From positions 1,378,538 to 1,442,537 of the forward strand of contig MU004235.1 of NCBI GenBank assembly GCA_010405405.1: a stretch of DNA of 64,000 nt. The letters run 5' to 3'. Of the stretch, positions 1 through 64,000 are shown piece after piece (positions within the stretch are counted from its first letter, which is position 1; each line of letters opens with the position of its first letter). The translations under genes were made by a program, and so were the position numbers. The DNA comes from Microthyrium microscopicum. Its lineage: Eukaryota. Below the pieces are notes generated by a model. That model made no database searches. It saw nothing but the letters and a program-made list of their open reading frames with translations, and had not been told where the DNA came from.

Positions 1-3000
1 ATTGCCTCAAATTATACCTTTTGTTCTTGAACCTATTTCGAGGACGACCTTCCAGCTATAGTCGACATGACTGGAAGGTTCGCAGGGCTTTTGTAAAACG
101 AGTACGTTGCTGATATTTGGAATTCATCCCCAATTCATACACGCGGGTATTGTAAGCAAGACTCCACTACAGCACGACTACCTCTTGATTAGCTCTATCA
201 GACCCGTTTACTAACACAAATCAATAGACCTATACCCAGATCTTAAGGTGTACTTGTTTCCCAGCAGTCATTTTCTCGATTTCTAAAAGAGCGAGAGAGT
301 GATGACGGTCTGACCGGCTGTGTCCCACTGCTAATACAAACCAAAAAAATCTCAAGTTCAGTACTTGCTCAATTCTTCTCAGCCCAGTTGTGAAGCTTTC
401 AAAGGCATGGTTCTAGGTCAGGCTACCTCTAATGTCTTCACATAATGATTCCAAAGTAGTATTCAACGGACTAACGCTTGCTTATGTGCCCCTATCAATT
501 CCTATACTTCTAATCAGCACTTCTAAACATAAGACGCCATATTTCTTGTTGCAACCAATGAATGGTCAAGTAATCAACACCATCTTTGGGAGCCACGTAG
601 CTTGATATGGAGCACGTCAATTATCCTGTCCAGTATTTGACACTGGGCATCCAATAGAAGTAGATCTCCAATTTCATAGAACTTTTTGCTCAAGCAAAGC
701 TCACAGGCTCACAGGCTCAGGGTCCACTTGCATTTCGTACTTTCATGTGAGCTGTTTCCTGGAAGATTCGTCGTTGAAAGCCTACAAATCCAGCAACCAA
801 GTCCCCGGATCTCCCGTGCCAACCATTCAAAAAGCAAAGAAATTTCCGAGACATGGCTGGAGCCAGCCCATTGGCCAGTCTCCACCAACGGAATCCTGCG
901 GAGATCCACCAATTTCTCTTTGGCCGGTTACTTGGCCGTTAATCCAGCAGTTACGGATCATGACTGGTCAAGAAACGGTTCATTTGTCTGCAGGAGACAG
1001 AAGTGACTGAAGAAAAGCGGTTGCCTTCAGAGGCCTCCGGTCAGCATGCATGATTGGTTGTAGGCTTGATTGGTTGTTTAGCTGTCAGCCTTGGAATTAC
1101 TTCACATGCAGTATTGCAGCAGCTAGGCAGGCCCGATAGTGGAGGATATTTGGAACCTGCAGATGTCGTTGCTTCCAGTACATCGTACAGACCCTGGAAT
1201 TGTCAAAGAAATGGAAGGCAAATGTGGGTTAAGATGGCTGCACTGCAGGTCAGGGGAGCAATGTCTCAAAACAAACTGACCAACCGGAAGTTACAGACGA
1301 CTTTCTTCAGCACAGCATCATCAAAACGAGATGCTGTCCCAAGCACATGGATGATTGCCCTTCAGGTCATGAGATGCTTCGAAAAGGATTACCTACCAGA
1401 GAACTTTGCGCGTGCAAAGATTAGTAACTGGAGTCTGACATGCCATAACGCTCTAGGTCGCAATTTAGAGTCAAAGTATGAAGGCACTGAGAAAACCGAA
1501 TTGCACAACGTCAGTTTGCCTACTTTTCCCTAAAAAAGGTAGTGATATCTCGATGCTGTGCCTCCCAGCAGACTAGGATGTCATAAGGCAACGTGATGAC
1601 CTTGCCTTCTTGGTGAAAACTTGCAGGACCGCTACTCATATTGCTGCAAAGTGACTGAAGACTTTTAAGGCAGAACAAAGCAAGCCTTTCTCGCAGCAAA
1701 GTCGATTGACAGGTCTTGAATGAAAGGGCATGAACTCCAGAGTCCATAGGGCCTTCTTTTCTCTTTCCAGTTGTAACATGAAGATTTGATTGTAGAAATT
1801 GTGGTCCAAGTTCAAGTGTCGTTCAAAGAACACACCAGAAGTACGCCACCAACCAACTTTCAACGTCACCTTCACCCGGCATCCACAGGCTCGGGCCCAT
1901 GGCGCTCTGCCATCGGCCCGCTTCTCTGGCTCGAGATGAGCGAAATCGTTGGTTTTTATTTCTCGGATTTGGTCTGTGGAAGCTTTTAGTGCGTTGGATG
2001 CGCGATTTGATATCCGAACCCCTTTTCTGGTCAAGCAAAAGAAAGTTTACAAAAGTCAAAGTTTTACCTCTTGGGGGTCATCTTCATGACGCTTGTTGGA
2101 ATGTTTGGCACATTTGGCGCTTGCAAAGGATGATGAGGCAAGTTCCCGGCAAACCAGCCGACTGTTGGAGAATTGATATTTTCGTACCCGTCCATCTCGT
2201 TTGGGAAATTTGACGGGCCGTAACTCAGGGGAGAAAATTGGTCGACAGTCGAGAGATGCTGATGGCTTGAAGCAAAATTGGACTTAGTGAAGCCTTGCTC
2301 AAGCAGTAACTCAAAGGTACTTCAAATGAAAGAAGCGAACTGCTGAGAACAGCAGCTTGCATGGAGGCGAAACTGTCTTTATGAAGACCCATTTGCTGAG
2401 TTTAACCTGCAGAGCTTACGTTCAGGCATATTTAAAGCTCTTCTGCAGCTGAGCCCTGCATGTCATCCAAATCTTCTGCTGCTGGGCAAATTTGTACCAA
2501 CCACAGATCGACCGCGAAACTTCTCTTTGGCTTCCAGATTTGCTCATCGTCTGCGGCAGAGCTTTGTGTGCTTCTGGCATCTGCAGCGCTCTGGGCATCA
2601 AAGCATCAATTTCCAGGACGGGAATCTGTGTGTGAGAGGCTCAAAGCGTCGACTGCTAACTGTTAACTACCACGCGCCACACCGCCCACGCCGTACGGCG
2701 CCACTAGAACGGAACGTCGGGCGGTCCACTCAGGGCACATTCTGCAACTGGCAGCAAACCACAGGCTGCCTATTTACGGCGGAGGCGGACGGGGAAAGGG
2801 GAAGACAGAGCCGGTTTTGCGGCTAGTGAAGGCGATGGGTCGTCTGGCGTTTGGCTGTGATGATGAAAGGTTGTTGAAATGGCATCTGTGTGAAGAAATG
2901 TCGAAGCAATGGACGAATAGAAGCATCAGACTGGAACTGGCCAGCGAATGACTGACAGGCACAGATACTCTAGGATGATCTAGAGGCAATCGAATACGCA

Positions 3001-3199
3001 CCAGAGAAAGTTAGAAAGGGAGTGTACGCAGCCCATGGTCTTGGAGGCTTTGCTTGCGGCTTTGGATTAGGCAAAGTTGATGAAATTAGGATAATCTTGC
3101 CAAACCAAGTGGACAAGGGAGTTAGGCTTTGATGGAGGAAATCAAGGATAGATGCTGCAAAAGGCTAAACAGGCCTTGATCATAAAGTAGCAACAATGC

Positions 3200-3937
3200 C
3201 TCCGGGTACTTGTCCCATGTAACCATCTCTCTCCTTATAGACTTGCTATTTACATGTACATTGGTACCACGGGCTCGTCATCATCACCAAACATCAACTG
3301 TGTCCCCGTGGCTTTAAGTTTTAACCAACACTTCTTCAGTCTTGAACACTTTGCATCCATCTCCCTGTCGCATTATATCGTATATTCCTTGTTGACAGGA
3401 CAACTCTGCTGGTACAAATATACCACATAGTACTGTATCCAGGAACCGAACTCGATAGTCGATACAGTACGTCTGAACGAAACCTTGGACCCCTTGTCCA
3501 AAATAGTTGACCCTTTAGGCGCTTTTCCCCCAGTCTGCAGCTTCTCCAGATATTGCCACGAACAACAGTGCATCCCGACTCCCTGTCGCAATTTCTAAAC
3601 CATCATCTCTCCAATACAAATACAAATTTCGGCGCCTTCTCGAATTCGATATACCGAGAAGAGCACGTTCCATCAACCATATCGTCGCTTGGAAATCTTC
3701 CTGACAGCTCCTCGGTCCGTCCCTAAAGTTTCTACTTTTCGCCCGACCAGCGAAACATTTCATTGCCAAACAGGTCAAGACTCGTCGTTGATCGAGTCTT
3801 TGTTTAGTTGGCATTAACCCTTTCCAGGAAACCACCTGCATACATTGATTTTGGGCAGCCAGGTGCAGGATACATCTTTTGGAGGTCTTACTAAAAAGTC
3901 GCATCAGAACACGACCTTTTGAAGGTTGCAAAGACAA
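3200..3937 (-). pseudogene. Possible degenerate ankyrin-repeat gene remnant
   Basis: Short minus-strand frames carry ankyrin-like fragments in different frames (RCILHLAAQNQCMQVV, DALLFVAISG, ILDKGSKVS, ARGTNVHVNSK). There is no intact long ORF. Boundaries are approximate. Confidence 0.3.
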
Positions 3938-5137
3938 GACATCGAGGCGGTCACAGACACAATTACAAAAGCTCTGCGGCTTGCAGATACGTGCAGCTTG
4001 CAGCTCAAAACGCGCAGCCTTCCCTCGTCACCCTTGATTTTTTTCAAAGAGTCTGGTGCTTCCGCAGCCATTCACATCAAGGCAGGTCGCTTGTGCAGTA
4101 ACACCATTTGTGGCAGCTTTCCGGCGAAAAATTGAGAAAGTCATCTCGAGGTCCAACTACACAGTCCTACGCACCGAATCACTTTCCGGTCACCATCGCT
4201 TTTTACTTAACGCGGTTCGGACAGTCATACATCTTGACTTGCTTATTGTCGATTGGCTGGAATTCAAGATTCGCTGCGACTATTTGGGTTGATACAAGAA
4301 GCCTAAAGTTGGCGCGTTTAACGACACTCTGCACAATCCATTATTGCGGATTGGAAGGAACGCTAGACTGGCGACCCAAGCAGTAGGTTTGCCATTTTTA
4401 ATAGTCATATCTACACCCCGCGCCTTGTTTACATTCGGTCTGACAATTCCTTGGAAAAACAGAGAATCGTCAAGGAACGAGCCGTCGTTTATTGGATTTT
4501 ACGACGCTTTTAACCCACTTCAAGCGATACTATTGACGGCCGACCCTGTGCAACATAGTGGTGTCAGCAAAAAGCACCAAGTCAACCAGAATTGCCAAAT
4601 CCAGCTTGTGAAAACAGCTGAAAGCGGTCTTTCTAGGCAAAAAGGCAGTCGCTCCCGTTGTAACCCCGACGACAAGCTGTCCATCTGCATCAACGACGAA
4701 AAGTTGAAACGACAAAGTAAGTGATACAAGTTTCTTTCTATTCAAAAACAAAACAAACGATGAGGCTCCGGATTGACGGCCACAATTGGACATGCGTGCC
4801 ATGTGGTCGAAGATACAGTGTCTACTCTACTTGGTTCTATACCAGACCATACAAGTTGCGATGGCGAAATGAATATCCTCAAGCAGTCTTGTAGGCATTC
4901 TTTTGAGAAGCACAAGCATTGCAAGCGCACCAAGCAGAGGCGCATGAGGGAAATATTGGCTTTCGCAGGAGAGTCTGGCTTGGTTAGGCTATTAATTAGG
5001 CTGTTGGTGCTTAGGAGGTTTGGGCAATCTAGTGAGAGCAAGCCCATGCTAGCTCTTCACTGGTTGGTGGCTCCTGCCTTACAACAACAAAAGCCCACCT
5101 GCACCTTCCCACTCTTCTGGTCGCCTGGCTTTGTATG

Positions 5138-5166
5138 GTCTGTGGTCTGTGGTCTGTGGTCTATGG
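5138..5166 (+). repeat. Short heptanucleotide tandem repeat (TGTGGTC)x~4
   Basis: ggtctgtggtctgtggtctgtggtctatgg read directly. Confidence 0.7.
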
Positions 5167-5244
5167 AAAAAAGTTCCTTAGGCTAAGCTACAGCTAGCAA
5201 CGCAACTGCCAACAAACTCCACCGCTCCTGTCTCTCACGCAGAC

Positions 5245-5265
5245 ACTACTACTACTACTACTACT
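5245..5265 (+). repeat. (ACT)n microsatellite upstream of the Pin4-like gene
   Basis: actactactactactactact read directly. Confidence 0.8.
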
Positions 5266-5737
5266 CCCTTTTTTCTTTACTTCTTCATCTCCATATACAT
5301 TCGCACTTGCCTTGTCAACAACCACCAACCCAACGCCCTTTCCCTTTTCGCCCCTCTCTCCTTCCCTTATTCTCTGTTGCTCCTTCCGCCCAGTCCCAAG
5401 CTCCTGCCGTCTCCCAAATCCTCGAACCTGCCTCTTCCCGCTCTTTTCGACTCCCTAAATCATACTTAATTGCTACGACGCCACTAACAACTGGTCTTTT
5501 TTCTTCCTTCAGATCTTCTTTTCAATCTGCAAAATCACTCCTTTACCGCCATCCTCGGCCACTCATCTCGCTACAGAGCCGCAACTAATTTCCATACGCG
5601 TCACCAAAACTGCGGATGCAGCTGACCAACTCCTGACGTTTTGCGCCTCTTCTCCTGACGACTTCGACGACGTTCTGCAAGTCTATAGCTTGCTATAATA
5701 ATTCTCTCCGACGCCACGCGCTCTTACGGCCGTCATC

Positions 5738-7688
5738 ATGACTTCACAAGCTCACGACCTCTATTACGAAAACGCCTCACAACGCTCCCCAGGCTCTCAC
5801 CGCCAACACTCTCATCTCCAGAACCAACAACGTCAACAATCACGCCCCTTTGACGGTTACGGTACTATGCCGCCACCTCCTAATCTATATGCTCCGGATG
5901 AGCATGGTTTTCCCGCCCACAACTTACCTCGCTATGATGGACGAATGAATGCGACTTTGGGTGCAGGCTATCCAGGTTATGATAACTGGGGCAACGCTGG
6001 CCCGTTTGCTTCTGGTCAAAACAATACACTTGCCGCTATTGGTGCCACTACCCGTCGGAACCCAATGGGCAACCGTCCGGCTCGATCTGGGCTACCATCG
6101 GTACGTTTTGATCTACGAAGCAGTTTTTCAGGTCGATTCTAACAGTTTTTCGTAGAATTGGGTCGATCCGCAGCCAATGCCCGGCATGCCATCATTTACT
6201 GGCCTAGATCCTTCCCACGACGATCAACACATGCGCGGAGGAGGAGAACGCCATCACCATGATATCGACGAAGAACTTATCCCAACCGCCATTGTCATCA
6301 AGAACATTCCATTTGCTGTGAAAAAGGAGCAACTAGTCAGTGTTATGACCGAGCTGGGACTTCCTCTTCCTTATGCGTTTAATTATCATTTTGATCAAGG
6401 AGTTTTCCGTGGATTGGCCTTTGCAAACTTTACCACTTCTGAAGAGACTGCACTGGTTATTAACCAGTTGAATCACTACGATCTGGCCGGCAGAAAGTTA
6501 CGGGTGGAATACAAGAAGATGTTGCCATTGGCTGAGAGGGAACGAATTGAGCGTGAGAAGCGTATCAAGCGCGGACAACTCGAAGAACAACATCGTCCAC
6601 TTCAAGCCGCAGCTCAACTTCAGAACCAAACGTCTCTAAGCTCCCTTGCGTCTAATAACCTACAAACCAATTCACCATCACCAGTATCTTCACGACCGCG
6701 GCTCCCAGGTATTGGTGCTCCTGGTGGCGGCCTGGATCTTCGGTCTCTGCAAGAAAGTAGTAACATTGACTTTAATGACCCCGCGGTTCTGAACATATAC
6801 AGCGAACTAGTCATTTTTCAGCGCGGCCCTGAAGATGAGATGACATTCCCTCCCAATCTTAGTCCTACCCAACGACGAATGGTACATACATTGGCTCACC
6901 ATTTACGTCTCGGGCATATGTCCAGGGGTACTGGCCAGGACCGAGCAGTCCATATCTTTCGAGTCCCCGAGCAAGCACAAGTCAGCCCATCCAATAACTT
7001 GCCAACTGGACACCCAGTGGATACGCATCGGCGAGCTCTGAATCGCGCCGCAACCACTGATTTCAGTGACGTTCGCAGTGATGGTTTCTATGGTGGTCCA
7101 ACTGTTGCTCGTCAGGCATCAGGTGTATTTGGCGCGTACCCCGATTCACCAAATGGTCTACACGCGTCCGCAAATCTCCGATCTGCCAAGTCTTTTGCAG
7201 ATTTACGAGCCTATACACCGTCGCCTGTGCCGTCCACTGCTAGTTTCCCAGCAGGTCTGAGCAACAACCTGGCTCGGTTCACCGAATATGGTGGTACTGC
7301 GGCCGCCTCCAATCCCAATCTTACCTCAACTTCCGGTAACTATGCGGCAGGCCGAGATGAAGCACTATTGGTTAATGGACTGAACGGCATGGGCCTCGGT
7401 GGCGGCTTTGGACCCGGTGGTGGAAGTCCTCGAAGCACCCGAAATCTCTGGGATCGTGACACCCCTGCACCAATTGGAAGCAACCGAGCTTTCAGTGCAA
7501 CGACACAAAGCTTGGAAGACCCAAGTCAATCTCGCGGTCTAAACCATCGACAGCCTCGTGGCCCAGCTCCGGAGCGAGGTCCTGCTTATGGTAGACGCGT
7601 TGAGACACAACGAAATGGCCACAATGGCGGTCGCACTAGTGATGAACTTTCACCACACACCGGAGTTGACCTTGGAGTGGATCAGTAA
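5738..7688 (+). CDS. PIN4: RRM + R3H domain RNA-binding protein (Pin4/Cip2-like)
   Basis: Exons 5738-6100 and 6156-7688, joined in frame by intron 6101-6155 (GTACGT..CTAAC..TAG). RRM: TAIVIKNIPFAVKKEQL...YAFNYHFDQGVFRGLAFANF. R3H: FPPNLSPTQRRMVHTLAHHLRLGHMSRG. Confidence 0.9.
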
Positions 7689-9077
7689 TTGCACACTATT
7701 TGACTCTTGTCATTTGGGTGTATGAATGATGGCACGACCTATAGAGTATCCACACGATTTTTAAGGTGGCTCTACTCATTACGACGTACACGAAGAATGA
7801 CGGCATGACGCTAGAAGTCCCTAGGGTTCACACCTACGGCTTCATGTGGGACGCTTCATACCCTCTATCGCATTGTCTGCTTGGTATATCCAAAGATCCA
7901 AAAGCATTTTTCCAGCAACGAGCACGCACGATATCAGCGCTTGGTGGCTTTTTACAGTATTGTTTTCTTCTGCATGCTTTACTGCCTTTTTTTCATTTAC
8001 GATGGCGAGGACCGACGGCTTTCGCGCCTGTGGTCATTGATTGTATTGTGTATTATCTGATATTTTGACAAATTGGGCTGTTCTATTATATGCTAATTAC
8101 AGGTGGAGGTGGAGTTTATTTGCTTTCGGAGAGAAACGTTGCGATTGTGTTTACAATATCATACTTGTGTATTCAATTCTTCCCCACATATCCTGTCTAT
8201 GAGTTTGGTGGGCGTAAAAGTTCCTGTCATTGTCGGTTGTTCTGCTCAGATGCATCCTCTAGGAGTCGGAAGCAATCGTGATGTCAAGTACTGAGGATTG
8301 GCATGCCATTTTCGCAGCTCAGCATTTCTGGGTCTCAACGGCTTATCGATTTGGTAACGCTCATATCGAAACTACCTCCGTCGTCAGCCTTTCCGTCCAT
8401 TCAGTAGAAGAGCACCATTAATCTGCTTCAGACATCCGGTTGACCTTGCCCAATATCGCCATCACAACTTCTCTCACCTTTACAACCTTCCAGCGTATGT
8501 GTAACTACTGGAATACTGGACTACCATATCTCGCTCAAATGGCTGGCGCGATGGGATGGTGTTTTATCCAAAAACTCACTTTCTCTTCTTTACCTATCGT
8601 TGCAAAAATACATAATTGTAGCATGGAATTTTAATTACATGAACTTATTCGATCATTCAAATCAAAAGTATGCCACATATTTTACTTATAGCTTTCTTTT
8701 GTGGCCTTGTCTATTAAATGTGCTAGTGATATGTAACTCGACCAGCAGCACTACTCATGGAACAGCTGGAATAATTATTGACAGCTGTCAACTGTCAACT
8801 CGTCCGTCGAAGCTCATATCTAACAGACCAGTTGAGTACGGAGATATTATGGAGATAGGAGAGACAAGCTAAACCAGCCAATAAGCGCAAGGGCTAAAAG
8901 AGCAGGAGTTGAACTTTTTTAACGTCTGAGCTTCATCAACCAACATCGGAATCATCATTCGCCTCGACAAGAACATCGCCATTGCTGTTTCTCTGTCCAT
9001 TTTCTCTTTCTCTTTTGTCTAAATACTCTTGCATCATGCGTACCTAGTTTGCAGTCTGCTTTAAACCTCCTCACATA

Positions 9078-11156
9078 ATGCTTACACCGCGCATGTCACT
9101 CACGCGCATGGCGCTGTCGCGCGTCATCAGATTCTCGGCCACTCGAGCTACCTCCTTAAATGCCAGATCAGCTCTACCGCAATCGCCGTCGATAGTGAGA
9201 GGCTATAGCGGTGGGAACTTAGGGAAGTGCCGACTCAATACGTCTCAACTACAAAGCTCCAGCAGCGCATCAACGACGCTACAATTCCTCAACAGTCGCA
9301 TCAGTCTAGGCTCATTTCGACCGTCGCCTGTCACAACTGCTTTGGGTATTACGGCTGTGAGGTGGAAGAGTAATAAGAAACGGCATAGAAATACCCCAGA
9401 CTTCCGGAAACCTCCTGCCCTCGACCATAATGGAAATCCTGTACAATCATCGAGAAACGAGTCGAGACCAGATCAACCCCGAAATGTCCCGTTCAATAAT
9501 ACGCAGCCGGAGTTTGATGGGCCAAAAGCACCAGCGGCAAACAAGTCAGAGTCGTGGACTCCCTCGCAACCGTCGAGAACAGAGTCCAGCTCAGAAGTAG
9601 AGTTCAACAAGGCACAACCAGAGTTTTCTGGCCCGAAAACGCCAGAGGCGAATCAAGCAGAAGCTGAAGTCGAAGATCCCGAGCCCATAAAACCTCAAAA
9701 ACCGCTTCCTGACCTACGCTATGGAATACCGTCCACGTTCGAGCAAGAATACATGAAGTCAGAAGATAAGGGCCAAGGAGATCCAGTATCACATCGCGAG
9801 ATAGACATTACGGACTCCCATGCAGAGCAAGAAGGCGCAGGAGCTGGAGCTGGATCGGGTGGTGGACGAGGAGATGGCGAAATACCAAAATCTGCCTACG
9901 AGTCATCCATTGACAAACGACGAAACCGAATGGCTACCATATTCTACATTACCTTTGTGACCCTTGGTGTGGCTGGTGCAGCTTGGGCAGGTCGAGATTG
10001 GGAGACTGAAGAGGAAGCGAAACGGTTCCCCGACGCGCCGTCTGGTTGGGGCTTAATGTTGTTCTACAACCGGATTCAAGCTCGCATAAAGGATCAACTC
10101 GGCTATTATACTGAACCAGCCTTCCCTAAATTATTACCAACAATCACGGATCAACCCATGCCACCAAACACTCTCGTCATCAGTCTTGAGGATATGCTGG
10201 TGCATAGCGAGTGGACAAGAGAACATGGCTGGCGGACAGCAAAACGACCTGGACTGGACTTTTTTCTCATGTACTTGAGCCAGTACTACGAACTATGTCT
10301 CTTCACCAGCGTCCCAAGCGCCATCGCCGATCCAGTCGTCCGTAAACTCGACCCCTACCATCTAATCATGTGGACACTATTCCGCGAAGCCACCCGCTAC
10401 GAAAAGGGCAACTACATAAAAGTAAGTCATCACCCAACCACTACCTACCCGCACATACTAATAGACTCCTTCCAGGATCTCTCATACCTCAATCGTCCCC
10501 TCGAACACACAATCCTCGTCGACACAAATACTACCCACTCCAAAGCACAACCCGACAACGCCATAATCCTCAAACCCTGGAACGGCGACCCCGAAGACCG
10601 CGAACTCCTCGCCCTAATTCCCTTTCTCGAATATATCGCCAATCTCCCCATCGCCGACGTGCGCCCACTCATAAAATCCTTCGAAGGCACTGATGTGCCC
10701 AAAGAATTCGCCGCACGCGAAGCACGCATGCGCGCCGCCTGGCAAGCCGAGCAAGACTCCAAAAAGCGTTCACCCTCGAAAAAGGGTCTCTCCAGCCTCG
10801 CTAGTAGTGTGATCCGTAGTGGGACACCAGCAGACGGCCCGGTGAGCTTAAGTGAAGAGTTGGCCAAGGGCAAATTCTTGCTGGACGTTATTAGAGAGCA
10901 GGGCATGAAGATGTATAGACAGACGGAGAAGGAATTCAGAGAAAATGGGCCAAAGTGGTTGGCCGATGAGGCAGATCTGATGAAGCGCGTGGAGGCAGAA
11001 CATATGAAGAGTGTCAAGAGTAATCCGTTGGCATTGTTCGGTATTGGTATGGCGCCGGCGGATCAGCAGGCTATGATGGAGAAGGCTATGAAGGCGAAGA
11101 TGGAGGAGGATGCTGCAAAGGCTGCCGGAGCTGCCTCTGTGGCAGATGCAAAATAG
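9078..11156 (+). CDS. TIM50: Mitochondrial import inner membrane translocase subunit Tim50
   Basis: Arg/Ser-rich presequence, one TM helix (IFYITFVTLGVAGAAW) and an FCP1/NIF-like domain (LVISLEDMLVHSEWTREHGWRTAKRPG...LFREATRY..YIK|DLSYLNR). Intron 10422-10475. Confidence 0.95.
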   Translation: MLTPRMSLTRMALSRVIRFSATRATSLNARSALPQSPSIVRGYSGGNLGKCRLNTSQLQSSSSASTTLQFLNSRISLGSFRPSPVTTALGITAVRWKSNKKRHRNTPDFRKPPALDHNGNPVQSSRNESRPDQPRNVPFNNTQPEFDGPKAPAANKSESWTPSQPSRTESSSEVEFNKAQPEFSGPKTPEANQAEAEVEDPEPIKPQKPLPDLRYGIPSTFEQEYMKSEDKGQGDPVSHREIDITDSHAEQEGAGAGAGSGGGRGDGEIPKSAYESSIDKRRNRMATIFYITFVTLGVAGAAWAGRDWETEEEAKRFPDAPSGWGLMLFYNRIQARIKDQLGYYTEPAFPKLLPTITDQPMPPNTLVISLEDMLVHSEWTREHGWRTAKRPGLDFFLMYLSQYYELCLFTSVPSAIADPVVRKLDPYHLIMWTLFREATRYEKGNYIKVSHHPTTTYPHILIDSFQDLSYLNRPLEHTILVDTNTTHSKAQPDNAIILKPWNGDPEDRELLALIPFLEYIANLPIADVRPLIKSFEGTDVPKEFAAREARMRAAWQAEQDSKKRSPSKKGLSSLASSVIRSGTPADGPVSLSEELAKGKFLLDVIREQGMKMYRQTEKEFRENGPKWLADEADLMKRVEAEHMKSVKSNPLALFGIGMAPADQQAMMEKAMKAKMEEDAAKAAGAASVADAK

Positions 11157-11970
11157 GCGAGTGGACTTGTATATTAGGTGTGAACTGTAAAGGGGTGGTG
11201 GGTTGATGAAGGTACTTGGTAAGAAGGAAGGAATTCGCCACTCTGATAGGCTTGGTGGCTTGATACCAAGAGAATGAGCATACAGGAAGCATTGAAATGT
11301 TTGTATTTATTTGTCAATCTGATTGTTCTATAAACATTTGGTGGAGCTGCCAATATTGGAGACCTTGATACATGTATCATTGTGTACTGTGAAGCTACTG
11401 AGTAGTATATATCAAAGATTTAAATCCCCGAAGAACAGGAGTTAGCTGCAACTTAACACAGTTAGAAATATTAGAGCTCCTCTTTCACTTTTATATAATT
11501 CAAAGGGACAAGTTTCATCCATCTCAGATTTTAGAGCTCTCAGATGCTTTGAGGTCGATTTATATGACAGGGATTCCTGGTTCAGCGCAGGCGACCAAAC
11601 CAACGTCACCCAAACTTGACATGAGCTACTCCACCACCATCCATCAACCTCCATCTCTAAAACACCTACAACCTACAACTTCACGCCCTGAGCTTCTACT
11701 TCTTCCACCTTCTTCATAGAATCAGAAAAGAAAAGGTCACTAAGCTTGGGTTACCTTAGGCCCCTACTACGTGACCGCATCCTCACCCATTTCTATTGCT
11801 ACCGGGCTCTTCGCCGTTGCCTCCTCAAACCAAAACCTCCACAACCTTCGACTGCTAAACCTACTGCTCGACATTTTGCCAACAAGCCTACAGGCCAGCG
11901 TTCTACCACAAGTCCCCCTACTGCCAAGCGCACAGCACAACGAGAATATCCTGACAGACCACGCGCAACG

Positions 11971-13079
11971 ATGGTAAATCCTCACTGCTGATAGTACCAA
12001 CGTAGCATCTGACAATATCACAGTACCGCGCAACAGATTTCGATCCATCGGATCCAATGTCCATGTACCAGGCCGCCATGCGCAATGGTCGAGGACGCAA
12101 CTTCGACGAATACTTCCGATGCTACCCCATTGCCATGCTGCCAGGTCCCGATCGTCCAGATGCGAACCACGGCGGCAAAGTCTTCCTACCACCCTCGGCC
12201 CTTGACAAACTCACGCGGCTACACATTACATACCCTATGCTCTTTGAGCTCAAAAACAACAAAGTGAAGACTCAAACACATGCGGGTGTCTTGGAGTTCA
12301 TCGCCGAAGAAGGAAAGATCTATCTTCCGTACTGGTTGATGCAAACCCTCGTCCTTGAACCAGGCGATCTCGTACAAGTTCAAAGCACCGACCTGCCACT
12401 GGGCACATTCATCAAGCTCCAACCTCAAGATGTTAGCTTCCTTGATATCTCCGATCCAAAGGCCGTCCTTGAAAACGCCTTCCGCAACTTCGCATGTCTC
12501 ACCACTGGCGATACCTTCACATTCTCATACAACGATACGACATATAGCATAGCTGTGCTCGAGACGAAACCGGAAAACCCGAAGAACGCGATATGTACAC
12601 TAGAGACCGATCTGAGCGTCGATTTCGCACCACCAATAGGCTACGAAGAGCCAAGTCGGAAAACTAGCGGGACCAGCACGCCCCGTAGCATGACCGGTGG
12701 TCTCGCAGGCAAAGGTGGTGTAGTACACGCGCAAGGCTCCATGGCTCAGGCCATCAACTACGCGTCAATCGCACCATCAGCTCCCGGCGCACCCGTTGCG
12801 TCAGTCCATTTCTCTGGCTCGGGTAATCGGTTAGCGCCGCGCAAAGGCAAGGCTGCTGCTTCGCGGTCAGAGACGCCTGTGGATACACCAAAGAGTGCGC
12901 CGCCGCGGGCAGTGAATGGCCCTCAGCCGTTGAGATTGGGACCGGGGAAATTGTTCTTTGGCTATGCGGTCACGCCGGTCAAGAAGAAGGAGGATGGAGA
13001 GGCGGAGAAAGAGAGCGTGCATTTCGCTGGCTCAGGGCAGACTTTGCGGAAAAAGAAGGGTGATGGGAAAGATAAATAG
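11971..13079 (+). CDS. UFD1: Ubiquitin fusion degradation protein Ufd1
   Basis: FDEYFRCYP, GGKVFLPPSALDKLTRLHITYPMLFEL, THAGVLEFIAEEG and C-terminal SHP-like boxes FSGSGNRL/FAGSGQTL. Probable ATG-only first exon 11971-11973, intron 11974-12023. An in-frame ATG at 12057 is an alternative start. Confidence 0.93.
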
Positions 13080-13536
13080 ACTCCGCGTTATGAACGAGAC
13101 GTTTTGGTGGGTGGTGGGAATACCCCGTGGATTAGACCATTTTGTTATGAATTGAGTTATGAGCATAATTGTTGGGACAAGATGATAGCAATAATGCCCT
13201 TCCCCTCGCGATACGGAATTTTCCAGGACTTTCAACTGTTCAAAGTTCTTTTTACCAGGCTCGGCCTAACTTATATCGCCAACCAGGTTTGCAATAATGA
13301 ATACGAGGATACAATTAGCAGCATTCGGCCCCTTTATATAAATATCCGCACCCTGTAAGCAGATCTTATATCGGCCATCATACTTCCATGGTCAACATCA
13401 TTCTATGTAAAGATCGAGCGATCGCAATAACTCTACATATATGGGAACGATAACAAAGAACTGATCTCAGATCTCTGCGGCTATTCCAATATTCTCCTGA
13501 TTTTGGCGTTGCAATAGCGCAGTAATTGTATTCCTG

Positions 13537-15014
13537 ATGCACGCCATTCTTAGCCCTATTAGCCTTTTTCTACTAACCTCCATCGTCCTTTCATCAATCC
13601 TCGCCGCACACACTCGTAAGTCCTTCTCCCTTTCCATCCGAATTTCCCGCAACTAACGCTGACTAGTAGAACCTCTATCACCACCGCCCAGATTTCAACC
13701 CCGTTCTCCCCAGCTTGGAGCCGCCGTAGATGGCCTAGTAGGCAGTCTAGGTTCCTTAGTTTCTGGGCTAGGTTCAGGCCTCGCTACAACGCTCGACTGC
13801 TCCCTAGGGGCACTCTTCGGCGGTTGTAAAAAAGATAAGCCTGGTATTTTAGGCGCAACTGTTAATGGATTGGTGGGTGGTCTTGGGGGTATTGTCAGCG
13901 GTGTTGGGAAGGGACTTGGAGGGACTTTGGACGGGGCTTTAAGTCCGTTGGTCGGGAAAGGCAAGAACGCAACAAGGAAAGATGAGGGAAAGGATAAGGG
14001 GAGGTTACATCCGAGGAATGCAAAGGCAGAGCCACAACTTGGTGATGTGCTTGGTGGACTTGTGGGTGGACTGGGTAGTATCGTTGGAGGCTTGGGTACT
14101 GGACTGGGAAATACGTTGAGTGGGACTTTGGGACCTCTTTTGGGCGGGAGTGGTTCTGCGCCGAAGGCTTCGTCGACTCCACGACCAGTACCGAGACCGG
14201 AAATTAGACCGGAGCATAGCAGTAGGCCTTCGCCTAGGCCTGAAGGTAGACCAGACCGTAGGCCAGAGCAGGATCAACGTCCCGATGGACGGCCACAGCA
14301 ATCCAGTTACAGGAACGAAAAGAAGGCCTCTGTAACCATCACGACTGCCAGAGATTCAGTTTACTGCCGCAAGAATCCAGATACCATCAGCACAGACACA
14401 GACGTCCTGCCGATATATCCCCTCTCGTCGAAAATACAAGTCCGATGCTGGAGTTCACCTTCGATTTCAGGAAATAGTGGACGTGTAGATGGAGAATCGA
14501 TATGGCTACAGACTGCTGAGGGCTGTTATATCAACAAGGCCGAAGTTAGACGAGGCGAGGTTCGTGGCGAGTCTCGTGGCGAGTCTCGTGGAGACGATGC
14601 ATTCCAATCTATACTGAACGAGTGCCCACCGAAGAAACGCTGGATTGGTATGCTTCAAAGCCAGTATTCCCGAGCAGACTGCTATGATTGTCCGAGCCTT
14701 GATTGTCCTTCGACGAATGTTCGTACTGGATATGTTGATGTTGTTTGTGGTGCAAAGGGAGAAGTTGTTAGGGGTGATGATGTAAGTTCTTCGCGAATTA
14801 TTCTTCGGCCGACTTGTATGGTCTCATCAGATATCCAGCCACAATGAGAGGATATTCAACTGACAAGTTCACAGAGATGGTATCGTAGCAGCCAGCGGTG
14901 CTTTTTTCCTGCTGCTGTGTTTAACCCAAATGGATGGCTCGGTGAGTTTTGGCGCACTATCTGCTTGGTGTACGATACTGATATCTTTCAGGGACGCCGG
15001 GTCAAAGTTGTTGA
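13537..15014 (+). CDS. Secreted protein: signal peptide, 3 Gly/Leu amphipathic repeats, Arg/Pro linker, 2 Cys-containing SH3-like cell-wall-binding domains
   Basis: Exons 13537-13615, 13667-14781, 14875-14941 and 14992-15014, with canonical introns, in frame. The N-terminus MHAILSPISLFLLTSIVLSSILA is a signal peptide. Ends ...GTPGQSC*. Confidence 0.8.
14554..14595 (+). repeat. 12-bp coding tandem repeat (GEVR-GESR-GESR-GD)
   Basis: ggcgaggttcgt ggcgagtctcgt ggcgagtctcgt ggagac read directly. Confidence 0.85.
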
Positions 15015-15590
15015 ACGAGGTTCTAGCCATGGCTACCTGACTGCGCTTGAAAACACATAGTGAATATGGCTGTCTTCGGCGTGTCTGATATCGATCAGCC
15101 GCCGGCTCAATTTCTAGTGACTGGCAGACATTATAGTCGCAACTGGACAGCAAAGCAAAAGATCGGAGGCGAACGGCTGGTGATTTAGACACGAGATGAA
15201 ATGGATGAGTAGAAGAGAGGTGCGTAGTGGTGATGAGACGAGAACTATCAGATCCGCATCTCACGTTGAGAATACAACTTGATGTCATTATTCAGGATCT
15301 ACCATACGCAGTAACGCAGAGTGTGAAAGATACCTATCGGCAGCCGCAGCATCGTCATATTTTGTATTCCACGATGGAAAGCAATCTTGCTCACAACGTC
15401 ACTAGATCTATATGACTGCCTTTCCACATGTTGGCGGAAGGCTTCCTACAGGAACCATCCTTCTAGAAGGTTATCAGATTACAACTGGGAACGCAATCAA
15501 CCATTCCAAAGCAAACATGTAACTGTGCTATATTCCGCTGTATCACAGGTGTGGCCACTTCTTCCCCGTGATAAAACTCCAACTTTCCAC

Positions 15591-16187
15591 TCATGCTAAC
15601 TCAGTCTCGTGCTGGTTGGCTATCAATTTTCGACGTAACCTCTCCTCCCTACAGGCAAAAGCCATGGTGACAATATGGAGGCCCCTTGATCAGTACTCAG
15701 CTTTCGCTCAATTCAAATGCGAACAGCTCGAAAAACTTACGAGAGGATAAGAAGAAGCCAAGAGAGTATGGCCGGCCCAGTTGTACCTATCAAGAACGAT
15801 CCAGTCAAGAAAGATGAAAACAACAGTGCCCCGAATAACACTATATCAGTAGTGATCAGACACCCAAGAAAAAGCCTGGATCGGAAGGCGATAACATCTT
15901 GGTGCCAGGTGTTTCTAAACTCCACTGCGTTGGGAATTGCGGCGAAGAATATCTAATTTGCAAGCAGTAAGTACTTTGGGTAAATGCTTAAAGGTTGTTG
16001 AGAGTTTACGAACCACAACCAAGAGCTCTCCATGAAATATTCTATAATTGCCTCGAGGACTCTGAAGCCAAGGATTGGCAAGAAGTGCTACACATATGAT
16101 GAAAGACAGGAAAAGTAAGACTAAATTGAAAAGTCTGATGCGTTGATACCACAGTAAGGCAGTGGGTCTTCTTTGAAAGGTACTCAT
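15591..16187 (-). CDS. Small orphan multi-pass membrane protein (~160 aa, ~4 TM)
   Basis: Three exons joined by GTTCGT..TAG and GTAAGT..CTGAT..AAG introns give a continuous frame: MSTFQRRP...LFNLVLLFLSFIICVALLA...|IFFAAIPNAVEF...LFLGCLITTDIVLFGALLF...|GLHIVTMAFACREERLRRK...ELA*. Confidence 0.6.
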
Positions 16188-17422
16188 GATGATTGAAGCC
16201 GTGTTTTAACGAGTAAGTGGTGTGGAGAATGTAATAGAGACAATTGCATGATGTCCTTGTGAGAGCTGATATTTTCTGGATATAGAACGCACCTGAGCAT
16301 ATGCTTCTTGGTTGGAAGGCGCTGGCCTGCCTTTTATGTCTAGATTGAATAGATTCATATCGACGAGGTTCTCGCCGCATTCACTTTATCTACCCTGCAT
16401 TAAGTGATCTTTAGACAAATCCAACGCCAATCCAACCCAACAGGCATGTTTTAGCATAGTGTGCGCGAAGTCTTATAACTCAAGAACTGCGTTGGCCCAT
16501 ATTGTGGACTGCAATGAGCGAAATATATGTTCTTGAGGGTTTGAGGTCCTGCTTCGTAGATGAATCTTCTGCAGCTCATGTTCTAGTAGCAGCATGATGT
16601 ATATGAATCATCAGTGATCATTAAGGGGCAGATTACAATCCGTCCTATATGTACTATTCCTAGTGGACGAGCTATGTAAACCAGTGGTAGGTAAGGAATG
16701 TTGCTGTGGTGGCCAAGTGACCGAATCTATGCCCACATTGATTGATGGCATGATTTCGCAGTTCATAAAGCATATGTGAACGATGCCATTAAGAGAAATA
16801 TAGCATGAGGGCCATCGAAGCGGCCTAGTATTCCCCGCGCACAGAGGCCTTCTCGTTACTGTGCCGCCCAAAACTATTCTTATATAAATTGACCCATAGC
16901 CCTGGGAATTTACTCTAACTTCTCACTTCGGGGTACACATGCATGAGGGATTCACAAGTCAGTACTAACTTACCACAGCCTTTTCTAAAACTCTAATGTA
17001 TCTATGATATCGCGGCAATAAAAGTATACTTTGTGATAAGTGTAACAATACATCATATTGAATTTGCTTTGTGTCATCCGTTCGGCCTATAAGGCTGAGG
17101 CTGTTGTTATGCTACATTTGATTGGTGGGGCGCTGAATCTGATGGACGGAACAAGCTGGTCGTACCTTTTATCGACCTGCACAACTTTAGGAGGAAATAA
17201 GAAAGACGATTCCATGTCTTCCCTTCAAAGAGATTATCTAGCTCTATTTCAGACTGCCGTGAGCTTTGTAGGGACCCATTGCATCCGCTACAATCCATAG
17301 CACTCGACTAGGAACACATTTTATGGTGGCCGTTGAGTAAGATGGGAGATATAAGTTTATAAAGGCTGTTGGTTTTCTCCACTTAGATAGATTTCGTCAA
17401 CAAATGCTTCTGACTTCCCTGG

Positions 17423-20218
17423 TTATAACTTGAGCTGAACATGTCCTGGACTAGGGGGAATATCTCCAATATCCCAGCCGGTCTGATTCACACCCAACAC
17501 AAATTCTAGTGTGGCATTCCCTTTCACAAGCTCATCGTGTGTGAGCCAGCTCTTCTTCCAGCCAACTCCGTTAACTTTTAAACTCTGCACGAAGATGCTG
17601 CCGTTTGCTACATCCAGTCCCTTAGCAGTGATATGAATCGTCTTCCCATCCCCAATATTCATCGTGATATCATCAAACCACGGTGCCAGGATAAGATACA
17701 CTGGCTGCGTAACGACCGGATACAACCCCAACATATTCCAAACCAACCAACTATCCACCGCACCAGCATCTGAGTTCCCAGGAAGGCCAGATGGACCAGT
17801 ATTGTAGTATAAATCTACAGTCTGCCTCGATCTCAACACAGACTTCCACTGCCTTCCAGGCAGATAATTATATAAAAACGGCGTCGCAAAACTCGGCTCG
17901 TTCCCTGGATTGAACAAGGTCGTCCCAATTCCATTAATCCCGCCCGATCCCACCGTGCCCGTCCTCAGTCCAGGCACAAACATGGTATCTAGCCGTGCCT
18001 CCGTAGCATTCGCACCGCCAATTAAGGAGATCAGCGTCCGCATATCAAACGGCACTGTCCACGAATACTCCCACGGCAAAGCCTCATACGCAATCGCATC
18101 CCATTCGCACCCACCACAAGTCCCAGGATCATACGTCCCATTCGGTGAATTCGCTTGTACACTCCCATTTGGCCAAGTAGGCGCCAGAAAACCACTATAG
18201 CCTAGACTGGTGACGTTCCGATTCCAGATACGTTGCCACCCCGCCGCGCGCTCCAAATATTTCTGCGCCACCCCCGGATGCCTATCCAGTCCAGCCGCCA
18301 ACTGCGCCACCGCAAAATCATTAAGACTATATTCGACTGTCCGACTTACACTCCTCGCATATGCTGGTGTGACAAAGCCATATTTAAGCCAATCGGGCAA
18401 TGCACCGCGTCCTTCTTTCGTGCTGCCGGTGAGATCTGTGGGGTCAAAGTTGTTGTATGGGACTACTTCTGCGTCGGTGAGTGCTGCTTGGTATGCAGCG
18501 GTCCAGTTGATACCAGGCAAATGCTTGACGTAGGCATCGGCGAGGACGTTGTCGGCGTTGGAACCACCTTGGACGCGGCCGTTGTAGTTTCCGGATCGAC
18601 CGTCGGGCATGAAGCGCTCGTGGCGCCAGACGGAGATGACGGTTTGGACGAGATCGGTGGCGATGGGGCGGTTGATTAGGAGTGTGAGGGAGAACCAGCA
18701 ACGAAATGTGTCCCAGATTGTGTAGATGTCGTCGACGTAGCCCTGGTAGGAGTGTCAGCTGGAGGAGCAGGTTGTATTGAGATGATTATAGGATCAAAAG
18801 GCATACGAATTGGGGTAACTTACACCGCCATCATCCCAGTACGGACTTTCGCCAGTTCTGTTCGAAGGCAGCAGGGCAGTATGATATAGCGCTGTATAAA
18901 ACATCGTCAAACGCGTCGTGTTCTTCTCTCCCTTGACCTGTATCTTGCTCAACACATCATCCTCCCAGACCTCTTTCGTCTTTGTGATCGTTTCATTCAG
19001 ATCCCAGCTCTTGATCTCGCCCAAAAACTCACACGCTCTATCCTCCGAAATCCACGAAACCCCAACCTTACTCTTAACCATCGACGCATTTCCTGGGAAC
19101 TCAAAGATCGCGCCTACGCGATCCGCAAATTGAGAACCTGCCACACCGCCCTGCACACTCGATCCATTCACATACGTCGGCGAAGCGCCCGTGAAGTTCG
19201 CCCAATATGGATCTGTACCCGTCAGCCCACTCCCAACACCCTATATGGCTCAACGTACCAGTATAAGGACCCCGAAACAACCTCCCCGTCGCCGACTGAT
19301 CAAAAACCGCACAAAAATAAACCGTATAATCAGGCCCTTGATTCCACCCGCCCCTCCACGTACCCCAGCCTCTATATCCCTCCTTCGTAAGCTCTACTCT
19401 GCCATTACTGTAAAATTGGCTTGCCAGATGATCATCTTGTGTCGGCAAATAATGGCTGACGTCCACCAACACATGCTTCTCTCCTTTATCAGGGAATGTA
19501 TACTCCACAATCCCAGTATGCATACACGCCGCCATCCTAATCACCACTCCACTAGCCAGCTTCGTACTATACCATCCTACACCCGCACTATCGTGTCCGA
19601 CACGAGGTTGCGCATATGTCATGTTATCAAGTAAATTGACGTTTTGCAGGGTTGTCAGTGGCATTTGAGATACAACGCCGTATTTTGGAGCGCCGCCTGT
19701 GCCGGATTCGTGGAGGAGGCTGATACTGGTGACATTGCCATCGGGGGTGTAGCCTGCGTTGGCGTCTGTTGACTATGGAGGTATCAACAGGGACCGGAAA
19801 TGGAAAGCGTATAAAAGCAAGGCGAAAGATCGAAAGAGAACAAACGTACAGAATTGAATTCGGTTGTGTCGATTCCGATTTTGACGGCTCCGAAGGGCAT
19901 TGACGCGCCGGGGAAGACGTTGCCGCCATTGTAGCTGGATGAGTTAGTTATGAACGGCGAAGAAATTATGCGAACGTAATGTTTCTATGGGATGGGAAAG
20001 AAAGTTTATGCTCCGACACTTCAAGCTTTTCGAGTTTTACTTTGGACGATGTAGCAAAAGCAATCCAGTGAAAGCAGAAGATGAAAATCATACCTAGTGC
20101 CTGGAACAGTTCCCTCAGTTCCAATGAACAAATCGACGTAGTCACTGTAGTTAGTAGTCGCTTTACTAACCACAATTGACGCAGCTAGGCTGACGAGAAT
20201 CATTAAACGAAGCATCAT
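17423..20218 (-). CDS. Secreted glycoside hydrolase family 92 (alpha-1,2-mannosidase-like)
   Basis: Signal peptide followed by YVDLFIGTEG, GGNVFPGASMPFG, HESGTGGAPKYG, RVQGGSNADNVLADAYVK, SRTVEYSLNDF, FNPGNEPSF and GLPGNSDAGA. Multi-exon. Confidence 0.92.
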
Positions 20219-21597
20219 ATCTCAAAGGCTTGACGAAACGTCAAAGTCCTGCCCAGCATGCGAGCTATCAATACTTCAATGATTTTCGGAATCATGGAAC
20301 GGCCATATTTGCTCTATATATGGCATGAAGCGGCTCATCGATGATCGTAGGCACGGTAATACCTGAGGTGTAATATACAAGGCCCTAGCTTCGTCGATTT
20401 ATATTGGATTGAATGATGAACCGGCTTCCGAACCCCGCAGGTCTAAGTCTAAATGCTTATTTCCTAGTGAGCGGTTTGAAAGATGACGGGAGGTACAGTC
20501 AATTCTATTGACTAAGGTCACGATACTTGGATGTTAGTGATCAGGTTCAGCTCTCTAGTTTTAGCTAAAGCTCCAATTCGTAGGATCTCTGAACCAAGCC
20601 CTTGATTGAATATCACATTTGATGGCTGGATTCGGTTCAATGCTGTCCGGAGAGTATTGTACTTTCAAATCGTGATTCTGGAGATGTCATGTTTTGGTGG
20701 CAGGAATCCATGGATTGAAGTCTGATAGCTTGTACATGGATAGGGGCAAGGGTAATAATTGATTGAGTGCAGGTACAATGGACCTTTGGAAGAGTTGAGG
20801 ACTACCTCTAGCTTTGAAACACAAAAAACAGAGTGATGACAGGTTTCACGATTCAACGTGGTGTGATATCAGTAGTACGGGTTGGCGCATTCGAGCAAGA
20901 CACAGCGTATAAAGGACAATCAACTGAAGCATGTTGTCAAGTAAACAGACTGCAGGTGAAATGAAAAGTATATTTTGTGGTAGATGACGATGCAAGGGAT
21001 TAAAGTAAGTTTGTTGAATCGGAAGAGTCGCGATAACTGGGCATGGTGTTGAGAATAGCAATATCCACCTCCAGGCATATTTAAAATGCGTCTTGCTTTC
21101 TTCCTGATGATTAGGCTGAAACAAGTTTCATTTTAGATAGGACCAGCATAAGTCAGGTGCAAGCCATTGGCGCTTTCTATCCTTGGAGAATTTCGGTGTT
21201 TTGATTGGATGAAAGGCTAGAGGCGGTTGCTAGTCTTTCCCCACCCGATTGTTTGTTTACTCTTTTTTGGGCTGCTCTTTCTCCAACACCAACAATCCCA
21301 GCTTCAAGGTTCTTACCACTCTAGAAAATCCTTGTCCCTGGCTCTCACCACTCAACTTCCCGCCAACCTCTCCAACACTCTCCCGCCTTCTTCATCTCCC
21401 AATATCCTCACCACAAGAGATACTCCCGTGTTCCTCTTGATCCTCATCGTCGCTTCCAACTCCCCTAATTCGGGGTCATACTACCACTCAAAGCCCATGT
21501 CTGAGGGTCCATTTTCTTGAATTGCGCCGCTCTCCATGGAACGAATTTCAAGTCCTTGACACCCTAATCCTCATTCCCAATTCCATCTCCGCTCAAT

Positions 21598-24500
21598 ATG
21601 ACTACTGCCTGGCGACCTCGATCTGTTGTCGGGCACCCAACACATGCTCCTAGTCCCCTACGACATGCATCTACTGCTTCCTCAAACTCTTCCACTTCCG
21701 GTCCTCCTAGTCGCTCGAGTACAATATCCTCTCATGCCTCAAGTACAAATTACTCATTGGTAGACCGGTCAAGAACTTCGGCAGACACTATTCATTCCAA
21801 GATTACTGAATTAGAGGAGCCTCGGACTCCTTCTCCCGGAGACTCGTATCAGTCTATGCGAAATGCCCTCAGACCTACAGTTCAACACGCGAGTACAACC
21901 TCTTCATTAGACAACGCGCGACCGCGAGCCTTACATTCACGATCACAAAGCGTTGAGACATCGACCATGAACACGTCATATCATCGATCCGACGATACAA
22001 CCTCTCCACCCAACAAGGGACGTCCAATGTCCATGGCATTAGGGCGCTCCGATTCAGTTCGACATGGCTCCGACGCGTCTAGTCGAGGGCAAGTCCATTT
22101 CGCTCCTCAGTTGGAGAGTCCAGAACTCAAGCAATTCCAGCGATCGTCTACAAGTCATTTGCGGGCACTGTCAAAGTTTGCCGAAGATAACGATGGAGAC
22201 GATTTTACCATCAAGTCCAAGGAACAGGAAGTCGTCGGTCTTCACGGTCGTCGCCGGTTGCAGCGCACTGATTCAAATCGTGCAAAGAAGACTCAGATCT
22301 GGGGCCAAAACATGTGGATGGATCAACAACGCCAGTATCTTGCTGCCTACGAATATCTTTGTCATATTGGTGAAGCAAAAGAATGGATAGAAGATGTGAT
22401 GCAGAAACCAATACCTCCCATTGTACAGCTTGAAGAGGCACTCAGAAACGGTATTATCTTGGCTGAAGTTGTCCAAGCGCTTTTCCCGGAACGCAAATTT
22501 CGCATATATCAAGGCCCAAAGCTTACTTTCCGGCATTCGGACAATATCGCAATATTCTTTCGACTACTGGAGGAGGTCGAATTGCCGGATCTATTCTGGT
22601 TCGAACTGGTCGACCTTTACGAGAAGAAAAATATTCCCAAAGTCATTTATTGCATACACGCCTTATCGTGGCTTCTCTGGCGCAAAGGAATGACAGACTT
22701 CCGCATTGGCAATCTCGTTGGTCAACTTCAATTTGAGGACCATGAGCTTGAGGCTACCCAAAAAGGCCTCGATAAAGTCGGGGCCATGCCCAACTTTTCT
22801 GGAATGGGCGCAAATTTTGGTGCTGAGCCTGAGCCAGAACCGGAACCTATAGAATCAGAAGACGAACGAGTAGATCGCGAACTTGCCGAAGTTGAGCCTA
22901 GTATAACAGACCTGCAAGCTCAAATGCGCGGCGCATTACTTCGCATGCAACTTGGAACTGTTATGCAGGATTTGTGGGAATCTGAGGCATGGATTGTTGA
23001 TCTGCAATCAAAAATCCGGGGTGACTTTGCTCGAGAAATTTCCAATTATCGACTGGATATGAAACGATTCGCAATCAACTTGCAAGCCGCAGCACGAGGA
23101 TATCTTGCTCGAACCAAGGCTGGGGATCAGCAATGGTTTTTAGAAAATCAGGCACATGAAGTTGTGGCTTTGCAAAGCTTGATACGAGGCTACAAGTCTC
23201 GCGCGAAGACTCAGCATATCCAACATCAAGCTCGCAAGCACGAAAATGGCGTCCGAGAATTGCAAGCTGCAATACGAGGAGCAATTGTTCGTCAACAAGT
23301 GGCCGAAGAGTTGCATGCTACTCATGAAGCAGAGGCTGGTGTATCAGAGTTTCAAGCAGCAATACGTGGTGCCTTGATGCGGAAAAAGGTCGCAGATCAA
23401 CTGGACGAAGTGTATCAGGAGGAACACCAGGTTCAAAAGCTACAGTCATTGGTTCGTGGTATGCTACAACGGAAAGCTCAGCAAGCAGATCGAACTCATC
23501 TACGGAAACACGAATCTTTCATCACAATGCTCCAAGCTGCGGCACGGGCATCAGCAACTCGCAAAGTTCAAGTTGTGGTTCAGGAGGAGCTTCACGCAGA
23601 AGAAACGAAATGGGAAGGGCTCCAAACTCATTCTCGCGGATATCTCCTACGTCAACGATTACAGCAAATCCGAGATGATCTTCGCAATCAATCGAATTCG
23701 ATACTTCTGGCACAAAGCTCAATTCGAGGATATCTGGCAAGACATCGGGCAGAAGAAAGTCGCAAATCACTCCGGCAAGCAGGACCATCAATAACATCGA
23801 TACAATCCGCTTCACGGGGATTCTTGCTTAGGCAAAAGACTTTTGACATCTTGTGCGAACTGAACGAGCATGAAGAAGGCATTGTTGCTCTCCAGGCACA
23901 CGCTCGTGCTTTACTGTGTCGGTCAGGTATTGGCAAACTGTTCACCGAGCTTGAAGATGTGGAAGACAGTATCATTGCCGCTCAAACCATGATTCGAGGG
24001 TATTTGGTTCGGATTCGTTTTGCTGAAAAGATGAGGCACTACAAGGAGAATATGGAGAAGGTCATCAAAGTGCAAAGCTTTATTCGAGGCAAGCAGCAAG
24101 GCGAGGCCTACAAGGTTTTGACCACCGGAAAAAACCCACCTGTTGGAACGGTCAAGAACTTCGTCCATCTTCTCAACGATAGCGACTTTGACTTTGACGA
24201 GGAAATAGAATTCGAGCGACTTCGAAAGACTATCGTTCAACGTGTCCGCGAGAATGAGCACGCAGAAGAGTATATCGGCCAGCTCGATATCAAGATTGCT
24301 CTTCTCGTCAAGAACAAAATCACCCTGGATGACGTTGTTCGGCATCAAAAACATTTCGGCGGACATGTTGGAAGTATACTTGGCAACAACGATATGCAAT
24401 CCAAGGACCCATTTGATCTCAAGGCGCTCAACAAAACTTCGCGGAAAAAGCTCGAGAACTATCAAGAACTCTTCTTTGCCTTGCAAACACAGCCGCAATA

Positions 24501-26658
24501 TCTCGCAAGACTATCGAAAACAATGCGAGAACAAGCCCTTCCCGAACCAGAGCTCAAACGCGTCGAGCTACTCATTATGGGGGTATTTGGCTTTGCTCAG
24601 AAGCGCCGTGAAGAGTATCACCTCCTCAAATTTATCTCCAGAGCAATCAAGGAGGAAATCGACTCTTGCGATCATCTGGAAGATTACCTTCGTGGTCAAA
24701 AAACCTTTTTCTGGTCTCGAATATTGGGCAGCTACGTCCGCTCTCCTAGAGATCGCAAGTATCTACGAGATCTTCTTTCGCCGCTCGTTAAGGAAGACAT
24801 CATGGACAATGACGATCTCGACCTGGAAAGCGATCCAATGCAAATCTATCGCTCCGCAATCAACAATGAAGAGCTGCGCACAGGCCAGCGAAGCAGACGA
24901 CCGGCGGATATTCAACGCGAGGAAGCAATTCGCGATCCAGAGACTCGAGGAACCTTTATTAGACATTTGCAGGATCTCCGAGACATTGCTGATCATTTTT
25001 TCGTATCTCTTGAGGATACACTCATCAAGATGCCTTACGGTATACGATTTGTTGCCCAGCAGACTTACCAAATGTTGTGTCGGAAATTCCCTCAAGAAGC
25101 ACCGGAGCATCTTCTATCAGTGGTGGGCAATTGGCTTTGGAAAGCATACATTTTGCCTGCTCTATTAGACCCAGACACATGGGGAGTCATTGATCGAGGA
25201 CTCTCACCTATGCAAAAGCGTAACTTGCGTGAGGTCTCCAAAGTCGTAGGTCAAATTGCCGCCGGCCGCCTGTTTGATAGAGAAAACGTTTATCTGCAAC
25301 CAATTAATCCTTACATCTCGGAAGCTCTAGGGCGTATCTATGAGATCTGGGAGCACTGTAAGTGTCTGCTTTTTGTAATGTCCGACAATTGACTAACCTT
25401 TGCTAGTGGTTGAGATCAAACCTGCTGAAGAGCACTTTGATATTGATGAATTCAATGATCTTTACTCACGGACAAAACCGACTCTTTATATGAAGCTACC
25501 TGACATCTTCGCCGTCCATCAGCTGGTTGCTCAAGACTTGCCAACTATTTGTCCCGATCACAATGATATCCTTAGAGAGGTAGTCCGTGAGCTCGGAAGT
25601 GCAAAGAACAACGAGAACGACATGATGCACGTCAGCACAACCGAAATCACTCTAACTCTCAATCCCAAGTTCCATGATATGGAAGGTAGGTTATGCCCAC
25701 TCGAAGCATACGAACCTTGCTAACCGGTTTGTTAGATCCTGATGCAGCAGTTAAATCACTATTCATGGAAACCAAGCGCTGCGTCCTCTACATAATTCGT
25801 GTCCAAACCGGCCAAAATCTCCTCGACATCATGGTCCGGCCCATAACCCACGCCGATGAGCAAAAGTGGTCCGATCTAGTCCATGACGAACTCCGCCAAC
25901 AAAATCAAGACCCCAAAAACAAAAACCCCTACCAAGACTCCTCCTCCCTCATCGACATCTCCTCTCTCTCCTACAAGGAGCTCAAACGCACCACCCTCGA
26001 AAACATCATCACCCTCGAACGCACCGGCCGCATCTCCAGAGCCAACCACTACCAAGACATCCTCAACGAAATCGCCCTTGATATCCGCTCTAAACATCGC
26101 CGCCGAATTCAACGCTCCCGGGAAATGGACAACTCCCGCGCCACAATGTCCGCCCTGGAGCAAAAACAAGTCTGGCTCCGCTCCCAGCTAAAATCCTACA
26201 ACGATTACATCGAGCAAGCAATGGTAACCCTCCAACAAAAAGCCAAAGGCAAAAAACGCTTCCTCATGCCCTTCACGAAACAATACAATCATGAGCGCGA
26301 ACTAGCTCGCAACGGGCGCATACCCAAATTCGGCTCCTTCAAGTACTCTGCTCGCAATCTCGCGGACAAGGGCGTGCTAGTCGGCTGGCGTGGCTTTGAC
26401 ATGCGTCAATGGGACAAGATTAATATTACTGTCTCCTCTGACGAAGTCGGCATGTTCCACGTCGAAGGGTCCGCGGACAAGATGATGATTCCTGGCGCGA
26501 GTGCTAGTGTGGCGCTGGATGGACTTTTACAGGCGCAGTTTAATAATCTGCACTTTATTTGTCTATTCGGCGATGAAGGGACGGGCGAGGGGCCGTTGAA
26601 ACTTAATGTTAATTTGCTGGTGCATTTGCTTATGAAGAAGTTTTATAGCCAGCCGTAG
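21598..26658 (+). CDS. IQG1: IQGAP-family cytokinesis scaffold (CH domain, IQ repeats, RasGAP-related and RasGAP_C domains)
   Basis: AYEYLCHIGEAKEWIE...LRNGIILA (CH domain), many IQ-like motifs (LQAAARGYLAR, VQSFIRGK), and the C-terminal region. Introns 25358-25406 and 25686-25735. Confidence 0.95.
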
Positions 26659-27009
26659 TTATGCGGTAGGGAGAGGCTTGGTCGTTGTCGCGATAGGGGC
26701 GGTGTTTATGACTTTGTCGGGACCCTGTTGAAGGGGAATATGGCGTTGTTTTATTGTATGGGCATACATTCTGCATGATACCAACTACTGAATAAAGTTT
26801 ATAGCGTTTTGACTTCATTTTGTGTTCTTTCCATTTGTCGTGAACACCTGAAGTTGCGCGATCTCCAAAATATCAAACGAAATCGCGAGATCACGTGCTT
26901 CATTTTTATGTCAAGAACTTCCCACCTCAATTCTCACGATCTTCATCATTTTCACCAGGCTACCCAGACATTTAGTCCATCGTTTCTCGGAGCGAGAACA
27001 ACAGTAAAG

Positions 27010-28361
27010 ATGGTCAACATAACGGAGAAGATCAAGGAGTTCGTTTCTCCACCATCACATAAAGACCTAGCTTTGACGCTAACATCATCACAGGATCGAG
27101 TCGGAGATGGCAAGGACGCAAAGTAACCAACTCATATCAAATCACTCAACTTAACTCTAACGCCTCCAACAGAAAACAAGGCTACAGAACACCATCTCGG
27201 CCTCCTAAAAGGCAAACTCGCCCGCCTACGCGTCCAACTCCTCGAACCCGGACCCGGCGGCGCAGGATCCGCCGGCACAGGTTTCGACGTCTCCAAAGCG
27301 GGCGACGCCCGCATGGCGCTCGTCGGTTTCCCTTCCGTCGGCAAATCGACCTTTCTCTCAAAAATCACAAAAACGAAAAGCAGTGTGGCGGCATATGCAT
27401 TTACGACGTTGACGGCGATTCCGGGTGTGCTCGAGTATCAGGGGGCGGAAATCCAAGTGCTGGATCTGCCGGGGATTATCGAGGGCGCGAGTGAGGGAAA
27501 GGGGCGCGGGAGACAGGTTATTAGTGCGGCGAAGACTAGTGATTTGATTGTGATGATTTTGGATGCGACGAAGAGGGCGGAGCAGAGGGCGTTGTTGGAG
27601 AGTGAGTTGGAGGCGGTGGGCATTAGGTTGAATCGGGAGTCGCCGTAAGTTTTACTTGAGATGATATAGAAAAGTGGCTGACTGGTGAAGGAATATTTAT
27701 CTCAAGGCTAAAAAGGCTGGCGGGATGAAGATTAGCTTTGCTAGTCCGCCTAATATTCTCGATGAGAAGATGGTTTATAACATCTTAAAAGATTACAAGA
27801 TGCTTAATTGCGAGGTCTTGTTTCGAGATGAAAACGCGACGGTTGATGATCTAATCGATGTTATCATGAAGGATCATCGAAAGTATATTCGATGGTATGT
27901 TATTCTCGTATCATTGTTTATTTGGCTAACCAGAATAGTCTTTACGTTTACAATAAGATTGATAGTGTCAGTGTCGAGTTTCTAGATAAGCTTGCTAGAG
28001 AGCCTCATACGGCGGTAATGAGTTGCGAGATGGACTTGGGAGTCCAGGATGTGGTGGACAAGTGCTGGGATTACCTTCAGTTGAACAGAATATACACGAA
28101 AAGGTATATTAATCGTGTTGAGGGAATAAGAACTACTGCTGACAACGCCACAGAAAAGGAATAGCTCCAGACTTTTCTGAAGCTTTGATTGTTCGAAAAG
28201 ACGCTACCATCGAGGATGTATGCGATCAGATTCATCGCACACTAAAAGAGCATTTCAGATATGCTTTAGTCTGGGGCGCGAGTGCAAGACATGTACCGCA
28301 AAGAGTTGGACTTACCCATACCGTGGCAGATGAAGATGTGGTCTCGATAGTTTCCAAATAA
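27010..28361 (+). CDS. RBG2: Developmentally regulated GTP-binding protein 2 (DRG2/Rbg2)
   Basis: [33 protein letters not shown]1 [27 protein letters not shown] and a C-terminal TGS domain. Introns 27039-27093, 27123-27172, 27645-27690, 27895-27938, 28104-28153. Confidence 0.93.
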
Positions 28362-28847
28362 AGGTAGAGAAACCATTCACATATCGTCTTGGCCATTTCG
28401 GTCAAATAGGCCAAGCTACGACAAGCACGACGAAATGAATTCCATACGCATCTCTGATATCACTTAGGGTATACATAGCCTTGGAGTGCGTCGTGTCCCT
28501 GGGTCAATGCTGTCGATTTCATATACTCGAACCCTGACAGACACGCCAAAGACAAGGCAACCAATATATTTTAAACCAGTCGTAGATTAAATCTGACCTT
28601 CTTCAACGTAATGCAACCAGGAAACACAGATCTATGATCTACGACACGGCCTCTCCCTATCATCAACTTTCGGAGCTCTTAGGCCGCTAATACGAACATC
28701 ATACATCTACTACACCTAGCGTTGTTGATATCGTATTACTTCCGCGTCTTCCGCTTGTCAATGAGCAAGTACCTCAAAATCATGGGATTTAGCAGTTCTG
28801 GCCTTACACTACATTGTGTCAACAAACACCAAGTATAGGCCGTCTAG

Positions 28848-30216
28848 ATGTCGACACTAGGATGCGATGAAAACCACCTTCTGTGTTCAGTTCTGAATAC
28901 AACGACACTTGCCTCAACTTCATTCTGTATACATGCACATCAATTTACCTGCGGTCTATATCCACAATGCGAGTGTCCAAGAATCACCGCCGATCCGGAT
29001 ATCGCTGGGAGGGGGGTAAGAATGACAATCCAGATGTCGTCAAAGCTTCAACTCACAATACACAGATGATACTGGCCTTTGTCGCTTCAGCCGCTTTAGT
29101 TCTCGTCATATCCATGATATGTCTCATCCTCCACCCGTCCAACAGGCATAGATGCGCCAATCCCTTCGATCGCTTCTTTCGCACCTATCTCTGCCTCCCC
29201 ATCCAACGCCGCATTGGTTTCGAAAAAGCAGAAAACTGGGCGTCTTCCATATTTGCCATGGTAATAACCATCAGCGACCAGCAGTCCATCACCGGCATCG
29301 CCATACTCGCTGCAGCCATCCACTCGCTTGCCGTACGCTCCATCACGGTGTACCACTTCAATATCGTGACGGACATGGGCTGGTTCAGCTCCAACATACA
29401 CCTGCTCTCGCTGTGCGTCATGCGCCACTTCCTAGATGCTAGAGGGACGGACTTCATCTCGGAACTCAAGGCGGTCGGCGTTATTCCAAGAACACTTCGC
29501 ATCCTGTCCATGTTAACGCTAGCAGTACTTCTACTACGCTGCGTAACAGTCTCCGGCTACGAACTCTGGAACGACAAACAAAACTGCCCAGCAACATGCG
29601 TCACCGGCGGAAAGCGCGCAGGCTGGCCATTCAAGCAGATGATAGTAACTTACGTCTTCGTCATCCAAAGCTACAGCGTACAAATAATACGCGTCATACC
29701 GCCCATAGTACGAGCCTGGAATACGTCCTGCCAGCCATGGGTTCAAAGCTTCGATCAGTCAATGGCAGGTAGAGTCTACGGAAGAAAGGGGCTGAGTGTG
29801 CTGTATTCTGTGTCGAGAGACTTGGTGATGCTGGTGTTTTACTTCTTCACGTCAGATTTTGAGTTTATGCTGGAGATGGTGGCGTGGTTTGTGCTTGGGT
29901 TGTATTGGACGTTTACAGACCGGCTGAGTGGGCATAAGAATATGGATCATGATGATGTTGTCAAGGAGAATCAGGTGGGTTTTGGGCAATTGGTGCCGAT
30001 CTTGCTGTTGGCGTTGGCTGGATTGGCTATGATGGAGGCATATTCTTGTGAGTTTGAAGTGCCGATTCTTTTAGTCTTACTGACATTGATCTAGATCGAC
30101 CATCCAGGCAGCAGATGCTGAAGAAACGAGAACCTTCCATCTCCTCTATCGAAATTGAGGATATCAATTTGAAAAGCTTCGAAGCTCAGCATGAAGCTCG
30201 ACCTTCAGGAACTTGA
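28848..30216 (+). CDS. Fungal-specific multi-pass (~7-8 TM) membrane protein of unknown function
   Basis: Exons 28848-29015, 29066-30047 and 30095-30216. Motifs DPDIAGRG|MILAF, SDQQSITGIAIL, YHFNIVTDMGWFSS and GFGQLVPILLL recall a widespread uncharacterised Pezizomycotina family. The start codon is uncertain. Confidence 0.75.
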
Positions 30217-31676
30217 AGACCTAGGCATTCATCACAAGTTCAGTAGCAAACTTCAACAACGACGAGCCGAGTCCCTCGTCCAAATGGAGCTCTTCCGACA
30301 GGACTTTCGCCTTGTATAGCGGAAACCCGAGCTCCCATTGCTTTCCGCGTATCACTGGGCTCTGCATTTCGCTCAGGAAAGACGAAGCACTCGATGTCGA
30401 AACGAGGTGACTGGTAAACATCATACTCGAACAGGCTGGGCAGCTCAGTCGTTCTTCTTTTGATAGTCATGATCGCATGATATCAAAGTAGAACTCAACC
30501 AGCTTTTTGGCAGTTGACTTCACACACATTGCTAGCAAGGGACACAATTGGTCCTCTACAAGCACGTTCGGTCGAATGAAAGGTCTCAAAGCGAGGACTT
30601 ATTAGCCTCCAGTAAAAGGACTCGGTGGTGAAGCTCGAAACCGTGCAAAATTGGCCAGGACCCGGGCTATACCTTCACAAAAAGTCTCCGAGAAACCGTC
30701 TTCGAAGACAGATGAGGTCTCGCATAGTGCTAGTCATGGAATCTATACAGAATTATCTCCGTGCAACTTGTTGGATACCTTTCGGAATTCTGATAGAGTT
30801 GTATGATTATTAGAACAGATGTATCAATACTAAACGGATGTCAGAATGCCTGCACCCAGTTCACCTAAGCGAGTTCACGCATACTTCTCGCAAGCTCAAC
30901 AACCAAGTGCAAATTCAAGGGAAAAATCAATTTGTCAAACAAAAAGTAATGGCCACAAGGCTAATTGAAGTTGATCCAAACGCCACATCGTCATGACCGA
31001 ACGAAAGAAGATGTGATTGTGGATCCTCCAACAACATCTCCAGATCCCCACGTTGTTGGCGACATGTTCTTCATGTTCTTTCCGATCAATCAAATACCGC
31101 GATTTAAACACGCTGTAGCCATGCATCCTGCAGTATCCAACCTCGGTCTAGATTGAGTAGAGGTGGAGGGTCCTTCTGCAAATGCAGATCCTGTTGAAAG
31201 CTCCAGCTCCCCTGCAACTTCACTTGATCCTCTCCATCTCCAATGCTCCATCAAGTTCTGGCCTTCCATGCTGACAATCCACGCAGCTCAAGCCGACAAA
31301 CGCTACACAAACGCAGTCAAGCTTTACCTTGGCATATGTACCTACCTGGCCCCCGGTTCCAGTTACGAGGCTTATTATCATCCCGCGCCCATCATGGAGG
31401 TAGCATGTCCAATTGGGGGCTCTTCATTGGAGAGAGCGCTTGAGAAGCAGTGTAAAATGTCCCGTTCTTGGAGGCAACTCTGAATTGACCACCGAAAATT
31501 CAAGCTTGATGCAGAATTGAGAAAGAGACCTGCAGGTATGCGACCTCGCCTGGAGCTTTGCTAGGCAGTTGTGTAGAGGAGCTACAAATTCAAGGTCGAC
31601 CCCGGATTCCTTGCAATGATCCTCTTAATTTGGAAGCTTGTCTTTAAGCTAGAATATATTCTTTTGGCACGAGAGA

Positions 31677-33777
31677 ATGGGTTATTCAACTAGGTTGTTG
31701 ACTGCCCTTTTGGGCTTGTTGTCAAGTGCCTCCATTGTCGAAGCAGTCTATCACCAAAACCTGAATTATCGAAGTCCTTCAGAGAACCATCCGTCTCTAG
31801 GAATATCAATTCGCAAAGTTGTCAAGCGAAATGACGTGTCAAAGGCATACACTCCTTCCCAGCTGAACTTTACTCACGGAATTGCCTCTGGAGGTTCGTC
31901 TTGAGAGATTTCTCGAAAAGTAAATATTGACACAGACTAGACCCATATCCCAACTCCGTTATCCTATGGACTCGCGTGGCTCCCATGGTGGACAATGACA
32001 AGAGTAATGCAACTGTTTCTGGAATCTCTCCTCTTTACGGTCACGTAGATCAAGACACTATCAAAGCCTCACAGGCACCGATTTGTGTCAGCTGGAAAGT
32101 CGCCTCGGATAATGCTCTCTCCAAAGTGGTATCATCCGGCCAAGCTTATACAAGCTCTGATGTTGACTTCACCGTCAAAGTCGAAGCTGACAAACTCTCA
32201 CCTTATACGCAGTACTGGTATCAATTCTCTGTATGCAATAGCAACGTATCCAGCATTGTCGGGAAGACGAAGACTACTCCTTCTGCAAATGATGATTTAG
32301 CATCTGTCAACCTTGCCATTTACTCCTGCTGTAAGTTCAGCTTGAAGTTGTCGAATAGTGCGTACTAAATCCTGCAGCCAATTATCCTTTCGGCTACTTC
32401 AACGCCTATGGCAACCCTGCTCGCAAAAGCAGCGTGGATTATGTAATTCATCTTGGAGACTACATCTATGAATACAAGAACGGAGACTATGGCTGGGGCC
32501 AGACAATTCAGAGAATTCCATTGCCTGATCGAGAAATCTACACGTTGTACGACTACCGCAAGCGCCATGCCACTTACCGCGGGGATCTAGATCTGCAGCT
32601 CAGCACCCAGACCTATCCATGGATTCCCGTCTGGGACGACCATGAAGTCTCTGATAATACATATCGCGATGGTGCCAGCGAGTTAAACAACACTGAAGCT
32701 TCTTTCATCGAAGATGGAGGTGTTAGCGTTGATCAACGAAAGATGAATGCCGTGCGAGCATACTACGAGTGGATGCCGATTCGTCAGGTCGATATGGACG
32801 ATAACCTTCGGATCTGGAGGTCATTCAGCCTGGGCAATTTGGTTGACTTGCTTATGCTTGATACGAGACACTACGATCGATCGATCACTGATCTGTACTG
32901 GAACACGGACTACGTGAGTATTTCTCTGAAACCCTGGGATCCCATATTGAGGATCATTCACTGACTTTTACAGGTTCATGGGATCTCGAATGATGCTGGT
33001 CGATCAATGATGGGTTCCCGTCAAGAAAACTGGTTTTACAGAAACCTAGTTTCTTCGAAGCAAAGAGGTGCTACATGGCGACTGATCGGCAGTCAAACAG
33101 TCTTCTCCCGTCTCAACGAAAGTCTAGCATATGGAGATGAAGACCCACTTGACTACGATGCTTGGGACGGTTACATGGCCAACAAGAATCGAACACTCAA
33201 GACACTCTACGACAATAATATTGGCAACAACATCCTGCTCTCAGGTGACTCCCATGCCAGCTGGGTAGCAGACCTAGTCTGGCTAGACGAAAAGCCATAC
33301 GATCCATCCACTGGCGCAGGCAGTATCGGTGTCGAATTCGGAGGTTCCGCAGTAACCTCTCCATGTCCCGCCGGAGCAAACATCACACTCGCTGCCGCCA
33401 ACAACTATTCATCATGGCTGGTTGGTGCTAATCGCGAGTTGCAATACAGCGATTTGTATTATCGTGGATACTACGAACTCCATATTACCAAAGACCAGGT
33501 TCTTGCCAATTATTTCGGCATGCCGACAATCGTTACACGTAATCCCTATGAGATTCCAATCGCAAACTTCACAGTCAAATCTGGCGAGAATAAGATTCAA
33601 CGGCCAGTTGGAGGAGGAACTGTGTTCAGTGGCGCATTGAAGACTGGAACAACTAAGATTCAAAACATCAGTGAGTACTTCACCCTCTCCCAAGGTACAG
33701 ATGCTGACAGGAGAATAGCACATAATACTATCAACAATACCTGGCTTGTTACCAATTTCAATATGTCTGTGCTCTAG
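31677..33777 (+). CDS. phoD: Secreted PhoD-family alkaline phosphatase/phosphodiesterase
   Basis: Signal peptide, FTHGIASG|DPYPNSVILWTR, SC|SNYPFGYFNAY, HLGDYIYEY, WDDHEV, LDTRHYDR, DAWDGY, SGDSHASW. Introns 31894-31940, 32331-32377, 32914-32973, 33671-33718. Confidence 0.93.
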
Positions 33778-34188
33778 GTTGTCAAGATAGATAATACTCG
33801 TGGTCGTGGTCAAAAGTGGTGTTATGATGGATATAATTTATAGTGTCAATTCCCAGGAAGTCCAAAAATATCAAAGTGCATGTCACGAAACAACAATTTT
33901 CGCTTTCGTTCCCTTGATAGCCGGCTCATCTTTGAATCTGTTATCACGCTTACACTAGCCAACTGAGAAGTCAGGTAGCCATCAGATTATCTACAACAAT
34001 CTTTCGGTAATATAGCATGTAATAGCAAACACAATACAGCGGTAACGAAGTCAGTCCCTCAGCCTGGAAGTAATGTATTATTTACTAGCATATCAGAGCA
34101 ACCGATCGAGATATCATTCGGTAGATTATACAGCGCCTCCATGACCAACAAAAGAACTTATGCGAAGAGCCCGAGATTTCGTTCATCC

Positions 34189-34623
34189 TCATCTTTGGCT
34201 GTTCTCATGCTCAAGCTCAGCCCCGTCAATTTCAACACTCTTCCCCTCCGTTTCAATGACAGTTTCCACACCCTTGATCTCAGCCTTCACGACAGCCTGC
34301 TCGACTTGCTCCGCCTTCATCTTCTCCTTCTCTGAAGCAAGAGGCGAGTGTCCATCGAAATAGGTCTGTGCTTCAGCCTTGATGACCTCCTTCAATTCAT
34401 CGTCGTCCTGGGTGTAGGCGTCGGTATACATTTCGTGAAGCAGGCGAGCTTGGTCGAGAAGGTCTGCTTGTTCTGGGTCTGGGTCCCGATCGAAGAGGGA
34501 GCGCAAGGCTGCGACTAGTATCTTCTGCTGTTGTGGTTTTGGTGTGGTCAAAAGCTGGAGGTCGCTGGTGGGATGTTGCTCGACTGTTTGGGGTTCGCTT
34601 GGTGTTTTTGGAGTGGAAGACAT
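34189..34623 (-). CDS. Small acidic hypothetical protein (144 aa)
   Basis: Single-exon ORF MSSTPKTPSEPQ... with coding-like composition, an AAAGATG start context and a TATA-like element upstream. No recognised family. Confidence 0.55.
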   Translation of the reverse strand: MSSTPKTPSEPQTVEQHPTSDLQLLTTPKPQQQKILVAALRSLFDRDPDPEQADLLDQARLLHEMYTDAYTQDDDELKEVIKAEAQTYFDGHSPLASEKEKMKAEQVEQAVVKAEIKGVETVIETEGKSVEIDGAELEHENSQR

Positions 34624-34979
34624 CTTTGTGGAGAGGCTAGTGGGTTGTTGAGAGGTTGGTATAGAAGCAGATGAAGTTTTATGGCGGTAGACGGTGCTCT
34701 GCTTACTGGGGGTTGTTGGAGGTTGTATGATTGTGAGAAGGGCGCTGAATATATATGAAGAGACTCTGAGATAAATAACAACAAGTAGTTTCATTCACCA
34801 TTCCCAGCCTCAAAGCGATTGCTGGCCTTATTCATTGAGGTCTACAAGTGAACATGCCACTGATGACTCTCACTGATTGAGACGAAACCTGAGACTGGTG
34901 CTAAAGCTCCAACTTGTGCTATATAGTATTTCTATCAAGGTTGAGAGTTTGACAACCTCATCCATGGCCTTTCTCTCCA

Positions 34980-35234
34980 TCAACGCAATCGTTCATCGCA
35001 TGCCCAACACCAACACCAAGTCCCAAGATTCCCTGGCTCAATCGTCCGACCCACCTTCTTAGCCTCCACATCTTTCCCAACACCAACACTACCTGCTTCA
35101 ACCTGGAGCTTCTTTGCGTCGACCTCCTTGTCCGACGTAGTTGACAAGCCTCCCTCAAAGGTGCCCGCCTTTCTTGTCTGTGGAGAGGATTTATCCATTC
35201 GAGGCTCGCTCGTCGGTATTTGACTGGTAGACAT
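34980..35234 (-). CDS. Possible small orphan protein (84 aa) ending WCWCWACDERLR
   Basis: ATG-started ORF with hydrophilic, coding-like composition. No recognised homology. Confidence 0.3.
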   Translation of the reverse strand: MSTSQIPTSEPRMDKSSPQTRKAGTFEGGLSTTSDKEVDAKKLQVEAGSVGVGKDVEAKKVGRTIEPGNLGTWCWCWACDERLR

Positions 35235-35696
35235 GTTCGAAGGGAAATAGCTTAATTCTTCAGAAACTTTCAAGTCAGATGGAAGCTTTGATGGATTATA
35301 GCGACTTGGATGGGAGATGGGTGCTTTTTGAGTGGTAATCGTGTCATTGGCATCGTAGCCAGTTGGAGCGATATGGGCGTTTGATAGAATTGTGTGACGG
35401 TGTTAACGCGATCGTGATTGACGTTGGAAAGCAATATTTTGAAAAATTTGCGTACGCTGGGCATCAATCTTTTTGTCATCCGCTTCAGATTAGAAGTACC
35501 TAGCTGAAGCTGCATTGACTACTCCAGGCTTCACAATGATCTGTACATTCTCAAAATCACTCTCTGGGCGAAAAAGCGCATGTTACCTGCGGTATTTGAC
35601 CATAAAACGCAGCTTAATACAAAACTCTGTAAGGCAATTATATAGTGTAATCACGACATGCGTTGGCTAGAAGGAGAGCCCCGGTACTTTCATACA

Positions 35697-36785
35697 TCAG
35701 TATGGAAGAGACTTTGACCTGTCCCAGCTCTTCCCTAATAGCCATGCCATTCCGTCCAAAGTCTTCACCTTGATCTCCTCAGCATGAGCCTCTGGAAGTG
35801 GAAGAGAAACCCAAGCGGCATGATCATATCCCATCAAAACATCAATCTTGGTCTCGCAAACACCACCATCCTCGAGTATCTTCTGATAGATCACCCCGTC
35901 GTCTCGTAGGATATCCAACTCGCCGCACTGGACGTACACTTTTGCTGGATGTTCATCCCGAAGGGCCGCCAAATCCAAGTTCACTGGTGAATACCAGGGT
36001 GACTTGACATCAGCTCGCAGTCGTGATTCTGAATTTCTCAGCGTCTCAGTAGTGATCAGCGGTGCGTTGGCATTCCCTTGTCTCGAGCGGAATGCTGCGG
36101 CATATTTTGTGGGCACAATCTCTTCAGAGAGCAATTTTGGAATCGAGGCGAACAGCCCCGTGATGCGTGGTCCCATCTTCGGCAAAGAAGCACTCAAGTC
36201 TTCTCGGCCAGATCGTCTGGCCGCAGCAATGCCAGCAATGACTGCAGCAATGTTCGCGCCCGCGCTTGTGCCGGCCAAAACAAAGCCCAGTGTTGGATCA
36301 ACTTGTACTCCAGTATTGTTCAGAGGCCCAGAGTTGAGATTCTCCGGCGATGACAGCCAAGCAATGCTTTCCCAAGCGCTATGGACGCCAGCCGGGAAAG
36401 GATGCTCTGGAGCCAGTTTGTATGATGGGCAAGCGACGACAGCGCCCAAAAGCTCGGCGAAGGCTCGTGCTGGAGAGAGCACGAAGGCGGGCGTGCCGTA
36501 TGAGAAGCTTCCTCCATGGATATAAACGATGAGAGGGCATTTAGTGGGTGCCGGGCTTTCTGTTTGTGCTTGGGATGGATGGACCAAGATGGTGTGACTC
36601 TTGAAGCCATCAGCGAGAGGAATATCGATAGTTGTCTGGCGTAGGTAAGGAGGACAGGGTCCTAAAGTAGCGGTGTCTGTCAATTCCATATCACAGGTGA
36701 ACTTGCGACGCGCTTCTATCCCTTCGGAGGTTGCCTCATCTGGAAATTGAGGCAGGAAAGTTGAAGTTGAAGCGTTTTCAGACAT
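35697..36785 (-). CDS. Alpha/beta hydrolase, HSL/GDXG-type esterase-lipase
   Basis: IVYIHGGSF, YKLAPEHPFPAG, nucleophile motif GTSAGAN, GELDILRDDG, GYDHAAW. Intronless. Confidence 0.9.
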   Translation of the reverse strand: MSENASTSTFLPQFPDEATSEGIEARRKFTCDMELTDTATLGPCPPYLRQTTIDIPLADGFKSHTILVHPSQAQTESPAPTKCPLIVYIHGGSFSYGTPAFVLSPARAFAELLGAVVACPSYKLAPEHPFPAGVHSAWESIAWLSSPENLNSGPLNNTGVQVDPTLGFVLAGTSAGANIAAVIAGIAAARRSGREDLSASLPKMGPRITGLFASIPKLLSEEIVPTKYAAAFRSRQGNANAPLITTETLRNSESRLRADVKSPWYSPVNLDLAALRDEHPAKVYVQCGELDILRDDGVIYQKILEDGGVCETKIDVLMGYDHAAWVSLPLPEAHAEEIKVKTLDGMAWLLGKSWDRSKSLPY

Positions 36786-37210
36786 GATGGAAATGGTTGA
36801 AAGCACTGCGAAGTGAGCAACACTGGCAGTTCACCGGTTTTTATAGATAATTGTTAGCATTGTAGTCCAGCCGATCTCCTGCAGTTAGCTCGATAATCAA
36901 TTACGTACGTTCAACGATTTTCTCCAGGAAGAGCCTCCATCAAAGTCAAATAAACTTGAGGAATATCAGATATCCTGACCGTTTAGGACTAGCGCAGTCT
37001 CAACTTACGCTACATCCAATCACCCTTCATCCTTTCTTACCTAGCCTGCTTACAGCCAGGCCTTTTCGATTTGCAAGATATCAACCGATTCTCCGTACTT
37101 CCGTATCCTCTTTACTACAATACGTTGCGGGAGACGCATACCGTCCATCCCTGGTTGAAACATGCGCAGTTATTCCCATCAAAGATGCTCTGTCAGCGGA
37201 TACAAGAGCA

Positions 37211-38130
37211 ATGGACAACGTTCGTGAAGCCATTACCGAAGTGCCAAACAAGCATCTCAAAAAGGCTCGCATGGGTGCAAGGGGAAAGAAAAGAGCCAAA
37301 AGCGGATGTCAAACCTGCAAGTAGGTGGTGTTCCTCGCTTGGGAAATCCCTGGTTCAACCCATCTCGATGTCGATTTCTAACACCAAGCAGAATCAGGCA
37401 TAAGAAATGCGATGAGGACAAGCCAACTTGCAATCAATGTCGAATCGCAGGTTATCGCTGCGAATTCGCCCATATTCGGCAGCTTGATGTCGTGGCTACA
37501 TCCAGATACCAACAAGCACTATCGAAGCGCAGTGACGACGCCCTGTATCCTCGGAGTCCTCAGCTTCTCGAGAGACCTTCCAATCTACCTCAGCATATGT
37601 TTATCCTAGAGGGCTACGATGCCATGCATTTCGACTACTTCCGGCACGTATGCGCCAAAGACACCGCGCTGGTATTCGAAGACCCGATATGGGAATCAAT
37701 TCTAGTGCAAGCCGCCTACACAGAGTCAAGTATATTCCATGCTGCACTAGCAACAGCCGTGCTGACGAGATATAACTACTATCCAACGCATAGCTCGTAT
37801 GATCCAAGTTTTGCACGTTCGAATATCGAATATGCTATGATTCAGTACGACCAAGCAATCAAGTGCTTGAATGCTCGATTTCGAACGGGCGTTGATAGCA
37901 CTGAGGTCGCAATCTTGGGTTGTATACTCTTCATCAGTATCGAAGGGTTTCAAGGCTATGCAATGCAAATGCATATGCATCTTCGTGGAGGACTTGCTCT
38001 TGTGGATGGTCTCAAGGTTGATGCTCTTAACACGAAGTGTCTGACAAACGCCTTTTATCAGCTGCGGGATCAGGTGCAAGGATTTGAAGGGTTGTATGAA
38101 GATAAACCAATGAATAGGATCGCGAATTGA
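37211..38130 (+). CDS. Zn(II)2Cys6 transcription factor (short)
   Basis: RAKSGCQTCK|IRHKKCDEDKPTCNQCRIAGYRC is restored by intron 37321-37391. It is followed by a partial fungal TF middle region (FDYFRHV..WESILVQAA..IFHAALA..QYDQAI). Confidence 0.85.
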
Positions 38131-39511
38131 GGAAGTGGACGCGCTGTGATGCTTGTCGGCAGTGTTCTCACCAGGCTGAAGGCATGGATGATTCTAGATG
38201 GTGGATGTGAGATGTTTCTCCAAAGTTCAATGGCATATCTCGAAGGTCCCAATCTTTTCGCAAAACTTGTCATTTCATCTTGATACCTTGGTGTTCTAAA
38301 GTTTGTACTCACTGCAAGATATCGGTGCCGGCATCGGAGCAAAACGGACAATGATGAAAAAGGAAATTTCAGCCACGTATTCAGCAGTCCCAGCCTTATG
38401 GTTAACCGTCAAGCAATAGCAAGACACTTCGGGAACACGAGACAGTTTCGTTCGTAGTTTTCTGGTATTTTGGGAAATGAATTGAGACGCCAACCACCTC
38501 AACCAGGGAAGATGTGTATCTTTTATCAGGAGCCAGCCTTTAAGATCTACAATTTAGGAGTCTGCATGCAAGGCTGGAACACCAACAAATTGTTATCAAA
38601 ATCTCATCCAGCTGAGATAGGAAAAAGTAACCATTGCCAATTGTGGCGGCGGGAATAATTTGCGAAAAAGCCCGCCCAACCCATTTTTTTGACCGCCATA
38701 TAGGAAATAGCAATCAACAAATGCACGATAGACTTGCAGCATGGAACGGAGAAGGTCGGAAAGCTACCTAGCACACGTTAGTCTAATGCTTGTATGACCG
38801 AAAATAGAAAGGAAAGGGAACGCAAATCGAAGGCCGGATGCTGCACACGCGCGGGTCTGGGTCTGGAACGGCATGTTCCTGTGGCGTTGAGCTTTTGAGA
38901 GCTGTTGGTTCTTGCAGGGTTTTCAAGTGGATCGTCCCTTTCCGTTCAAGCTGGTCGAGCTGAAGATTGTTTCTGTGCCTCAATTTGCATCAAACCTTCA
39001 ACAGGCATCGGATGCACGAATGGCCATCACCCAGGAACTGAGGTTACAAGTGGCATGGCAGCACACCATCCATTGAATTGGTCGCGTAATAAAGGCTGGG
39101 AACAATATAAGAGTGGCGAATTGTACGATAAATAGAATGCCAGGCTAAAGGGTGGAAACGGAGAGAGGTTGGATAAGGCGACGATAGAACAAAGATGTGG
39201 CGGCTTGGTGTGGTATAATAATAGGAGTGTGGTTGGGTATTGGGCTGTTGCTGGGACAGCTACCAAACGTTTTCATTGTTATCTTTGGAAGAAGTAATAT
39301 CTAACATCTGTCTTGGTTTTCCCAATGATCTCCATTGCTCAAGAATCAGTTCATACTTAGTACTCTACACCACGATCAAAGTTATTGGCGTTGATACACA
39401 TTACACGTCCCAAACACCACCACTACTACCCACAAAGTACGGCAGCTACCCGTATCGCTTGCCAATTGACAACAGTGTATTCATCGACACCGCCTTCTAT
39501 AAAAGCTGCAG

Positions 39512-39677
39512 GTAAGTGCCCGAACCATTGGCTGCAGTCGAGCTTGGGTGCATCAGGGACAGGCCTAGTACCCACTCGACGTCACCTTCCCAGGGATTTT
39601 TTTGTGTTGCAGACTTGCAGTTGAAGCAATTCCAGGAGGCTTCTTTTTCGACCACCACCACTAACCTTCTACAACAG
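39512..39677 (+). other. Probable 5'-UTR intron of UGP1
   Basis: CAG|GTAAGT donor at 39512, CTAAC branch site at 39661, CAG acceptor at 39675-39677, 140 nt upstream of the UGP1 ATG. Confidence 0.55.
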
Positions 39678-39817
39678 ACAATCCCATATCTGTCGATCAC
39701 TTGCCCCTCACATCTATTCTCCCCGCTACTCTATCTTTTTGATCTCTGTGTCGTCAGACTTCTTCTCCTCTTCATTCTCACATCCTCTGCTACAACCTGC
39801 AGCCCGAACAATCAGCT

Positions 39818-42105
39818 ATGGCCTCTAGACTTGCTGCAATCCCCTCCCACCTCGCCAAAGAGAATGGCGAGGGCGGCGAGTTTGCCCGCAAGCACCATGG
39901 CAAATCTCAATCTCATGTGGTAAGTCTCTTTTTCTTTCGTTACACAATGCCCGCATCGCCCTGATCCCATTTCCTTTGGTGTCCCTTGACTGCAAACGCG
40001 GGGCTGGACTTCCAGGAGTTGAACCAAAGGAGTGCTGTCAAAAGGAGGCTTCACGGCACCGACAACAAGAAATTCCAATGTAAACATCTGCGTTGCCTTA
40101 GGCCAAACCATGGAGCTTCTGCTGTTCTCAATTTCCTGGCCATGGAGGACATCCAATGGGCATTCACGTATTCTGGAGCTCGCTGGGTCTACACCCAGGA
40201 GAAGGCAACTGCAATCCTCACTGTTGCTCGCTGTTTCTACCTTTGGCATTGGTTACTATGGCTCTTTCTGTTAATACACTGAGCTATGAAGCACTCTGGA
40301 TGCCTCAATACCTCTGTTTTCGAGTTGGATATTGCCTCTTGAACTCTGTTTTTGGATAATTTTCCACAATCTTGATATTTCCCATCGATATTGGTGGCTC
40401 CCATCAACTATACTGTCTGCAACCAAGTGCGCTGGCCCCCATCGAATGCGTTGGGAAATTTGCGATTTGGATAGAAATGGGCAAATTCGACAATATTTTG
40501 GACTGGGCGAAGCAAATTCCAGTCACTGAACCGCCAATGGATGATAATATTCCAGAATTTGGCGTCTTTCCGATGGATATGACCCCTGAGAAGCTCGTTC
40601 GCGTCAAAGTTGATACATCTCAGTTTGCTAACAATTGGCAGGCATTTGAGAATACCAGCACTAACATTGCGGCATCTCAAATGCGCAACTCTCTCAACCA
40701 ACTCACCGATACGGTCAAGGACCCTGAACAGAAGAAACTGTTCGAGACTGAGATGGACAACTTCTTTGCTCTATTCCGTCGCTATCTGAACGACAAAGCC
40801 AAGGGCAACGCCATTGACTGGGCCCGCATCGCCCCTCCAAAGGCTGACCAGGTCGTCGAATATTCTGCTCTCGAGAACTCCGAGGCTGTGGAATTCTTGG
40901 GCAAGTTGGCTGTTCTCAAGCTCAATGGTGGTCTCGGTACTTCAATGGGTTGTGTTGGCCCCAAATCTGTCATTGAAGTTCGTGACGGCATGTCCTTCCT
41001 TGACTTGTCTGTGCGTCAAATCGAGTATCTCAACCGCACGTACGGTGTCAGCGTTCCATTTGTTCTTATGAACTCCTTCAACACTGACGCAGACACGGCC
41101 AACATCATCAAGAAGTACGAGGGTCACAATCTTGACATCCTTACCTTCAACCAGTCCAAGTACCCACGTGTCATCAAGGACTCTCTTCTTCCAGCCGCAA
41201 AGAACGCGGATTCCATTCTTAGCGACTGGTATCCACCAGGACATGGTGACGTATTCGAGGCTCTCTACAACTCTGGAACCTTAGACAAGCTTCTGGAACG
41301 TGGAGTCGAAATCGTCTTCCTATCCAACGCTGACAATCTTGGAGCTGTTGTCGATCTACGCATCTTACAGCACATGGTTGACACCAAGTCAGAATACATC
41401 ATGGAGTTGACCGACAAGACCAAGGCTGATGTCAAGGGTGGTACTATTATTGACTATGAAGGTTCCGTCCGTCTTCTTGAAATCGCCCAAGTGCCAAAAG
41501 AACACGTCAACGAGTTCAAGTCCATCAAGAAGTTCAAGTACTTCAACACCAACAACATCTGGATGAACCTCCGCGCCATCAAGCGTGTGGTCGAGGCCAA
41601 CGAACTCGCTATGGAAATCATCCCCAACGAAAAGTCTATTCCAGCAGACAAGAAGGGCGAGGCTGACCAATCAGTCATCCAACTCGAGACTGCTGTCGGT
41701 GCCGCCATCCGTCACTTTAAGAACGCTCACGGTGTCAACGTACCCCGCCGCCGTTTCTTGCCAGTCAAGACCTGCTCCGATCTCATGCTTGTCAAGTCCG
41801 ACTTGTACACACTCCAGCACGGCCAGCTCGTCATCGATCCCAATCGTATTGGCGGTGCTCCTCTCATCAAGCTCGGTAGCGACTTCAAGAAGGTGTCCAA
41901 CTTCCAATCGCGTATCCCAAGCATTCCCAAGATTGTCGAACTCGACCATCTGACCATCACCGGAAAGGTCACACTCGGCCGCAACGTGCAGCTCAAAGGC
42001 ACCGTCATCATCGTTGCCAACGAAGGTGGCTCCATTGACGTTCCTCCAGGCTCTATCCTAGAGAACGTCGTGGTCCAGGGTAGCTTGCGTCTCCTCGAGC
42101 ATTAG
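39818..42105 (+). CDS. UGP1: UTP-glucose-1-phosphate uridylyltransferase
   Basis: Exon 1 39818-39919 (MASRLAAIP...HHGKSQSHV), intron 39920-40641, exon 2 40642-42105 ([41 protein letters not shown]). Confidence 0.97.
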
Positions 42106-43525
42106 AAGCGGTCTCCGCACTGTAGTGTTCCAAACACCACCATTGGCATATGCATGAGGTTTGGGTCTTGTTTTGCGATTGACTCATGTTGTTTTCCTCG
42201 TGGGCCGGCTGTGGATATTGGCCAAGTTGCGTCGTCTGCTGATGTTTATGCGGATGAAGAAAAGCAATGATGTTTATTATGAGATGATGGGTTATAACGT
42301 GTTTTCTTGATAGGCAATTGTGTTGGTGTTGTTATGAAGGATTTTGAGACACTTTGCCTACGTCAAGTTGTAATGATGTTTATTGAGCGAAAAACAATCG
42401 ATAGACCTTTACCACATTCCTCTTCTAATCATTCCATTCACTGTGACTCCTTTAGCATCATGCACAATTATACGCTGCCCTTACGCCTTGACAATCGCGG
42501 AAAATAGCCATTTCCTTCCCTCATTGAGCGAGTATATCATCTTGGAATCAGTGAGCCATTTAAGCGATTACCCCATCGAGGGCGATGGCTGCCATAGCCC
42601 TTCTTAAAAGATAGTTCGCACAATTCCCATCGAGTACAACGTAGGTGTTAAGGCTATGAAGTGCGATGTGGTGATCGAGCTTGAGGCTGGCCGGATAGAG
42701 TAGGGGACTCTGAGCTGATAATCTATGGGAAAGGATCAATCCAGGATCCGGGTTTGATGATAAAGTGTACACTGCTATCCCGAAGAGTCCTAAGATGAAG
42801 TTTCGGTAGCTTTTTGCTTACTCGATCATGAATACGGCGTGTAGAAGCGCTTTATGCAGCGCCGGCGCCGCGGCGGAGTTAAAGTGATGAGGCTCAAAGG
42901 GGGATGGTGCAGCCATTGATGAGGAGAGCAATTATTGATATGCAGCAGGGGTCACCACTCCTGTAACTCCAGCAAATTCCTTCCTTCTCTTTTACGCTTA
43001 ACTTCGAATAGGTGCAGTAGCTGCATAATCGGACATATCCTTCTTTCCATGCCCTGACAACTCGAGCTCGCTACTGGCTGCTGTGCTTGGCACATCTACC
43101 GTACCTTTGCAAGCATGGTGTATCATTATTGCCGGATGCGCTTTTTACCGCCGCCTTCGGACAAATGCTTTGCAAAGCATCATCAACTGTCGTAGCCCTT
43201 TATCCTGGCATGTTGATATCTCGGGGAACCTTGAGGTCGACGCCAAGCAATAGCAGATATGGGATCAGCAACCGGGAGAGCAGGTCGTTCGATGAAGGAG
43301 ATAGCGGACCAAGGAGATTTACATGCAGCTGAGGTTGGCAATACTGACCCGATTAATTCACCATCATAACTCCTAGCAATCGATATAAATACCAATCCGA
43401 TCCCACTTGTCTTCTTTCCACCATCATACATCCCAATCCAACTGACCATACCAGCCTCACTTCAACCAACAACACCATCACCACTTTCCATCCAACCATC
43501 CAAGCACCAATCCCAATCACCAAAC

Positions 43526-44603
43526 ATGCCTGGCCGTTATCACGACTCCTGGGTCAACCGGACCGGCCCCGGCGACGCCCGTCCTACAGCAATCCAAATC
43601 GTCAAAGATGAAAACCGCGTCGGCACACTCAGCGACAAAGTCGTCGTGATCACCGGAACATCTGGCGGCATTGGCGTCGAAACCGTCCGCGCAATGCACT
43701 TGACCGGCGCCACCGTCTTCGCAACAGCACGCAAAGCCGACGTCCTCCACTCCGTAGTCGAAGAGATTCTCAAAAGCGACCCAGACAACAAAGCGCCCAT
43801 CCACGAAATCATCATCGACCAAACAAGCTTCGCATCCGTCCGCAAAGGCGCCCAAGAAATCCTCGAAAAGAGCAACGGCAAAGTCAACATCCTGATAAAC
43901 AATGCCGGTGTGATGGCAACACCAGAGGGCAAGACGGAAGATGGATGGGAGACGCAATTCGGCGTCTGCCATCTCAGCCATTTCCTTCTCTTCCAACTAC
44001 TCAAACCCGCTCTACTAGCCAGCAGCACCAAGGACTTCAACAGCGTACGTATCCACCCCCTTTCCGCAAACAAACCACCATACTAACAGCACGCAGCGCG
44101 TAGTAAACGTCTCCTCCTTCGGCCACCGCGGCGGCCCAGTCCGCACCCACGACTACAACTTCACAAAAGATGCCTACGACCCGTGGCTAGCCTACGGACA
44201 AGCCAAGACGGCCAATATATGGATGGCCAACGAGATCTCGCGCCTCTACGGATCCAAGGGCCTGTGGGCATATAGTTTGCATCCTGGTGGAATCAACTCT
44301 GGTCTTGGCAAACATCTTGACCCAGCGTTGTTCGAAGCGCTCAATACACCGACCATAATGGCCTACTATAAGTCCCCCGCGCAAGGAGCGGCTACATCAG
44401 TGTGGGCGGCAGTAGCGCATGAGTATGAGGGGAAGCCGAGTAAGTGGTTGAGTAATTGTGAAGAGGTTGGACCGGCGGAGGTGGAGGGGTTGGCGTTTGG
44501 GACTGTGGATGATGGATATGCGCCGCATGCGTTTGATGAGGCGGGGGAGAAGAAACTTTGGGCGGATAGTTGTAAGGCTGTTGGGGTTGAGAATGATTCT
44601 TAG
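43526..44603 (+). CDS. Short-chain dehydrogenase/reductase (retinol dehydrogenase/WWOX-like)
   Basis: VITGTSGGIG, LINNAGVMATP, RVVNVSS, YGQAKTANI, SLHPGGI, QGAATSVWAA. Intron 44045-44096. Confidence 0.92.
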
Positions 44604-44806
44604 AATGGGCTATTCAGCTATTCATATGGTGGATATAAGACATTTTGCTAGAAATAATGACGATAGAAATGTATGAAATGAATGGAAAGCAGGAGCTTTT
44701 GTGTTTGAATATTCTATTTACAATAACTACCTTTACCGCCCAGTGACACTGTAACACCGTAGCACGCCTCAAATATCACGTTCATCTTTTTCATGAGCCT
44801 AGGCTT

Positions 44807-46456
44807 CTATTTGCCTTCTACTTCGTCCAAGAGTCCTTGGAGGTTGATACTCTTTGGTCGCTCGATAGGGAGGCCGAGCGCACGATCCCAGATCAATTGG
44901 GCGAGTGGGCCGAGACCACGGGACACGCCGAAGGTTGCGGTATAGTAGAGCATTTCCTTGAAGCCGTAGTAGTGGAAAAGCACACCAGAGGAGGAGTCGA
45001 CGTTGGGGTATGGGTTCTTGGTCTACATCATACGTTAGTGGACAGTCTCGTGGAAGGCGGATAGAATGCTTACCTTTCCGTGCTCCTTGAGTACATCAGG
45101 AGCAATCTCAGAGTTCTTCTTGACGAGCTTGAAGATAGGATCTTCAGCAATCTTGGGCCGAGCAGCCGCATAGTCCATCAACGCATCGAAGCGAGGATCT
45201 GGTTGACGCAATACTCCGTGACCATAACCAGGTACTACACGACCAGACTTTAGTGTCGTCCAGAGGTATTCCTTGACATCCTTATCACTGTAGCCTTCAG
45301 GCATGGAGTCCTTCATCTGAATAATCCATCTGAGCACTTCCTGCGCCGCAAGACCGTGCAATGGACCCGCTAGACCTTGCAGACCAGCCGAGTACGACAA
45401 GAATGGATCAGAGAGCGCTGAGCCAACAAGATGAGTCGCATGTGCGGAAACATTGCCACCTTCGTGGTCACCGTGGAGCGCGAGGTAGAGACGGAGCAAG
45501 TCCTGGAAATCTTCATGCTGTTTGCCGCCTTTGCCGAGCATGGCGGCGAAGTTGTATGCCCAATCTTGCTCTGGGTCTGCTTTGGCTGGGAGTGCTCCAC
45601 CTCCTTCATATGCATTTTGGTAGATCTTTGCGGCGATGGTGGGGAGTTTGGCTAGTAGGCTGATGCTGTCGTCAAAGGTTGGTTCCCAGTATTCAGCCTT
45701 GTTGAGACCCTTTTCGTATGCCTTTGCGAAGAGAGAGGTGTGGTTTAGGGCGGAGACTGCAATAGCGAATTGGGTCATGGGATGGAGATCGGTTGGGAAG
45801 GCGTCCATCATCTTATTAACGAACTCTGGCAGTTCTGATTTCTCAGCCAACTCGCGAGAGAGTACGCGGACCTGGCTGGTGCTGGGGACTTCGCCAGTGA
45901 GGAGCAGCCAGAACATGGCTTCTGGTAGCATTTCTGTGCCTGAAGTTCCCTTTGGAAGCTCCTTTTGGCAATCCTTGATCGTTCGGCCATGGAATCTGAT
46001 TCCCTCATTGGCATCTAGAACTGAACCTTCCCATACCATAGCCTTGAGGCCCCTGAAAGTTGGTAGTCAGCCTTATTGTCAGCTGCAGAATAGGGATGGA
46101 ATCGTACCGCATGCCACCCAAGGCATTCTCAACCTTGACAACACCGATTTGCTTATCGCCATGTGCTTTGACTTTCTTTAAAAGTTCTCGTTTGGCGGGT
46201 ATTAATCCTTTTAGAGTCTCCTTGAGATTTGGTTCTGAGGAAGCGGAATAGTTCCGCTTGAGCTCCCAAGCTGCAGCTGCACGTCAATTAGCGATGATCT
46301 CTGAGGGGCAGTTCAACGGTTTTCGTACCAGGTACAGAAGACTTGACAGCTGTTGGCTACACACAACAATTAGAGCTTTTCTACAGATGATCTCACCACA
46401 AAACTTACGCGAACAGCTCTCAGAGCGCGTGAAGCTGATCTTGGAGCCAAAGCCAT
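44807..46456 (-). CDS. mcsA: Mitochondrial 2-methylcitrate synthase
   Basis: Citrate-synthase fold motifs ([29 protein letters not shown]), with LHGLAAQEV rather than the LANQEV of ordinary fungal citrate synthase. Presequence [16 protein letters not shown]. Four introns; adjacent to methylisocitrate lyase. Confidence 0.9.
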
Positions 46457-46709
46457 TGTGAGTGAAGTGGGGCTGTTGATCAGAGGAGAGGGGTAGAGAC
46501 AGGATCAATAGAGACAAATACAAGCAAGACAAGACACCAAGGAGGTCACAAAGCAGAAAGCTGGATGTGTGAGGGCAATGGTCAGTATTTTAAAAGATTG
46601 AGAACCGGCTATGTACGGCGAGAAACAGACTGCATTGTTGCATTGGCTCTGGATTGTTGTTCCTGACCATGCCTAGCCATCAGCTCATGGTTTTCCCCTT
46701 GAGCCGCCC

Positions 46710-46790
46710 CCGAGGTCGGCAATCGTCTCAGCGGAAGTCTTTACGCGATTCTATCTCTCCCCAAGCCCGACCAAGAACCTGTATCCGAGG
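46710..46790. promoter_or_regulatory. Two CCGAGG elements (FarA/FarB, Ctf1-type consensus) in the mcsA-mclA divergent promoter
   Basis: CCGAGG at 46710-46715 and 46785-46790. Confidence 0.55.
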
Positions 46791-47078
46791 ACTTGTCTAT
46801 AATCTTCCATTTATTTTCGAAAAGCTAGCATTACAAACATTGTAGAAATTAGTTGCAAAACCCATCTTTTGTGGCAAATCTCGTCACTTCAACGGCTTCA
46901 TTCCACCGCGACCGCTTTGTGACCTCAGTCGTAAATCGCATAAAACACCGTCAGCAGCCGACGGTTGCCGTATACATTTGATCCCAGCTTAGTACAATCA
47001 TACATACGCTGTGATTCAAGATCTTATACCTGTTACGTGCTCCTTGAGCATTGTAAACCTTCATATACTTCATTCACA

Positions 47079-48905
47079 ATGCTTCGGCCTGCTTTAAGAG
47101 CCGTAGCTCGCACTCGACGCGTTCCTTCTCAACTCTCACGATCCCTGACCACCACCGCCGTTCTTAGAATGCCAACCACTCTTTCTCCCCCAACCGCGCC
47201 ATTAAACACTCCTCTACCGTCCGACTCCTTTCACCTACTTCCTCAATCATCTAAAGCTGGTGCCGCTGAAGATGCACTATACAATGCCCAAATACAAGCC
47301 GTCAAAGAATGGTGGGCAAGTCCGAGATACAAGGACATCAAACGACCATATTCTGCAGAAGATGTTGTCTCGAAACGAGGCACATTACAACAAGTATACC
47401 CATCCAGTGTGATGGCACGAAAACTATGGGAGCTGTTCCAAAAACGTGCGGCGGAAGGAAAGCCAGTGCATACAATGGGAGCCATTGATCCTGCTCAGAT
47501 GACTCAACAAGCACCAAATCAAGAAGTTTTATATCTTTCCGGATGGGCATGCAGCTCTCTCTTAACATCCACCAACGAAGTCTCCGCGGACTTTGGTGAC
47601 TATCCATATAACACCGTACCAAACCAAGTACAGCGCATGTTCAAAGCCCAACAACTTCACGACCGCAAACAATGGGACGAGCGACGAAAAATGACCGCTG
47701 AAAAGCGTGAAAGTACACCATACACTGACTATCTCCGACCTATCGTAGCAGATGGTGATACTGGGTAAGCTCCTTCACTACCCCCATTCGTAAACAAGTA
47801 CTAACATGTTCCCAGCCATGGCGGTCTAACAGCCGTAATGAAACTATCCAAACTCTTCGCCGAAAACGGTGCCGCCGCAGTCCACTTTGAAGACCAACTC
47901 CACGGCGGCAAGAAATGCGGCCATTTAGCCGGCAAAGTGCTCGTGCCTATCCAAGAGCACGTCAACCGGCTCGTCGCCGCACGCTACCAATGGGATATCA
48001 TGGGCTCCGAAAACCTCGTCATTGCACGCACTGATTCCGAAAGCGGAAAGTTACTTTCCAACGCCATCGACGTACGCGACCACGAATTCATCCTCGGCGT
48101 CAACGAAGAAACCTCCCCACTAGCAGAAACTCTACAAGCCATGGAGCTCAAGGGCGCCACAGGTGAAGAAATCGACGTATACGAAGCACAATGGGTAAAG
48201 AAGCATAAACTCGTAACCTTCGACGAAGCAGTAACTCTACACCTCCAAAAAGAAGGCTCCAGCCCAGACGAGTACCTAGCCAGCGTCAAAGCCGATCCAA
48301 ATCTCTCCCTCCCAGCACGTCGACAATTAGCGGCCAAATACACGAAAACACCTGTCTTCTTCTCCTGGGACATCCCACGTACCCGCGAAGGCTACTACCA
48401 CTACCGCGCCGGCGGACCCGCCGCCATAAAACGCGGCATCGCGTTCGCGCCCTATGCAGATCTCTTATGGGTCGAGACGGGTACACCATCCGTCGAAGAA
48501 GCGCAGACACTTGCGCGTGCGATCCGCGCGGAAGTGCCAGGGAAACAACTTGTGTATAATTTGAGCCCGAGCTTCAATTGGATGGCATCTGGTTTCACAG
48601 AAGAGACGCTCAAATCCTTCGTATGGGATTTGGCGAAGGAGGGATTCGTGTTACAGTTGATATCACTGGCTGGTCTACATAGTAATGCGGTGGCAACGCA
48701 TGTGTTGAGTGGCGCGTTTAAGGAGGAGGGTATGTTGGCGTATGTGAATCTAGTGCAGAAGAAGGAGAAGGAGAGTGGTTGTGATGTTCTCACGCATCAG
48801 CGGTGGAGTGGTGCTGGGTTGATTGATGGCATGGTTGGTGCTGTGCAGAGTGGAAGTAGCAGCGCGAAATCGATGGGTGAGGGAAATACAGAGAATCAAT
48901 TTTAA
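47079..48905 (+). CDS. mclA: Mitochondrial methylisocitrate lyase
   Basis: ICL-family [17 protein letters not shown] and LISLAGLHS match the methylisocitrate-lyase type rather than GWQ/FITLAG of isocitrate lyase. Arg-rich presequence. Intron 47765-47815. Confidence 0.92.
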
Positions 48906-49368
48906 AGGTGGTAGTGATGGATATGTAGATACCAGTTATGATAGATATGTTTTTGTTTATGGATGGGCTGGATTTATCGCCCCTGAATGCTATGCTGTTT
49001 CTATATTCATGTTATATGGAATATGTGATGTCTCGGCAGAAGCCTTTTCTCGAGTCGTAATATCTTCTTACAATACCATTCCTTCATCAACTTTAACCAC
49101 AGACACAAGGTTGTAGACATTTCCAATACAAACACACGATCCTACGATCCCATGCGCATCAGCCTCGCATTACCGAGATTCATGTCCAAAGATTCAGTTT
49201 CGCACGTCTCGGCTCATTCCAGGACCACTGAAGCAGATCCGGATGATTTGACTAATCGGTGCTAATTCTCATCGCCGTCACGAGCCGTAATTTGCCTCCT
49301 TCTCACCTGGTACCCTTCAAAAGCACATCTTCGGAGAACGTTCTTTGCGTAACGATGATACTTCGCTT

Positions 49369-50063
49369 CTTGGCGAACGGGTGTTCGCTGGGCAAACTCT
49401 TGAGTCACAAATTTGTGATCCACTTTGCCTTATCTCGCCAGCGGAGCGCGAAAAGATCATCCACTGAGGCGATATCTTGCCATCTCGTGGTTCGTATTCC
49501 GCTAACTCTTACAAGAGAAGTACTTGGCGAACGCACTTAATCTCTCGGCGGGAGTTTACTCGCCTTCGGCATTCTTTGTCGCTGATCGCGCCCCGCTAGA
49601 TGTGGATCCACATGCAGAGGAAAATCTTGGGAATTTCTTGGAGATGCAGCGGACGAGTGGAGCTAGCAAAAATTGCTTTGGGACCGGTCGTGTTTGAATG
49701 GCGGCCAAGATGGCGTGCGTGGGGTTGGTGGACCAGCTTGATATGGCGGGGTAGATAAGGGGACTTACATGATAGATAGACATCAACTGTCTGCTGAATG
49801 TGCGATGTTTGGATATTTTGTATTTGTTGATGTTAGGTGTTGTAGAAGAGATGATGCACGTCGAATTTTGCCAGAACAAAAAGCACTCTCAAAATTGCAG
49901 GGGTGGCGAACGCAGGCAGTTGACGTGCATATCAACGAACTCAATAATCCTGGTAGCCAACACCTCTAACATCCAGCCGCCAAGACGCTGCGATAGCCAA
50001 GTCCAGTCTATAAACACCAACAACTCCAAAATAAATCAATGATGTTGACGGAATCGTCTTGGC
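49369..50063. promoter_or_regulatory. Cluster of five GCCAAG (PacC/Rim101 consensus GCCARG) sites upstream of the ENA ATPase
   Basis: CTTGGC at 49369, 49523 and 50058; GCCAAG at 49704 and 49979. Confidence 0.6.
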
Positions 50064-50346
50064 GCACATCAACTCTGGTGCCATGTATTGAACCGTACCA
50101 CTCATTCCATCATATCTGGGGACGATGGGCGGAACTATAAGTAAGAGGCATGTGGCTCCCGTACGAGTGGTACTGGATACGTAGCGGAACGCCTAGAAAG
50201 CAAATTGCTCAGAACAGTGTCTGAAGACGAACAAATCGCTCGCTTTTGTTCCTTTCTTCTTCAACTCTTCATACCTACCTTGTGCATCACGTATGACGGA
50301 TATATTGGCCTTACTTTTACTCTCGTCTATTTCTACGCGATCGAAA

Positions 50347-53300
50347 ATGTCATCGGCAGATAGGACGGTACCGCCCAAGGTGGTAGCTACGCCACCGAAG
50401 ATGGAAATCAAGGCGGCGCCGGAGGGCCATGTTACTGGACAATCGAATATACGGCTCAGCGCATTGGCTCATACATTAACGCCCGAAGAGCTCGCAGATG
50501 AGCTTGATGCCGATTTAGTCGATGGATTGACGTCTGCGGAAGCCAAAGCAAGACTCGAGAAATATGGGCCAAATATGTTCCAGGAGCAGCGTGGTGTCCA
50601 GCCATTCAAGACATTACTTCGACAGGTAGCTAATGCTATGATGCTCGTAAGTCTTCAGTTCTCCCACCCTACAATCAAGTTAGCTCATTGCAATAGGTTC
50701 TATTCATGGCCATGGCCGTCAGCTTCGCCATCGGCGCCTACATGGAAGGCGGCGTAGTATTCATCGTAATCCTCATGAACATCATAATCGGTTTCTGGCA
50801 AGAATATAAAGCCGCCAAAACAATGGGTGCTCTCAAATCACTCTCTTCCCCCACCGCCAACGTCGTCCGCGATGGAGCCAATCACCAGATTCCGAACTTT
50901 GAGGTTGTTCCTGGTGATATGGTTGAAATGAAAGATGGCGATACTGTGCCTGCAGACGTCAGACTATTCGAGGCACTGAACTTCCAGACTAGCGAAGCGG
51001 AGTTGACTGGCGAGAGTTTGCCGGTATACAAACAAAGCAACACTACATTCCCTGCAGATATACCGATTGCGGATCGCCTGAATGTTGCGTATAGCACCAC
51101 GAAAGCTAGCAAGGGAAGGTCGAGAGGACTTGTGTATGCAACGGGCATGTGTACTGAAATCGGGACCGTCACCGCCGCGCTCGCCGGTAACAAGACCTCA
51201 GTTATCCGGCCAGTTCGCAGAAATTCTGCAGGACGCAAACGCCCGCACCACTATCTGACCGCGGGAGCCTTGACCGTCAAAGATGCCGTCGGCCAATTCC
51301 TCGGCATTGCGAAAGGAAGCGGTACACCACTACAGGTGATTTTGGGCAGATTGGCGGTTGTGCTGTTTGTGGTGGCTGTTATATGTGCGATCATTGTACT
51401 AGCAGCCAATGGATTCGCGGGCAATAAAGAAGTCGTCATTTACGCTGTTGCTACAGGTCTCTCCATGATTCCCGCGAGTCTCATTGTTGTGTTGACGATC
51501 ACGATGGCGGCGGGCACGTGGGCGATGAAGAGACGGAAGGTCATTGTGCGGAACATGAAAGCACTTGAAAGCCTAGGCGGAGTGACAGATATCTGCTCCG
51601 ATAAGACCGGAACCTTGACACAGGGGAAGATGGTGGTCAGCCGAGCATGGATCCCTAGTGATGCAACGTATCTGGTTGATCTGAATGATGAGCCGTTCAA
51701 TCCAGAGAAGGGGACGGTGCGGACGAGGAAGAGCTGTCCGCATGGTATCAATGGCCATGATGAGGAGAAGTTTGAGGATGTTGTGCCGGTTGAGCACCTT
51801 GAGGGCAATGCGAGATTGCTGGAATTTCTCAAGGTCGGCTCATTGGCCAATCTTGCTACGGTACATGTTGGTGAGAAAGAGAGTTGGGTTGCGAGGGGAG
51901 ATCCAACTGAGATCGCTCTTCAAGTCTTTGTTTCGAGATTCGATTGGAATAGAACTGGACAAGTATCTGGTGATGAACCATCCTGGAAACAGATCACCGA
52001 ATTCCCTTTTGACTCGGACGTCAAGCGAATGAGCGCAGTATACGAAGAGACTGCCACCAAGAAGAGATGGGCTTTCACCAAAGGAGCGGTTGAAAGAGTC
52101 GTCGGTCGCTGCAATCGGGTACACCTGGATAGTGAAGTGGCTGGAGAGATGACAGAGAGCTACTCCAATCATATCTTGCTCCAGATGGAAGCAATGGCGT
52201 CCTTGGGTTTGAGAACATTGGCTCTTGCCAGCAAAGAGATCTCAGAAGACTTTGAGCTTGAGCAAACAGACGCCAGAGAATGGGTGGAGCATGCTCTAGT
52301 GTTTAGAGGCCTCGTGGGAATATACGATCCGCCTCGTGCTGAAACTGCTCCATCGGTTAAAGCTTGTCAAGATGCTGGTATTGTGGTTCACATGGTAAGT
52401 GCCAACAAGTTTCTTTATGATGACTATGCTAATAACCATAGCTTACTGGAGATCATCCAGCTACAGCAAAGGCCATCTCAGAGCAAGTTGGTATCTTGCC
52501 AAAGGATACTTCGATGATCGCCAAAGACACGGCGGATGCAATGATCATGACTGGCTCACAGTTTGATGCTTTGTCGGATGCTGCAATCGACGCACTACCG
52601 GAACTGCCTCTGGTGATTGCGAGATGTGCTCCAAGCACAAAGCAGAAGATGATTCATGCTCTCCATCGACGGAAGAGATTCGTTGCCATGGTAAGTGATT
52701 CCGATCAATTGAAAGAGAGCCGTGCTGACATGATTAGACTGGCGATGGTGTTAATGATGCTGTGGCCTTGAACGAAGCAGATGTTGGTATCGCTATGGGT
52801 GATTGCGGTTCAGATGTCGCCATTGACGCCTCTGACATCGTCTTAACCGACGACAACTTTGCATCGATCGTCGCAGCCATCGAGGAAGGCAGAAGAATGT
52901 TCGCCAACATTCAGAAATTCGTAGCACATCTCTTAGCGCAAAACGTCGCTCAAGTGCTAGTTCTCCTTATTGGCCTAGCATTCAAAGACGACTCCGACTT
53001 CTCCGTCTTTCCAATCAGTCCAGTTGAAATCATGTGGATCATAATGATCACATCCAGCTTTCCAGACATGGGACTCGGTTTCGAAGCCGCAACGCAAGGC
53101 ATAATGCTTGAGCCGCCAAACGACGTAAGATAAGCGCCCAAAGAATCTTACATCGCCTGCTAACCTTTTCCTAGACCGCCTGGGGTGTCTTCTCACCCGA
53201 AGTCGTCCTCGATATCCTCGTTTACGGCGTCTGGATCGCCCTGCTCTGCCTCGCCTCCTTCGTCCTCGTAATCTTCGGCTTCGGCAACTCCCACCTAGGC

Positions 53301-53780
53301 ACAGAATGCAATCGCACCTACTCTGAATCCTGCGACGTAGTCTTTCGCGCCCGCGCAACAACCTTCGCTTGCCTGACCTGGTTCTCCCTCTTCCTCGCCT
53401 GGGAACTCATCGACAAGCGCCGTAGTTTCTTCCGCTACAGCGCACCAGAGAAACGGTTTTTCTGGCAAGTCCTTTGGGCAAATAAATTTTTGTTCACGTC
53501 GATTGTGTTGGGTTTTGTGACGATTTGGCCGGTGCTGTATATTCCGAAACTGAATACGGTTGTGTTTAAGCACAAGGGGATCCAGTGGGAGTGGGGGATT
53601 GTGTTGATTGCGACGTGGTTGTTCTTTGCTGGGGTGGAGAGTTGGAAGTGGGCCAAGAGAGTTTATTTTAGACGGAAGGCTAAGAATGTTGGCCAGACGG
53701 GCGGGAATTTGACGCCGAGTTCGACGACTATGTCGAATAGTACGTCTGGAAATAATTCCAAGTCGAGGATGGAGGTGTAA
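50347..53780 (+). CDS. ENA: P-type IID Na+/K+ efflux ATPase (ENA family)
   Basis: [63 protein letters not shown]. Introns 50647-50696, 52395-52441, 52691-52737, 53125-53174. An upstream in-frame ATG exists at 50293. Confidence 0.93.
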
Positions 53781-55271
53781 ATAGCACGCTGATGGATAAG
53801 ATTCTTTGGAAACCAGATGCGGTATACATATTCCATGATCCGTGCTCGAGGAGGAAGGACTTGAAGAGGCAAGCTTTGTATGAGCTGGCAAAGTCGAACA
53901 TTTTGCATAAACTTGGAGTATTAATAACACAATGGTAGATTTGAATGCTTTTTTTCTCGAGACCACGCTCAATCACGATGTGAAGCCATATTCGGCAATT
54001 GAAGACATTCATGACATGAGAGTTCCAGCCTATGACATGGCTTAAGATCTGCTCCTCAACACAATAAAGAAGACGAATGAGATATAGTCGGATGTAGATG
54101 CGTTACAGAACCGTTCCACGAGATCAAAAACGGTTGAAACCATCGAGTGGTCAGAGAAATATCTTGGATGAAACGAGGTTGCAGAAGTCTAAGCTGAAAG
54201 CGAAATTCGAAGCATTGAAAAGAAATTGACGGCTCGTGGCAGACTAAATGGTCAATGCCACATCTAGCTGCATTATCTGCCATGATATCAATTTCATCTG
54301 AAAAGTAAAGTATAAAAAATTGTTGGGATGCAGAATCACGAAGAAATTATTCGACGCGTCTGGAGTTGCAAAAAATATGGCAGGGGTTGGGCATTGCAAA
54401 CATCAGCTGGGTTAGGCCGAACAAGGTTAGAGAATGCTTACTTGTTGACAATAGGCACAAGACCAACCCAATTCGGGCCAAAATAACAGCAGCGGCGGCT
54501 GTCAGGCCCGTCTATCTTCAAAACCAATCTTACTCCCGCGTTTAAGGTCCCATCGCTAAACTTCTTCTCCTCAATAATCACAAGCAATTCGCCTACTTCT
54601 CTTTTTCACCAACTTCACCAACTTCAGTCTTTACTTTGGCTTCTCATATACATTTGGCGAACCTTCATTTGCACGCGTCAAGAATCCAACAGCAATTCAA
54701 CCGCGCACTAACGACCGTTGCAGCGATTCCCATGGCGCATTGCCCCGGGCCTCTTCTTCATCAACCTCCACTTAACCTGCAATCGCCAATCAGGGCTCTC
54801 CATTGCTTTGATTGACTGCAGGCTTGTCGGACCAACTGCTCTCTTACTCGCTCACTGCTCCTCGTCCCAATTTCCCGCTGATTCCAAGTTGCTACCATTC
54901 CAACCACACCCTTCTCACACTTTCCCACTCTCAGCTAATTACTTCTCTTCGCCGCTGGCAGGACCAGCAACAAGTCCATTAATCCCAACATCATCGACAA
55001 ACCTTTGCGAACTTCGACCAGTTGCACGTCTCGTGCCCCTGACCAGGTTCATACCCGCCCTGTACACCAGGAACCCACGACACAAAACTTTGTTTGCTCA
55101 ATTAAATCTATAGCATCTGCACAACACGGACACTGAGCCCAGATCTCTCTAAAGAACCTCGTTCATGGATTTCGCGCTCACCTTCGACACGTAGCTACAA
55201 CACCTCTCTCCTCCTGCGACACACTCGAACGCATCTAGCTCGATTCTCCTCACCAATAATCCAGAGCAAGT

Positions 55272-58229
55272 ATGGCCTACCAAAATCAGGGCCAATCTAG
55301 GCCGTATTACGATCAAAGGGGTCCTCCTCGAAGAGGGCCACCTCCACAAGGCTACGAACCTCAATTCAACAATAATTATCAACGACAGCAACAACCACCA
55401 CCACAGCAACAGCAATACCAACAGCAACAACCACGAGCGCGGCATAATAGAGGGCAACCAAGTGAAGATGGATATTATCATTCGGAATTTTGGGCTGAAT
55501 ATGGAGTGCCACCACTACAAAATAATGGCTTTGATCAGGGCCCTCCGCAACAAGATGGGCCTCAAATGAGAGCGGGTAATTTTTCAAGACCGAATGGGTT
55601 CGATGATGGTTCTCGCGGACCGCCACCTGGACAATTTGGAAATGGTGATCCAAGACAGCGAGGTCCACCAAATGGCTATGGAATGAATGGCCCACCACAA
55701 GGCTTTGGAAATGACGGATTCAATCGTGGGCCACCCAATGGACATCCAAACGGACGGCCTCCCCCCCGAGGTGATTTTAGAGGCGGCCCTGGAGGTCCTG
55801 GAGGGCCACAAGGAATGCGACAATCGCCGCCGCGTCGAGCTCAAGGCAGTACGTACTTGAACAAGTTACACGTGGATAATATCTAACTCGAATAGTGGGC
55901 CCTCCTTATGATCCATCTCTCAAGATGGGCTTCGATAATCCATTTCCCATCTTTCCTTCAAATCCTCCACCTCGATCAGCAACCGCGCCTCTCGAAAACG
56001 GCATGGGTAATATGAGTATTAATGGACGGCCTAGCATAGATAGTAGCTCCAGGCCACCTACATCTGCCAGCAGAACGAGTAATAGATCAACGCCTTCGCG
56101 ACAATCAGAAAGAAGTCAATACAGCACCGATGCTACTACTTTTGACAGTATCCAGGAGGGACCATTGACTGGTCCCAGTTCGTTCCAACGGGGACCTTTA
56201 CCACGATCCATGACGACGCCTAATGATAGGCCACCAACGCGCCCTGGTGGCCCTATGGATTTTGGCATTGGACCTCTTGGGAATGATCCAATGGGACCTA
56301 GAGCCGGCTCTGCTGCGGGAATGCGCCCTGGTATGGGTGGCTTTGGTCCTCCAGTTCGTGCTCAAACATCACTCGACAATCGACCGGGAACTTCTCAAGG
56401 GAAAAATAATTCATTTGACGACTGGATGCCCAATTTTGATGGCCCATCGAATGCTGCGCCCATGGAAGATGCTATAGGACTACCACTTGATGCGGCTCCA
56501 GGAATTGCTAGAGCACCTACTGCACCTCCACAACTTCACGCAATGAAGTCGCAACCAAACTTGCGATTACAAGACGATGGATTGGGCTTCGGTTTCGATC
56601 AGCCTCCACCAATGCCCGGAGGCATGCCTATGAATGGTAACAGGATGGCTTCTCCAGATCCGTACTCGAGTCGCAGTAGAGGACCTGGTGGACCAGGACC
56701 ACGTGCAAATATGCCACCACCATCAATGCAAGGACAAGGACGACCATCACTGGACACGCAGCAAAATCCGTGGTCAGATCCCGGTCCGGGTCGAGGTGGT
56801 CCTATGTCAGCACCACCGGGCGGCCCTCCTGGGGGTGGGTTTCGTGGTCCTCCTCCTGGCAGAATGAATCAACCACCGCCACCACAACCCGAAAACGAAA
56901 ACCCTGATGCGTTACCTGCCCATCCTATGCCGGTGAGGCCAGGTCTCATGGATAATGCACAAGCAGGCGCGCAATCGCAACGTGGCCCACCACAGCGCAT
57001 ACCACAGCAAGCTGGGGAGCCCACGGATGGCGAGCCGCCCGTCACACTCCGCGAGTTGGATGAGTTGCGCGAAAAGGCTCGAGTAGCTCCTGCAGATAAC
57101 AAGCTCCACCTCTTTCTCGCGAGAAAGTTGGTTGAGGCATCAAATGTTCTGGCAGACGAGGGGGGTCGCGCCGACCTGAAAACACGCAACAAGAATCGCG
57201 AAAGATACGTCTTCGAGGCACACAAAGTCATAAAGAGATTGGTCCAACAGTCCTATCCTGATGCCATGTTTTACCTCGCAGACTGTTACGGCACAGGTCA
57301 ACTTGGCTTGCAAGTCGACCATAAAGAAGCATTTAACCTCTACCAAGCAGCTGCCAAACTCGGCCACCCAGCTTCAGCCTACCGAACGGCAGTATGCTGC
57401 GAAATTGGCGGCGAAGGTACTAGGAAGGATCCGCTCAAAGCTGTACAGTGGTATCGACGATCAGCCACCCTAGGTGACGTGAGCGCCATGTACAAGCTCG
57501 GCATGGTCCTACTCAAAGGCCTCCTCGGCCAACAATTATCCGTCGGCGAGGGCGTAATCTGGCTCAACCGCGCCGCCGAGCGCGCAGACGAAGAAAATCC
57601 CCATGCCGTACACGAACTTGCGCTTATCCACGAATTCCCTCCCCGCGGCGGCAAAATCATCGCAGACGAGAAATATGCGCTCCAGCTATACCAACAAGCC
57701 GCTAAACTCGGCTATCGATTATCTCAAACACGACTTGGCAAAGCTTTTGAACAAGGTCATCTCGGCTGTCCGATAGACGATCGCGCCTCCATCCATTGGT
57801 ACAGTAAGGCTGCCGCCCAGGAGGATGGAGAAGCAGAACTTGCCTTGTCAGGCTGGTATCTCACCGGTAGTCGCGGAATTTTGGAAGCTAGTGAGACAGA
57901 AGCGTATCTTTGGGCGAGGAAGGCGGCACTGAAAGAATATCCCAAGGCCGAGTACGCTATGGGACATTTTAGTGAGACTGGTATTGGATGTCCAGTTAAT
58001 CTGGAGGACGCAAAGCGCTGGTATGGGCGTGCAGCTTGTGAGTTTTTGAGTCCATGCTTCTTGTGAAGCCAGCGATTCGTGGATATGAGATACTAATTAT
58101 GTTTCTGTAGCACATCACTACGTCAAGGCTCAGGAAGCTTTAGAAAACTTGAGACGAGGCGGCCGCCAGCGCATAAAACGCCAACGATATTCACGAACTG
58201 GTCGCAATGATGAATGCTCGGTCATGTAG
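55272..58229 (+). CDS. Chitin synthase activator, Sel1-repeat protein (Chs4/Skt5-like)
   Basis: Long G/P/Q-rich N-terminus, Sel1 repeats (AMFYLADCYGTG..EAFNLYQAAAKLGH; AMYKLG; AELALSGWYLTG) and a C-terminal CaaX motif CSVM*. Introns 55849-55895 and 58038-58110. Confidence 0.9.
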
Positions 58230-58641
58230 AGCATTTGGCCAGCTGTTGATAAATCCAGATAAATCATATATTTGCATTCACATCATGGCGTCGGACTGTT
58301 ATATCGAAGCTTTCGGGACAGCTCTTTCGATACCTCAGGCTGCGCTTTTAATCTTAAAAGACGCCATGTTAATACGGAAGTCGAACGGAATAGTACTTAT
58401 TCTTGGGCGCAAAGGAACGTTAAAAACCAACACCGTGCTTCTGATACCCGACTTGGTAGCTTCAATCCCAGTCTGGGGGCATGTTTGCTCCTATTATCTT
58501 TCATCTTTTGGGTTCTTGATAGAAATATATAATCTCTCAAACATCACTTACCTTTCTTTCCTTCTCCCTCCTCTCTTCTCCGTGACACGAACGAATCCGT
58601 CATTTCCCTGTCTCGGTCATTCCGCTGTGTCAACTCCCTTC

Positions 58642-60123
58642 CTAAGTATACGTCATCAAAAGATCAATATATCCCTTATACGCCTTCCCATCCTTCGGCT
58701 CCATACTATAAATATACGGTCCCCACCATGGTCCAGCAGACCACCAATTCCATCCGCTCCATACGTCGGAATTGGCCTGCATGTATTTCAACATGCCCGC
58801 TACTGCTGTCTTGCACTGTGCGTTATCTATCGTTTGTCAGCGTAAGATCTAGAGTATATCTCTTCGCACGGCCTAGCGGGATTTATCAATGTACTGAAAG
58901 GCATTTCAGCAGATCATAAATCTCTGCCATTATTTTTTGACGAGGGCATTCTTACCGCCTGCGCCAAATTCACCCAAAAAGCCGACTTTTTTGTTGGCCT
59001 TGAGCCATTGTGTTGCTTCAACGAGTCGTTCTTGCCCGATGGTGGAGGAGACGCATTCGGCTTTTGTGCCGGAGCCGTCGGTGTCGAGATATTGGTGCAT
59101 GTGGTAGACGAGTTTGTTCAGGGGGTCTTTGAGTGCGCCCATGGTATCTGCGTTGCCGGATTTTTTCCAGGACCTGGAGATGTTAGTTTTTTGGGGAATG
59201 AATCACGGATTGGGGAATGGGAGATTTCGTGGTTGTGAGGGGAGCGAGAAATTGGAGCTGTGAAGGGAACGTGAAAATTGGGAAAGGGGTTTGTGATGAT
59301 TTTGAGCATTGTTTGCGCTGCCTTCGCACTGGAGGAAGGGGCAGGGGGGAAAGGGGAATGTTTTTGTTGACTGTGCGAATTCTAGGGGGAGGCTTACCAT
59401 GCGCCTGTCCAGGAGTTGCCTTCGACATGAATCAGTTGTGTGGCGCCTGTGGAACGGATTCCGTCAATGGCGGCTTGGTTGAGCTTGACGACCAGGGGTT
59501 GGGGCATATCGTGGTCTATTTGTTTGTTTAGCACTGGTTAGGGGTTAAGGGGTGTTAAGGGGCGAGGGTAGGCGACGACGGGGTCGGTCATTTGGGAAGC
59601 TTGATGGGAGCGGGAGCTGGAGCTTACATTCGTTGTTGGTGTCCCAGAGGACTTTAGGATTGTCCTTGAACTTTTTGGCGACAGACGTCCACCAAGCCTT
59701 GAAATCTTCGGGGTTTTCGATGATTTTCTGGTAGTATCGGCCATAGTTGTGTGGGTTTAGCATGGCGTATGCGCCTTTTCCGGTGACGAAGTTGACAGAG
59801 TCTTCCATATCCTTCAAGTATTCGGCGTTGAAAGAGCCGGTCATTTTGTCGGGAATGAGACGCTCCATGAGGAAGTTTAGCCGGAACGTATTCATGCCTT
59901 TGTCGATAAAGTGAGCAATGGCTGTATTGTTTGGCCACGCATAGTCTTTGCCTTTTTTGCCTGGGAATACTTTTTCGCCGAATTCTGGTCCTGCTTCGTT
60001 CATGCCGATGTATTGGAATTTGTTGAGCTTCGCGGGCACGGTGTTGTCCAGAATCCTAGGCGTAGCGACTGCTGAAACGACCGTAGCCAGCGCGGCCGCT
60101 GGGAGAAACGAGTGGATGTGCAT
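58642..60123 (-). CDS. Secreted GH5 endo-beta-1,4-glucanase (GH5_5-like, no CBM)
   Basis: Signal peptide, [27 protein letters not shown], acid/base motif [17 protein letters not shown], nucleophile [14 protein letters not shown]. Three introns of about 112, 224 and 129 nt restore an intact frame. Confidence 0.92.
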
Positions 60124-60818
60124 ATTAGCAACTTGCTGAAAAAAAATCCGAAGTACTACGAGGCTCGCCAAACGTTGTCCACGATGAGCTGGGAGGACGA
60201 CCTTTAAAGGAAGCACAGATCCAATTTCTTTATTCCGTAGAAGATCTCTCCGCATAGAAATAAGGCATAGCGGCGGCTTCAGACCAGGGTGTACGCATTA
60301 GAGGTGGTTTAAGCATTATGATCTTGTGGTCAATCATGTATAGACGACGCGGTAATTCAGGTCCGATGGTCCAATCCTGGTTGAAGAAATAGACAATTTG
60401 TGGCCGGCAATTAAGGGCTGGCCTCGTCTAGATAAATTGGCAGGTATTTTTCCGCAATGCATGAGCAATTTGGCGACATCTCCTGTTCGTTGTAGCGGGA
60501 GTGCTGATTCAGGGGCTGTTATTATTGCTCTCCTGTCGTCTGATCTCCGCCTTCGTGAACAATAGATGCAATGCTCATGCTCATGCTGCCCCTGAGCATC
60601 TTTCGATATAGGGGCTCTTTAATGTGCTGCGCCATTTAGGGGATGAAAGGGTGGCGGTGCAGGCCGGAGTTAAGGTTCGATCTGGGAATCTCCGGAGTCT
60701 TTCCTCAAGCTGAGTGCCTCAATGCACATTCATCCACCTCTCAACAGCTTCAACATCAGGCTGCACCCGATGCTCTTCATGAATCAAAAGACATCATCTT
60801 CCTCGACACACCAGCTTG

Positions 60819-63700
60819 ATGGCTGAAGAAGAACATCATCCAGTCAAACTATCGTTACCGCTTGTATGTGCAATGCGACAAGCTCTGGAGATTCGCCACT
60901 GATTTCATCCGTAGGAGTTCCAGCAAGACATTTTCCAGGAAATTCGAGCAGAAGATGAACTTCTCATCATCGCCAAAGGGTTGGGCCTGCTGAGGATAGT
61001 GACAAATCTACTTCATTCCTATGATGCCGCTGGCAACAACCTCATCATCATCGTTGGTGCCAACGACCGCGAAAATGGCTGGATTGGCGAATTTCTTGCT
61101 GAACATGCCACCATCTCCAAAGCGCCGAAAGCGCGCGGCCTGAGCTTGGTGAATACTCAAATGGCCAGTTTGGTGTCGCGACAGAAGTTGTATGCGCATG
61201 GTGGTATTCTCAGCATCACCTCTCAGATTCTAATTGTCGATCTACTTTCTGGCGTACTGCCGCCTGGAAATGTAACTGGTATGGTCGTGCTGCATGCTGA
61301 GCGAGTGTCGGCGACTTCTATCGAATCTTTCGTTCTCCGCGAGTATCGCCAGCACAATAAGGTTGGCTTTCTCAAGGCTTTCTCGGATAGTCCAGAGTCG
61401 TTCACGTATGGCTTCTCTCCGCTGGCAACTATGATGCGGAATCTCTTTCTGCAGAAAACGTTGTTGTATCCTCGTTTTCAACTCGACGTCATCAAGTCTC
61501 TTGAAGGCCAGAAGAAGGCGGAGGTGATCGAGCTGGAGGTGCCCATGACGGAATCCATGGCGACAATTCAAGCAGCAATACTCGAATGCGTGGAAGCTAG
61601 TGTCAGTGACCTCAAAAAAGGTAATACAGGGTTAGATATGAGCGACTGGAATCTCGACAACGCGTTGCAGGGCAATTTCGACCAGAGAGTGATGCGACAA
61701 CTCAATCCAGTGTGGCATCGTCTACATCCTCGTACAAAACAAGTGGCCGCGGACTTGAGAACTCTTCGCTCCATGCTGTCGTACTTGGTCACATTTGACC
61801 CGGTACAGTTTTTGAAATATCTCGATACTGTACTTGCTGCGTCGCAACCGAAGAATCCGAACAGCAAGGCGAATCAGTCTCCTTGGCTGTTCTTGGATGC
61901 GGCTACAACTATTTTTGAGACAGCAAAACAGCGAGTCTATGCCGGCAAAATGGTCGATAATGGACCTCCGCTGAACAAAGCAGCGACGGAGGCTATTCGT
62001 CCAACTCTTGAGGAACTCCCCAAATGGGTTGTTTTGAGCGAAGTCCTGGATGAAATTGAGCGCGACGTATATTTCAATCCAGTTGTAGACGATTCCAGTG
62101 GTTCCATTATGATCATGTGCAGCAATCATGAGACGTGCGCCCAACTCAAGGAGTATCTCAAACGCAGACAGCTAGTCGAAGATGCAGAGGACGAGGAATC
62201 TGAGCCCCATTTCGCAGCAAGCTTTATGCTGAAGGACAAGCTGCGGAGCTATATCTACTGGAAACGGGCGTTCGCCAAGATGAATGACTCTTTGAAAGCA
62301 GATGTCGCGCAATCCATGGAATCGAAAGGCGAAGCTCAGCGCGACGCCCCTCGTCGAGGGCCACCAAACAAGCGGCGAAGAGTCCGCGGCGGCGCGGCTT
62401 CTGCTAGTACTGCAAGCCGAATCGAGACTTCGAGGACTGCCGGCGACAAGGAAGCGCATCTGGCCAGCTTGCTTGAAAATGAAGTGCAAGCCGTGGGTGC
62501 TGATGGTCTGCCTGAAGAAGAAGTTGTTGTAGATCCGCTAAGCGACAAAGACACATACTTCGAATTGCTCGAGATGCAAGACCTGATTATCGTTCATCCC
62601 TATGACGGCGACATCGACGAGCATGCGATTGAAGAAGTGCGCCCGCGCTATGTCATTATGTATGAACCAGAGGCTGCATTCATACGGCGAGTGGAAGTGT
62701 ATCGCAGCTCGCATACGGATCGGAATATTCGCGTGTACTTCATGTACTACAAAGACTCCGTGGAGGAGCAGATGTATCTTGCTTCGGTCCGCCGAGAAAA
62801 AGATGCATTCACTAAGCTCATCCGCGAGCGAGGAGTAAGTGGCCACAAAAATATGATGATGTTTCGGAGGCTAACGACGCGGCGTAGAACATGGCGATCA
62901 CGATTGATAATGCCAAACTTGATCCCGAAGAGGCTTTCTTGAGGACTATCAACACCCGTATTGCAGGTGGCGGCCGAGTAGCTGCTGCCACCGCCGAGCG
63001 GCCTAGAGTTGTGGTCGACACTCGAGAGTTTCGTTCCTCGCTGCCGTCGCTTGTCAACGCGCGTGGAATGGATGTTGTTCCCTGCATGTTGACCGTGGGT
63101 GATTATGTCCTGACGCCAGATATTTGCGTCGAGCGCAAGTCCATCAGTGATTTGATTGGCTCGTTGAACAACGGACGATTGTTTAACCAAGCAGAGACGA
63201 TGCTGGAGCATTACAAATTTCCAATGCTACTGATAGAGTTCGACCAAACGAGAAGCTTCACGCTCGATCCGTTCACTGACTTGTCGGCTGGTCCACAGAG
63301 TGCTTTGTCCTCTGCGCCAGACTTGCAGTCGAAGATTGTGCTTTTGACTCTCGCTTTTCCCCGAATGCGCATCATTTGGTCGAGCTCGCCGTATCAAACG
63401 GCCGAGATTTTCGAGGAGTTGAAAAAGCTGAACGACGAGCCAGATCCGCGCAAAGCTGTGAATATGGGTATACAAGAAGGTGATGATGCGGAGACAGTGC
63501 GTCCATTCAATCAACTTCCCATAGACATGCTTCGAGAGATTCCAGGAATCAACGAGAAGAACATCACTCGACTAAGCTTGGATATTACCAATATCCATGA
63601 GCTGGCGAATTACGAAGAAGACGATATTTGCGCAATGGTAGGTCGTGAAGCTGGTCGCCAGATCTATCGGTTCTTCAACCGAAATATTGGCCGAGACTGA
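60819..63700 (+). CDS. RAD1: XPF/Rad1/Rad16 structure-specific DNA repair endonuclease
   Basis: Helicase-like N-terminal half, VEEQMYLASVRREKDAF, ERCC4 nuclease motifs VVVDTREFRS and VGDYVLTPDICVERKS, and an HhH motif (IPGINEK). Introns 60864-60914 and 62835-62887. Confidence 0.96.
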
Positions 63701-64000
63701 GCTGTTGGCCGTGTCTAGTGTAATTAGTAATTGTCTAATGAAAGCTGCATGGCCATCTCAGCGTACCGTGAAATTGGTGGGCTGGAACTGTAATCTGGAT
63801 TACCCCTTTTCCTAATTAGCACATCTGCCCCATGTCAGTCTTAGTCTTGTTCTTGCGACAAGCGGGCCGACATCAGTATGGTCAACTCGCAAGCAGAGTA
63901 CACATACCTTCCCATTAGAACTGACTGCTTCATTACGGCAATGTAGCCCTCGCGTGCCGATGGGCTTCTAATTCAGGGGCTTGGTCGGTCGCGTAGCGAG

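What the first reader, a model, noticed from the sequence alone, without database searches (positions are those of the whole stretch)
13537..15014. Secreted precursor fusing processed amphipathic peptides to tandem SH3-like cell-wall-binding domains: candidate targeted antimicrobial system
Seen: the ORF track shows only part of this gene. The spliced 4-exon model gives a signal peptide, three Gly/Leu repeats, an Arg/Pro linker, and two modules: YCRKNP..VRCWS..G.SIWLQTAEGCYI..C and CYDCPSLDC..VVCGAKGEVVRGDD|RWYRSSQRCFF..C*. Known: this Cys/Trp spacing (C-R..C..G..V.G...W.....C-Y/F....C) resembles the fungal SH3-like cell-wall-binding domain normally appended to GH24 muramidases and NlpC/P60 peptidases. 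Inference: no catalytic domain is present, so the binding modules may deliver or accompany membrane-active or surface-active peptides. I do not recognise this architecture from any described protein.
Basis: partly seen in the sequence, partly recalled or inferred. Interest (0 to 1): 0.8.

Follow-up and report, generated by a model that had tools for sequence, protein, structure and literature searches.

The report
Fungal enzyme-less SH3-pair peptide precursor
A real, spliced fungal gene encodes a secreted protein that is probably cut into Gly/Leu-rich lipid-binding peptides and a pair of bacterial-cell-wall-binding-type domains with no enzyme attached, and it belongs to an unnamed family spread across Dothideomycete fungi.

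Summary
The gene is real. An RNA-type contig joins all three introns exactly, giving 427 aa: signal peptide, three ~37-aa Gly/Leu repeats, an Arg/Pro linker and two Cys-rich modules. Both modules are SH3-like. Module 1 matches the fungal muramidase cell-wall-binding domain (PDB 8b2f, Z 11.2, 1.6 Å, on a homologue's model) and keeps its four cysteines and peptide-binding Arg. Module 2 is more diverged.

The pair defines an unannotated, enzyme-less Dothideomycete family (78 of 108 proteins examined; five genes in this genome). The multi-repeat form occurs in only 7 metagenomic relatives. The repeats are near-neutral 11-mer amphipathic helices. A Kex2/Ste13-type Arg-(XA/XP)n-Gln signal precedes the last repeat in 7 of 7 multi-repeat proteins.

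Against tethered delivery: a dibasic site just before module 1 (KR/RR in 7 of 8 clade members, KK here) would free the pair, and many family members lack such repeats.

Best reading: a processed polyprotein releasing lipid-surface peptides plus a free wall-binding pair, probably aimed at bacteria (0.4). Binding, cleavage and killing are untested.

The parts
13335..13342 (+). TATA-like element about 200 nt upstream of the start codon
   Evidence: Seen in sequence; function not tested
13537..13615 (+). Exon 1: predicted signal peptide (about aa 1-24, 13537-13608)
   Evidence: hydrophobic core flagged by a crude test; cleavage site inferred
13616..13666 (+). Intron 1 (51 nt, GT..AG); the first of two tandem AG acceptors is the one seen spliced
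   Evidence: Joint 13615 to 13667 in RNA-type contig
13667..14781 (+). Exon 2: pro-segment, three repeats, linker, module 1, first two thirds of module 2
13693..13713 (+). Predicted processing site 1: Arg39 (Pro at P2, Phe at P4), one XP dipeptide, then Gln42 (Kex2 + Ste13 type, possible pyroglutamate)
   Evidence: same motif before repeat 1 in P0005, P0008, P0009; motif definitions from PMC8528282, PMC6339444, PMC9769878; cleavage inferred
13711..13821 (+). Gly/Leu repeat 1 (aa 42-78): 11-mer amphipathic helix, net charge -2; Cys71 and Cys80 may close a short loop
   Evidence: best angle 97 degrees; 2 of 2000 shuffles; both Cys also in P0005, P0007, P0008, P0009
13843..13956 (+). Gly/Leu repeat 2 (aa 86-123), net charge 0, preceded only by a KK pair
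   Evidence: 1 of 2000 shuffles
14005..14037 (+). Predicted processing site 2: LxxR motif ending at Arg143, three XA/XP dipeptides, then Gln150
   Evidence: equivalent signal before the last repeat in 7 of 7 multi-repeat proteins; cleavage inferred
14035..14148 (+). Gly/Leu repeat 3 (aa 150-187), net charge -1
   Evidence: 0 of 2000 shuffles
14149..14325 (+). Arg/Pro-rich linker (aa 188-246; 13 Pro, 11 Arg) ending in KK at 14320-14325, where clade relatives have KR or RR
14329..14625 (+). SH3-like module 1 (aa 248-346): Cys260/287/313/346 match the two disulfides of the fungal CWBD; Arg261 corresponds to the triglycine-binding Arg10; short Gly-Glu-Ser-Arg repeat insertion before the last Cys
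   Evidence: model of homologue P0010 vs 8b2f Z 11.2, rmsd 1.6 A over 74 residues; PMC10394673 Fig. 3 legend
14635..15011 (+). SH3-like module 2 (aa 350-427), split by introns 2 and 3: Cys365/387/407/427 plus extra Cys368/Cys373; Tyr366 where the CWBD has Arg
   Evidence: Profile-profile match to module 1, probability 93.4, E 2.4e-7; structural matches to bacterial SH3b domains, best Z 7.3-7.4, rmsd 2.0-2.4 A over 64-65 residues
14782..14874 (+). Intron 2 (93 nt, GT..AG)
   Evidence: absent in paralog L005
14875..14941 (+). Exon 3
14942..14991 (+). Intron 3 (50 nt, GT..AG)
14992..15014 (+). Exon 4: last Cys and stop codon

Best explanation
A secreted polyprotein precursor. SHOWN: the gene is spliced to 427 aa, its repeats have 11-mer amphipathic periodicity, and its C-terminal pair has the fungal SH3-like wall-binding fold (modelled on a homologue) with no catalytic domain. 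INFERRED, step 1: Kex2 cuts after Arg39 and Arg143, Ste13 trims the XA/XP dipeptides, and Gln42 and Gln150 become pyroglutamate-capped N-termini. A further cut at the basic pair before module 1 is likely in relatives and less sure here (KK). The products are a ~100-aa peptide with repeats 1-2, a ~97-aa peptide with repeat 3 and the linker, and a ~180-aa disulfide-stabilised SH3 pair. INFERRED, step 2: the pair binds bacterial envelope polymers (peptidoglycan peptides, possibly teichoic acids) as a non-lytic, lectin-like protein. The near-neutral Gly/Leu helices fold on lipid surfaces and disturb or coat membranes. The products are co-secreted in fixed ratio rather than covalently delivered, and together serve to capture or antagonise bacteria.
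For: Splicing confirmed. The nearest structures are the fungal CWBDs (Z 10.8-11.2, next row 7.4), and ranks 4-47 are almost all bacterial or phage wall-associated SH3b-type domains (one search agrees). The T. saccata CWBD binds Micrococcus cells but not Avicel and is not lytic alone (PMC10394673, sections 3.2 and Table 2). All four CWBD cysteines are kept in both modules, and Arg follows the first Cys of module 1 here and in 48 of 68 family members. Three family members give weak matches to the N-terminal region of the bacterial wall hydrolase GsmA (E 2e-4 to 6e-3, far below cut-off). The Arg-(XA/XP)n-Gln signal precedes the last repeat in 7 of 7 multi-repeat proteins (chance of any such motif per shuffled protein 0.05-0.18), and a stricter form occurs in 18 of 44 family N-termini against a shuffled mean of 2.1 (maximum 10 in 500 shuffles). 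The genome has a kexin P-domain gene and DPPIV-family genes. Uncharged Gly/Leu-rich antimicrobial peptides exist (PMC8156082, passages). Gly-rich amphipathic segments of charge -3 to +2 recur in 20 of 43 testable family members, in several subclades.
Against: No binding, cleavage or activity data. The two N-terminal sites have Pro at P2 (tolerated, not canonical), and the site before module 1 is KK, the weakest form. Repeats 1 and 2 are not separated by a conserved site. Module 2 lacks the peptide-binding Arg (Tyr in 85 of 98 rows), so its ligand may differ. A shared fold shows no function, and module 1 is only about 24% identical to the solved CWBDs. 23 of 43 testable family members have no significant amphipathic segment, and the 20 that do include 8 close relatives. 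Near-neutral 11-mer helices typically coat lipid surfaces rather than lyse them (perilipin-type; PMC5889406, passages). Synthetic KEP-derived peptides of Coprinopsis showed no antibacterial activity (PMC9769878, passage). No GH24, GH25, NlpC/P60 or Pfam SH3_3 match was found in this genome with those queries, so there is no sign of a wider bacteriolytic toolkit.
Confidence: 0.4

Rival explanations
1. Surface-coat or adhesion protein of the Rep1/Hum3 kind: the processed amphipathic peptides self-assemble on the hyphal or spore surface or on plant wax, and the SH3 pair has shifted to a fungal-wall or plant-surface ligand.
For: Near-neutral, weakly hydrophobic 11-mer helices suit interface coating. 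Ustilago Rep1 and Hum3 are Kex2-type amphipathic repeat precursors, Hum3 with a folded C-terminal domain (PMC4617103, table passages). Paralogs carry Ser/Thr/Pro-rich stalks typical of surface proteins (typicality from own knowledge). Module 2 has lost the Arg. No bacteriolytic enzymes were found with the queries used.
Against: Every close structural neighbour binds bacterial wall polymers or belongs to a protein that acts on them. Module 1 keeps the peptide-binding Arg. No sequence likeness to Rep1 or hydrophobins appeared in Pfam.
Confidence: 0.25
2. The Gly/Leu region is a disposable pro-region (sorting, solubility or membrane tether during secretion), and the only working product is the SH3 pair, a non-catalytic binder that senses, sequesters or agglutinates peptidoglycan, by analogy with LysM effectors such as Ecp6 for chitin.
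For: The pair is the only part shared by all 78 family members, and several consist of little more than signal peptide and pair. N-terminal regions are highly variable. Kex2-removed pro-domains are common in fungal effectors (PMC8528282).
Against: The repeats are conserved in sequence, period and number (3-4 in the complete ones) across relatives whose module regions are only about 50% identical. Each unit has its own Ste13-type signal and N-terminal Gln, which suggests a protected mature product rather than waste (PMC9769878).
Confidence: 0.2
3. One reading: repeat 3 stays joined to the SH3 pair, which docks on the bacterial wall and concentrates a membrane-active helix there.
For: In this protein the site before module 1 is only KK and the upstream RR is followed by Pro, so the repeat 3-linker-pair fragment could survive intact. 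Across the whole family only 18 of 58 members have a dibasic pair at that position, so single-helix members may stay tethered.
Against: 7 of 8 members of the clade have canonical KR or RR at exactly that position. Repeats 1-2 are cut off upstream in any case. Near-neutral helices are weak candidates for lysis.
Confidence: 0.1

Closest known systems
[quoted passage not shown] 2023, PMC10394673; PDB 8b2f, 8b2g, 8b2s)
   Same: Fold (Z 10.8-11.2, rmsd 1.6-1.7 A over 72-74 residues for module 1 of homologue P0010), four-cysteine pattern in both modules, and the triglycine-binding Arg in module 1.
   Different: There the domain is N-terminal to a catalytic domain (GH24, GH184, GH73, amidase, C40, M23 in its Fig. 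5 legend). Here two diverged copies end the protein with no enzyme. Module 2 has Tyr for Arg and an extra cysteine pair. The family is below Pfam SH3_3 detection.
Kex2-processed repeat proteins (KEPs; Le Marquer 2019, PMC6339444; Vogt 2022, PMC9769878)
   Same: Signal peptide, repeated units, Ste13-type XA/XP dipeptides after an Arg, and N-terminal Gln suited to pyroglutamate.
   Different: The main sites here are single-Arg (xxPR), not KR/RR. Not every repeat is flanked by a site. Units are long amphipathic helices, and a folded SH3 pair follows.
Ustilago maydis Rep1 and Hum3 (PMC4617103 table; PMC8528282)
   Same: Amphipathic repeats of about 31-55 aa separated by Kex2-type sites; Hum3 adds a folded C-terminal domain.
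   Different: No sequence relationship detected. The C-terminal domain is an SH3 pair, not a hydrophobin. Three repeats rather than 12-17.
Gly/Leu-rich antimicrobial peptides (leptoglycin, XT7, plasticins; PMC8156082 passages)
   Same: Gly/Leu-rich, uncharged or weakly charged, released from secreted precursors (precursor origin recalled).
   Different: Animal peptides with no homology shown; resemblance is compositional only and activity is untested here.
11-mer-repeat lipid-binding helices (perilipin 4, apolipoproteins, alpha-synuclein; PMC5889406 passages)
   Same: 3 x 11-residue units with best helical angle 97 degrees; low confidence or disorder in the AlphaFold model of ortholog P0009, as expected for helices that fold on lipid.
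   Different: Analogy of helix type only; those proteins are unrelated, and the perilipin 4 repeats carry charged polar faces.

Membership tests
Fungal SH3-like CWBD (Moroz 2023) | SH3-like open beta-barrel superposing on TsCWBD/PvCWBD | tested here: met
   Model of homologue P0010 (52% identical to this protein over the pair; pLDDT 89): module 1 Z 11.2, rmsd 1.6 A, 74 aligned. The window's own spliced protein was not modelled.
Fungal SH3-like CWBD (Moroz 2023) | Same fold for module 2 | tested here: met
   Profile match to module 1 (probability 93.4, E 2.4e-7) and to canonical fungal SH3b repeats of P0082 and P0100 (E 3e-5 to 4e-7 at Z=1000); structural Z up to 7.4 with bacterial SH3b domains, which alone would be only middling.
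Fungal SH3-like CWBD (Moroz 2023) | Four conserved cysteines (Cys9-Cys53, Cys33-Cys72 in TsCWBD) | tested here: met
   Cys260/313/287/346 and Cys365/407/387/427, each 97-100% conserved in the alignment. The bonds themselves were not inspected.
Fungal SH3-like CWBD (Moroz 2023) | Arg10 side chain that binds triglycine | tested here: inconclusive
   Kept in module 1 (Arg261; 48 of 68 family members); replaced by Tyr in module 2.
Fungal SH3-like CWBD (Moroz 2023) | Binds bacterial cells or peptidoglycan peptides | not testable with these tools
   Needs a pull-down.
CWBD-bearing muramidases and peptidases (GH24, GH184, C40, M23, GH73, amidase) | A catalytic domain on the same chain | tested here: not met
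   No Pfam domain above cut-off in exon 2; the protein ends at the last Cys of module 2. Among 39 family rows with a complete module 2, 33 end within 10 residues and the longest tail is 55. No Pfam hit at E<=0.001 for any pair-family member among 104 proteins scanned.
KEPs (Le Marquer 2019) | Signal peptide | tested here: inconclusive
   Crude hydrophobicity test positive; no SignalP-type tool.
KEPs (Le Marquer 2019) | At least three repeated motifs | tested here: met
   Three repeats, each matching a profile built from them and their relatives at E 1e-12 or better.
KEPs (Le Marquer 2019) | Repeats separated by KR/RR/KK Kex2 sites | tested here: inconclusive
   KK before repeat 2, RK and a single-Arg LxxR site before repeat 3, single Arg before repeat 1; no KR or RR flanks a repeat here. 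Relatives have RR before the last repeat.
KEPs (Le Marquer 2019) | Actual release of peptides | not testable with these tools
   Needs peptidomics.
Repellents (Rep1) | [quoted passage not shown] | not testable with these tools
   Needs biophysics; amphipathicity alone is met.
Gly/Leu-rich antimicrobial peptides | Antimicrobial activity | not testable with these tools
   Composition fits (Gly 24-39%, Leu/Val/Ile 32-37%, charge -2 to 0); activity unknown.

The most novel reading that the evidence does not exclude
Dothideomycetes of the Venturiales/Phaeotrichales group have turned a muramidase-type wall-binding domain into an expanded, enzyme-free two-part antibacterial system: a conserved SH3 pair that marks or captures bacterial walls, and interchangeable pyroglutamate-capped Gly-rich amphipathic peptides, made from the same precursor, that attack the membrane. 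This would be a fungal counterpart of modular, targeted bacteriocin-like toxins.
Probability: 0.2. Interest if true: 0.8.

Novelty: new variant of a known kind. Interest (0 to 1): 0.55.

Why it matters
The fungal SH3-like wall-binding domain was described only as an accessory of peptidoglycan-degrading enzymes in the paper that defined it. Here it forms a multigene, enzyme-free secreted family that Pfam misses and databases call hypothetical, including a member in the plant pathogen Venturia effusa. If the pair binds bacterial walls, these fungi have a dedicated bacteria-recognising protein comparable to LysM effectors for chitin. If the co-released Gly/Leu helices are active, they give a concrete function to a class of orphan Kex2/Ste13-processed peptides. 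Both points can be tested with one recombinant domain and three synthetic peptides.

Tried and rejected
Complex prediction of the three-repeat region with the SH3 pair of ortholog P0009 gave no answer (score 0.09, mark 0.34); it is not evidence either way.

AlphaFold of full-length P0009 left the repeats at low confidence (pLDDT mostly under 55), so no fold search was run on them. The ESM Atlas gave no usable hit for the repeat region; for the modules its top cluster was a putative fungal SH3b protein (0.94, recognition value below the reliability mark).

No stand-alone Gly/Leu precursor was found: 0 of 924 short candidates scored, and the genome gave only the gene itself plus an unrelated E 0.3 hit. 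These searches are weak for low-complexity sequence.

Foldseek alone gave no match at E<=0.001; the structural claim rests on VIA-align.

Two weak genome hits (L015, L021) are not paralogs. The second AG acceptor at 13669 was considered; the contig shows 13666. UniRef titles 'Cyanovirin-N domain-containing' on P0029 and P0040 have no Pfam support and were set aside.

My first family-wide amphipathicity run (25 of 49) used a loose shuffle and mis-sliced four fragments; it was replaced (20 of 43). One search had off-by-one exon ends, corrected. The profile used for the 1.84-billion search (426 positions) unintentionally included the repeat region; P0102 is a spurious result of that.

Only one sequencing run was listed and it is kept as contigs, so expression level, strand and induction could not be assessed.

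Literature: no paper held all terms. Searches listed nothing describing this family. 'SH3' does not occur in the main text of two Venturia effector surveys (PMC9632046; PMC5412055). Their supplements, the supplement of PMC10394673 and the patents it cites were not read and could list such proteins; subscription journals are not covered.

Full report
OBSERVATION. The window is intron-containing fungal DNA; the neighbours are UFD1 upstream and a GH92 gene downstream. The gene runs from 13537 to 15014 on the + strand in four exons: 13537-13615, 13667-14781, 14875-14941 and 14992-15014. One public run was listed for the region. Its single laid contig skips exactly these three GT..AG introns (51, 93 and 50 nt) and one intron of UFD1, with no other letters in this gene. 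The run is RNA only by guess, but intron-free joints are what a transcript gives. Paralog L005 lacks intron 2 and reads through the same junction in one frame. The product has 427 residues and 12 cysteines.

THE TWO MODULES. [quoted passage not shown] I could not model the spliced protein itself, so I modelled homologue P0010, which is identical at 87 of 166 aligned positions of the pair. The model is confident (mean pLDDT 89). Module 1 superposes on 8b2f, 8b2s and 8b2g at Z 10.8-11.2, rmsd 1.6-1.7 A over 72-74 residues; the next row is Z 7.4 (against 48,161 chains, agrees). Module 2 matches bacterial and phage SH3b wall-binding domains at Z up to 7.4, which is middling by itself. Its profile also matches module 1 (probability 93.4, E 2.4e-7) and the canonical fungal SH3b repeats of P0082 and P0100. 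Foldseek alone gave nothing at E<=0.001.

In PMC10394673 (sections 2.2, 3 and 4, figure legends and Tables 1-3 in part read; supplement not read) the CWBD has two conserved disulfides, binds Micrococcus cells but not Avicel, binds triglycine through Arg10, and is not lytic alone. Both modules here keep all four cysteines. Module 1 keeps the Arg (Arg261; 48 of 68 family members). Module 2 has Tyr instead (85 of 98 rows) and an extra cysteine pair. The most conserved stretch among the closest relatives is the start of module 2, which suggests its own ligand or interface.

THE FAMILY. A profile search of 1.84 billion cluster representatives gave 101 hits. Of 108 proteins examined (the spliced protein plus 107 fetched, with some redundancy and many intron-truncated gene calls), 78 carry both modules in order. 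None of the pair-family members among 104 proteins scanned has a Pfam hit at E<=0.001. Of 39 rows with a complete module 2, 33 end within 10 residues and the longest tail is 55; the longest member is 603 aa with a low-complexity N-terminus. I found no catalytic fusion. Of 30 homologues looked up, 10 carry organism names: Trichodelitschia bisporula (4), Tothia fuscella (3), Venturia effusa, Clohesyomyces aquaticus and Dendryphion nanum (the last outside my pair threshold); all are titled hypothetical or uncharacterised at NCBI. The first four species are Dothideomycetes of the Phaeotrichales, Venturiales and Pleosporales.

This genome has five pair genes (this one and L002-L005) and one single-module gene (L006), the others with Pro-, Gly- or Ser/Thr-rich N-termini. 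No GH24, GH25, NlpC/P60 or Pfam SH3_3 match was found in it, nor a match to a canonical SH3b enzyme beyond a weak hit to paralog L003; this does not prove absence.

THE REPEATS. The three repeats (aa 42-78, 86-123, 150-187) are 24-39% Gly and 32-37% Leu/Val/Ile, with net charge -2, 0 and -1. Their hydrophobic moment peaks at 97 degrees, the 11-residue period, and was reached by 2, 1 and 0 of 2000 shuffles. This is the helix type of lipid-surface proteins such as perilipin 4 (PMC5889406, passages). Uncharged Gly/Leu-rich antimicrobial peptides also exist (PMC8156082, passages). A profile built from these repeats finds them in 8 of 113 proteins: this one and seven unnamed metagenomic relatives, with 3-4 copies where complete. 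In a tree of the pair (69 rows) the seven multi-repeat rows included and P0010 form one branch with support 94/82, just short of the tool's star. Single Gly-rich amphipathic segments are wider: 20 of 43 testable members are significant under a local shuffle, with charges -3 to +2, spread over several subclades. Eight of the 20 are the close relatives, and 23 members have none.

PROCESSING. Repeats 1 and 3 each follow an Arg, then one or three XA/XP dipeptides, then Gln. This is the Kex2/Ste13 signature, and N-terminal Gln of such peptides is found as pyroglutamate (PMC6339444 and PMC9769878, passages). Pro at P2 with an aliphatic P4 is a tolerated Kex2 site (PMC8528282, first third read). The signal precedes the last repeat in 7 of 7 multi-repeat proteins, where a shuffled N-terminus shows any such motif with probability 0.05-0.18. 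A stricter form occurs in 18 of 44 family N-termini against a shuffled mean of 2.1. Such Arg-X-Pro-Gln starts are common in fungal secreted proteins (own knowledge), so the internal copy is the informative one. Kexin and DPPIV-family genes are present. A basic pair sits just before module 1 in 8 of 8 clade members: KR or RR in seven, KK here. Family-wide only 18 of 58 have it, against 9% of background windows. No conserved site separates repeats 1 and 2.

HOW IT MOST LIKELY WORKS. Shown: splicing, fold class, lack of an enzyme, helical periodicity and conserved processing motifs. Inferred: cleavage into a repeat 1-2 peptide, a repeat 3-linker peptide and a free SH3 pair; non-lytic binding of the pair to bacterial envelope polymers; adsorption of the helices to lipid surfaces; and a joint role in capturing or antagonising bacteria (0.4). 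The last stays possible for this protein because its site is only KK.

COMPARISON AND NOVELTY. The modules belong with the fungal CWBD by fold and cysteines; binding is untested. The protein is not a CWBD-bearing muramidase or peptidase, since the catalytic domain is absent. It works like a Kex2-processed repeat precursor, but does not clearly meet the KEP rule of canonical sites between all repeats. My paper searches found no description of this family or architecture (term counts in PMC9632046 and PMC5412055), with supplements, patents and subscription journals unseen. A stand-alone SH3 protein has been reported in phage lysis cassettes (PMC13164509, abstract). The scan's notes hold nothing similar by sequence and two bacterial enzyme-less SH3b-repeat cases by words. 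Verdict: a real and apparently undescribed combination of known parts; new variant of a known kind; interest 0.55.

Noticed in passing
window 11701-15528: The single RNA-type contig spans both UFD1 and this gene, including the 457-nt gap between their coding regions. This may be read-through, overlapping UTRs or an assembly merge; a contig cannot tell.
   Followed up: no
window 13664-13669: Intron 1 ends in two in-frame AG acceptors three bases apart; only the first is seen in the contig.
   Followed up: partly
window about 14545-14595: A short Gly-Glu-Ser-Arg-type repeat insertion near the end of module 1, absent from P0003, P0009 and P0010; four other relatives have a shorter, different insertion there.
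   Followed up: no
L002 730-1400 and L004 690-1200: Two paralogs share a further Cys-containing region upstream of the SH3 pair (also in P0095) with no Pfam hit in P0015 or P0095; possibly an unnamed small domain.
   Followed up: no
L006 (G000:C6:1471799-1475023): A gene with a single module-1-type domain followed by a long Pro/Ser/Thr/Ala stalk, i.e. the reverse arrangement; similar proteins P0091, P0098 and P0103 exist.
   Followed up: partly
proteins P0088, P0089, P0099, P0105, P0101, P0106: Other secreted-looking fungal proteins with two or three SH3-like modules and no Pfam domain; enzyme-free SH3-like proteins extend beyond the pair family.
   Followed up: no
proteins P0026, P0031, P0040, P0041, P0087: N-terminal segments with glycine-zipper-like small-xxx-Gly spacing in place of the 11-mer repeats.
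   Followed up: partly
L002 2450-3080 (minus strand): A neighbouring gene with Lys/Ala- and Pro/Ala/Gly-rich repeats lies tail-to-tail with paralog L002.
   Followed up: no
window 15915-16205 (minus strand): A 96-codon open frame with a hydrophobic stretch lies downstream, between this gene and the GH92 gene; not identified.
   Followed up: no

What the first reader, a model, noticed from the sequence alone, without database searches (positions are those of the whole stretch)
13690..14150. Three amphipathic Gly/Leu repeats with Kex2 + Ste13-like processing signals exposing N-terminal Gln
Seen: FQPR-SP-QLGAAVDGLVGSLGSLVSGLGSGLATTLDCSLGALFGG; KK-DKPGILGATVNGLVGGLGGIVSGVGKGLGGTLDGALSPLVG; LHPR-NA-KA-EP-QLGDVLGGLVGGLGSIVGGLGTGLGNTLSGTLGPLLGG. 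Hydrophobic residues recur every 3-4 positions. Known: Kex2 cuts after dibasic and some LxxR/PR sites, Ste13 trims X-Ala/X-Pro dipeptides, and N-terminal Gln can cyclise to pyroglutamate. Repeat precursors such as Ustilago Rep1 and Candida Ece1 release amphipathic peptides by Kex2 cleavage. Inference: repeats 1 and 3 would both mature to QLG..., suggesting released glycine-zipper, repellent-like or pore-forming peptides.
Basis: partly seen in the sequence, partly recalled or inferred. Interest (0 to 1): 0.7.

Follow-up and report, generated by a model that had tools for sequence, protein, structure and literature searches.

The report
Fungal peptide precursor with wall-binding domains
This fungal gene encodes a secreted protein whose water-repellent glycine/leucine helices look set to be cut out and capped during secretion, and which ends in two enzyme-less domains related to those that guide fungal lysozymes to bacterial cell walls, an undescribed combination that may act at bacterial or other surfaces.

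Summary
The three repeats are real and lie in exon 2 of a spliced four-exon gene (13537-15014, 427 aa; all three introns skipped in one contig). The processing idea passes its own test. In the window and seven homologues, 11 of 11 readable sites keep Arg, then 1-5 X-Ala/X-Pro dipeptides, then Gln, and the genome encodes kexin, DPP-IV and glutaminyl-cyclase homologues. Corrections: the KK between repeats 1 and 2 is weak and not conserved, so repeat 2 is probably not freed alone; the R-xP-Q mark also occurs in relatives without repeats; the helices are neutral or acidic 11/3 helices, unlike cationic lytic peptides. Best reading: a KEP-like polyprotein giving two pyroglutamate-capped amphipathic products, plus a tandem SH3-like module that is freed or stays tethered to repeat 3. 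Cleavage is inferred, and function is untested. New variant of a known kind; interest 0.5.

The parts
13537..13615 (+). Exon 1: start codon and signal-peptide-like N-terminus (residues 1-26)
   Evidence: Gene model; highest 19-residue hydropathy window of the protein starts at residue 4, 2.18. No signal-peptide predictor was available.
13616..13666 (+). Intron 1 (51 nt, GT..AG)
   Evidence: Skipped in contig of run X1; this fixes the acceptor at 13666
13693..13710 (+). Processing site 1: FQPR (putative Kex2 site, R39), then one X-Pro dipeptide (SP)
   Evidence: Sequence; equivalent sites in P0002, P0004, P0005
13711..13827 (+). Repeat 1 (Q42-C80): Gln-initiated amphipathic Gly/Leu helix with a Cys71-Cys80 pair (inferred disulfide)
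   Evidence: Cys pair also in P0002, P0004, P0005, P0006, absent in P0003
13828..13845 (+). Repeat 1/2 spacer with KK; probably not cleaved
   Evidence: No dibasic pair at this place in P0002 or P0003, RR in P0004-P0006; Kex2 P1 is almost always Arg (PMC8528282)
13846..13959 (+). Repeat 2 (I87-K124)
13960..14004 (+). Basic spacer; holds the only N-x-S/T sequon (N127) and a possible minor TR site
14005..14034 (+). Processing site 2: LHPR (LxxR-type Kex2 site, R143), then NA-KA-EP dipeptides
   Evidence: Equivalent RR + 3-5 dipeptides + Gln in P0002-P0007
14035..14148 (+). Repeat 3 (Q150-G187): Gln-initiated, the best conserved repeat
   Evidence: 21-29 of 38 residues identical in each of 7 homologues
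14149..14325 (+). Pro/Arg-rich linker in which most Arg are followed by Pro, ending in KK just before the SH3 pair
   Evidence: 9 of 11 Arg followed by Pro; 13 of 16 in P0002. KR or RR at the same place in P0002-P0008.
14341..14625 (+). SH3-like cell-wall-binding-type domain 1 (Cys260, 287, 313, 346; Arg261)
   Evidence: phmmer to PDB 8b2f E 9.5e-4; family profile E 4.2e-8; homologue model Z 11.0, rmsd 1.5 A over 72 residues to 8b2s
14635..15011 (+). SH3-like domain 2 (split by introns 2 and 3; six Cys)
   Evidence: Homologue model residues 141-213 align to SH3b domains, e.g. 6ilu Z 6.7 and 9ovi Z 6.5
14782..14874 (+). Intron 2 (93 nt)
14942..14991 (+). Intron 3 (50 nt)
15012..15014 (+). Stop codon

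Best explanation
A secreted polyprotein. Shown: the spliced gene model, three conserved 38-residue repeats with 11/3 amphipathic periodicity, the SH3-like homology of the C-terminal pair and the absence of a catalytic domain. Inferred: after the signal peptide is removed, Kex2 cuts after R39 and R143, a Ste13/DPP-IV-type enzyme trims SP and NA-KA-EP and stops at Gln, and the Gln cyclises to pyroglutamate. This gives product A (Q42 to about P142: repeats 1+2, a C71-C80 disulfide and a basic tail, about 9.5 kDa, net +4) and product B (Q150 onward: repeat 3 plus the Arg-Pro-shielded linker). A site just before the SH3 pair is KR/RR in the homologues and would free the pair; here it is KK, so product B may stay attached to the pair. 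Most likely job (weakest step): the helices adsorb to hydrophobic surfaces or membranes and pack on each other through their Gly flanks, while the SH3 pair binds bacterial wall peptides, so that the products coat, glue or perturb bacterial surfaces near the hyphae. My odds: processing as described about 0.75; a bacteria-directed surface function about 0.35.
For: Register kept at 11 of 11 readable sites; for the four longest informative lineages the chance that a shuffled spacer keeps the register is 0.024-0.05 per site. P0095, a more distant relative with one shorter repeat, has LERR directly before Gln. Three or more dipeptides before Gln occur twice in 11,903 residues of window ORFs, once here. 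The genome has kexin (PDB 2id4 E 2.6e-173), a DPP-IV homologue with an N-terminal hydrophobic stretch and a glutaminyl-cyclase homologue. In 21 full repeats from 7 proteins G8, G14, L24 and T27 are invariant, best angles are 96.5-98.5 degrees, and GxxxG counts 102 against 75+/-6 in shuffles. The multi-repeat proteins plus one truncated one form a single branch in the SH3 tree (96/89). The four Cys and the Arg that contacts triglycine in the T. saccata domain are kept in domain 1. Precedents: Hum3 (Kex2 repeats plus hydrophobin) and the C. cinerea pyro-Q peptide released from a GH128 protein.
Against: No protein-level evidence of cleavage exists. FQPR and LHPR are non-canonical (Pro at P2), and good-looking Kex2 sites are not always cut (PMC2515848). 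The site before repeat 1 in P0002 has Pro right after Arg; in P0003 it is cut off upstream and the visible dipeptides do not end at Gln. R-xP-Q also follows the signal peptide in relatives with no repeat (P0012, P0021, P0025, P0027, P0033), so it marks pro-peptide removal generally. Sites were picked by pattern and P0004-P0008 are close kin, so the register statistics are not independent. Neurospora glutaminyl cyclases are in the ER, upstream of Golgi Kex2, so the pyroglutamate step may be spontaneous or partial. Peptidoglycan binding by this SH3-like domain class rests on a triglycine complex and on domain context, called a hypothesis in the passages read; here the domains are only about 24% identical in the structural alignment, and the model was of homologue P0010. 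The full-length model had mean pLDDT 40.5.
Confidence: 0.5

Rival explanations
1. Repellent-like coat: the released helices assemble into surface-active fibrils on the fungus's own hyphae or spores, as Rep1 peptides do, and the SH3 pair binds a fungal or plant surface ligand or is incidental.
For: Repeat length (38 aa) is within the Rep1 range of 34-55 aa, amphipathic and nearly uncharged; Hum3 shows Kex2 repeats fused to a surface domain.
Against: Only 3-4 repeats, not each flanked by a Kex2 site; periodicity is helical (about 97 degrees), with lower moments at 160-180 degrees (0.15-0.30 against 0.35-0.41 at 100 degrees for the window's repeats); Rep1 lacks the STE13 signature. No repeat-only relative was found.
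Confidence: 0.2
2. The repeats are just one version of a variable low-complexity N-terminal stalk of a tandem-SH3 family; only the pro-peptide is removed and the repeats stay attached as spacer or oligomeriser.
For: Most of the 88 profile hits have the SH3 pair behind unrelated Pro/Gly/Ala-rich N-termini; the R-xP-Q mark is family-wide (8 of 31 rows with a hydrophobic N-terminus, 1.3 expected).
Against: A second, internal Arg-dipeptide-Gln site is kept in 7 of 7 readable proteins; repeat 3 is 55-76% identical across homologues while domain 1 is 38-45% and the linker 12-51% (low complexity inflates the first and last figures).
Confidence: 0.15
3. The Gly-rich repeats are ligands or chaperones of the protein's own SH3-like domains (self-binding that holds the helices soluble or the domains latent until cleavage).
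For: The homologous T. saccata domain binds triglycine in its specificity zone; repeats and SH3 pair stay together in one branch.
Against: Most family members have the pair without repeats; the repeats look helical, whereas SH3 grooves take extended peptides (established knowledge).
Confidence: 0.08
4. Candidalysin-like cytolytic peptides aimed at eukaryotic membranes.
For: Amphipathic helices long enough to span a bilayer, cut from a Kex2-type precursor; 19-residue hydropathy 1.4-1.5.
Against: Cores are neutral or acidic and almost free of aromatics; no sequence-family hit; the attached domains point to bacterial walls.
Confidence: 0.07

Closest known systems
KEX2-processed repeat proteins (KEPs) with STE13 signature (Le Marquer 2019, PMC6339444; Vogt 2022, PMC9769878)
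   Same: Signal peptide, internal repeats, Arg sites followed by X-Ala/X-Pro dipeptides, Gln-initiated cores that can become pyroglutamate.
   Different: Sites are FxPR/LxPR rather than KR/RR in this protein; not every repeat is flanked; cores are 38-residue helices; a 180-residue folded module follows.
[quoted passage not shown]
   Same: Domain 1 matches by sequence and fold, with the four Cys and the Arg10 equivalent.
   Different: Two domains in tandem at the C-terminus, no catalytic domain; domain 2 has an extra Cys pair and Tyr in place of that Arg. The enzymes in the paper's Fig. 5 legend all carry wall-degrading domains.
Ustilago maydis Rep1 and Hum3 (PMC4617103, table rows read)
   Same: Amphipathic repeats of 31-55 aa with Kex2 motifs; Hum3 also ends in a folded domain.
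   Different: 12-17 repeats, no STE13 signature in Rep1, hydrophobin instead of SH3 in Hum3, basidiomycete. No direct sequence comparison with Rep1 or Hum3 was run.
Candida albicans Ece1/candidalysin (PMC5784256, abstract)
   Same: Kex2-released amphipathic peptide inside a larger precursor.
   Different: Kex2 then Kex1 processing with Arg sites on both sides of the peptide; no SH3 module; the repeats here are Gly-rich and neutral or acidic.
Coprinopsis cinerea protein 365456 (PMC9769878)
   Same: A pyro-Q peptide released by Kex2 from a precursor with a C-terminal cell-wall-related domain.
   Different: One 8-residue peptide and a catalytic GH128 domain.

Membership tests
KEP | N-terminal signal peptide | tested here: met
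   Hydrophobic residues 4-22 by hydropathy only; no SignalP run
KEP | Three or more internal repeats | tested here: met
   Three 38-aa repeats; 3-4 in complete homologues
KEP | Kex2 sites between all repeats (KR/RR/KK in the survey pipelines) | tested here: inconclusive
   KK between repeats 1 and 2 (not conserved); RK and LHPR between 2 and 3; no clear site directly after repeat 3
KEP | Peptides actually released | not testable with these tools
   Needs peptidomics
KEP with STE13 signature | X-Ala/X-Pro dipeptides in register after the Kex2 site | tested here: met
   11 of 11 readable sites
Dikaritin RiPP precursor | UstYa/DUF3328 gene nearby | tested here: not met
   Only one of 22 PF11807 matches is on this contig, about 180 kb away; none among 20 neighbouring window ORFs scanned
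Fungal SH3-like CWBD | Sequence and fold homology | tested here: met
   E 9.5e-4 single sequence, 4.2e-8 profile; Z 11.0, rmsd 1.5 A for the homologue model
Fungal SH3-like CWBD | Two conserved disulfides (Cys9-Cys53, Cys33-Cys72) | tested here: met
   C260, C287, C313 align with Cys9, Cys33, Cys53; C346 is the likely Cys72 equivalent; Cys in 65 of 67, 66 of 67, 70 of 73 and 73 of 73 filled rows. Bonds themselves are inferred.
Fungal SH3-like CWBD | Binds peptidoglycan peptides | not testable with these tools
   Binding assay needed
GH24/GH184 muramidase | Catalytic glycoside hydrolase domain | tested here: not met
   The spliced protein ends with the second SH3-like domain; no Pfam enzyme domain in 74 family members
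Rep1-type repellent | Each repeat released by Kex2, no STE13 signature | tested here: not met
   STE13-type dipeptides present; repeat 1/2 boundary not conserved
Rep1-type repellent | Amyloid-like surface fibrils | not testable with these tools
   Bench assay needed
Ece1/candidalysin | Arg cleavage sites on both sides of the active peptide | tested here: not met
   No repeat has a conserved Arg site on both sides
Ece1/candidalysin | Membrane damage | not testable with these tools
   Liposome or cell assay needed

The most novel reading that the evidence does not exclude
A fungal 'address plus payload' antibacterial: the pyroglutamate-capped glycine-zipper helix (repeat 3) stays tied through a kexin-resistant Arg-Pro linker to, or is co-secreted with, a pair of peptidoglycan-binding SH3-like domains that concentrate it on bacteria, where the helices oligomerise in the membrane. 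The wider catalysis-free tandem-SH3 family, with several paralogues per genome, would then be a bacterial-wall recognition platform with swappable N-terminal cargo.
Probability: 0.17. Interest if true: 0.78.

Novelty: new variant of a known kind. Interest (0 to 1): 0.5.

Why it matters
Each part has a precedent, but I found no description of the combination or of the catalysis-free tandem SH3-like family in ten full-text searches of the open library. It gives exact, testable peptide termini (pyroGlu42, pyroGlu150), shows a Kex2/Ste13 signature on non-dibasic PR sites that dibasic-only KEP screens would tend to miss, and points to an unannotated expanded family (83 SH3-type hits, no meaningful Pfam match) in Venturia, Tothia and Trichodelitschia that may mediate fungus-bacterium contact. 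If the helices prove membrane-active and wall-targeted, it would be a new design of fungal antibacterial.

Tried and rejected
Pfam and NCBIfam: no meaningful family for the repeats or the SH3 pair (PARP, amelogenin, S28e and GsmA hits are far below cut-off or compositional). Repeat-only relatives: none at near length among 2745 candidates, only 3 already-known proteins among longer ones, no atlas hit, no paralogue of the repeats in the genome at E<0.3; these word- and cluster-limited searches do not prove absence. Two apparently bacterial proteins (P0086, P0093) and two others (P0085, P0088) score weakly on the repeat only (E 8e-6 to 6e-4); I treat them as compositional look-alikes. Metagenome locus scan found no confirmed locus, so the N-terminal exons of P0003 and P0006-P0008 and synteny could not be read. 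Full-length AlphaFold model was too poor to use (pLDDT 40.5); repeats came out as helices at only 54-64. Foldseek gave no match at E<=0.001; the VIA search did. Complex prediction of a repeat-3 tetramer was not available, so self-assembly is untested. Motif search in the supplements of two KEP surveys found nothing, but their listed tables appear to hold accessions and expression values rather than sequences, so this is uninformative. No run is on record as RNA; X1 is a guess, supported by four GT..AG skips, and contig depth cannot give expression level. My first gene model used acceptor 13669 (426 aa) and was corrected. A dikaritin cluster was rejected.

Full report
Observation. They are 38 residues long, 22-23 of 38 identical to each other, yet share only 5-11 of 38 third codon positions, which points to old duplicates held at the protein level. 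Their hydrophobic moment at 100 degrees was reached by 9, 0 and 0 of 5000 shuffles.

Gene. The repeats lie in exon 2 of a four-exon gene, ATG 13537 to stop 15014, 427 aa. One contig of run X1 (labelled RNA by guess) skips 13616-13666, 14782-14874 and 14942-14991, all GT..AG, which confirms the model and corrected my first acceptor. It is one contig from one study and says nothing about expression level. Neighbours are housekeeping or metabolic genes: UFD1 and a NIF-domain gene upstream, a GH92 gene downstream. No UstYa gene is near.

The missed half. After repeat 3 come a Pro/Arg linker and about 180 residues with ten Cys. The first half matches only the four SH3-like domain entries of fungal muramidases in the PDB (best 8b2f, E 9.5e-4); a 74-sequence family profile raises this to E 4.2e-8. 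A model of the homologue P0010 (pLDDT 90.7) aligns to 8b2s with Z 11.0, rmsd 1.5 A over 72 residues, and its second domain aligns to bacterial and phage SH3b domains at Z 5-6.7; Foldseek alone gave nothing at E<=0.001. The atlas feature search also returned SH3b-type clusters (0.93-0.94). The Cys pattern and the Arg that binds triglycine in the T. saccata domain are kept in domain 1. There is no catalytic domain.

Family. A word search returned 7 homologues with repeats plus SH3 pair. A profile search of 1.84 billion representatives returned 88 proteins: 4 of those 7, 4 weak repeat-only look-alikes (P0085, P0086, P0088, P0093) and 80 that match through the SH3 part, a few of them classical CWBD enzymes or triple-domain proteins. 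Of 20 looked up, the 8 that carry an organism name are from Trichodelitschia bisporula (4), Tothia fuscella (3) and Venturia effusa (1). The window's genome has five other loci with this SH3 module and none with the repeats. In a tree of 51 rows with at least 120 residues of the SH3 region, the window protein, the 7 multi-repeat homologues and the N-terminally short P0010 form one branch (96/89); proteins with one partial repeat are scattered.

Processing signals. Before repeat 1, the region is readable with an Arg in 4 proteins: FQPR|SP|Q here, and 2, 5 and 2 dipeptides in P0002, P0004 and P0005. Before the last repeat it is readable in 7: LHPR|NA|KA|EP|Q here and RR plus 3-5 dipeptides plus Gln in P0002-P0007. 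All 11 keep the register although spacer length varies. Not counted: P0003 repeat 1 (cut off upstream; its visible dipeptides do not end at Gln), P0006-P0008 repeat 1 and P0008 last repeat (truncated). The P0002 repeat-1 site has Pro directly after Arg, which is unfavourable for kexin (recalled, not from a call). Shuffling spacers keeps the register with probability 0.024-0.05 at the five most informative sites and 0.2-1.0 at the others; sites were pattern-picked and P0004-P0008 are close kin, so these are not independent. P0095 has LERR directly before Gln and one shorter repeat. Pro at P2 and Leu at P4 are accepted by Kex2, and P1 is almost always Arg (PMC8528282, part 1 of 3 read). The genome has kexin, DPP-IV and glutaminyl-cyclase homologues.

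The repeat 1/2 boundary is KK here, has no dibasic pair in P0002 and P0003, and RR in P0004-P0006, so repeats 1 and 2 probably stay joined (Q42 to about P142, 9.5 kDa, net +4). After repeat 3, 9 of 11 Arg are followed by Pro (13 of 16 in P0002), so the linker looks shielded from kexin. Just before the SH3 pair all 7 homologues have KR or RR, but this protein has KK, so here repeat 3 may remain on the SH3 pair. The R-xP-Q mark is also found near the N-terminus in 8 of 31 hits with a hydrophobic N-terminus (1.3 expected; one of the 8 is a Pro run and several of the 31 are not true signal peptides or family members), including five with no repeat: it is a general pro-peptide mark. Neurospora glutaminyl cyclases are ER proteins (PMC5241404 passages), so cyclisation after Golgi cleavage may be spontaneous, although pyro-Q KEP peptides were detected in Coprinopsis (PMC9769878 passages).

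Nature of the repeats. Across 21 complete repeats from 7 proteins the best helical angle is 96.5-98.5 degrees, an 11-residue/3-turn pattern. A narrow aliphatic stripe is flanked by Gly; G8, G14, L24 and T27 are invariant; GxxxG occurs 102 times against 75+/-6 in shuffles; net charge is -4 to +1; aromatics are 2 of 798. This fits helices that adsorb to hydrophobic surfaces or pack closely on each other better than cationic lytic peptides (inference).

Mechanism. Most likely a KEP-like polyprotein that yields two pyroglutamate-capped amphipathic products and a tandem SH3-like module. The gene, the repeats, the conserved register and the SH3 homology are shown. Cleavage, capping, disulfides and ligand binding are inferred. 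I favour action at bacterial surfaces because all enzymes shown with this domain in Moroz 2023 degrade bacterial walls (abstract and passages read), but binding there rests on a triglycine complex, and a repellent-like role or a plain stalk remain open.

Comparison and novelty. It works like a KEP with STE13 signature; strict membership is inconclusive because not every repeat is flanked by a site. It is not a muramidase, not a dikaritin precursor, and fails the defining cleavage layout of Rep1 and Ece1 (Rep1/Hum3 from table rows of PMC4617103; Ece1 from the abstract of PMC5784256; KEP definitions from passages of PMC6339444 and PMC7329392; Kex2 site context from passages of PMC2515848). Ten library searches showed no description of this architecture; subscription papers, patents and the KEP sequence tables that I could not see may hold it. 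The scan's own index had no look-alike by sequence or words. Verdict: real, new variant of a known kind, interest 0.5.

Noticed in passing
window 11701-15528: A single spliced contig of run X1 spans both UFD1 and this gene; only 457 nt separate the UFD1 stop (13079) from this ATG. Overlapping UTRs or read-through are possible, but a contig shows no single transcript.
   Followed up: no
window 14548-14600: A short tandem insertion (RGE[V/S] units ending in RGDD) inside SH3-like domain 1, absent from P0002 and P0003; a second RGD lies at the end of exon 2. Probably incidental.
   Followed up: no
L005-L009 (own genome, contigs C1, C2, C6, C14): Five paralogous loci carry the same SH3-like module behind unrelated low-complexity N-termini; L005 has an ARSPQ motif.
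   Followed up: partly
P0027, P0033: UniRef calls these 'Cyanovirin-N domain-containing protein', but no such Pfam domain was found in any of 74 family members; likely a mis-annotation.
   Followed up: partly
L008, minus strand 260-850: Next to one paralogue lies a gene with several hevein-like Cys/Gly repeats (CSQYGYCG; family label recalled).
   Followed up: no
L005, minus strand 338-900: Tail-to-tail neighbour with Lys/Ala-rich and Pro/Ala-rich low-complexity segments.
   Followed up: no
L003:1432-1935: An unrelated secreted-looking protein with KR-DP-Q after its signal peptide, another instance of the same processing mark in this genome.
   Followed up: no
window 45035-48905: Divergent citrate-synthase-family and isocitrate-lyase-family genes, possibly a methylcitrate-cycle pair (interpretation recalled).
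   Followed up: no
window 28871-30094 and 60915-62942: ORFs of 407 and 675 aa with no Pfam match at E<=0.001.
   Followed up: no
P0086, P0093: Two unnamed, apparently bacterial proteins carry one similar Gly/Leu 11-residue-period helix; convergence or distant kinship is unresolved.
   Followed up: partly
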